Source of the DNA: Schmidtea polychroa
Lineage: Eukaryota
Direction of reading: 5' to 3'
Length of the DNA stretch: 64,000 nt
Assembly (NCBI GenBank): GCA_044892525.1
Contig: CM097885.1
Span: 20,152,001 to 20,216,000 of the forward strand
The position numbers and the translations under genes are program-made. Below are positions 1-64,000 of the stretch, piece after piece. Numbering within the stretch: the first letter of the stretch is position 1; the number at the start of each line of letters is the position of its first letter. The notes beneath the pieces were generated by a model, which was not told the DNA's origin, did not search any database, and worked only from the letters and a program-made list of their open reading frames with translations.

Positions 1-241
1 GGATTTAATGCCTTACATAATTAACTTAATTAAAGATTTAGTTTAATAAATTTTAATAATCAACTAAAAATTTATTGAAATAATTTAATAATCAGCTAAA
101 AATTTATTGAAATAATATTTAAATTGTTGATCGAGCAAATAACTTGGGATGATGGTTATATAAGCTCGAACATTTAATTGTGAATATTATTTTGTTTTGT
201 GAATAAATTATTTTAAAAAAACAGCTTTTTATTATAAAAAT

Positions 242-620
242 TTATTTCATTGACTTTAACCAAGCCAAACGATGTTGTCCACATGTTTTTGTTATAGGAT
301 TTTGGTAACGTATTCGATTGCATTCAATTGGCATTAACATTGATTGTAGTTTATTGATTAATATAGGTGGATAATAGAATCCCATTGGATCAAATGCATA
401 TATTTTGTTTGGTTTCACGTATACTGCAAGCCAATGTTCACCATTCAGATTAGCAGATTGAGTATTTACAATTATTGCTTTGTTGACATCTAAATAAGGT
501 ATTTTGTCTAATGGGAAAACACCTAGAAATTCTTTTCCTAGTAATTTTCTTCCGATAATATGTATCTGAATAGAACTAAATTAATAATAATTAAATAATT
601 TAAATTAATTCTTACTTCAT
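242..620 (-). CDS. Adenain-like cysteine protease (Polinton PRO), 112 aa, exons 620-616 and 575-242
   Basis: Manual translation: MNSIQIH...FLGVFPLD...IVNTQ..NGEHWLAV...AFDPMG...YQNP..KTCGQH, with the H/D/Q/C catalytic order. It is missing from the ORF track because the ATG is separated by a 40-nt GTAAG...TTTAG intron. Confidence 0.88.
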
Positions 621-654
621 ATTTGATTAATTGATTTTCTATATTTGGTTTATA

Positions 655-1878
655 TTATACCAAAACAGTACGAGTAGATGTAATTTGAATTTCTTTTTCA
701 AAAACTCCATATACAATTACAGAAACAGCTTCAGTAAGTGAAGATGCGAATTTAATATCTAATCGCAAATTTCCACTTTGTGGTAACTGACTTTGATGAA
801 GATCAAAATCTGGTGCCAATACGAATGTAAAGAATGGATACTTGCTCTTAAAATCAGACATGGTGATACCACAATTCATATTTTTATTTAGATAACCCAT
901 ATTTCTAATAATTGATTGCATATAACTTGTACTATAATCATCATTCTCAAAATCTTGACTGTATTTTTCGCGATAATCACTTCCTTTACTTAAAGTTATG
1001 GACTTGACATTAAAGTGATCAAATATAGAAAATGATTCTGAAAACGATCCACTAAATCTTTTACTAGATTGAAATGCAACAAGAATAAAATTAGGTAGTC
1101 GTCTATCTCCAAATATTTGTTCTTTATAAAAAGAGGAAGAACCAATAGGTAATGAGAAATCAACAACTTCTTTGCTTCTTAAAGGATAAATTGCATTTTT
1201 TGTAGACAGACCAATTTGATGTCCTGCCAAAACCGATGGTTCAACACGAACTCTTCTAACCATTAATTTTGCGTCTAATAATAAAATTTTCGGTTCAATT
1301 TTCGCTCAAGTTAAACTAAGTGTTGGATTTGATCTTGTTAATTTAATTTGAACACTAACACCTGGTAGTAAATATTTAGGTTGATCAAAGAAATCAAATT
1401 GAAGTGGGGAACATAAAGAAAAGGATTTTAATTTTTCAATCCATGTTTTTCTCGTAAGATCTTTGTTAGTATACTCCATTCCACCTAAAGATGTTCGTTT
1501 AGTATCTCCGTCATAATTTATAAGTGTTTCAATTAATGCTTTGTGGGCAAATCTATCATTTGATCCTTCAACTTTGATTGAATTAAAAATTAATTCAACA
1601 TCTTTTAAAAGGGTTTGGAAGAAGAAATTATTTGGAATTACTTCTGATTCGCCTAAATTCTCACCAAAATTATTAACAACTTTCAATTGAATATATAACA
1701 AAGTATCATTCAAATCTAAATATTCAGTTTGCGATCCGTTTATGTAAAATTGAATCGAAGAAGAACCAGCATCTGTAATTGAATTTCTTGGGTATATATC
1801 TTCAAATGCTCCATGTTCAATCACTGCTTGGGGAGAAGGTCTATCAAAAAGACATAATTCTGATTTAGCACTAATCAT
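655..1878 (-). pseudogene. Major capsid protein (Polinton PY/hexon-like), ~407 codons, with one in-frame TGA at 1306-1308
   Basis: The N-terminus SELCLFDRPSPQAVIEHG and C-terminus GNLRLDIKFASSL..VIVYG are typical of Polinton MCP. The two ORFs share a frame: ...LSLT*AKIEPKFLLLDAKLMVRRV... Confidence 0.88.
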
Positions 1879-2273
1879 TTTTCAAAGATGGTACCATATC
1901 CTTTCATTCTTTTGTTTATATGTTTCTTCATAATTTTTCGGCGTTTAAGTATTCCACCTTTTTGTTCTTTATCATTTTTAAATACATCGGATACTTTATT
2001 AATTACTTCAGGTAAATGTTGCATCACTGCTGGTAATGATTCTTTAATTTCAGAAATTGCATTTGATTTTAAAGCAGGCAAGATATTTGCATTGTTATTT
2101 ATTACGTCATTAGCTGTTTTCATACCAAAATTTCCTATTCGTCTAAGAATTGGGAGTGCAAATCTACCTATTGTCTTCAACCAACCGGTTCCATATTGTT
2201 TACCAACAAAATATGGTAAATCACCACCCGATTGGTTACTACTATAAAAATGTATTATGTCAGGATTACTCAT
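1875..2273 (-). CDS. Small Gly-rich/amphipathic virion core protein (adintovirus pX/pVI-like) upstream of MCP
   Basis: Y..NQSGG..YFVGKQYGTGWLKTIGRFALPIL motif, a QKGG site and a basic C-terminus; lies between penton and MCP. Confidence 0.7.
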   Translation of the reverse strand: MSNPDIIHFYSSNQSGGDLPYFVGKQYGTGWLKTIGRFALPILRRIGNFGMKTANDVINNNANILPALKSNAISEIKESLPAVMQHLPEVINKVSDVFKNDKEQKGGILKRRKIMKKHINKRMKGYGTIFEK

Positions 2274-3282
2274 TTATTTTACGAAAATGTAATGTCAAGT
2301 ATGTTTTATCTTCTTTTCCAAATATATATTTTCCACTATCATCTCGTATATTGATTTCTATATTGTTTATATATGAAGACGATACAGGTAAGTACATTGG
2401 ATTCTTTTCAATTATTTGTACTAAATCATCTTTTTTATGTTTTTCCACCCAAATACATTTCAAAAGAGGGACCAATGTATCACCAACAATAATTGGTTCG
2501 ATAATATTTGTATAGATCATCAATTGTTGATTGCGTTGTAATACTTCAGGTTCTTTAAAACCAATAATAAGTTTGTCAGTATATGCTTCTTCTAATAATC
2601 CTAAACTATTGGCTAAAAATTTACTAAATTGAACTTTACTGACATCATCATCCATTACAATTTTAACGATTTTTCCTTTTTGAATATCAACAGATTTAAA
2701 TGGACGAGGATAAAAGGTTGATAGTTGATCATTTATTTGTGAAAGATCTGTTATGATATTTTCTTCGAATGTATCTGTAAACTCGACATCGTAATAATAT
2801 TGTATAGTTATTCGAATTGTATCAAACTTTATTTTTCGATTATTTGGAGGAATAGTGATTTTGTTCATTGTTTGCTTAAAAGTTATTTCTTTTTCTGAAA
2901 ATCCCAATTTTTGCGCTTCTTTAATACTATCGAATTCTACTTTAAAAGGAAAATATTTACAATTAATGTTCAATGTATTTCCATCAATATATATTAAATA
3001 AAATGGAGAGTCGTGACTGATTGTATATTCATTTTTTTCTTGGTTAAAGTAAAAGTATTCATAACTTGTATGTAATACACTTTTACTATATTTAACATTT
3101 GAATTGTTGTAAAAAGGAAAATAATTATACACAAAGGTAAAGTCCATGAGAGCTACTTCCCATTCACCATCCAAGTAAATAGGATTTTGAAATTCAACAT
3201 TAAATTTACCAGCTTCATTATTTGGATGAGTCTGAGGACAACTATTAGAAGGTAAATTCACATAAAAATCTTTTTTTATCAT
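2266..3282 (-). CDS. Minor capsid protein (penton), 338 aa
   Basis: FYVNLPSNS..THPNN..GKF...IYLDGEWEVAL N-terminus and IYTNIIEPIIVGD..VPLL..YLPV..INNIEINIRDDSG..LTLHF C-terminus. Confidence 0.88.
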   Translation of the reverse strand: MIKKDFYVNLPSNSCPQTHPNNEAGKFNVEFQNPIYLDGEWEVALMDFTFVYNYFPFYNNSNVKYSKSVLHTSYEYFYFNQEKNEYTISHDSPFYLIYIDGNTLNINCKYFPFKVEFDSIKEAQKLGFSEKEITFKQTMNKITIPPNNRKIKFDTIRITIQYYYDVEFTDTFEENIITDLSQINDQLSTFYPRPFKSVDIQKGKIVKIVMDDDVSKVQFSKFLANSLGLLEEAYTDKLIIGFKEPEVLQRNQQLMIYTNIIEPIIVGDTLVPLLKCIWVEKHKKDDLVQIIEKNPMYLPVSSSYINNIEINIRDDSGKYIFGKEDKTYLTLHFRKINE

Positions 3283-3405
3283 TTATTTTACGAAAATGTA
3301 ATGTCAAGTGTGTTTTTGTATCTCTACTAAATTTTATTAATTTTCCACTATCATCTCGTATATTGATTTCAATGTTGTTTATAGAAGAATTAGAAATTGG
3401 TACAA
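3245..3405 (-). pseudogene. C-terminal relic of a second penton paralog
   Basis: FVPISNSSINNIEINIRDDSGKLIKFSRDTKTHLTLHFRKIN aligns to the last ~40 aa of the intact penton. Confidence 0.8.
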
Positions 3406-4119
3406 AACATTTATCCAAGTTTTATTACCTTGATATACAAAATATTTTTTCAAACGTTCTCTTAAAGTTTGATTAAATCGTTCTACATGAGCAGCTTTGA
3501 ACTGAGAAAATACTGAGTAATGGTTTATTCCTTTGATAACCTCTTTAACTTTGCTGTTATAAAATTCTTTACCTAAATCATATATTTAAAAATTAATTAA
3601 TTAAATTTAATTACCTAAATCCGTTTGTAAATTAATAGGTTTAACATCTGCAAACATTTCTTTTATCGCATCAGCCATTTCATTTGCAGATTTAGTTTTT
3701 GTAGGAACAGCACGAGCATATCTATTAAAAACATCTATACAAGTCAGAATATATTTGTACCCCTTGTTAATTTTTGAAGAAGGTATCATTTCCATCAAAT
3801 CCATTTGCCATACATCATTGTTTCCAATTCTTTTGTATGGTCTTGTTGGAAAACGTTTCAACATTGGTTTATTTAAACTATATGCTAATTGATTAGATAA
3901 CCATTTCTGAGTTTCTTTCTTTGAATTATTCACTCGTTTTGTTAATTTTTCTACGCCACCAAAACCATCTGGATCTTTTGGGTTTGTCCATATTGTTTTT
4001 AACTTTTTCTCTATTGTTTTCACTTTTTTCACTTTTGTTTTCATATTTTTCACTTTTGTTTTTACTTTTGTTTTCATTTTTTCCACTTTTGTGTTGGTTT
4101 TGTGATACGTTTCCTTCAT
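3400..4119 (-). pseudogene. Retroviral-like (rve) integrase; exons 4119-3615 and 3572-~3400; 3'-truncated by deletion
   Basis: WQMDL, YILTCIDVFNRYA, and after removing the 42-nt intron QTDLGKEFYN...KAAHVERFNQTLRE (D,D,E intact). The reading ends at TWINVL, fused to the penton relic. Confidence 0.88.
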
Positions 4120-4188
4120 TATTACAACAAGTTGTCAAAATATTAAAATCTACAATATTTTTATTTGGTAATGAACTCTTGATACCTA

Positions 4189-4512
4189 TTAAGAACTTAA
4201 TGATGAGATTTCACTAATTGCAGATAAGACTATAGGAATTAGTCCACCCAAGAACCCTCCTTTTTTATATATTATCTTTCTCATTAGACGACGATTTTTT
4301 GTATCAACTAGAGATAAAAGTGATCTTTTATGTCTTTGCAATATTAATCTTTTAGCTTTAGTTATATTCACATTACCACGGACAACATTTATAATAACTT
4401 CAAGTAAATCATCAATAACAAATGATGGAAAAGACTGTAAAAATGATATTCGTTCCGAATTTGGTGCCTTTATTAAAGCATTAAAATATGGTAAACTCCG
4501 TTCAAATTTCAT
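4189..4512 (-). CDS. Conserved small Polinton/adintovirus protein with a C-terminal GGFL amphipathic tail (~107 aa from ATG 4512)
   Basis: N(V)VRGNV...LQRHKRSLLSL...KGGFLGGLIPIVLSAI pattern, lying between ATPase and integrase. Confidence 0.7.
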   Translation of the reverse strand: MKFERSLPYFNALIKAPNSERISFLQSFPSFVIDDLLEVIINVVRGNVNITKAKRLILQRHKRSLLSLVDTKNRRLMRKIIYKKGGFLGGLIPIVLSAISEISSLSS

Positions 4513-4541
4513 TATTATTATTAATTTACGCGACGGATTGT

Positions 4542-4682
4542 TTATAATTTGATCCACTTCTTGATTTGTTTCTTAGTTTTTGTACTTTTTGTACTTTTTG
4601 TTTTCTTTGTACGTTTTGTTTTCTTGGTAATTTTCTTCGAAACACTTGGAAGATTTTTAACAACTACTTTTTTAAATGACAT
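4542..4682 (-). CDS. 46-aa Lys/Thr-rich basic micro-ORF (possible DNA-condensing peptide or internally deleted gene)
   Basis: Manual translation MSFKKVVVKNLPSVSKKITKKTKRTKKTKSTKSTKTKKQIKKWIKL*; it fills the gap between flanking genes. Confidence 0.4.
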   Translation of the reverse strand: MSFKKVVVKNLPSVSKKITKKTKRTKKTKSTKSTKTKKQIKKWIKL

Positions 4683-4701
4683 GATTAATTTTATTTAGTT
4701 T

Positions 4702-5325
4702 TTAGTTTTGTTTATAAATCGTAACACCGTTTATATTAAAAATATCAGTTCTAATACGCATATCATCTGGACATTGTTGTGTAAAATCAAAAAATAAATA
4801 TCCATGAGGAATTTTTGTCGCATCTTGGAATGAATCAATCAAAAATTTTCTATTATTTGGATAAGCTTGTCTTGCAAGAAAATCTATTATTGTTTGATCT
4901 CTAGGATTTTTGAAAATAATTAAATATTGGACATTTAAATTACGTGTTCTATGACTTCCACCTTGATGAAAAAGATTTTGTGTAATGAAAATAACTGTAA
5001 CTCCACAATGTCTACTGATTTTTGTAAATAAATTATTAAAATCTTTTTCTTTATTTGCTTCCTGGTACAGATCATCGATAATAATAACATCACCTTGGCG
5101 TAATCTAGATGACCAATTTTTATCAAATCCTTTAATTATTGTCATTTTTAATTTACAGAAACTGTTTTGAGTCAATTCATGTTCTTCATCTGCACCTCGA
5201 TGCCAATATATTTTATTAAATTTAGATTTAAACATGTTTGATTGTAATAAATTACATACAAATAAAGTTTTCCCGCTTCCACTAGGTCCTACAATTTGAT
5301 ATACTGCGTCATTTCTTAATTCCAT
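4702..5325 (-). CDS. FtsK/A32-like DNA packaging ATPase
   Basis: Walker A GPSGSGKT, Walker B IIIDD, SRH and ITQNLF motifs, PHGYLFFD. Confidence 0.93.
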   Translation of the reverse strand: MELRNDAVYQIVGPSGSGKTLFVCNLLQSNMFKSKFNKIYWHRGADEEHELTQNSFCKLKMTIIKGFDKNWSSRLRQGDVIIIDDLYQEANKEKDFNNLFTKISRHCGVTVIFITQNLFHQGGSHRTRNLNVQYLIIFKNPRDQTIIDFLARQAYPNNRKFLIDSFQDATKIPHGYLFFDFTQQCPDDMRIRTDIFNINGVTIYKQN

Positions 5326-5375
5326 TTTTTAATTAAATTATTTTATTTAATTTGTTTATAATTACAATAAGTAGA

Positions 5376-5852
5376 ATGATCAGCAACATTAATTATAGAG
5401 GAAGATGTGTAGTAAATGGAATGAAGTTCCCATCAGGAAAACCTCAACATGTTGTGGACAGAAGTGGAAAATATCCAATTTTATTCTTCAAGAGCGGGAA
5501 ATGTAGGATAATGGGATGTAAGAAACCATTACAGGAAGGTGATCTCAAATATCAGATTCAAGATTTACAAATCCAATCAATTACATTAACGCTAGATATG
5601 GGTACATGCATTGATTTAAATGCATTGTCAAGGAAAACCGATAGTTACTACGAGCCTGAAATATTTCCAGCTTTACGTATTCTCAAGTATAACCCCCTAT
5701 GTGTAAATGTTTTTTCAAGTGGGAAAGTTGTTATATTAGGGATTAAAACATTTGATTATTTTAATCAAATTCAAGAAATTCAGAAATTCATTAAATCATT
5801 AACTATAAATATCACAACAAATGAAGAAATATTGGAATATTTATTAAGTTAA
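5376..5852 (+). CDS. TATA-binding protein (TBP)-like protein, intronless, element-borne
   Basis: Two TBP repeats: ILFFKSGKCRIMG and LQIQSI..LD....IDLNAL..SYYEPEIFPAL....P..VNVFSSGKVVILG. Confidence 0.85.
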   Translation: MISNINYRGRCVVNGMKFPSGKPQHVVDRSGKYPILFFKSGKCRIMGCKKPLQEGDLKYQIQDLQIQSITLTLDMGTCIDLNALSRKTDSYYEPEIFPALRILKYNPLCVNVFSSGKVVILGIKTFDYFNQIQEIQKFIKSLTINITTNEEILEYLLS

Positions 5853-5915
5853 TTAAATTAATTTAATTAATTGTGTTTAAATTAACTGAATATCTACAAT
5901 AACAAAAATTCAAAA

Positions 5916-6263
5916 ATGGATGACGATAAGCAAGCTTACATATTCCAGACTATATTAACAAAGATGGAAGAATTGTTCCCGAATATAAAGAACAGACTTT
6001 CGTATTGTGCTCCGGAATTATTAGCTTAAAGAATCAAGCAATTAACGGGGATCAATATAGAAGAACTTATACGACGACATTACGAATCTGTACAAGAATC
6101 AAGATTTAAATGCATAGACGATTGTGAAGTATGTATGGATTCGATGAAATTACCATGTCCATTTAGATGTAGATGCTGCCAAGAATATAAGATGAAAGAA
6201 GTTGTTCATATTTTACTAGCAGAATTAAGAAGAGCTTATTACAAGCAAATATTGGATGAATAA
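5916..6263 (+). pseudogene. Cys-rich ~115-codon ORF with an in-frame TAA at 6027
   Basis: Manual translation MDDDKQAY...ELLA*RIKQ...CIDDCEVCMDSMKLPCPFRCRCCQEY...ILDE*. Confidence 0.6.
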
Positions 6264-6365
6264 ATTTTATATCTTTACATTTGTTATTTGGTAAATTTTT
6301 ATGTGTCTAGTTCATTTTTATGTGTTTTGTTGTGTCTAGTTCATTTTTTATGTATTTGGTCGATA

Positions 6366-6505
<140 letters not shown>

Positions 6506-6689
6506 CATAAAAATTTCCATCTAAAATTTGTCTTTGAAAAATATTTCATAAAAATTTCCATTAAAAATTACCATTGAAAAATAATTCATTAAAATTTCTA
6601 TTAAAAATTACTTAAAAATTATTTCATAAAAATTTTCATTAAAAAATTTCAATTCTCAAACACCTTCAACTTTTTGTAATTAAATTTTA

Positions 6690-7880
6690 AAATCTTACTT
6701 TAATTTACTTTAATTTACTTATTTAAAATTTTTTACCATTGATTACTTAATTTAAAAATTATTACTTTAATTTACTTATTTAAAATTTTTTACCATTGAT
6801 TACTTAATTTTAAAATTTGGACCATTATTTACTTAATTTAATTTTTAGAATCATAATTTACTTTAATTTAATTTTTAGAACCTAAATTTACTGTAATTTA
6901 AAAATTTGAGCCATAATTTACTGTAATTTAATTTTTTAGAACCATTATTTACTTTAATTTAAAATTTTTGACCATAATTTACTGTAATTTAATTTTTTAG
7001 AACCATTATTTACTGTAATTGAAAAATTTGGACCATAATTTACTGTAATTCAAAATTTTTGACCATAATTTACTGTAATTTAATTTTTTAGGACCATTAT
7101 TTACTTTAATTTAATTTTTAGAACCATAATTTACTGTAATTCAAAAATTTTGACCATAATTTACTTTAATTGAAAAATTTACCACGTTTTTTAGTGTAGA
7201 CCACCTTTTTCTCAGGACCAAGGAGACCCACCTTAATTTAATTCGAAAAATGCATGCTTTTTTTAGTGATAGTCGGATTTTTGTATTGAAAATATCCTGA
7301 GACCTTAAATTACCATGCTTTTTTATTGAAGACCGCCTATTTGTATTGAAAATATCATGAGACCTTAAATTACCATGCTTTTTTAGTGTAGACCACCTTT
7401 TTGTATTGAAAATATCCTGAGACCTTAAATTACCACTCTTTTTTTAGTGTAGACCACCTTTTTGTAATGAAAAAAATTTTTTGTATTGAAAATCCCGGGA
7501 CCATCGAGACCCCCTCGCTATAGTGACAAAATTCCATGATTTTTTATTGAGACCGCCTTTTTTGTATTGAAAAAAATTTTTTGTATTGAAAATCCCAGGA
7601 CCATCGAGACCCCCTCACTATAGTGTGAATAATCCATGCTTTTTTATTGAAGACCGCCTTTTTCTATTGAAAAATTTTTTTTTGTATTGAAATTCTCAGG
7701 ACCATCGAGACCCACCTCACTATAGTGTGAATAATCCATGCTTTTTTATTGAAGACCAGCTTTTTGTATTGAAAAATTTTTTTTGTATTGAAAATCCCAG
7801 GACCATCATTTTTGTATTGAAAAAAATTTTTTGTATTGAAAATCCCAGGACCATCGAGACCCCTTCACTATAGCGTGAAA
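6690..7880. repeat. Polinton subterminal tandem repeat arrays (~30-bp ACCATAATTTACTGTAATT units, then ~60- and ~110-bp GTATTGAAAA...GAGACC units)
   Basis: Repeated units read directly; adjacent to the element terminus. Confidence 0.85.
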
Positions 7881-10369
7881 AATTGCGTAATAAAAAAGTT
7901 GCCGCAAAAAAAAGTTGCCGCAGACCCCCCCCCCCGGGGGGGTAATTGCGGCAGCGGGCCACTATCTACCTACTTTCTTTTATATTATTTTTCGTCCAAT
8001 CAGGACACGATTTGTTTGTAATTTTATTATTTATTATTATTTATATGTTTTTTATTATAATATACTGGATTTTAACGACCTTACTTATTTTTTATTATTA
8101 TTTTATTATTTTCTTATTTTTTATTGTTTTTCTCTTATTTTCCTATGGATTTATTACCATTTTGTTGTAATATAATTTTTTTTGTTTTAATTATTCTACG
8201 CATTTATTTAGGAATGGTTTTATTTTTATTTTATTTCATTAATTTCTCGTTTATTTTTCTTAAATTTTTGCTATTTTATTTTCCTTTTATTGTTATGCTT
8301 ATTGGGTAATTTCCTTTTGTCCTATTTTTCATCTTAAAAGTTTTATTATTTTATTAGTTATTCCTATCTCTTTTATTGTTATTTGATTTGTTTATTCCTA
8401 TATTTCTATGTAGTTTTCTGTAAAATTTATTTTTATCTATTCTATTCCTTTGTGTGGTCCCTTTTCTCATCCTTGACTCGATTTTCAACACTTTCAAAAC
8501 TTGGCCCAACACATCAAAGTATTTAAAATAAATTAGTTTTTACTGATAAAATCTCATTGAGGTTTTCGTTATATACATAAAATAATACAAAGATTCTCCT
8601 TTGGAACTAAATTCAATTCAAAACATTCATTCAGAACTTCGGCAATTTCTTCATAATATTTGTCAGTATATTATAAATTCGCCGACTTTGGAATCGTTTG
8701 GTTGGTTTGTCACACTAATCTTATAGCCATTATTGTTTATAACTTCCAAATTAGATTCAAATCCCAAAACCTGTGAACTATTTGTTGATTCATCATGATT
8801 TTTTCGAGTTAGTATTTAGATTATCATTTGTATTATTCTGTAAGTCAGTTGTCTTTACAAAATCGGATAACTTTTGATATAACATGTTTTGCATATTGAA
8901 AGATTTATATATTGAATTACTTGATGAATTCACTTTAAAATTCATATTTACATAACTCTAACCAATTTGCCATTTTGGAAAATTACATAATATGCAATAG
9001 CATTAGGAAAATCAATATTCACAACCATATAAGATTTATATAGATTTCGATAAGACCGTTTAACGGCTCACTACTGTTTATATATACAAAATTTTGATGC
9101 CCTTCCACGCATAGTTCTGAGAATTTAGACTGGCAGCGCACACATTATCGAGTATTGCTTGACTTGCTAATTTTCTTTTAAATTGAGTTGAATTTTTTAA
9201 AATTATTTTATATTCAGTACAAGCGCCCATGATTTGTCACTCCTATCGCGCATTCTATTGATTATTTTAAACAATCAATATATTTATTAATTTAATTTTT
9301 GGTTAATATTTTATTAATTTAATTTGGTCGAAGAAAGATAAGTAAGGAGAATCTCAGAAAATCCGGCGATTAGTGATCAGAAATAGTAATCTAGCAATTC
9401 AAAAAAGGTGTAAGACTCGTACCAGAAAATGGGATTGCCCCTTGGGTTTTCTACCTTAACAAGCCAAAATTGTTTTAAGCGAAAGGTGCAAATAGTTACA
9501 AATTGTAATTTGATTGAAATTAAATAAAATTATTCTGTGTTGGGTTTCAATTTATTTGGTTGAATAAGAACACGAGGAGTCAGAGAGAGAACCGACTTTC
9601 AAAATAAAAACAGGGTTGTTCACAGAAATTTCGAGGATTAATTTACCACTTTTGTTGTCATTTGTGATTCAATTCTATTTGCATGAATAAAAATTGGAGT
9701 TTCTATGTAGTCTTAGCCTTTACCTTCTCCAACAGTTACATTGTAAAAATAGGCCATGTTTAAGGTGCTTCTTGCTTCTTTTAAGATTTTTTAATTGTAT
9801 AATGATTTCGATCAATTGGTGTTTTGTGGTCGATAATAGTATATTACTCTCGGGATTTCATGGAAATTACTTAGTTTTACTTTACCTAAATCCCGGGATT
9901 TTCTTTGTGATAATATTTATTCACATGTTGGCAAGAATCCAAGTTAAATTTACTACTTTTGCACAAAATTCTGCTGCAAAAGAAAATAATTGGGATAATT
10001 TCAAGTGACCCACTTTAGTTCCGAAAATAAAGTATAAGATATACAAACATTTTTTTCTTTTTCCCAAAACATTTTTGTCGCAAAGTTATGAACGTACCAA
10101 AATAACATATACCAGTATAACATATAAAAATATCAATTAAAGCCCACCCCCACCTGACCTGATATAGAATCGGCCGATAGTATGTAGAATGCAGCAACAT
10201 GTCCGAATAAATTGTACCATTCCTGTAAACGCGCATAATCATTTTCTCATGATATCAACATGTTGGGCATCACTTCCTACGAGGTTGTCATCATTAAAAA
10301 AATTGGCTTTGCCATTTTGTCCACATTCAGGTCCACTTATAAATTGAGCAAATATTTTCACAAATGAAA

Positions 10370-10811
10370 TTTATTTTAAGCAAAAACAGGAGCAGGCTAA
10401 CTAATGAAAATTCAGATGTTTGTGTTCGACTTAAAACGACTAACTATAAACCAGACTTGACTAAATTGAAGTCACAAGTTCAACATCATAATTAATATCC
10501 TTAAATATATTGTATGCAATTGATATCTTCGGTAAAAATGAATTTAGGCCCACGTAGCAGTAAATCATAACGTAATACAGACGTTTCATTTGATTCTGAT
10601 ATAAATGAAGATTCTTTTTAATTAATATTGTCGAGAAAGTTTATAATAAAGTTTATTCAACTATGTTTGTAATTATTTTCTTAATAAAATATATCTTATT
10701 ATTTACTAAGATGCTGTTTTAATACGAAAATATCTCTGACCCAAACGTTTTCTTTAATACTCGCATTTTGGTTAATTTTGACCCGCGACCAAAAAAGGTT
10801 GCCGACCCCTG
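10370..10811 (+). mobile_element. hAT (Buster/Charlie-type) right-end remnant
   Basis: Transposase tail RLKTTNYKPDLTKL..Q.HH* and terminal GGTTGCCGACCCCTG. Confidence 0.5.
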
Positions 10812-11218
10812 GCGTAGATAAACAACAGAAAATAAACAAATGTGACTTAATTGCGATAAGAAAAAGTAGGAATGGAAATGGAAACTTTTCCCCCACAAAA
10901 TATCATTAACCGCATAAAATTTGAACAAAAATGGACACAGTGATGGAACCTAAATCTTATGTTAAAAATAATTTAAATTAATTTGAAAATTTTGTGCACG
11001 AGGAAACTTTTTCTATTATAATTTTGACTTAAATTCATTTTGAAACAAAATTGATATTTTTATTGATTTCAATTCTTTTTCTTAATTCTAATTTATTTAT
11101 CTAATTATTAATAAACTATTTTATTCAATTTTAAATTAATTTATTATCAACATGTTGTATCATAAATTGGTTTCTTGTGCTATTTTTTGTGTTATTTCTG
11201 TCTTATTTGATGTATTAA

Positions 11219-11441
11219 TACGTTCACGCAGGTGCGTCCCACCGGATGGTACGCACTGCCCGATAAGGCGGTCTAGTGCGGGCCATCGGTGTGATCGGTA
11301 TATTCGGTATATTCATCAAAAACATTTATTTTTAATTACAATTATAATTAATAACGTATTATAAATATAATCTTTGTTCAATAACATAAACTGTGCCGCC
11401 AGATGATGTGCTGCATGAAAATCCACGTCTGAGTGAACGTA
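11219..11441. mobile_element. TTAA-flanked MITE (piggyBac-like)
   Basis: TIRs TACGTTCACGCAG / CTGAGTGAACGTA with TTAA on both sides. Confidence 0.7.
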
Positions 11442-12143
11442 TTAAGTAGAAAATTTATTAATTTTTGGTTAATTATTTATTTTTATATATTTAAATTTTA
11501 ACAACCTTGATGCTTCTCTTTTCTGTGTCACTAATGAATTTAAATAAATCATTAAAATCTTAGTTTTTGTGCAGAATAATAATTAATTACTAACATGCTA
11601 AAGAATTCAAAATTTTATTCAATTACTTTCCATAACATATTTAATCAAATAAACAACAGAAATATTTTCTTTTGATATCAATCGCTGAAAAATTATAATT
11701 ACTATTTATTAAACTGTTATAATTAAATTTTTTAATTTAACTAATATAATTAAATATTTTAGTTTTATATTCGCTTTATCATAAATAAATATGTATTAGT
11801 CTATCGATCAATATTTTTATAAGGATTCTCATCCGTGAGAACATCCTTTTTCAAATCACAAAATAATTCCATAAATTTTATTTAATAAATTATATACTCA
11901 AAAACTTGTCTCTGCTTATTTTTTGTTATTTAAAGAAATTTCAGTTTTTCTTAAAATATTTTTTTGATAAAAATATTTTTAAAAAATGATAAATTTCGTT
12001 CTTTTTAAAATATTTTTCAATAAAAATATATTTTAAATTTTAACAAAATTTCTAATTAATCTTTAAGAATCTTTCAACTTCCTCATAATTTTGTTTTAAA
12101 TTTAAAATTAATTTTCAGCACATTTTGTTTTATAGCATTAACA

Positions 12144-12488
12144 CAGTGGTTCTCAATTAATATAAAATCGCGGAACACTATTTTCATGATTTTTTTACGC
12201 GGAACACTGACAAAATATACTTGCCCACAATGAGTGGCCAATCACAAATTACTATAAATCTGTCGTAAACGTAAACAATGCATTCTTATAAGCAAAGAAA
12301 ATACCACGCGCAACAATAACATGTAATAAAAACACTTTTATATTTGTATGTTTATATATCTGTGTAACGGCTTTCTTATTGAATCATCTTATAAAAAAAT
12401 TAATTGATGTTTTTGATGATATATATCTTAAATGCAAATTTAAAGATAAAATATCATTTTTTCGCAAAACACGGGTTGAGAACCACTG
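12144..12488. mobile_element. hAT MITE
   Basis: TIRs CAGTGGTTCTCAA / TTGAGAACCACTG; 8-bp TSD CATTAACA. Confidence 0.9.
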
Positions 12489-12668
12489 CATTAACAAATC
12501 ACCGAAGTTTTAATTTTACATTGTATTAGACTAAATAATATTTTACTTAAATATGTGAAAAATAAAGCTGCAAATTTTATTTAAAATCTGATCACGTTTT
12601 TACATGACATACTTTAATTTAAATTAAATAGATAATAAAATTGTATGATTAATATAAATATAACAAAA

Positions 12669-48127
<35,459 letters not shown>

Positions 48128-50637
48128 TTTTATTAATAAAAAAGTATAGTCCTCATTTTTGTTGAATTAAATAATTAAATTGATTTCTAAATTATGATCC
48201 ATTTAAATACTTTCTAATATTTGGTTTTGCATAATCAATCTAAATTATTTCAACCTGAGCCTGGAAGAGGGGTTGAGGAAATGCAGGAAAATCTCACTCG
48301 GCACTCCTACACAATCAATTCAAAATTAATATTTACTTAGTAAATTAGTTCTAATTCGTCGAGGATAGCTCAGAATCAAGGAGATTCAACAATCTAATTC
48401 TAAATAGCGGTTTTGTACACTATAATCGTCGAGCATTCGAGCGGGCTCGCCGACCACCGTTATAAGGTTGGTCCCTATGTTGGTCCCTAGTCCACACTCT
48501 CTACTTGATTTCTCCTGAATTTTTCTCAGTTCCAACTTTGCTTCCATTACCTGGACTGAAGTGGTATCTAGTAGTTTAAATAAAGTTTCCTCGTCCACGC
48601 AGCTCACAGGACGTTTGTGTAACGACTCCTTGGTGTTGTATAGTAAGACCTTGGAACTACGGACAAACTAAAACTTTTGACGCAATTACCGATATTACTT
48701 AATATAAATTAACTTTTGCCTGTAAACTTTCCGTAGTTGCTTCACTTACCTGTAGGCGAGCGTGATGGAGAAACGCGGGTGCTTCTCACAAGTATACAAC
48801 AGAGGGTAGGGTGGGCCGCCATATATATATAGCTTTCGTCAACTGTGAACAAAAGAAGTTGCAGTGTTAACTGCGCAAATTAACTGCTCCACTTTTCGTA
48901 AGTAAAATATGTGTATGATTTTACTATCTTACAGGTTATGTGGTTGGCTGTGGACCGAAAAACATATCATAGGTGCTCATGATGATTTTATAACAACGAA
49001 GATTATTCCATTAAAAAATTAGACATCCAAAGCCTGACAAAAATAACTTCTTGCCTAAATATTTTCAAGGAATTCGCACAGTTTTAATAAATTTTTACAC
49101 AAAGATTTCATTAATTTCTGATAAAAATCGCTTCATTATATACCTTTTATATGTGCGACTTTGTGCTTGTACTGATGCAGTAAAATTAATTCAAATTCTT
49201 TTAATTTAATTTATTTCTGGATTCAATTTTTATCTATTTTAATGGCGATTTTTCGGTATTTAATATTTATTTCATTTTCTAATTTTTATATTTTATTTGA
49301 TTCTAATTAAATTCGGACCCATGATGGATATGGCCATTTTCTAGAATATTCTGTGTCATTTTGAATAGTTTTATTATATAATTTTTATTTCTTTTAATTG
49401 TTACGTTATTATTTTTTGATAAATTTGTTTTTCTGAATTTTTATAATTTATTTAGTTTTTATTAGTTTCCTCGCCGTGTTGGATTTCGCCATTTTCAAAG
49501 AATATTCTAGTGTTTTTTATCGTTTTAATTATAATTTTTATTCATAATTTATTCCTTTTATCATTTCTAATACAATTTTTTTTAGTTTCTATATTTTTTT
49601 TCTTTTATCGTCATGGATTCGAATCAGTCTATATCCTGTTAATTATTTGTGATATATATTTATATTTCATTCGTGAACTACTCTTGTTATTCCATTTACT
49701 ATACTTTTTTGTTCCATCATTTTGATGTTATGTAGTGTCTTTTATCGTGTTTACTTGATGTAAATTTTTGTGTTTGATTTTCATTTGGCCTAGGGCTCTA
49801 TCTGTGCTAGTCTTGATCAAGACTATGTGTTCTTTTTGAGCTGTAATGTATTGTAATTATTTATTTTTCTTGGTTTTGTTAACCGTATGTTATAAATGTA
49901 AATTACAATTCTTCACGTCGTACGTGGCGAAGGTTTTTATTTTATGTTTGTAAAAAAACAAACTATATAGTGATAATTTACCATAGTAAATTATCACTAT
50001 AGGAAAAAATTGAATTTAAAAAAAAATCGATAACTACAAATTAAAAAAATTATCAAAACAAGAAACAGTAAATTGGGAAATTTCAAGATCCAACAGTTAT
50101 AATTCGGAAGCTCTCCCAACGACTACTCAAAGGATTAGATCAAATACTCGTATAATCTCGAACCATACACTTACTTTTTCATATCCCATTATTATTCGAA
50201 CTTAAAAAGCTTACTCAAAGATTAATCACTGAAGAAAAGCTATATTGTCAGAAGTAACCTTATATTGGTTTTTAGTTAATAAAAATTTTAAAGTGTTATA
50301 ATAATTGTTGTATATTAATTTGATTTTCTTTTTTATTGTATTTTTCGCGTCAAAACAAAACACAGCCTGCACCCCGATTGTCCCGCCACATTTTTTTTAT
50401 CGGTGACTCTTTCGGGCTCATCAATTTTCCTGATTGCATTAAATAACGATAAAAATAACATTATTACTTAACATGAGCATTCTAAGCACAAATCATATTT
50501 ATGCTAGGTTAAAATCAGTTTTTAGCCAACAGTAGTTTAACAACACGAAGATACTATATGACACTTTTTGTAGAAATAATATCAGTAAAACAAGAGAATA
50601 TCTTTTTTTTTCAAAACAGATAGTTCCTTTTGGAAAT

Positions 50638-50820
50638 TTATCAGTTCTCGACATTGCAAAGAATTTAATGATTCAAATGATTCCCGATAAAGATGCTGGA
50701 ACTTTAACTATTATCGACACTGGAATCAGAATGATAAAGGCAGCTTTGATTAACAATTTAAGAACAATTACAAGATCTGGAAATAAGGAATTCATCGAAG
50801 CACTTCAGGTTTGAGTTGAT
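50638..50820 (+). pseudogene. HSP90: HSP90 N-terminal domain fragment
   Basis: Manual translation [48 protein letters not shown], compared with canonical [36 protein letters not shown]. Confidence 0.85.
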
Positions 50821-51840
50821 AGGAGAATTTGGAGAACCTGTTATCTAATTATATAATTTACTTTTTAAGAAAGCGTGAAACGCTTCTAAATTTTATTTAA
50901 ATCATTGTTATTTCCAAAATTTTTAAAAAAATAATCCACTAGTACATTTAGAAAATTTTAATAAAAGCCTTTACAATATTTGTTTGGTTTGTGTTAATTA
51001 ATTTAAAATGCGTAGAGAAATCTGTGCAAACCCATTAAAATACAAAAATTAATTGAAAATAAGAAAAATAATATTTTTCTGGGGTGGGAGAAGATATGGA
51101 GAAGGTTCAAATGATGAAACACAAATACGATAATTTTAAATCAGCGTTGTTTATTGATAATACAACTTAATTATTAGGATTTATCCCAATAAAATTGCGG
51201 ACAATAAAAGAGCAGATAAACAAGGAAATATATCCAATTAGTTCATGCATCTTTTTGTATTCACTATAAGCCGTTTTTAGAATCTAGTTATAAATACTTA
51301 ATTCACTTTTATCGATAGCGCCTTTATTGGTAGATACCAATTATTTGATAACATCATTTAGGCCCTTGAAAAAATTCAGCAACCGAATTTAGCGAACGTT
51401 AAGTGAAAATACCGAGGTAAATTAGATTAAAGTTTTCGGAACTAAGACCTTAAAAAAGGCAATATAACTATATTAAAATTATGGTTGAAAAAGTAAAGTT
51501 GAAATGAAAAATCCCCTAGCATCAAAGAGATTAATCAATAGAATGACAGAAAGAAATTGAGATTCATTGGTTTGATACAAGTTCCTGTAAATAAATGTCA
51601 AATAATTAATTAAAACAATTTGAAAATTCTGCCTAAACTTTATTAAAACAAATATAATTTAAAATTTTGCTTAATCAACAATTAAACAAGCGCGCAAATT
51701 AGATATATAAACCTAAAAATTTTTTAAAATAAGGCCCACTTACCCTAACATTTTAATCAAAAAAAATCATGGCTTAATGTTTTGTATAACACAAAATTTG
51801 TTTCATTCAAATATATTTTGCTTTTTATCATTTCCATTTA

Positions 51841-52492
51841 CCCTAAGTTCTTGTCTATAAGCCGCGGCTTATCTAAAAAAAAATCAACCCGGCATTCATA
51901 AAAACAGTATCGGCTTATACATAAGTACGGCTTATACACAAAATATATTAAATGAAAAGGTTATGCATTTTTAAAAAAATATTTGCCCACTAATAATTTT
52001 CCTTTTAATTTAAATTCTCGATTAATCAAAGCCATCAAATTCTTCTCCTGATTCAGTATTGAAAAACTCAAGAATATCATTATAAGATGCTGGAATTTCT
52101 GATTCAATTTCGCTCTTGGATTCTTCTTCAAATTCTTCTTCGCTACAAGTGACCCTTATTGCCTCTTCATTTGAATATTCACAGATATTCGCAGCCTTAA
52201 ATCCATTTTTAATGCAATCCACCGTTATTTCATCCCAGCATTCGTCGAACCAGTCTGCTACCATATGAGGGCCATTTCCTATTATGCGGTTTTGTAGACT
52301 ATCTTGCTGTAAAAGATCAACGGGATGCCATTACGCACGTTGAGGTCCAATAAATATGCGCGAAATTACTTAAAAACTTTACGGCTTATCCATGAGTCCG
52401 GCTTATCTAAGATAAAAAAAAATTTTTTTAATATATGTGATTTAGAGAAACCGGTTTATGCACGAGTCCGGCTTATAGACAAGAACTTAGGG
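51841..52492 (-). mobile_element. Non-autonomous pogo-type element
   Basis: 24-bp TIRs CCCTAAGTTCTTGTCTATAAGCCG, TA TSD; retains the transposase tail WFDECWDEIT..CIKNGF plus an acidic tail. Confidence 0.88.
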
Positions 52493-52704
52493 TACTTTTA
52501 TTTTAGCATAATTTTGTCTTGAAAATCACGTCACATCCAAAAAACTTGATTAACACAAATTATGACATTTTTCGACAATTAATTAAATATAAATAATTAA
52601 TTAAATATTTAAAAATTGGTTAATTTTCTGAGTAACTTTTATTTGAACTTTTAAAAAATAATCGTGATAAATTATACTATTTAGTAAAATGAAAATTACA
52701 GAAA

Positions 52705-53052
52705 TTAAAAAATATCTCCGTCAGCATGGAGAGTATTATTAATATATCTCAATCGTTGAAAATGCTGATTAAGTTCAACTAAATTTGCCGAAATATTACT
52801 ATCAACATAACGTTCTATTATTCCATTTGAACGAGTAAGGAGCACCAGAAAAATTGATATACAGTTGACTATACAAGCGATGTGAATACTGTTTTTGATT
52901 TTCTTAGCATCATCAATTAAAACTCTGTTTTTAATAATTTCAAATTTTTTTAACATATCATGACAAAAATATTCAGCGAAAACTAAAATGATAAACAAAA
53001 TAGACTGGAAAAATATAATACTAAAAGTTCTGATGTTACAAATTTGAATCAT
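52705..53052 (-). CDS. Hypothetical hydrophobic protein or exon
   Basis: 115-codon ORF in very AT-rich DNA with two hydrophobic stretches; no recognisable family. Confidence 0.2.
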   Translation of the reverse strand: MIQICNIRTFSIIFFQSILFIILVFAEYFCHDMLKKFEIIKNRVLIDDAKKIKNSIHIACIVNCISIFLVLLTRSNGIIERYVDSNISANLVELNQHFQRLRYINNTLHADGDIF

Positions 53053-53360
53053 ATCATTTTAAGTTCTTTATAAGCTTTAGCATTTTAAACAAATTTGACA
53101 ACAATTATTTAATATCTGATCAATATTTTAGAATTTATGAAAATTTCATTAATCTAAAAATTTATTTGTAGAATGCTTGTATATGATTTCTCAAGTTATA
53201 TTTTAAAAATTGTACCTTATAAATGAATAATAATAATAATAATAATTTCACCACTCTAGTGAAATCTTGTGATAAAATTAAGTATACAATATTGCTGATG
53301 CGATTCTATCGCATAGTTTCCCTGGTACACTGGAAATCACATAACTTGCAAATTAGCTAA

Positions 53361-53965
53361 ATCACAGAAAAAAAATTTGTAAACTTGTAAACATGGCGTA
53401 TGAAAAATCATATTCACCTCTGGAGACCAAAAAAATAGTCTACACAGAAACAGTTTATAAGTGCATCCATATTTACAAGTATGCAATAAAGTTGAATCAG
53501 CAATATGGTACGCTTACCTTGCGCGAAAAGAAATTTTCGCGTCTCCTGCACAGTACTGATAAGAGCCAAAAACTAGAAACTAGTCTATTATTAGCATTTG
53601 CACTTGGTATCAGAAAGTTTGTAATGTTTATATTATTCAAATGTTAGAAATCCGTAAAAAAAATTTTACACCATTACAAGTTAAAAATGCTAAAGGTATA
53701 CGGATACACTTGTAAAGTGTTTCCGTGTATAGAATAATTTTTTGGTCTCCAGGTGTGAATATGATTTTTCATACGTCATTTTTACAAGTTTACAGATTTT
53801 TTCCTGTGATGGAGCTGTGATCTTCGCGTCTCCTGCATAGTACTGATGAGAGCTAAATCCTCGAAAGTAGTCTACTATTGGGATTTGCTCTGGGTTTAAC
53901 AAAGCTTGTAATGTTTATATTATTCAAATGTTAGAAATCCGTAAAAATATTTTTACACCATTACT
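53361..53965. repeat. Interleaved inverted (53361-53475 / 53696-53810) and direct (53537-53677 / 53823-53965) repeats
   Basis: Read directly. Confidence 0.8.
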
Positions 53966-54569
53966 AATATATTACAACTATAATTGTGTTCTTTTCCAAT
54001 TAATCAAATTGACTTATATCGTGCTTAAAATCAACTTGGAACTAGCTATTAACACTATTAATTATAGCTATGCTGAGTTACGATAAGGATAAATTTCTCC
54101 TACACACCTACCCACACTCACACTCCCTTTAATTTTCAACAACTAGTTTCTCCTTGCTATTTCCCATCACAATATCTCATAATATTGTATACTTTTAAGT
54201 ACGCGTAGTAAGCGACGTTGGTCCCGTACGGTAGAGGGCGGCCGTCAGCAAAAATCGAGGATGACAAGTGGAAAAACCTTTCGTATCGGTATGTGTCTTA
54301 TCCTATCGACGCTTTTGCTGTAATTGCATTCCCCTTCATAACTATATCAACCACTAAACGCATGCCGCGAGCGACATTGGTACTGCGATTTAGCGGTTAG
54401 TTGACAGCACAACATGAACCCTATCATATTACCCTAACTCGCCTCTGGGTTCACGGGCTTATCAAGGGTCAAACTAGAGAAATCTAGATATGGTGGTGAG
54501 TCAGAGGCTCAGAGGAAAGGTTTGGAGGTGATCTGATGAGCACATCCAACAATTTTTTTTTAATGATAT

Positions 54570-54790
54570 GGTGGGTTACAGGTACTTTCAAAGTTTCTAC
54601 CTACTCCTGTTGTTTCCAGCGTAACCCAGGATACAATTTATAGCTGACCACTTGATACCCGTTGAGTAATCAACGTTGGTACTGTATCAAGGGTTTGGGT
54701 ACTAGCAAAAAGTGAGCATACTTAGCATACTATAATTGTCTAGCACCCACTGGGGTTCACGGACTGCCGATAGAAGGCCTATGTCCGGTT
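54570..54790 (-). ncRNA. Conserved structured RNA element, copy S1
   Basis: Multi-stem element with compensatory changes relative to 56277-56485. Confidence 0.7.
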
Positions 54791-54888
54791 TCTTTCAGCC
54801 CCCTTACGATAGTTAACGTTATGAAAAAATCGAAATGCCCAGATACGAATACACCAGTAAATATTTATTAGGGAAATAATATCTAAAG

Positions 54889-55350
54889 TTATAGTGTCGT
54901 GGATGATTTCTTCGGAGTAGGCTCTGACACCGCAGAATGACGTGTTAATTGGGCTTGGCTGTCTTGTCTTATTCTCGCCCGCGCCGCTTTACCCGGTCGG
55001 ATCTTCTTCCTCGGGATTTTCGGTGATGCGCACTCCTTCGGGTTGTGGAGCAGCTCACTCATGGGCCGGACTTTGGAGATGACATCTCGGTCGAGACCCT
55101 GTTGGAGTACTTTGATCTCCAGCTCCTTCACTCTCAGGCGGAGGGCCCGCAACTCAACCTGATCTTGGGCACTCTGGTGTTGCAGTTGAGTGATCAGTTT
55201 CATCCGCTTTTTCATCTCTGCTGGCGGGAACCAGGTACTCTCGAAATTCCGACAATGGGCCTTGATTCGTGCTAACCTGGCCCGGTATTCTTCTACTTGT
55301 TATTGCGCCCGCTCTCTATCTGCTCGCATTTCTTCCAGGAGTTTTAGCAC
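54889..55350 (-). pseudogene. Orphan coiled-coil protein B2 (paralog of 56675-57145), one in-frame stop
   Basis: KLLEEMRADRERAQ*Q..ESTWFPPAEMKK..Q.AQDQVELRALRL. Confidence 0.65.
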
Positions 55351-55907
55351 TAAATTAAGACAACATTAGTGATTTTCACCTCAGCATTGAGTGACGCGCA
55401 TTATTAATAATAAATGAATGTAAACTCCTCGTCGCAGCCATCCTCTCTGTACACCTAATCCTAGTTCTACTAATCTTACCAAAACCTTATAGGGCTGGTA
55501 ATAATAGTCAACGTTAAGGAAAATTGTAGTCAATTATAATAGTAGTCAACGTTAAAGAAAATTGTCAAAAATAAAACAAATACAAACAATTGAATTAGTA
55601 TTGACGACTAAAGACATAAACAAACGATTACAAGAATATGAACTACCAAGATAAAAAGAGTAATACTTCTCCTTGAATCAAGGACGTCTATCACTTTACA
55701 TAAATCGCCCTGTACATTGATCACAAAGCCATTTCATGCTATTTAGTGTTCGATTTCGAGTCATAGTCTTTGATCACAACGCGGATGTTAGGCGTGTCGC
55801 ACCACGCTGGCTTTCGGCCCGACAATCCCATTGGCTGAGCTGGCGGTTCTTCGTGGGCGTCCACGTTTTCTTGGCCGGTCCGGTCCTCGCGGAGGACTTC
55901 TTGGATA

Positions 55908-56290
55908 TTACAGGCCACGGCGAAGGGCTGCGGTCCGCTTAGGATGACATTGAGCTCGAGCGTAACCGTCAATGTCCTCGTGCTCACCGGCTAGGGTTGC
56001 TGTTTCGAGTCTGTGCAATCGGTCCACCGCTTCCTTCGCATTGTCGAATGCGTCGCCCAAAGCCAATGATGTATAATTGATATACGGCTCCACCTTCGGG
56101 ATCACTGGGACTACATTCTGGTAGGTCCAATCGTGGATTTTATACCATATCCACCGGGACCTTAGGCGAGCGATTTCTGCGTCCTTCCGTAATCGTACGG
56201 CTTCGTCCGTCTCCTTGTGAGTTGGTTCGAGGCTCAAATCGGAGGATGAAGGACCGGCCTGCACATTCCATGCTCTTGGTGGGTTACTGG
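55908..56290 (-). CDS. Orphan protein A2 (paralog of 57355-57720); no in-frame ATG near the conserved part
   Basis: ARLRSRWIWYKIHDW versus TRLRTRYIWHRIHDW. Confidence 0.55.
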
Positions 56291-56485
56291 TGGTTGAATG
56301 ATTGAGTGCTGTTACCAGCGTAACCCAAAATACAACATTGTTTTTCCGCTTGGTACCCGTTGAGTGATCAACGTTGGTACTGTACCAAGGGTTGAGTACT
56401 CGCAAAAAGTGAGCGCATCAAAGCACTATAGTTGTCGAGTACTCCGTGGGTTCACGGACTACCGATAGAAGGTGTGTGTCCGATT
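56277..56485 (-). ncRNA. Conserved structured RNA element, copy S2
   Basis: Same stems as S1, with compensatory changes. Confidence 0.7.
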
Positions 56486-56674
56486 TCTCAGGTCCCTTTA
56501 TCAAAATTGTTTTCCCAACCTTATGCACAAACTCTCATTTCCCAGGCAATCATAAACTGTACTAGTCCTTATTTTATCACTACAAAACGTGCAGTATTTT
56601 AACAAGGAACATATTATTTGAAGACTACCACAATACATAAAAATACTACAAAACACCTAAAACCGAATATAAGT

Positions 56675-57145
56675 TCAAACAGGCTTATTGGTAGGACTGG
56701 CCAATTCCGTCGCAGCTGCTAGTGACGAATTTGCTTGTCGCTCGTATTCGGCCAGTCTAGCTTTCTTCAATTTTTCCCGAATATTTCGGCCTAACCGCTT
56801 TCTTTTGGGTTTCTCTTTCGCGGCCGGGGGGTATATTGCTGCTAGTTCCACGGTCAACGGCCGGATTTGGCTTATGGCGGCTCCGTGAACTACTTGTTCA
56901 TTTCGCTCGGTTTCTAGCGCGCGGAGCTGGAGCTTCAGTGCCCGGATCTCCATCTGATCCTGCGCGGCTTGAGTCTGCAGTTGAAGGACCTGCGCCACCT
57001 TCTTTTTCATATCCTCGGGACTAAACCAGGTGCTTTCTAGTTCCCGGCACCGTCCCTTGAGCTTGTCTACTCGTATGCGGAGCTCCTCGGACTGTTTTTG
57101 AGCTTCTGCCCTATCTCTTCGCAGATTTTCCAATAGTTTGAACAC
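56675..57145 (-). CDS. Orphan coiled-coil protein B1 with a basic NLS-like patch
   Basis: GC-rich 156-codon ORF with protein-level conservation to B2; begins right after a TAG acceptor. Confidence 0.7.
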   Translation of the reverse strand: MFKLLENLRRDRAEAQKQSEELRIRVDKLKGRCRELESTWFSPEDMKKKVAQVLQLQTQAAQDQMEIRALKLQLRALETERNEQVVHGAAISQIRPLTVELAAIYPPAAKEKPKRKRLGRNIREKLKKARLAEYERQANSSLAAATELASPTNKPV

Positions 57146-57354
57146 TAGATAAATTCAACGATTATATTCTTGCAGCGTACTATTCATTCAATTATAAAAT
57201 AAAATCAATATTATAAATAGACATGGTTTCGGGTGTTAAGCACGCAATACACAAGATGATTTATTAAAAGGACTGAAATAATTATCACTAAAATCAAAGT
57301 TTAATAAAGTCACAACTGGATGATAATTTGCAAAAACAAAATTTTGACGATGAG

Positions 57355-57720
57355 TCAGTTCAGTCGCTTGCGAGGCCTTCCCCTCTTCCGCGGGGTTGCC
57401 TCGGCCTCTTCTAGGTCCTCCACGGTTTTTCCCTCTTTTTCTGCTTGGATTTGCAGCTCGATCTTCTTGAGTCGCATCTGAGCTGCCTCTACCTCGATGG
57501 CCGCTCGGTCGCGGGCCTCTTGCAAAAAATCGTTTGTGGGCTCTGTTTTTACCCACGCCGGAGCGTCCGGCTCCGGCCCACTCCTGATTACTGGGCCAAA
57601 GTTGTCGAGGTCCAAACCCCGATTCCAATCATGGATACGGTGCCATATGTACCGTGTACGGAGTCTGGTAAGCAGCTGTCGGTCGGCTTCTTCGTGGCTA
57701 TCGCTGTCAGAGTAGGACAT
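57355..57720 (-). CDS. Orphan protein A1 with a C-terminal AT-hook
   Basis: ATG-started 121 aa, PRKRGRPRKR; acceptor TTTTGTAG 2 nt before the ATG. Confidence 0.7.
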   Translation of the reverse strand: MSYSDSDSHEEADRQLLTRLRTRYIWHRIHDWNRGLDLDNFGPVIRSGPEPDAPAWVKTEPTNDFLQEARDRAAIEVEAAQMRLKKIELQIQAEKEGKTVEDLEEAEATPRKRGRPRKRLN

Positions 57721-58239
57721 TTCTACAAAATAATAATCAAGCCCCTCTATACTGATTGAGATACGACGTCAACCACAAGATTTTGTTGACCCTTTTTCCC
57801 TTTAAAAAAAAAATATTTTATTTTAAGACTAACATCTATAAGCTTAGGAGTAGTGGAATAAGATTTCCTACTTTATCAAAACAAACACAAAAAAAAAAAG
57901 AATTTCGTCAAAATTCGTTTGTTTAAATTAATCATTTCCATTCAAAATTTTGTTTACCACCGAGTGGTAATCTTAATTACTATTTATAAATTTTAATTTA
58001 TATGTTAATAAAATGTGAATTTTTTTTTTAGATCGTCATTTTTAGGCCACTAAATTCGGGCACGCTGGGGCGACAGGTACTAGCAACGAACTAAGCTCTT
58101 CGTCTGCTTACCTTTCCTTCGGTTGTGCTCGTTATGAGTGGTTTGCTCTGCATACAAGTAATTTATTTAATTTGCTAATTTCTAAATTTCCAGGTGATCG
58201 ATATCGGATTGGGATATCGATTTTTTGTAGTTAACTGTA

Positions 58240-58580
58240 ATAATACCAATAATAATAACAATGAAATAACGATACTAATAATAATAATAATAATGATAAT
58301 AATAATATTAATAATAGCAATGATAGTAATAATAATAAGAATAATAATAAATTTTAATAATGGTAATAATAATAATACTAATAATAATAATAACAAGAAT
58401 AATAATAAATTTTTATAATGGTACTGATAATGATGATAAATATAATAATGCTAATTATGATATTCATAATAATGATAACAATAATATAATAATAATAAGA
58501 ATAAGAATAATAATACTAATAGTAATGATAATGTTGATACTGCTAATAGTAATAACAAGGGAAATGATCAGGATTATGAT
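58240..58580. repeat. Degenerate (AAT)n low-complexity tract
   Basis: Read directly. Confidence 0.85.
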
Positions 58581-59880
58581 AACTATAATTTTACAATCCC
58601 ATGTTTTAGAATTATAAATTTATGTTTTATAATTTATACTTTGATAATTTTCGATTTATAATTTAAAATTTTTCAATTTAGGGATTTACAATCTTGTAAT
58701 TTATAATTATAATTTCATATTTTGAAATTTATACATTCATATTTTATAAGTTATAATTGCTTAACTTATAATTTCTAAGTTTATAATCTGAAATTTATAC
58801 TTTTGTAATTCGTATTTTCGTACTTTATAATTTGAAATTTTTAGTCGACGGAATATACTTCTTACAACTTCCTTTCTATGATCAACATTGTTTTCCGCAG
58901 TACTTACAGATTTCCTGGTCCTATTTGTGGATTAAACTTCAGGGTTCTAGCGCGTCTATCGCCTATTACTATCTCTGATCAGACTTTCTCCATTAACACT
59001 TTACATTTTCAGGATCGACGTGATTTGTACCTAGCTATCGTAATTATTTATAACTTATAGTTTTATGGTTAACAACAAGAATATTACAACTAAGAGCCTA
59101 CACATTTACAAACCTTTTAAAGTGGGAACTAGATTTAAAATGTCTATCTTTACTCGGAATCAGCATATCTAGGCCAAGTTATACCTGTACGTATGCCGAA
59201 TATCTCTCTTATTTCTATTACTTTATCAAAGATCCTTACTACAAAATCTAGTTCGGCATATGTCTAAGCATAATTGAAATTACCATTATGAATCAACTAG
59301 CTACATTAATGTGAGTGTAGAATTGTGTAATTTTAGGTACGAGCTCTACTCAAATTAGAACCTTAGTGTAGAGTTATTGTTCAGGATTTTAAGTGTTGAG
59401 TTTAATTGTATATTACGCAATGAGTCGGGAAGAATATTGCTTCCATGGCCCCACTGTGACCACGTCCACAAACCTTAGTGTTGTGTGCTAAGTCAACCAT
59501 TTACGGCTGACCTTAAATAAATACGAAGAGTCAGGCGGAGGGTTTCCTCGACCTAACTCCATGGCAGGACCATGAAGTAGTTCGACCTCCGGCTGACCCG
59601 AACAAAAAGAAATCATATAATAAATATCACTATAATAATGATAATGCGTGTCTGCATGTCCTGTTAATAACGATTTTAATAAATTGGATGCAGGACTGAA
59701 CAACGACGCAGGAATACCAGTACGCCGTTGATCACTCATACATCGCAAAAAAAAAATTTAAGCAAAAATAAATTTAAAATACCATCTATATAATTAAACA
59801 ATTAATATACAAATAAAGATCAATGCTTACTATCGATTTTGGAAATTTCGTCACAAAAATTTGGCATAAAAGTGATTGAT

Positions 59881-60523
59881 TGTGACTGAAACGTGTCAGT
59901 ATATATACCTATTTAGTACACGTGTATGTATTGATGCATTAAAACAAACTCGAATTCTTTTTATTCCAGAATTTTCTATTTTACGATTTTGCTATTTTTA
60001 ATGGCAATTTTTTGTGCCATAATTTTTGTTTTTATTTTTATATTTTTATTTTTTAATTATTTTTCATTAATTTTACGTCCATGATGGATTTGGAACGGTT
60101 CCAGAACATTCTATTTTACTTTTAATTTAATTTTTATTTTAACTGATGTTTTTATGAATTCTTTTTGAGATTTTTTTATTTTTAATACTAATTCATTTAT
60201 TTTCCTTAACTTTTGTTGTTCTAGATGACTTTTGTGATGGTCATCGCCATTTTATAGAATGTTCTGGGTTTTTCTGGAATTTTTTACTATTTTTATCGTC
60301 TTTTCAGTTATTCGAGTTTGCTTTTGGTAATTCTATGTTTGTTTGATTATTTTTGAGTTAGGTTTTTGCATCACTTCTTGCTTCTGTATAATTTTATTTA
60401 ATTTCTTTGTTTATGTTTTTGTTGCTTTCTCCTTTAGTTAATATTGTTTATTTGGTGTGTATTTTAATATTTAACTATACTTTTTGCTTTTTACATGTTG
60501 TGTACCTGCACGTTTCAGTCACA
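59881..60523. mobile_element. 643-bp T-rich element with 15-bp terminal inverted repeats (TG...CA); solo LTR or MITE
   Basis: TGTGACTGAAACGTG / CACGTTTCAGTCACA; internal similarity to ~49160-49520; no clear TSD. Confidence 0.55.
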
Positions 60524-60921
60524 ATTAGTAGTTTGGGTCTAGAAATCAGTTCTAGCCCAACATAAAACACTCGGGGGCCCATAAAATTGCGACCCGCAAT
60601 TTAAATCCAAAGATGAATAAGATTAATTTTCAGAATACTTGCACTATATTACAAGTGCCTACATGCAAATTGGGTCCACGAGCTACAGGGTCGTGACCTC
60701 AATACCCACATACATAAAAATGCTACTATTACACTACATTTTACAGATGGGTTGAAAGATGAAGGAAAAGAACGACCGATGTCGGCCCACATAAAAATAA
60801 CATTATCATGCTCAAGAATCAGTGTCATTAATCGTAGTCTCAGTCTTTGAAATCCATTGTTCGATCAGGATGATTTATCGTTTATAATGTCGTGAAATGT
60901 TTTTACTGTCATGATGTCACA

Positions 60922-61908
60922 CTAATAGAATTCTGTTGTTCGGGATCTCGTCTCGATGACGGCTCTGGTTTCGATGTTTGGGGAAGATTTGAAGTATCTT
61001 GGTTGGTTCGTTGTTTGGATTAGCTGTTCTTCCATTGGGATATGAATATTCTTTGATTGTTCTTTTAGTTTGAGGGTTTTGTTTCTTGCTTTACTGGAAT
61101 TGGGTTTGAGTGCAATCAGGCTCAGTACGGTAATGTTTATCATTAGGCTTGCCGCTAATAGGATCAATATTGTGAGAGATTCAGACTCTCTCGGTTCTAT
61201 TACTTTGGGTTTGTTCATAATTTCTTTTAATTGGGTTGTATCCGCCGTTTCTGATTTTTCGGGCTTATTGAATTTGTTTTCTTCTGAGGTGACAACTTTC
61301 TTTATTGCCTCAAGGGTTTTAATCATCTTCTCGGAGTTCGTTGGGTTTTTGTTTATGGTAGTTAGGATTTCCCTTGTCATTTCTTTCAAGGTTTTCGTTA
61401 CCTCATTTTTAATGCTGGGTTCCTCTTTGATGATGGAAGTTATTTTTCCTTTCATTTCCTCCAAAGATTTTACTACTGTTTCGCAATTGCTTGATCGTCC
61501 ATAGGCGGTTGCTGTTACCTGTTGTTTTATTTCCTCTAATATTATTACCATCATTCTCATTGCGGCTGGATCTGTTTGGGATTCTCTCTTTGATTTCTGA
61601 CTTTGACATTGTTTGGCTAATGTTGCTATCTGGGTTCTGATAACTTTCATTTCTTGTTCTAGCATTGTTTTTATTGTCTGAGCCATTTGCACTTCCGTCG
61701 AACTTTCAGTTGTTTGTGGACATTGCGAACATTGTAACTTGATTTGTTCGCATTCCTCATTGGGTTTTTCGCAGATCGATTTAAAGCTACTACATGTACT
61801 ATCTTCTCTGCGATATGGGTATTCTTTCTGGCATCTGATCATTGATTCTTCTGCTTGCAGGATTCTTGGCATTGTCATTATAATCATCATCACGATTAGG
61901 CTTCTCAT
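60922..61908 (-). CDS. Orphan type I membrane protein (signal peptide, Cys-rich head, helical repeats, TM, tail)
   Basis: Intact 328-aa intronless ORF; hydrophobic N-terminus and LTILILLAASLMINITVLSLIAL. Confidence 0.75.
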   Translation of the reverse strand: MRSLIVMMIIMTMPRILQAEESMIRCQKEYPYRREDSTCSSFKSICEKPNEECEQIKLQCSQCPQTTESSTEVQMAQTIKTMLEQEMKVIRTQIATLAKQCQSQKSKRESQTDPAAMRMMVIILEEIKQQVTATAYGRSSNCETVVKSLEEMKGKITSIIKEEPSIKNEVTKTLKEMTREILTTINKNPTNSEKMIKTLEAIKKVVTSEENKFNKPEKSETADTTQLKEIMNKPKVIEPRESESLTILILLAASLMINITVLSLIALKPNSSKARNKTLKLKEQSKNIHIPMEEQLIQTTNQPRYFKSSPNIETRAVIETRSRTTEFY

Positions 61909-61984
61909 CTTTACATATACATATACGTTAATAATAATTACTTGGCTTTATTTACAATTTATTTACACGGTTATTTTGTCTCAT

Positions 61985-62770
61985 TTATTGGGAGCCACCG
62001 ACCTCATCCCTTAATTTTACGGGAGGTTCGGGTGCTCGTCTTTTGCTCAACTCGTTCATTCTTATTATTTCGAGTTGCGTTGCTATCAACTGTCTCTTTA
62101 ATTCTGGTATTTCTTGTAATTGCTTCTCTTTACTTTTCCATTTTCTCTGCTTGATGGTTATTGCCGTCTGCAATGCTTGCATGCTTCGTCGTTTTTGATT
62201 TAAGATTCTCCGGTAATTTTCTTTCAACTTCCATTGTTTTTCTGTTTCCTCTCTTTGTTCCTTGATCTCTTCCTTGAGTTTTACATTTCTCTTCTCGACT
62301 TTTTTACTTTCTCGCACTCTTGTTTTTGCATAAGCATATTGTGCTTCTAACTGCTCGATATAGACTTGGTCGATATTCACAATCTTTTTCAACTTCCTTG
62401 TTTCTGATTTCCAATAATCTTCGATTACTGCCTGAGCTCTCAACTCTACTATCTCTTGTCTCAGGTTTTTATTTTCTGTCTCTTTTCGTTTCGATTCCTT
62501 TATTTCCCTCAAAATTTCTTGCTTGACAGTGTTTATTAATCGTCTTGATTGAACAATATGCTGCCTCAATCTCGTAATCTCTACATTTTGATTTGCAATC
62601 TTTAATTTGAACAACTTCTTGCTGACTCTCCATTTATTGCTATAATATTTCATCGGTTCTTGTTTGATTGGTATCATATCCTGGTTTTGTTCAGGTTGGT
62701 CGTTTGACTTTCCTTCGTTACTCGTTGATTCTCTTTCTTTTAAATAATTCATATCTACAAAAATATACAT
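61985..62770 (-). CDS. Orphan basic coiled-coil protein
   Basis: Intact 261-aa K/E/R/Q-rich ORF. Confidence 0.7.
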   Translation of the reverse strand: MYIFVDMNYLKERESTSNEGKSNDQPEQNQDMIPIKQEPMKYYSNKWRVSKKLFKLKIANQNVEITRLRQHIVQSRRLINTVKQEILREIKESKRKETENKNLRQEIVELRAQAVIEDYWKSETRKLKKIVNIDQVYIEQLEAQYAYAKTRVRESKKVEKRNVKLKEEIKEQREETEKQWKLKENYRRILNQKRRSMQALQTAITIKQRKWKSKEKQLQEIPELKRQLIATQLEIIRMNELSKRRAPEPPVKLRDEVGGSQ

Positions 62771-62835
62771 ATCATATTTCCTTTTGTCTTCTTTTTATTC
62801 TGAATTTTTTGGTTTTGTAATTTTTATTTGGTTTT

Positions 62836-62837
<2 letters not shown>

Positions 62838-62901
<64 letters not shown>
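62838..62901 (-). repeat. 64-nt poly(A) tract (minus strand)
   Basis: Read directly. Confidence 0.95.
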
Positions 62902-62933
62902 CATTCTTATTTACAGGCAACATCTCCCTTCGA

Positions 62934-63998
62934 CTAAATCCATGTTGCGTTATTTTGTTCGTTATTTTCATCGAAGCCTTCATCTGTGGTGACTTCGGCA
63001 GGCTGTGGCACTTGCAACGGGAACGGGTAGAGTGGCATTAATAATATTGGTGGTTGTCTCCTTAACCGATCTATTTCCTCTCGTAGTTCCGTTGAGATGT
63101 TTATTTCCTCATCCAATAAAAACGTTAATCTACCTTCGTTTTCTATCCTTTCGTTTAATTCCTCTTCCAATCGTTGGGTTCTTTCGAGCGTTTTTAGTTT
63201 TTCAATTTCCGCTCTCAAATTTGCTTCATTTTCTTCGAAGCATCGTTTTATTATCTCGGTTTCCTGTTTGGTTTGTTGAATTGTCTTGTCGCACTCCTCT
63301 CTATATTTCGCATTAAGCTCAATCTGGTGCTTCCAATTCACATCCCTTTGGGTGTACATACCTTTATATCCGTTCATCTCTTGATTGGCTTCTTCCACTT
63401 CGGTTTGTAATTGTCGGATCTGTCGATCTTGGTCTGTCAATTGTTGTTCCCATCTCTTTTCCTGGAATTCATACCTTCTTATTTCTCGAGTCTGTTTCTT
63501 TATGATTCTCTGTCTACCGTCGCTGATCCGCGTCTTGATTCTATGTTCTCTACTCAATCGGCTGATCTCATCTTTTTGGTTTTCTATCGTTTCCCATATT
63601 TTAAATTCGTCTCTTTCCATCAGTTTTATTGGTAACTGTCTTAACTCCTCTTTGGTCTCTTTCCAATTCTTTTTCCATTTTCGGGCTTGATGCTTGAGAC
63701 ACTTTTCGGTTTCCTCAGTTTTTTGCTGTCGTTTTCTCCACTCTACTTCCTCTTCTTCTCGCTGTGCAGCTCTTGTTTCGTAAAATTCTTGGTCTGCTTT
63801 TCGTAATCGCAGTTGTTCCTTGCTACTGATTTTCCAATAGAGTACTTGAGTTTGACTTCCTAGGTATTTATACTTCCATTTCTGGGCTTGTATCTTTATT
63901 TGTGTGTTAATTCGCTCTAATACGTTATCTCTAACAATTGGTTCTCTATGCGGTGTTCTCCTCCCTTGCCCTCTGACTTCGTTTAGGGTCTTTTTGCA
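62934..63998 (-). CDS. Orphan coiled-coil protein, 5'-partial (frame open to the window edge, >350 aa)
   Basis: Manual translation upstream of 63620 has no stop (CKKTLNEVRG...QARKWKKNWKETKEELRQLPIKLMERD...). Confidence 0.75.
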   Translation of the reverse strand, partial: CKKTLNEVRGQGRRTPHREPIVRDNVLERINTQIKIQAQKWKYKYLGSQTQVLYWKISSKEQLRLRKADQEFYETRAAQREEEEVEWRKRQQKTEETEKCLKHQARKWKKNWKETKEELRQLPIKLMERDEFKIWETIENQKDEISRLSREHRIKTRISDGRQRIIKKQTREIRRYEFQEKRWEQQLTDQDRQIRQLQTEVEEANQEMNGYKGMYTQRDVNWKHQIELNAKYREECDKTIQQTKQETEIIKRCFEENEANLRAEIEKLKTLERTQRLEEELNERIENEGRLTFLLDEEINISTELREEIDRLRRQPPILLMPLYPFPLQVPQPAEVTTDEGFDENNEQNNATWI

Positions 63999-64000
63999 TC

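Follow-up and report, generated by a model that had tools for sequence, protein, structure and literature searches.

The integrase gene of a Polinton/Maverick (adintovirus-like) element in the window, the 64,000-nucleotide stretch of Schmidtea polychroa DNA analyzed here, is interrupted by a short segment that, judging from sequence comparison, is very probably an ordinary U2-type spliceosomal intron in phase 1, gained at an AG|GT site and inherited within the lineage of the element. The original prediction of a gained spliceosomal intron in a viral gene is supported by a break shared among relatives, by their grouping in a single clade, by the pattern of selection on the protein and by a second intron candidate in the protease gene. 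In the proposed scenario, the gain would have taken place in a single Polinton/Maverick (adintovirus-like) lineage, at a proto-splice site of its integrase, and would predate the separation of the window family from a 79%-identical sister family; the intron may have arisen through staggered-break repair, a duplication resembling that of a target site or simple insertion at a favored site. Transcription of the element would take place in the host nucleus, and its mRNA would be processed by the spliceosome of the host. A transcript left unspliced would reach a stop two codons into the intron and yield a protein devoid of the catalytic Glu and the C-terminus, so that integration by the lineage would require host splicing.

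The element and its integrase insert

Positions 242 to about 7974 constitute one arm of the element (Table 1), identified as Polinton/Maverick (adintovirus-like) by Pfam matches to rve, Pox_A32 and Peptidase_C5 and by a double-jelly-roll capsid, the latter via the capsid homolog of metagenome locus L005 (51% identical to the window protein; nearest cluster double-jelly-roll, score 0.98); the window capsid protein itself matched nothing in Pfam or among PDB sequences. The 338-aa ORF is one that we take to be penton-like, from synteny, and L001 presents two penton-like genes in tandem. A Lys/Thr-rich ORF of about 46 aa, identified by eye between the ATPase and the pX-like gene (4542-4682, minus strand), has a similar basic ORF of 50 aa at the same place in L005, and is possibly a DNA-binding core protein. 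A 21-nt Lys-rich repeat forms the N-terminus of the integrase (3983-4103); its length is not the same in all copies, among which several different joins were observed, and the relative P0242 differs in it. Locus L005 shows the same gene order as the window element and carries a pPolB gene (PF03175) beyond its protease (9122-11323, minus strand), with an N-terminal Endonuclease_7 match (E = 2e-05); pPolB is absent from the window, and the L005 order points to a location beyond window position 1. One probable element end lies at 7974 and the other falls outside the window. The terminal AGTAGG is comparable to the (AGT)2 and (AG)3 end motifs given in the available text of PMC8097293.

Table 1. 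Coordinates of the features discussed, in window positions.
Feature	Position	Strand	Remarks
Protease exon 2	242..575	-	adenain-like; Pfam Peptidase_C5, E = 4.8e-05
Phase-2 GTAAG..TTTAG intron candidate, 40 nt	576..615	-	protease codon 2; same position in L005, L010, L013, L015
Protease exon 1	616..620	-	start codon and two bases
Major capsid protein gene	655..1878	-	in-frame stop at 1306-1308
Conserved 132-aa ORF, function unassigned	1875..2273	-	
Second penton-like (minor capsid-like) ORF, 338 aa	2266..3282	-	no family match
First penton-like gene, 3' end	3280..3402	-	fused to truncated integrase; remainder deleted
Integrase exon 2 remnant	3403..3572	-	catalytic Glu region; cut at 3403 by deletion
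Downstream 11-bp repeat copy	3569..3579	-	last 7 nt of intron candidate and 4 nt of exon 2
Phase-1 GT..AG intron candidate	3573..3614	-	interrupts the Gly codon that follows the second catalytic Asp, in the catalytic core of the integrase
Upstream 11-bp repeat copy	3611..3621	-	7 nt of exon 1 and first 4 nt of intron candidate
Integrase exon 1	3615..4119	-	Lys-rich repeat leader, first two catalytic Asp
ORF with weak adenovirus pX-like C-terminal match	4189..4512	-	E = 8.3e-04, under curated cut-off
A32-type packaging ATPase	4702..5325	-	Pox_A32, E = 6e-07; 60-75% identity in related loci
TBP-like gene	5376..5852	+	TBP, E = 5.2e-16; head to head with ATPase; homologs in L005, L023
Small Cys-rich ORF	5964..6263	+	in-frame stop at codon 22
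Subterminal tandem repeats; probable end of the element	6500..7974		minus strand begins AGTAGG at 7974
Host Na+/Ca2+ exchanger gene	12669..48166	-	intron yardstick; introns inferred by homology

The integrase insert, 42 nt in length and 93% A+T, starts with GTAATT and finishes with ATTTAG. Read in frame, it amounts to 14 codons, three of which are TAA stops, in agreement with the in-frame stop that had been described in the catalytic motif. It lies in the region of the second catalytic Asp of the rve integrase domain (Pfam PF00665, E = 1.1e-08). Once the insert is excluded, the two exons are collinear and in frame with uninterrupted homologs, and the predicted restoration of QTDLG-KEFYN is confirmed by the residues flanking it, which are adjacent in all 120 full-length integrase homologs listed (the best 120 of 157 passing, from 358 candidates). 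These homologs are called open reading frames, a set biased against stop-bearing inserts. The DNA of the metagenome loci gives the same picture, with insert-free sequence in 31 of the 31 loci in which the site was recognized (36 fetched).

The ends of the insert resemble host splice signals, the introns of the host exchanger gene showing GTAA in 6 and TTTAG in 5 of 10 cases. Its length compares with 51-57 nt for the short introns of this gene (57, 53, 51 and 51 nt; n = 4) and with 37-47 nt for the protease intron candidates of the element. No branch point stands out in the insert, in which matches are of the TTAAT type only and lie at -24, -28 and -32, in a sequence of 93% A+T. Group I or group II intron identity was set aside on length alone.

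The long introns of the exchanger gene are filled with transposons. In the exchanger tree, which comprises 11 rows of poor spread, the window protein is grouped with two trematode sequences (94/93) at an unstarred node and has a long branch, a placement that weakly suggests a flatworm host. Two elements that we take, from their motifs, to be Ty3/gypsy-like retrotransposons lie in its introns, one broken (18228-22508, minus strand) and one with a long open pol-like frame of 1138 aa (32845-37061, plus strand), together with what are presumably transposase-like fragments, piggyBac-like and another (27880-29240 and 37559-38164, both on the minus strand). GC-richer blocks at 54889-57768 and 60922-63998 (minus strand) hold long coiled-coil ORFs of up to 354 aa, two of them separated by a poly-T run (62838-62901); the three such ORFs tested gave no convincing Pfam match. 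In Schmidtea mediterranea, intron lengths peak at 45-85 bp according to the accessible portion of PMC13594981, and the 42-nt insert thus falls just below a peak that is that of another species.

The window copy is itself a decayed relic that merely preserves the putative intron. Its integrase lacks the 3' third owing to a deletion at 3402/3403, a feature absent from the original prediction, and its capsid gene carries a nonsense codon; the capsid break was considered as an intron and rejected, as it consists of a single in-frame stop without insertion. The proposed dependence of integrase expression on splicing may hold for the family, and does not apply to this copy, which is broken elsewhere. 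Beyond 3403, a different continuation is seen in contigs from sequencing runs X1 (4) and X8 (15), and the junction is spanned by none of the pieces listed. Another join, from 3275 to 3403 with 113 other letters between, is present in X8 and X10 contigs.

The element family is multi-copy and diverse, with matches in 284 X1 contigs and 836 X8 contigs. Part of the window is contained in 20 of the 24 runs listed, none of which is on record as RNA, and the detailed comparison with the window covered contigs of X1, X8, X10 and X14. Run X10 had been guessed to be RNA; the depths of two of its contigs track X1 at about 1:7.4, a fixed ratio which suggests that X10 may be DNA. A dip in depth in bin 3581-3620 was rejected as a sign that most copies lack the insert, since the insert is skipped as a repeat, with 5 joints and 12 loose ends discarded there (X14), and 3 of 40 positions were counted. 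Likewise, no weight was given to the 14 of 21 variants that are synonymous among host copies (among the integrase rows listed, with six variable-leader rows left out), because they are not assignable to intron-bearing copies.

Relatives sharing the break and the protease intron candidate

The insert is not confined to the window copy, contrary to the uniqueness that would have counted against the original prediction. A search for short integrase products yielded 27 matches from 35 candidates. Protein P0242 (Logan) is 98% identical to the window over the core, from which it differs at three positions and in its N-terminal repeat, and it ends in QTDLGN, exactly like the 5' ORF of the window and at the same stop; it could be an allele of the window locus. 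Proteins P0243 (JGI) and P0269 (Logan), cluster mates that come from different sources and from contigs of unequal size, share 94% identity with one another and 78-79% with the window. Both break at the same codon and end in QTDLGKIII, a tail that requires at least 67% A+T, fits a G|GTAAR donor and differs from the window insert from the fifth intron base onward. The insert position is therefore common to P0242, P0243 and P0269 as judged from the ends of the called proteins, these relatives being known as proteins alone. Out of 149 integrase proteins, 136 were uninterrupted by script (137 with P0268, added by eye), seven end or deviate at the site and five stop short. Among 29 short integrase records, the homology is lost no more than one residue from the site in seven (in five clusters), and the corresponding points of the remaining 22 are spread between -51 and +91.

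A tree of integrase exon 1 was inferred from 74 of 150 integrase rows and 135 columns, comprising the best-ranked full-length proteins, a few distant ones and the short matches reaching the site, and was rooted at the midpoint. The window, P0242, P0243 and P0269 group in one clade (100/96) from which uninterrupted proteins are absent, itself part of a wider clade (98/95) of mostly uninterrupted proteins. The position of this clade inside uninterrupted relatives argues for gain rather than loss, insofar as the midpoint root is adequate. The break label needs two changes on this tree, and a single change was obtained in none of 200 bootstrap trees.

Between P0242 and P0243, 1 of 25 differences falls in conserved columns, defined as the 39 columns each kept in at least 90% of the 120 homologs, against 7.5 expected (p = 0.0006). 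This deficit indicates that purifying selection continued to act on the integrase once the two break-bearing families had separated, and an inherited stop in the catalytic core could be reconciled with such selection only by removal of the segment from the mRNA. The two exons are equally conserved, exon 2 showing 71-82% and exon 1 64-76% identity to the same 11 uninterrupted homologs.

Further breaks were observed at the site. Protein P0270 breaks there with an A+T-rich tail and falls outside the four-row clade. The ENA proteins P0245 and P0270 share an identical integrase exon 1 and break at the same Gly with different tails. Protein P0245 was rejected as an intron carrier because its tail resembles the integrase C-terminus; it is likely a deletion product, which indicates that non-intron breaks also happen at this site. 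The end of P0261, from a distant lineage, reads QTDLGK and is consistent with a donor as well as with the end of a contig, and the breaks of P0246 and P0261 possibly represent a stop or a contig end. Viral contig scans returned no matches with the junction-flank pattern and no loci with integrase exon 1, P0243 or the protease alignment, and an exact look-up of eight window proteins found none of them in the protein collection.

The protease ORF of the window has no in-frame start of its own; its start codon and two further bases lie upstream of a 40-nt segment. The position of this intron candidate is kept in four of the five loci that reach the gene (5 of 36 loci do), at 8479 in L005, 5598 in L010, 5262 in L013 and 5232 in L015, with respective lengths of 37, 39, 47 and 47 nt and three unrelated interiors; L013 and L015 are near-identical, and the four intron-bearing loci may share one sampling campaign. 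In the more distant L023, the protease starts directly, without an intron candidate. When 1.84 billion representatives were searched with a protease profile, the four best matches had no Met where the homologous start would lie, and the protease leaders of P0271, P0272, P0274 and P0292 are rich in F, I, L and Y, as intron read-through predicts; at least 25 of the 41 matches inspected (of 150 listed) do have their initial Met at this position. When positions 1-6300 were scanned on both strands, post hoc, for A+T-rich donor-acceptor segments of 35-60 nt, the integrase and protease candidates were the only ones retrieved. The protease intron candidate is better documented at the DNA level than that of the integrase, and its conserved position is evidence of the same kind for introns of this size being in use in the lineage.

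The junction repeat and alternative explanations

The predicted 11-bp direct repeat, GATTTAGGTAA, is present at both junctions of the insert, and a third exact copy (9882-9892) lies outside the element, in surrounding sequence without integrase homology. The repeat is thus real, but its proposed meaning, a gain by duplication of an AG|GT site, fared less well. Junction repeats of at least 11 nt arise in 0.75% of shuffles (p = 0.0075) with GT..AG fixed only, and in 22% (p about 0.22) with the ends GTAA..TTTAG fixed. Nine of the 11 repeat bases coincide with the common splice signals of the host, leaving an excess of 2 nt over the splice consensus, and the repeat is hence weak evidence for a duplication origin. 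The exon side of the repeat is the usual A+T-rich coding for D-L-G-K; AGGT occurs at the site in 9 of 31 uninterrupted loci and the same 11-mer in five. The unrelated protease intron candidate of L005 ends in the same final eight letters without an exon repeat. The interior of the insert matches the flanking exons at 25 of 42 positions (p = 0.07, 0.29 and 0.54, according to the ends fixed; gapped p = 0.43), and no significant signal of tandem duplication was detected in it (p = 0.07-0.54), a result that an old, decayed duplicate could also produce. Junction repeats above 6 nt were found in none of the 10 host introns. That of the integrase insert is the longest among those compared, which leaves room for a repair origin. 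The site is a good proto-splice site, and duplication as the route of gain is an unproven and weakly indicated option.

Were the AG|GT within D-L-G-K a hotspot, the window family and the P0243 family, and perhaps also the lineages of P0270 and P0261, could each have acquired an intron of their own, the repeat marking a recent gain. We regard such parallel gains as quite improbable. They would account for tails that differ from the fifth intron base onward, for the two changes required on the tree and, should it reflect a donor, for the end of P0261, and the frequency of AGGT and of the full 11-mer in uninterrupted loci would provide suitable targets. New introns with junction repeats of 4-12 bp have been reported in Daphnia pulex (33 cases in the available text of PMC4202315), although the accessible portions of PMC4202315 and PMC3443670 that describe junction repeats in new introns also caution that old introns show them. 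A single gain is, however, the simpler explanation for the four-row clade, the protease intron candidates illustrate how interiors can diverge fully at a kept position, and the repeat is largely accounted for by splice signals.

Similarly low in probability is a disabling repair insertion, whereby a staggered double-strand break would have been filled with A+T-rich DNA, generating the 11-bp duplication and, as a by-product, the GT..AG ends of a segment that is never spliced, the break in the sister family being an independent accident. The low chance of the repeat when GT..AG alone is fixed speaks for such an event, as do the several other ways in which the window copy is dead, an insert shorter than the mapped short introns of the host and the presence in P0245 of another lesion at the same site. 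Yet independent lesions would be needed at one codon in sister families, each in two records, and the purifying selection between the families, the clade without an uninterrupted member and the matching protease intron candidate would be left unexplained. By far the least credible explanation is an introner that entered the already integrated element, of the kind found in dinoflagellate eupolintons, since the introners found in about 25% of classified viral elements (available text of PMC12166617) and the resemblance of the flanking repeat to a target-site duplication are countered by a 31-nt interior for which the rest of the 64-kb window offers no close copy (best match 25/31, in A+T-rich DNA) and that is unlike both the protease intron candidate and what the sister-family tail implies.

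Significance and comparison with known systems

If the lineage indeed harbors inherited introns in its integrase and protease genes, intron-blind pipelines would take functional elements for broken ones and underestimate their number, and the truncated database integrase proteins described here would be exactly such calls. Nuclear, host-spliced expression would also be implied, and the integrase would offer a small, datable intron gain in the active-site region of a viral enzyme. The multi-copy nature of the family would make gain, spread and possible regulation directly testable given host RNA data.

In the Drosophila P element, with its third intron, and in adenovirus, with its spliced leaders, a key enzyme needs host splicing, which is regulated and tissue-specific. 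The lineage described here would resemble this mobile element and this DNA virus in the dependence of a key enzyme on the splicing machinery of the host, and is unlike them in that nothing in it shows regulated splicing. An unlikely extension, drawn by analogy, is that the lineage might be a spliceosome-dependent nuclear DNA virus still gaining core-gene introns, with the AG|GT site next to the second catalytic Asp of the integrase hit repeatedly, and that the integrase intron might act as a host-controlled switch, its retention leaving a protein that is catalytically incomplete and its splicing (by tissue or small-RNA state) deciding between integration and replication only, much like the P-element third intron.

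As described in the available text of PMC8097293, PMC8502044 and bioRxiv 10.1101/2022.07.12.499685, animal Mavericks/Polintons share with the window element an rve integrase, an A32 ATPase, an adenain-like protease, a double-jelly-roll capsid and an AG-type end; unlike them, the integrase and protease of the window each present a position-conserved short intron candidate. The premise that Polinton genes are generally intronless stands for core genes as so described: no introns were observed in intact vertebrate elements (PMC8097293, accessible part), and the core genes of nematode Mavericks are intronless, with introns in the cargo genes wasp and krma (bioRxiv 10.1101/2022.07.12.499685, accessible part). 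The window element would resemble these nematode Mavericks in carrying intron-containing genes and differ from them in that the introns would reside in its own core genes rather than in captured host-type cargo. Endogenous viruses and virophages are treated or found as intron-free in the available portions of PMC10120064 and PMC8547959, the former stating explicitly, for protists, the intron-free assumption under which large surveys call endogenous DNA virus genes with prokaryotic gene finders, and group I introns are reported from cryptophyte PLVs (PMC12220804, available text). In the Polinton/Maverick/adintovirus literature, no paper was found on inherited spliceosomal introns in core genes, and the accessible text of PMC8502044, PMC10748475, PMC11296320, PMC6431247 and two 2026 preprints holds nothing on core-gene introns; supplements, Repbase and the 2006-2007 founding papers could hold annotations.

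The A+T-rich insert, its short junction-spanning repeat and the AG|GT site recall the new introns of Daphnia pulex and the proto-splice and tandem-duplication models, as presented in the available parts of PMC4202315 and PMC3443670. In contrast with the Daphnia gains, the candidate lies in a viral core gene and is apparently old (0.34 substitutions per site between carriers), and, unlike introns of the tandem-duplication model, its interior holds no recognizable exon duplicate. The premise of intronless Polinton genes does not extend to dinoflagellate eupolinton-like elements, in which introners have been published (PMC12166617); according to the accessible text, these are multi-copy, derived from transposons, mostly post-integration and depleted in coding regions. 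Spliceosomal-type introns in Polinton-like elements are a trait that the window element would share with them, whereas its intron candidates are unrelated in their interiors, stay at a fixed position and show signs of having been inherited under selection.

Follow-up and report, generated by a model that had tools for sequence, protein, structure and literature searches.

A TBP-like gene of Polintons in Schmidtea polychroa and a candidate promoter box of their putative late genes

Analysis of a 64,000-nucleotide stretch of the Schmidtea polychroa genome (contig CM097885.1, positions 20,152,001 to 20,216,000; hereafter, the window) revealed a Polinton gene for a protein with a predicted TATA-binding protein (TBP) fold, an old constituent of these elements and not a retrocopy of a host gene. 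Judging from sequence, we consider it fairly probable that the product is an element-specific early TBP, which likely binds an 8-bp box with the consensus YATAAACR and likely recruits host TFIIB and RNA polymerase II (Pol II) for a late class of genes, those for packaging, the integrase and the putative capsid proteins. With regard to how Polinton virion genes are expressed, and to whether there is any regulated productive cycle, a dedicated factor with a defined 8-bp box would be an argument for virus-like behaviour of these elements, including a late programme.

Gene content and copies of the element

The preliminary description of this locus reported an intact, intronless TBP-like ORF inside a Polinton, head-to-head with the ATPase gene across about 50 bp of AT-rich DNA. 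This was borne out: the ORF (5376-5852, + strand) is open and intronless over 158 aa and matches the Pfam TBP family (PF00352, residues 64-130, E 3e-16), and the spacer is exactly 50 bp long with 92% A+T (Table 1). All 35 PDB sequence matches of the ORF were TBPs or TBP fusions, and the motifs YEPEIFP and FSSGKVV are both present.

The PolB gene of the window copy lies outside the window. In a sister copy (L038/L039; G000:C1:1839425-1840600), a 1429-aa ORF matches pPolB (PF03175, E 1.4e-30), and there is a 1301-bp inverted match at 96.7% (long terminal inverted repeats ending in AG...CT) along with a target duplication of 6 bp; together, these identify the element as a Polinton/Maverick. The Pfam scan of whole PolB proteins returned only an Endonuclease VII piece, and the PolB assignment is that of the PF03175 match. 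The Polinton core genes are represented by the rve integrase, the A32 ATPase and the C5 protease, the last through its homolog in a neighbouring element, which matches Peptidase_C5. In size and position, the putative major and minor capsid proteins are compatible with the double and single jelly-roll capsid proteins of Polintons. A distant homolog of the putative major capsid protein has a weak Capsid_N match (E 0.007), and a PDB sequence search with the putative capsid protein gave no meaningful match; likewise, nothing usable was obtained for the Cys-rich 115-aa ORF in Pfam, PDB or Atlas. The window copy is defective, with the integrase and the putative capsid gene fragmented.

Table 1. Features of the Polinton in the window (positions are those of the window)
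Feature	Position	Strand	Remarks
Cysteine protease frame	242..580	-	No ATG-started ORF of at least 80 aa in the window copy
Putative major capsid protein	655..1878	-	Named from size and position; two pieces in the window copy
Conserved 132-aa ORF	1875..2273	-
Box	1913..1920	-	Within the 132-aa ORF; 42 bp before the ATG of the putative major capsid gene
Putative minor capsid protein	2266..3282	-	Named from size and position; no family match
Box match	2364-2371	-	98 bp upstream of the 132-aa ORF
Box match	3376-3383	-	Upstream of the putative minor capsid gene
rve integrase	3379..4119	-	Broken in the window copy; no box before it here
107-aa ORF	4189..4512	-	Weak adenovirus pX-like tail (E 6e-4, under the cut-off)
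Box	4539..4546	-	34 bp before the pX-like ORF
Small Lys/Thr-rich ORF	4542-4682	-	About 46 codons
A32-like packaging ATPase	4702..5325	-	Open; Pox_A32 match, E 6.5e-7
Box	4709..4716	-	34 bp before the Lys/Thr-rich ORF ATG; second match at 4728-4735
Spacer	5326..5375		Between the ATPase and TBP-like start codons
YATAAACR box TATAAACA	5353..5360	-	35 bp before the ATPase ATG, inside the spacer
TBP-like ORF	5376..5852	+	158 aa; predicted strands-only N-lobe, complete C-lobe (ORF, Pfam, structure model)
Cys-rich ORF	5916..6263	+	3' of the TBP-like gene; interrupted by a stop here; other copies encode 115 aa
Right terminal inverted repeat region	6600..7974		Start approximate; internally repetitive

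Several further observations concern copies and relatives of the element. Immediately upstream of the window, a second-family Polinton has apparently been inserted into the element of the window between the PolB pieces and the protease (L032:3489 to L031:9696); this second Polinton has a TBP-like gene of its own (154 aa), in head-to-head orientation to its ATPase gene. The window's family (L039:1462-2487 and 453-1469) and L061 (5616-7687) each have a tandem pair of putative minor-capsid paralogs. In L033 (G000:C3:102799000-102808999), two partial copies are arranged as mirror images with the break inside the putative capsid gene, and, judging from several opposite-strand copy pairs separated by about 10-13 kb, palindromic derivatives seem to be common. 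TBP-like genes also occur in tandem arrays with spacings of about 4.0 kb and 670 bp (G000:C1:213934011-213946540, C2:189539036-189541522 and C21:221806-222952). Accessory genes of related elements (L061:222-719, L096:3994-4398, L096:13312-13893 and L107:7052-7912) encode a ubiquitin-conjugating enzyme, a phospholipase A2-like protein, a RING finger protein and KilA-N; the phospholipase A2-like gene carries an upstream box. Elsewhere in the window, going by sequence appearance, we take 18228-22436 (- strand), with a 142-bp direct repeat at 17859 and 22425, to be an LTR retrotransposon-like element, whereas 27880-29135 (- strand) is presumably a piggyBac-like transposase gene and 12669-13076 (- strand) presumably a host membrane-transporter exon.

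Distribution, ancestry and selection

Searches of the genome yielded 4206 candidates at the protein level and 1145 at the DNA level, which are numbers of candidates and not of copies; all 150 candidates scored from the former search had an identity of at least 99% (149 of them free of stops), and the 40 scored from the latter were at 99-100%. At least four divergent element families of the genome carry a TBP-like gene (154-170 aa) head-to-head with the ATPase gene. Furthermore, the TBP-like gene adjoined the ATPase gene in 18 of 18 loci of the same genome that were selected by similarity to a divergent ATPase alone. On the practical side, the more than 1000 element-borne TBP-like matches in this genome are a possible source of confusion for TBP annotation and for reference-gene primers.

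Outside this genome, one search returned 123 database relatives of the TBP-like protein, and 114 proteins, including a few canonical TBPs, were found at E <1e-10 in a set of representatives at 50% identity. Among 79 metagenome loci, 35 have a Polinton core gene nearby and 13 more have only a linked 139-aa gene, the rest comprising one weak ATPase match, 5 canonical-type TBPs and 25 short contigs without a match. The ATPase gene is co-directional with the TBP-like gene in 22 of the 24 metagenome loci with a clear ATPase and divergent in 2 (L114, with a weak opposite-strand ATPase match, was left out of this count and of the ATPase promoter set), which rules out the 50-bp head-to-head layout as an essential trait of the family. 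In some other elements, the TBP-like gene is placed after the protease gene. Scans of viral contigs turned up 5 distant ATPases, no capsid relatives and, in the TBP scan, one canonical-type TBP (L041).

The 139-aa gene is conserved and adjoins the TBP-like gene in either orientation, at L031:7435-7854 and in 21 of 80 metagenome or viral loci; in some loci, it seems to be spliced. We take the C-terminal strand pattern of its product to recall OB-fold ssDNA-binding proteins; Pfam, PDB and Atlas searches gave nothing usable.

The TBP-like gene is under purifying selection, with dN/dS of 0.10-0.39 in all 15 pairs compared, the deepest of which approach saturation of dS. A quick tree of 89 rows, in which the cellular-type rows include six host TBP pieces and from which the partial S_L075 was left out, had a long branch (SH-aLRT 99) between 54 element-type proteins and 35 cellular-type ones, and a single clade of four element families and three host TBP pieces was rejected (p-AU 4e-42, 36 rows). 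A recent retrocopy of a host TBP, or a neutral passenger, might be suspected from the intronless gene and from the several host TBP paralogs, one of which has both repeats in a single 212-codon frame. However, protein identity to the host TBP pieces is 23-49% over partial matches, no DNA match exceeds 22 bp, and neither the 123 relatives nor the purifying selection is consistent with this reading, the probability of which we consider negligible; a recent retrocopy is refuted by the 89-row tree, the dN/dS values and the rejected host clade. The preliminary description had named absence from other copies, together with clustering as a recent host retrocopy, as the outcome that would speak against it. 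The gene is present in other copies and does not cluster with host TBP, which supports that description, although the capture of a basal factor that it proposed stands only as an ancient event preceding a wide radiation of Polintons. On the host side, we observed at least six TBP-like loci (L121-L126), some of them divergent and two (L125 and L126) without several of the usual DNA-facing residues, as well as, on C1 and C3, numerous TFIIB-like frames with a length of about 300 codons.

Predicted fold, DNA face and candidate promoter box

The first repeat of the TBP-like protein, undetected in the Pfam scan, matched canonical TBPs from about residue 26 in a profile-profile comparison (Prob 99.6). 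The AlphaFold model based on a 91-row alignment (pLDDT 95) has a predicted two-repeat saddle with a concave beta-sheet, and its residues 1-147 match human and yeast TBP (1cdw, 1ytb) with Z 12.7 and rmsd 2.4-2.5 over 145 aligned residues, the next unrelated row reaching only Z 6.8. The two repeats originally proposed are thus real. The first had also been called shortened, which is correct in that both of its helices are missing from the model but not as regards its strands, which are kept: residues 1-61 are predicted to form four strands and no helix, helices are absent from the model up to residue 80, and the second repeat is predicted to be complete, so that the two helices per repeat expected for PF00352 are not found. 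A longer Polinton-linked group (165-173 aa) is predicted to retain both N-lobe helices (Z 18.6, rmsd 2.2 and 164 aligned residues), and its DNA face is already altered. With the tree rooted on the cellular side, these long forms suggest that the DNA face was altered first and the helices were shed later; the short-form clade, which includes three unplaced rows, is moderately supported (SH-aLRT 90). In TBP, the contacts of TFIIA, TAF1 and Mot1 centre on N-lobe helix H2. The helices form the convex surface that is reported to be bound by TFIIA, TAF1-TAND2 and BTAF1/Mot1 (PMC3142196). The predicted helix-less lobe raises the question of which parts of TBP are required for TFIIB and Pol II loading.

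Residue conservation was counted in 91 aligned relatives, with equivalents given in yeast TBP numbering. Of the intercalating Phe residues and the TFIIB stirrup, which the preliminary description had singled out for modelling, three of the four Phe are kept (F38 in 90, F97 in 90 and F113 in 91 relatives), the first being Pro in 90 of 91, and the acidic C-terminal stirrup is, at the level of sequence, kept as well (E93 in 87, with Asp in 4, and E95 in 90). The retained yeast equivalents are N69, F116, F190, F207, E186 and E188. Replaced DNA-facing positions are P23 (90), R44 (89), M46 (91), S68 (88), T70 (84), R101 (90), C109 (91) and N111 (91). In yeast terms, the N-lobe has Pro for F99, Asn for V71, Arg for V122 and Met for T124, and the remainder of the protein has Ser/Thr for N159, Thr for V161, Arg for I194, Cys for V203 and Asn for L205, each replacement being present in 84-91 of the 91 relatives. 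The central Asn pair is thereby reduced to N69, and the hydrophobic DNA face is altered, with Arg for V122, Met for T124 and Asn for L205. The second repeat, initially described as canonical, is so in topology, stirrup and Phe pair; it is not canonical in its DNA-facing residues, since these are replaced almost invariantly. Thus, the predicted fold is that of TBP, yet three defining features of TBP (the helices, the four Phe and the DNA face) are not kept.

R101, C109 and N111 correspond to yeast I194, V203 and L205, the three positions mutated in TBPm3, a mutant with changed specificity (PMC1636458); the family is a natural experiment on TBP, in which these specificity positions have been replaced under selection. 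The 3' half of the TATA box is reported to be read by the N-terminal half of TBP (PMC1636458), the Phe pair of which inserts between base pairs 7 and 8 (PMC3142196), the site at which YATAAACR has its C. The C-terminal stirrup is reported to hold half of the TFIIB contacts (PMC10005294).

The spacer (5326-5375), for which a gel-shift assay had been suggested, contains the box on the ATPase strand, and this box is kept in 30 of 30 copies (L001-L030). In the first 8 kb of the window, all 8 box matches lie on the structural-gene strand, at 34-42 bp before four start codons; in the other 56 kb, there are 18 matches, 13 of them on the structural-gene strand. The Lys/Thr-rich ORF (4542-4682) may be a real basic core protein gene, given its own box 34 bp upstream.

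We counted ATAAAC within 90 bp upstream of genes in elements picked by their TBP-like gene, with expectations from dinucleotide shuffles and after removal of near-duplicate upstream regions (at least 8 shared 12-mers). Among these elements, which are related, so that the counts are not independent events, the motif was found upstream of 22 of 22 ATPase genes (1.8 expected), 11 of 11 putative major capsid genes (1.0 expected), 9 of 10 pX-like, 9 of 11 putative minor capsid, 11 of 16 integrase and 4 of 5 protease genes and 2 of 7 132-aa ORFs, the shuffle expectation being 0.3-1.8 per late-gene class. On the antisense strand, it occurred in 1 of 82 late-gene regions (1 of 75 without the 132-aa class). 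At the ATPase genes, the distance from ATAAAC to the ATG is 31-37 bp in 19 of 22 cases. T or C precedes the motif in 62 of 65 sites and A or G follows it in 62 of 65; these preferences define the consensus YATAAACR, that is, a TATA box with C at position 7. Some box sites fall within the coding sequence of the preceding gene, where codon conservation may partly account for them. At the TBP-like genes themselves, ATAAAC is not enriched (5 of 49, 3.1 expected), whereas canonical TATAWAWR is found in 23 of 49 (6.2 expected). TATAWA at 25-50 bp precedes 23 of 43 short-form but only 1 of 6 long-form genes, and the TBP-like gene of the window's family (L039 row) has no canonical TATA within 90 bp. 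ATAAAC precedes 0 of 5 PolB genes and 3 of 13 139-aa genes, the starts of which are uncertain. A PolB family search for a Polinton without TBP as a control for the box, covering 12 stretches around five matches, gave two gene-bearing elements and no complete gene-less one, and neither the 18 loci selected by ATPase similarity, all of which have the gene, nor the viral contigs supplied such a control.

The box might instead be a host Forkhead site or the poly(A) signal of the upstream gene, in which case the late genes would depend on a host factor. The Forkhead consensus is RYAAAYA, which ATAAACA fits, TATAAA and CATAAA are poly(A) variants, and the genes are tightly packed. The ATAAAC core is, however, strand-specific and fixed in position, and GTAAACA, the usual Forkhead form, was found in only 1 of 82 late-gene regions, so that we give this explanation a low probability. 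For the box in the spacer, the poly(A) reading was rejected, because in this head-to-head arrangement the ATPase strand has no same-strand gene upstream.

It is also rather improbable, in our view, that the protein binds DNA in a non-transcriptional role, such as bending or single-strand binding at the termini during replication or packaging, with the box being unrelated. Such a role would be compatible with the loss of one intercalating Phe and one central Asn, with the frequent adjacency to the ATPase gene and with the reported preference of the divergent Giardia TBP for ssDNA (PMC12209930), but it does not account for the three retained Phe, the TFIIB stirrup (E95 in 90 of 91 relatives) or the location of the box at a TATA-like distance from start codons.

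The preliminary description proposed that the protein either redirects host Pol II initiation or acts as a decoy. The retention of the stirrup, the replacement of the DNA face and the presence of a matching box would fit redirection. In the decoy version, the box would be a weak TATA read by host TBP/TFIID, and the element protein would act as a decoy or repressor, for instance, by sequestering TFIIB or occupying AT-rich promoters. Cellular TBP can indeed use a similar box, as TATAAACG retained 27% activity in plant protoplasts (PMC10005294, Table 4), and a TBP structure exists on the C(-25) AdMLP variant (1qn3). The conserved TFIIB stirrup would be compatible with a decoy, the paralog TLF/TRF2 is reported to repress by TFIIA sequestration (PMC3142196), and EBV BcRF1 to bind TATA and TATT alike in vitro (PMC4893493). 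Nevertheless, we regard a decoy as unlikely: it leaves unexplained the fixed C after ATAAA at 22 of 22 ATPase genes as against the canonical TATA at TBP-like genes, and it fits less well with the nearly invariant new DNA face, which a decoy would not need.

Under the reading that we favour, an element-specific TBP acting at YATAAACR, the TBP-like gene would be expressed early from a host-type promoter by host TFIID, as suggested by the canonical TATA that about half of the relatives have. The C-lobe (F97, F113) would kink the 5' end of the box, and the N-lobe, rewired by Pro in place of the first Phe and by Arg and Met on its last strand, would lie over the non-standard C7; the acidic stirrup (E93, E95) would dock TFIIB, and Pol II would start some 30 bp downstream, shortly before the start codons of the genes nearest to the box. 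The loss of the N-lobe helices would remove the surfaces for TFIIA, TAF1 and Mot1/BTAF1, so that the protein may work outside TFIID and its inhibitors. If this is correct, the purified protein should prefer YATAAACR over TATAAAAG and random AT-rich DNA, and a preference for C7 should be apparent for TATAAACA compared with CATAAACA, TATAAAAG and position-7 variants. For the wide Polinton clade as a whole, the case appears to us evenly balanced for a one-protein early-to-late switch, in which TBP was re-faced to YATAAACR and then lost its helices, evading control by TFIIA, TAF1 and Mot1 while still loading host TFIIB and Pol II. If real, this switch would be simpler than any other known viral late-promoter system; it would parallel the herpesvirus vTBP independently and would provide a natural orthogonal TBP-promoter pair.

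Relation to known systems

With cellular TBP, the element protein shares the two-repeat saddle, the C-lobe topology, the YEPE-x-FP stirrup, Phe at yeast F116/F190/F207 and N69. It differs in the predicted absence of the N-lobe helices, in Pro at F99, in the replacement of V71, V122, T124, N159, V161, I194, V203 and L205 and in size, the element proteins being typically 144-160 aa long compared with a core of about 180. TRF2/TBPL1 and the Giardia TBP are likewise TBP relatives with lost intercalating Phe; however, Giardia TBP lacks three of the four and has a preference for ssDNA, and TRF2 lacks TATA binding, whereas the element family keeps three Phe.

The element resembles other Polintons/Mavericks (adintoviruses) in the pPolB, rve integrase, A32 ATPase, C5 protease, long terminal inverted repeats and, in the sister copy, the 6-bp duplication, but their core set does not include TBP. 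For some polintoviruses, VLTF3 has been reported as a transcription factor (PMC11131425). Among the papers listed in searches on Polintons, Mavericks and adintoviruses (outside subscription journals, Repbase and bioRxiv supplements), no title or abstract opening describes a Polinton TBP with its own box; the terms TBP, TATA and promoter are absent from the accessible text of PMC11131425 (with one supplementary file), PMC11161782 and 10.64898/2026.06.19.733378. A precedent among mid-size linear dsDNA elements comes from Starrett et al. 2021, whose Fig. 5 legend, in the section on non-animal datasets, has the abbreviation 'TBP' for elements with adintovirus-like PolB (PMC8502044; preprint 10.1101/697771). 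The figures may or may not already mark the family of the TBP-like gene in the window, possibly under an 'Adintoc' name. The main text of PMC8502044 has one mention of TBP and nothing on helix loss, DNA face or a promoter box, and no match was found in one supplementary text file.

Nucleocytoviricota (for example, Heterosigma akashiwo virus, Mimiviridae, asfarvirus B263R) also encode proteins with the TBP fold, with a best Foldseek E of 2e-8, but identity is at most 21% among the matches listed, which name no Polinton model. Many Nucleocytoviricota encode their own RNA polymerase.

A functional parallel is provided by the herpesvirus vTBPs (EBV BcRF1, KSHV ORF24 and HCMV UL87), which are likewise viral TBP-like proteins associated with a non-canonical TATA at structural genes, a canonical TATA at early genes and the use of host Pol II, the last presumed in the case of the element. 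The TBP-like protein of beta- and gammaherpesviruses with its TATT late box thus sets a precedent (PMC4893493; PMC7498053). The herpesvirus proteins, however, are large, recognise TATT and work in a multi-protein viral complex, whereas the element protein is a bare core of 158 aa with a kept TFIIB stirrup and a different box, with the core ATAAAC, and would be a functional analog only; its model matches that of BcRF1 with only E 0.02. As candidate partners in a viral late complex, the neighbouring 139-aa and 115-aa ORFs gave no usable family, PDB or Atlas match. A viral TBP for late genes is a kind of system already known, probably represented here not by a member of the herpesvirus vTBP family but by an old, selected Polinton gene with a matching putative promoter element.

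Follow-up and report, generated by a model that had tools for sequence, protein, structure and literature searches.

Leader structures for priming and packaging have been mapped in a few retroviruses and in yeast Ty elements, mostly by probing of single sequences. In HIV-1, as set out in the passages of PMC11251516 on the primer-binding site (PBS) domain, elements just 5′ of the PBS make extra contacts with the primer tRNA: the A-rich loop touches the anticodon loop, and the PAS touches the T-arm. The leaders of the LTR retrotransposons Ty1 and Ty3 likewise contact the primer tRNA beyond the PBS, as PMC5371799 describes for the bipartite PBS of Ty1/Ty3, and abstracts on the 5′ cis-domain of Ty1 add structures for packaging and priming. 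In MMTV, a purine loop that is single stranded within a leader stem near the PBS and the PBS itself are Gag-binding packaging signals, according to the relevant part of PMC8096270. The closest described host element is the planarian Burro (GYPSM1), a giant Gypsy element for which the protein descriptions in PMC6431247 give kb-long LTRs, gag with CCHC, MATH, reverse transcriptase (RT), RNase H, integrase, ankyrin, and BIR domains, an env-like fusion domain between gag and pol, an internal region of up to 25 kb, and a total length of about 30 kb. According to a citing paper (PMC13465017), the Burro lineage affects planarian stem cells.

The window analyzed here is a 64,000-nt stretch of the Schmidtea polychroa genome (contig CM097885.1, positions 20,152,001 to 20,216,000, assembly GCA_044892525.1), and the LTR and fold features described below lie on its minus strand unless noted otherwise. 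It holds two copies, A and B, of an RNA fold that the initial annotation had taken for a repeat placed after each copy of an orphan two-gene module. Instead, each copy forms the 3′ end of a giant LTR. Two such LTRs, of Burro-type Gypsy retrotransposons, are nested here, and the ORF pair of the “module” lies within them. The family-A 3′ LTR (4,286 bp, 56277..60562), bordered by the target duplication AGAG, belongs to a young element whose two LTRs are identical at 4286/4286 positions (100%); the window ends before the 5′ LTR, which is found some 17.5 kb farther to the right. Element A sits in ORF1 of a family-B solo LTR, as seen when the sequence is read past the window. The 3′ part of that LTR occupies 54569..56276, with the target duplication TATC and its remainder beyond the window. 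The window has two copies of the fold because this nested insertion joined the ends of two related LTRs. One half of a small, dispersed, unrelated repeat, split by the insertion of LTR B and given no strand, lies at 54462..54568.

A DNA search of the 781-Mb genome of the same species returned 2550 candidates, and the 40 that were scored are 97 to 100% identical. Sequence sharing stops at GTAACCCACCA in 29 of 30 printed loci, one of which is the window, and the flanks beyond are mostly unrelated. Longer stretches gave units of 4.9 to 6.5 kb that start with TGTTGGG and end with CCCACCA, and the corresponding ends across families are TGTTGG...CCACCA or CCAACA. We identify the units as LTRs because of these termini, because 4-bp target duplications flank them (8 of 9 solo LTRs and 5 of 5 full elements), and because, among 13 units, a PBS follows two and shared internal sequence precedes two.

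The internal regions are those of Burro-type elements, among which CCHC zinc knuckles are present. The family-B element has ORFs with MATH, env-like fusion, RNase H, integrase, ankyrin, TRAF, and BIR domains, and the G5 element is complete in the order gag-env-PR-RT-RH-IN-ankyrin, with a TRAF ORF also present. Element A has kept gag and MATH, and its frames of ≥110 aa include no pol ORF, RT, or integrase. Elements G4, G5, and G5b are about 30 kb long; element A, with 21.8 kb, and G3, with 15.6 kb, are shorter derivatives, and the G3 LTR measures 1645 bp and is free of LTR ORFs at the same frame length. By domain content and by the published description in PMC6431247, the host elements match planarian Burro/GYPSM1, sharing its giant size, kb-long LTRs, and gag/env-like/pol/ankyrin/BIR/MATH set. 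The Burro descriptions in that paper deal with proteins only, unlike the elements here, which add an RNA fold and ORFs in the LTR. The initial annotation had allowed that a match to a described transposable element would count against its proposal; such a match exists for the host element (Burro) and not for the RNA fold. The host element is a described one and leader structures beside a PBS are a familiar type; the fold itself is without a match in Rfam.

Two features of the internal region deserve mention. In families A and G5 (L052:3516-3995; L258:6271-6774), an ORF with a RING finger sits between PBS and gag; it may be the RING part of the IAP that has been reported for Burro. The 70 nt before the 3′ LTR contain no polypurine tract in any of five elements; in element A, a conserved hairpin and GGGCCCCC occupy the expected site directly before the 3′ LTR (60573..60601). 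The same hairpin is found at this place in G3, G4, G5, and G5b, and a GGGYCCCC-like motif could pair with the PBS, which suggests an unusual mode of plus-strand priming or a circularization of the RNA. The missing polypurine tract is an oddity, and gag-pol, LTRs, and PBS still place the elements in Gypsy. In another locus (L056 and L059; C1:139.33-139.35 Mb), an inverted and rearranged second copy is seen inside a family-B element, with LTR-like ends that lack the fold.

Fold copy A (56277..56481) scores 117 bits with our covariance model and fold copy B (54569..54786) scores 118 bits; their shuffle z-scores, each from 200 shuffles, are −3.44 and −2.86. The copies are about 79% identical, and all helices quoted for them in the initial annotation are found at the minus-strand places it gave. 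In the sense direction, the fold begins with a hairpin bearing a near-invariant UUCUA loop (A, 56456..56481; B, 54761-54786), followed by UGAACCC (A, 56448..56454; B, 54753-54759), which is complementary to the T-arm of the tRNA-Pro of the same genome and is kept in four families (G1 to G4) and missing from the fifth (G5). Next comes a long stem with an internal loop and a conserved GCUCAC block (A, 56394..56444; B, 54697-54748), and then a bulged stem (A, 56349..56389; B, 54651-54691) composed of an 8-bp helix, an 8-nt bulge facing one G, and a capping hairpin. The bulge, AGUACCAA (A, 56374-56381; B, 54676-54683), contains a near-invariant CCAA. The fold closes with a terminal helix around a GNRA hairpin (A, 56277..56335; B, 54569-54636), which in 5′ LTR copies extends into the spacer before the PBS. 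A viral tRNA-like acceptor end (a 3′ CCA mimic) was considered and rejected: it is not kept across families, G3 to G5 ending in CCAACA, and the LTR end lies within the helix that runs into the spacer.

Near-invariant unpaired bases make up the UUCUA loop, the CAC that follows GCU, and much of the bulge, in which A..CCAA is fixed and the middle is variable. CCAA is kept in 58 to 59 of 60 copies per column while the stems are freely rewritten, and genome pattern matches with CC in the bulge number 2357, against 3 with both C altered. In thermodynamic folding, the two C of CCAA are only 19 to 67% unpaired, and GAACCC is paired in some families. Four single copies, three of them clearly of different families (L319, L320, L321, and L322; ~1500-1545) have GUAA in place of CCAA, and a PBS follows none of the four; this double change may mark a slippage hot spot of reverse transcriptase or an alternative state.

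A third unit, which the initial annotation had described as highly diverged, is the decayed remnant of an LTR from an older family that has a homologous fold (54348..54477), separated from LTR B by the unrelated small repeat. It scores 21.5 bits with filters off and gives no match under default filters, and with z = −1.34 it folds no better than its 200 shuffles. The older group to which it belongs has 25 genome pattern matches against 0 for the control; a similar LTR terminus closes many of its members, and weak ORF2 similarity is seen at 4 of 27 older-group loci. The initial annotation had this unit keep a pairing of GUGAACCC with GGGUUCAU; the unit is homologous, but the pairing is not a conserved one, since its GGGUUCAU aligns with what is the GCUCAC block in the other copies. 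In the proposed switch, UGGGUUAC would pair either upstream or downstream. The downstream pairing is part of the terminal helix present in four families, the upstream alternative is not conserved, and the switch, like one with GUGAACCC, is seen in the group of the window alone.

Thousands of LTRs carry the fold, in at least five families that are otherwise dissimilar; element A gives no alignment longer than 150 bp with the elements of other families. Genome counts are of exact sequence patterns: the window-group pattern has 2087 matches against 3 for its control, the other-family pattern has 2357 against 0, and one looser pattern has 3876, with 1053 in its control. A covariance model built from 18 copies gave 65 matches in 75 sources, including just two in the window. 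Viral contigs contained 41 pattern matches, none of which was matched by the model.

The stems covary. Within the window group, 9 of 51 predicted pairs are changed on both sides in 26 copies, in agreement with the earlier claim that the differences between copies preserve pairing, and the signal is stronger across families. The bulged stem has 8 of 8 pairs in all 22 nonrelic copies; its arms pair at 0.96 within a family and at 0.55 when exchanged across families, and 7 of the 8 pairs change on both sides. Among 60 distinct copies, in an alignment fitted to the model, 94.9% of cells pair, compared to 71.7% for shuffled and 28 to 47% for slid partners, and the inner long stem has 95.6% of its cells paired. 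For 30 phylogenetically independent pairs, taken from a tree of columns 1 to 110 that excluded the tested helices, and with relics included in the counts, we found 24 both-side changes where 10.3 were expected, a number reached by 0 of 10,000 permutations. Pairing was kept in 18 of the 24 and lost in 6; one-sided changes kept it in 19 cases and broke it in 23. The minus-strand sense given in the initial annotation is borne out by G-U pairs and by sense z-scores better than antisense in 20 of 20 copies. That it could assign the RNA to no known family agrees with the Rfam searches, in which no family (IRES, ribozyme, T-box, and retroviral psi included) matched the fold, either at E≤5 within the window or at E≤1 at six loci of four other families. 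Literature searches, mostly at the level of abstracts, turned up no description of the fold; the first Burro paper and the Burro1 paper of 2026, with their supplements, may bear on this. The sequence comparisons support the fold as a selected, sense-strand (minus), cis-acting RNA structure. With thousands of copies in at least five divergent families, an animal Gypsy lineage with an env-like protein thereby gains a leader fold backed by covariation, and the fold can serve as a marker for Burro-type LTRs.

The PBS is a perfect, contiguous match of 18 to 20 nt to the tRNA-Pro(UGG) of the same genome in 6 of 6 elements. Its pattern occurs 1058 times in the genome, and the first 30 occurrences divide into 13 G1, 7 G3, 7 G4, and 3 G5. 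All 30 of these fetched sites follow the LTR end of a fold-bearing family, 13 coming after a window-type LTR end and 17 having the fold in the printed sequence. No fold family primed by a tRNA other than tRNA-Pro was found among 19 candidate sites, which consisted of 8 single-base variants of the Pro PBS, 1 LTR end without a PBS, and 10 unrelated matches. The fold lies upstream, with 105 to 165 nt between bulge and PBS.

A spacer of 7 to 8 nt separates the CA end of the LTR from the PBS (L052:4782-4789, with equivalents elsewhere). The usual spacer is about 2 nt, and the longer one implies unusual processing of the end. The spacer pairs with a strand inside the fold at 6 of 6 positions in 21 of 23 distinct copies and at 5 of 6 in the other two, the partner strand being the best of 45 windows, a choice that inflates chance matches. 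Between G1 and G3 to G5 the pairing is compensatory, with 5.8 to 6.0 pairs within a type and 2.0 to 3.0 across types. Since the spacer is present only at the 5′ LTR, the fold is complete only beside the PBS. An AATAAA, a candidate poly(A) signal, lies at 54864..54869, about 80 nt upstream of fold copy B. In B, G5, and G5b (3 of 6 LTRs) such a motif precedes the fold by 80 to 170 nt, and in A, G3, and G4 there is none nearby; G5b has an additional AATAAA downstream of the fold. The position of the motif hints that the fold lies in U5. Among contigs of four read runs, those of two runs that may be RNA reach over fold and leader, with scant coverage of the ORFs and no visible splice joint, an observation on which no claim here rests. 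The fold is kept in element A, which is without RT and integrase, and in G3, whose LTR has no ORF, and retention of this kind is the pattern of a cis element for replication.

Our preferred explanation, put forward tentatively because we hold it at somewhat less than an even chance, is that the fold serves in the 5′ leader as a scaffold: it would hold out the PBS and dock the tRNA-Pro of the host, from which reverse transcription starts. The stretch at the LTR end would be transcribed as U5 into the leader of the genomic RNA, where the terminal helix would close with the spacer and set the PBS at its foot. The CCAA bulge would then contact bases U33 to G36 of the anticodon loop of tRNA-Pro, GAACCC would contact its T-arm, and the docked tRNA would prime reverse transcription at the PBS. 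The tRNA-Pro of this genome has the anticodon UGG, and only its anticodon loop is perfectly complementary to CCAA. The T-arm offers a match to GAACCC, as happens in 5% of shuffles, and the acceptor strand offers one to GCUCA; the three matches occur jointly in 0.19% of 20,000 shuffled tRNAs. The proposed contacts are short and were chosen post hoc: a complement of CCAA occurs somewhere in 45% of shuffled tRNAs, the UUCUA loop is without a perfect complement in tRNA-Pro, and the GGUUC of the T-arm is common to most tRNAs. The lack of GAACCC in G5, the copies with GUAA, and the partial pairing of the two C of CCAA in predicted folds also speak against docking. A pairing of the bulge with the 5′ strand of the tRNA was also considered and rejected, being absent with the tRNA-Pro of this genome. 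CCAA could instead bind a protein or pair with UUGG at the PBS border, which is the only CCAA-pairing site common to all eight elements checked.

A more specific form of tRNA reading, which we consider rather unlikely, is that of a leader resembling a T-box, in which CCAA, as a Pro codon plus A, would read the anticodon of tRNA-Pro(UGG), with the 3′ end of the tRNA taken up by the PBS and its T-arm by another motif; in this way the leader would itself select and activate its primer. T-box riboswitches control bacterial genes, and the codon and following A in the internal loop of their specifier read the anticodon of a tRNA. The analogy is one of how the RNA might work, as the Burro fold has no Rfam match; should the codon-like bulge indeed read the anticodon, the recognition of tRNA by T-boxes would have a counterpart in eukaryotes. 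The scaffold that we prefer also differs from the leaders mapped previously. Compared to HIV-1, there is no sequence or Rfam similarity, and the candidate anticodon contact is CCAA in an 8×1 internal loop more than 100 nt upstream. The predicted contacts further differ from the PAS in that the T-arm match is missing from one family. Compared to Ty1 and Ty3, the PBS is contiguous (18 to 20 nt), the primer is another one, and the fold lies almost wholly inside the LTR end, and compared to MMTV, the invariant bases are CCAA rather than a purine run. The fold is also a compact RNA with which to study how an element of 22 to 30 kb chooses its primer or its genome.

The LTR ORFs bear on one of the alternatives. 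In family A, ORF1 (57355..57720) encodes 121 aa with a C-terminal KRGRPRK motif, which we take to be an AT-hook, and ORF2 (56675..57154) is an open frame without an ATG that has a TWFxP motif and an Arg/Lys-rich stretch. In family B, ORF1 (55908..56272) is broken by element A and ends prematurely, and ORF2 is at 54889..55299. ORF2 homologs with an Arg/Lys-rich stretch are found in the G4 and G5 LTRs, where they have an acidic tail, and identity between families falls to 20 to 35%. Both ORFs are under purifying selection, with dN/dS of 0.07 to 0.48 in 25 pairwise comparisons of family-B copies. Searches with the LTR ORFs gave no Pfam family, no further homologs, and no Atlas match at ≥0.9. An AG acceptor-like site precedes family-A ORF2 and a donor-like AAG/GTAAG is present at 58107-58114; the LTR ORFs may be spliced regulators.

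Two other functions are real rivals of the priming scaffold and are compatible with it. The fold could be a Gag-binding signal for packaging or dimerization, its bulge and loops contacting nucleocapsid and the PBS acting as neighbor or co-signal. We regard this as possible, if on balance improbable. The identical leader position and the retention in RT-less elements fit it too, the elements carry CCHC zinc knuckles, the MMTV purine loop and PBS are a precedent, and literature abstracts place packaging and dimerization elements at the 5′ end of Ty1. Against it, the invariant part of the bulge is CCAA, the lone conserved G sits on the opposite strand, and the alignments show no obvious palindromic loop that is conserved. 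In addition, packaging signals usually reach 3′ of the PBS. The fold could also be an element like TAR or RRE that responds to the LTR-encoded ORF2 protein and boosts transcription or export of an RNA of 22 to 30 kb, which we judge unlikely. Asymmetric internal loops are typical sites for arginine-rich motifs; ORF2 is common to the G1, G4, and G5 LTRs and has an Arg/Lys-rich stretch, with the acidic tail in G4 and G5, and selection maintains both ORFs. However, the fold is present in G3, whose LTR has no ORF, although the protein might be supplied in trans; ORF2 has diverged greatly while the bulge stayed fixed, no ORF2 homolog of known function was found, and the pairing into the PBS spacer is left unexplained.

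The remaining explanations have much lower standing. The initial annotation had listed several cis-acting roles, of which a functional cis RNA in general is upheld and packaging is still live, while IRES, ribozyme, and 3′-processing roles find little support. A role as IRES or as enhancer of translation of the first internal ORF, which we think very unlikely, would agree with a fold in the presumed leader upstream of the RING-finger ORF, but in G1A, G4, and G5 the first internal frame starts at variable distances, some 300 to 800 nt, downstream of the PBS, and a match to an Rfam IRES is absent. Several helices with invariant single-stranded bases would suit a self-cleaving ribozyme or an element for 3′-end processing or stability, a reading that we rate slightly lower still. 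There is no Rfam ribozyme match, the AATAAA upstream in B, G5, and G5b would leave the fold beyond the 3′ end, and cleavage there would presumably sever the template of first-strand synthesis. That the RNA has no function, and that LTR signals acting at the level of DNA or chance in a high-copy repeat account for the conservation, is scarcely credible. The extreme LTR end is an integrase attachment site, but entire helices are rewritten with pairing retained, and this covariation largely refutes the idea; the G-U pairs and the consistent advantage of the sense strand also oppose it, as does the remaining LTR, which gave no between-family alignment longer than 150 bp.

The tRNA genes of this genome are arranged in huge tandem arrays (L145-L150; L267-L296), with 1565 pattern matches for tRNA-Pro at a period of about 475 bp, and Lys(TTT) and Arg(TCG) arrays are likewise present. 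Elsewhere in the window, a separate, smaller Gypsy gag-pol lies on the plus strand at 32938-37061; no fold-model match is found nearby, and with default filters the covariance model gave none at the other Gypsy ORFs of the window. At 4702-5325, 27880-29135, and 47456-48127 are an ATPase/helicase-like ORF, broken pieces of a DDE_Tnp_1_7 transposase, and a Na/Ca exchanger-like ORF, and the stretch at 6807-7889 consists of tandem repeats of about 30, 60, and 100 bp.

Follow-up and report, generated by a model that had tools for sequence, protein, structure and literature searches.

Selected accessory genes in the long terminal repeats of Burro-type giant retrotransposons of Schmidtea polychroa, with a predicted leader exon and a candidate RNA partner

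A 64,000-nt stretch of Schmidtea polychroa DNA (GCA_044892525.1, contig CM097885.1, forward-strand positions 20,152,001 to 20,216,000; hereafter the window, with position 1 as its first letter) carries four open reading frames and two repeats of about 240 nt, arranged on the minus strand as A1-B1-RNA-A2-B2-RNA. What are the A and B genes, and how did they come to lie here twice? A first-pass annotation had read the arrangement as a tandemly duplicated orphan gene pair encoding a co-evolving nuclear module. We recovered the order, the four frames and both repeats at the positions given there, together with its description of the paralogs as far diverged yet sharing protein motifs (A1 versus A2, 27% identity, E = 3e-9; B1 versus B2, 38% identity, E = 1e-25) and as GC-rich islands in AT-rich DNA (52–57% GC in A1, B1, A2 and B2 versus 30% in the whole window). 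Neither the tandem duplication nor the status of an orphan host pair held, as both units sit in the LTRs of Burro-type elements and were joined by a nested insertion.

Nested LTRs of a Burro-type element

The A1-B1-RNA unit is the distal part of the 3' LTR of an element that we call X, and A2-B2-RNA is that of a solo LTR, Y, from a sister Burro lineage, with X nested in Y; we consider this practically beyond doubt. Self-comparison of the extended region reveals a 4286-nt direct repeat with TG...CA ends at 60562-56277 and at extended coordinates 78074-73789, and the two copies are 100% identical. The former is the 3' LTR of X (56277..60562, minus strand, as are all features below), and the latter its 5' LTR, which lies 17.5 kb away and beyond the window. 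A 4-bp target-site duplication, AGAG (56273..56276), abuts the 3' LTR, and its other copy adjoins the 5' LTR beyond the window. LTR Y spans extended coordinates 88273 to 54569 and is flanked at both ends by the target duplication TATC, which identifies it as a solo LTR; its 3' part (54569..56276) is the target of X, and the rest of it, toward the 5' end, is found on the far side of X and past the window. An uninterrupted relative, L035, is 95–97% identical to Y on both sides of the X insertion point. A third solo LTR, W, is inserted in inverted orientation inside LTR Y (target duplication ATAT).

Both units belong to abundant repeats in the genome searched (781 Mb, with four large contigs, AT-rich). 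The stretch 58100-56277 has 39 further matches at 98–100% identity from 40 candidates scored of 4453, mostly as same-strand pairs about 30 kb apart, and for B1 the top 150 of 5801 candidates prove to be repeats as well, 97–100% identical and mostly paired at about 30 kb. A2-B2-RNA represents a separate repeat lineage, with 57 matches from 40 candidates scored of 3042, and one LTR motif has 756 exact matches in the genome.

Two full-length siblings of X, 35 kb long with 4.8-kb LTRs and target duplications ACAG and CTAT, define the element type. The X copy in the window lacks 12.4 kb relative to these siblings, pol included, and is 96–99% identical to a full-length sibling over their common parts. 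Pfam searches resolve a single 4791-aa frame in a sibling, with CCHC knuckles, MATH, viral fusion glycoprotein, PR, RT, RNase H, IN and ankyrin domains, in addition to separate RING, TRAF and BIR-RING ORFs; the order PR-RT-RNase H-IN places the element in Ty3/Gypsy. A primer binding site, TGGGGGCTCAGCCGGGAT, lies 8 nt past the 5' LTR and matches the 3' end of a genomic tRNA-Pro(TGG), and no purine run resembling a polypurine tract is present in the 40 nt ahead of the X 3' LTR. The 3' internal region of X (60563..64000) holds accessory ORFs of 341 aa, with hydrophobic N- and C-terminal stretches, and of 269 aa and 533 aa, both charged and coiled-coil-like. Planarian Burro/GYPSM1 elements are described, in the parts of PMC6431247 at hand, as giant Gypsy-like LTR elements with a 4873-aa frame. 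The siblings share their length above 30 kb, giant polyprotein (CCHC, MATH, in-frame env, pol, ankyrin) and BIR/TRAF cargo, and the element is Burro-type by match to that description rather than to the Burro-1 to -4 reference sequences.

Coding status and predicted structure of A and B

Gene A1 (57355..57720) encodes 121 aa, with a Trp-rich helix, a second helix and, as the first-pass annotation had noted, a C-terminal AT-hook (RKRGRPR at 57390-57370). The remainder of A2 (55788..56276) has lost its 5' end to the insertion of X, and a premature stop at 55910-55908 precedes its own AT-hook (55871-55851). The pattern R-[KR]-RGRP-R is invariant in 19/19 aligned A members, RGRP having been an inclusion criterion, and Pfam AT_hook matches 5/19 members at E ≤ 0.1. 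AlphaFold predicts two helices followed by a disordered AT-hook tail (pLDDT 69, pTM 0.31).

The B1 exon (56675..57144; 155 codons past the acceptor) encodes long coiled-coil helices followed by a tail rich in Lys and Arg. An initial ATG is absent from B, which opens instead directly at a splice acceptor, YAG|TG, as does the B2 exon (54889..55349), which carries a premature stop at 55302-55300. Three long helices are predicted for B by AlphaFold (residues 2–38, 42–103 and 119–147; pLDDT 84, pTM 0.36), and a basic stretch around residues 111–130 agrees with the basic, NLS-like patches ascribed to B earlier.

For intact, near-duplicate-free ORFs (24 of 60 A and 37 of 81 B, broken copies left out), median dN/dS in pairs at 50–90% identity is 0.24–0.29 for A and 0.09–0.14 for B. 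The same alignments read in shifted frames yield values of 1.2–2.6, all with stops. Ratios of about 0.1–0.3, rather than about 1, bear out the past purifying selection that the first-pass annotation had proposed, and we regard it as nearly certain that A and B are real protein-coding genes within the LTR. Its broader suggestion of nuclear proteins from a mobile element or virus also fits the data, in that A and B are selected, element-borne and probably nuclear.

The genes are not obligatory companions of one another or of the RNA. With the terminal motif as anchor, we examined 40 LTR stretches: A is present in 34 of them and B in 38, on the same strand, and four have B but no A. The W-type LTR, whose distal part exists in at least 40 close copies, keeps both the hairpin described below and the terminal RNA motif and has neither A nor B.

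Homology searches place neither protein in a known family. A profile of A returned no accepted homologue among 7996 candidates, a search of 1.84 billion proteins matched A only to three AT-hook-repeat proteins, and an Atlas search with A gave no usable match. B1 found no homologue among 96 candidates, a B profile accepted one of 3975 (a relative 77% identical to the Y-type B), and the Atlas returned only generic coiled coils with low recognition. The best PDB hits for the two proteins had E values of 0.07 and 0.13, and Foldseek gave no match to either at E ≤ 0.001; apart from the 77% relative and the AT-hook-repeat proteins, these searches yielded no family, structure or homologue. Searches with B (Pfam, PDB, a viral fold library and a protein collection) likewise detected no similarity in sequence or fold to Rev, Rex, Rem or CERV, and we therefore do not file B among the known export factors.

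A predicted leader exon and an apparently exchangeable block with two RNA structures

The LTR of X begins with an A-rich conserved segment of about 680 nt (59881..60562), which we read as a putative U3; it is about 90% identical in 13 LTRs whose downstream parts are about 50–70% identical, and identity falls to about 0.5 directly behind it in these 13 full LTRs. At its end lie a TATA-like box and a short palindrome (59885..59907) with a compensatory variant (ACTGA..TCAGT / ACCGA..TCGGT), followed by a predicted leader exon 1 (59831..59880, start approximate) with a donor GT at 59830. This donor, about 50 nt past the TATA/palindrome block, is aligned in 13/13 LTRs. The exon letter before a donor is usually G. 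Here, the leader's last letter is A in 23/23 distinct variants, before GT[AG]AG or GTAGGT, and the two letters preceding it vary. B opens at YAG|TG in 40/40 starts found among 43 entries (the other three being without B), in a search that demanded the TG and not the AG. For A, an AG lies 1–2 nt ahead of the ATG in 28/30 entries (2 nt in A1), and four more are without a usable ATG. Splicing of the leader's invariant final A to B's initial TG would thus create B's start codon. An open in-frame upstream ATG is present in 13/23 leaders, and the other ten would need the junction codon.

These signals make it very likely that A and B are spliced from the leader exon. No run on record as RNA was found to contain the A/B stretch. 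Logan contigs from three possible RNA runs and one other, queried with 54560-58225 (a segment without exon 1), gave no splice joint among the matches listed; in one run the contigs extended over A, B and the RNA motif and left out the gap ahead of A, and in another they spanned that gap and not the genes. Genomic searches for intron-less exon 1-B and exon 1-A copies gave 0 matches each, none of the deletions in four short LTRs coincides with the exon-1 donor, and the longest match of exon 1 to the intron tail is 11 nt in 24 LTR entries. With neither an RNA junction nor an intron-less DNA copy among these results, we infer splicing from the conserved signals. An AATAAA follows the stop in 9/24 A and 18/37 B genes. 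Trans-splicing of a spliced leader ending in AUG was rejected, since B would then be out of frame.

Comparison of whole elements indicates that the block behind the TATA box has a history of its own. One further element is 94% identical to a sibling in internal DNA on both sides, with pS of 0.10–0.17 in six internal genes versus 0.75–0.78 in A and B, and identity within this pair drops at LTR position ~700. The contrast recurs, though less marked, in a second element (0.00–0.18 internally versus 0.25–0.26 in A/B). Similarly, a Y-type 5' LTR whose B is only 39% identical to that of the sibling retains 93% identity in its first part and 82% in the leader. As the block is far more diverged than the element body, it looks like a swappable cassette, and this pattern is the main argument for placing A and B downstream of the transcription start site. 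Recombinant LTRs have been documented for Onsen in the portion of PMC5668417 available, and for the elements studied here such exchange means that LTR-based family classification and dating can mislead.

Two RNA structures accompany the genes. A conserved hairpin block (59433..59608; main stem about 59599-59528) lies in the predicted intron 1 and falls into two sequence classes, with a fold z-score of -3.56 and a two-sided change in 2/45 pairs. Of 34 LTRs screened, 23 were complete and 15 remained after sister collapse; in all 15, the hairpin class equals the B class. Hairpin and B distances in this set correlate with a Spearman coefficient of 0.79 (0.76 when A is partialled out; Mantel p = 2e-4), whereas hairpin and A distances give 0.32 and a partial -0.08, even though A lies between the hairpin and B. 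Correlation with the hairpin is weak (-0.06 to 0.34) for the four non-coding segments between it and A, which are nearly saturated. For the terminal RNA and for the gap behind B it reaches a rho of about 0.60–0.63, so that a clonal frame with a swapped-in A explains part of the linkage; both a cognate RNA-protein pair and such a frame remain as accounts of it.

The terminal structured RNA occupies the last ~235 nt of the X LTR (56277..56512), at the U5 end, where it adjoins the primer binding site in 5' LTRs, and recurs in LTR Y (54569..54817). Its fold z-scores are -3.49 for the X motif and -2.55 for the other, with 98% of cells paired; its covariation score exceeds all 500 shuffles, and its six two-sided pairs, counted among related sequences, are reached by 37/500. 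Rfam contains no credible match. The terminal RNA is a real structure and most likely a replication or packaging element rather than part of the gene pair. Class-specific pairing between the hairpin and the terminal RNA was considered and rejected (-84.3 versus -83.2 kcal/mol).

Proposed mechanism, rival readings and known systems

We propose that A and B are selected LTR accessory genes, likely spliced from the leader, with B a predicted Rev-like regulator and A a predicted AT-hook DNA-binding factor, and put the probability of this reading as a whole at about one half. Transcription would start behind the TATA box, at LTR position ~690, placing A, B and both RNA structures in R/U5, and a ~50-nt leader exon from the LTR promoter would be spliced to either acceptor, that of A or that of B, the leader's last A and B's first TG together forming the B start codon. 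Genomic RNA would have to retain the intron for the LTR to be rebuilt, and a strong leader intron would leave unspliced RNA still in need of export and packaging. Translated from spliced RNA, B, with its coiled coil and basic tail, would recognize the cognate hairpin in the intron and favor retention or export of the unspliced RNA; A would act in transcription or tethering by attaching to DNA, either AT-rich LTR sequence or that of the host. The R/U5 cassette would pass from one element body to another when co-packaged RNAs undergo strand transfer at a short R. Tentatively, and with the odds rather against it, the Burro LTR may be a self-contained, exchangeable regulatory operon, in which the repeat itself contains the promoter, the leader exon, a pair of regulator genes expressed by alternative splicing and their RNA target, and ancient allelic cassettes with matched hairpin-B specificities ride on a young shared body. 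If so, solo LTRs in their hundreds could act as trans sources of nuclear regulators and divide the elements into compatibility classes.

The same anatomy could also serve anti-silencing or transactivation (Tat/Tas-like factors, or suppressors of piRNA/H3K9me3 silencing), with rapid turnover reflecting host conflict. The B-linked hairpin, about 230 nt past the donor in the predicted intron, occupies an RRE-like rather than a TAR-like place; dN/dS is moreover low, not raised. We accordingly view this alternative as somewhat unlikely, in spite of three points in its favor: the AT-hook is kept by A in both deep lineages and recognized by Pfam in the five members noted above, divergence in the cassette far exceeds that in the body, and Burro is repressed by SMEDWI-2, as stated in the accessible part of PMC8532177.

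It is improbable that A and B instead form part of a very long U3, with expression from the 3' LTR in the manner of MMTV sag or HIV nef, the main promoter lying immediately before the terminal RNA and the upstream TATA box and donor belonging to a second one. The best-known LTR-overlapping genes, such as MMTV sag, do sit in U3, and conservation of the terminal RNA equals that of the first 680 nt; against this, the sequence ahead of the terminal RNA shows no conserved block that resembles a promoter (identity 0.37 at LTR 3901–4000), and identity in the first 680 nt goes with that of the 3' internal region, unlike identity in A and B, as expected with a U3/R border at ~690.

The co-evolving pair suggested by the first-pass annotation is not supported in any strict sense, and an obligate heteromer or toxin-antidote pair is quite improbable. 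The genes are adjacent in the 34 of 40 stretches that hold both, the two proteins are helical, and their distances correlate positively (partial 0.36, 15 LTRs), but neither strict co-inheritance nor matched divergence was found: two A types and three B types occur in all six combinations among 24 LTRs, B persists without A in the four stretches noted, and the A, B and U3 trees reject one another (A versus B, AU p = 0.001 and <1e-50), as computed from nine of 13 LTRs after omission of a near-duplicate sibling and three with damaged A. That A and B are locally duplicated host genes or captured host exons is hardly credible despite their host-type splice signals, since all copies examined lie within LTRs, the best B1 candidates are element-like repeats, no host homologue was found in the searches above, and the target duplications refute local duplication of a host gene at this locus.

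The preferred reading, LTR-borne and leader-spliced regulators, finds partial counterparts in several systems. The 35-kb element, its ~4.8-kb LTRs, the gag-MATH-env-PR-RT-RH-IN-ankyrin polyprotein and the BIR and TRAF accessory ORFs resemble Burro/GYPSM1 as described in the available part of PMC6431247, from whose account the present one differs in the LTR-internal genes, leader splicing and cassette exchange, and in a frame of 4791 rather than 4873 aa. The accessible portions of the literature on planarian Burro/GYPSM1 (PMC8532177, PMC11410931, PMC13238120) give no account of genes in Burro LTRs, and the Grohme 2018 supplements and figure 2A of PMC6431247 may draw LTR ORFs. The present analysis ties the LTR genes to complete elements and adds a test of selection on them, a predicted start codon made by splicing, evidence of exchange of the cassette and the association of hairpin class with B class.

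LTRs are commonly viewed as noncoding control regions, and solo LTRs as dead. Should these LTRs express regulator genes downstream of their own promoter, a planarian genome would hold at least several hundred possible sources of two nuclear proteins, and Burro would resemble complex retroviruses, with a Rev-like switch open to testing. Rev, Rex and Rem are small basic regulators made from spliced RNA that act on a cognate structured RNA, and MMTV sag and HIV nef overlap the LTR. Unlike all of these, whose genes lie in the internal region or in U3, A and B appear downstream of the start site, so that promoter, leader, genes and RNA elements would all be present even in a solo LTR.

As far as the excerpt of PMC10309623 goes, an analogy to the role proposed for B is CERV of Cer1, a Gypsy-type element of C. 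elegans, a nuclear coiled-coil protein that is made from spliced mRNA and needed for export of unspliced genomic RNA; unlike CERV, B is ~155 aa and encoded inside the LTR. A start codon created by splicing is described for Drosophila gypsy env in the part of PMC2585583 at hand, where AT|G forms between gag and env in the internal region, versus A|TG within the LTR here. Finally, the additional ORFs of plant LTR retrotransposons such as Grande and Retand are, like A and B, orphan, partly nuclear and conserved within their family; unlike A and B, they are internal and often antisense, none being named inside an LTR in the available portion of PMC7264820.

Recent mobilisation and priming of element X

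Element X, the Burro-type giant Gypsy element that occupies window 56277-64000 and extends past the window, carries a 12.4-kb internal deletion that removed pol, and because its LTRs are nonetheless 100% identical, we infer that this defective copy was mobilised very recently. Relative to the LTRs of its two full-length siblings, the LTR of X is shorter by about 500 nt and is a mosaic, with 92% identity in the first 1.3 kb and 99% distally.

The priming geometry of X and its siblings is unusual: comparison of the element junctions places the tRNA-Pro primer site 8 nt downstream of the 5' LTR, and a search of the 40 nt before the 3' LTR at these junctions returned no purine run. The primer tRNA of this Burro-type element is tRNA-Pro(TGG), the pattern of which has 2190 matches across the genome and whose genes form a tandem array with a period of 475 nt at 130.90-130.95 Mb of the window's own contig (G000:C1).

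Splice-like sites and a relative of gene B

A second donor-like site, AAG|GTAAGC, lies on the minus strand (window 58111-58147). An acceptor-like site precedes it by 36 nt, and the pair could possibly delimit a mini-exon; this donor-like site is not in the set of donors conserved across the 13 aligned LTRs. Protein P0004 of the protein collection, 157 aa from a 638-nt contig, is 77% identical to the Y-type B, and its called start falls within sequence that corresponds here to predicted intron.

Sequences around LTR Y and solo LTR W

Elsewhere in the window several segments resemble, by their motifs, a Polinton/Maverick fragment (655-5852; capsid-like, integrase and ATPase ORFs), a TBP-like ORF (5337-5852), and two Gypsy elements of the ordinary kind together with a piggyBac-like transposase and an Na/Ca-exchanger-like exon (18228-22508, 27880-29240, 32845-37061, 47456-48166).

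Outside LTR Y, a third minus-strand stretch (window 54257-54560) bears the CCGTGAACCC and CAGTACCAA motifs; it is far more diverged than the other two motif copies, gives short matches at 70-84% elsewhere, and has neither A nor B with its motifs. It is perhaps an older related LTR end.

Past the window's end, solo LTR W (G000:C1:20231982-20237629, plus strand, 5648 nt) sits in reverse orientation within LTR Y, flanked by an ATAT target duplication. LTR W lacks both A and B, and retains the LTR start, the hairpin block and the terminal RNA. Counting W itself, the distal part is matched at 93-100% in at least 40 places. The W lineage is possibly dependent on B supplied in trans.
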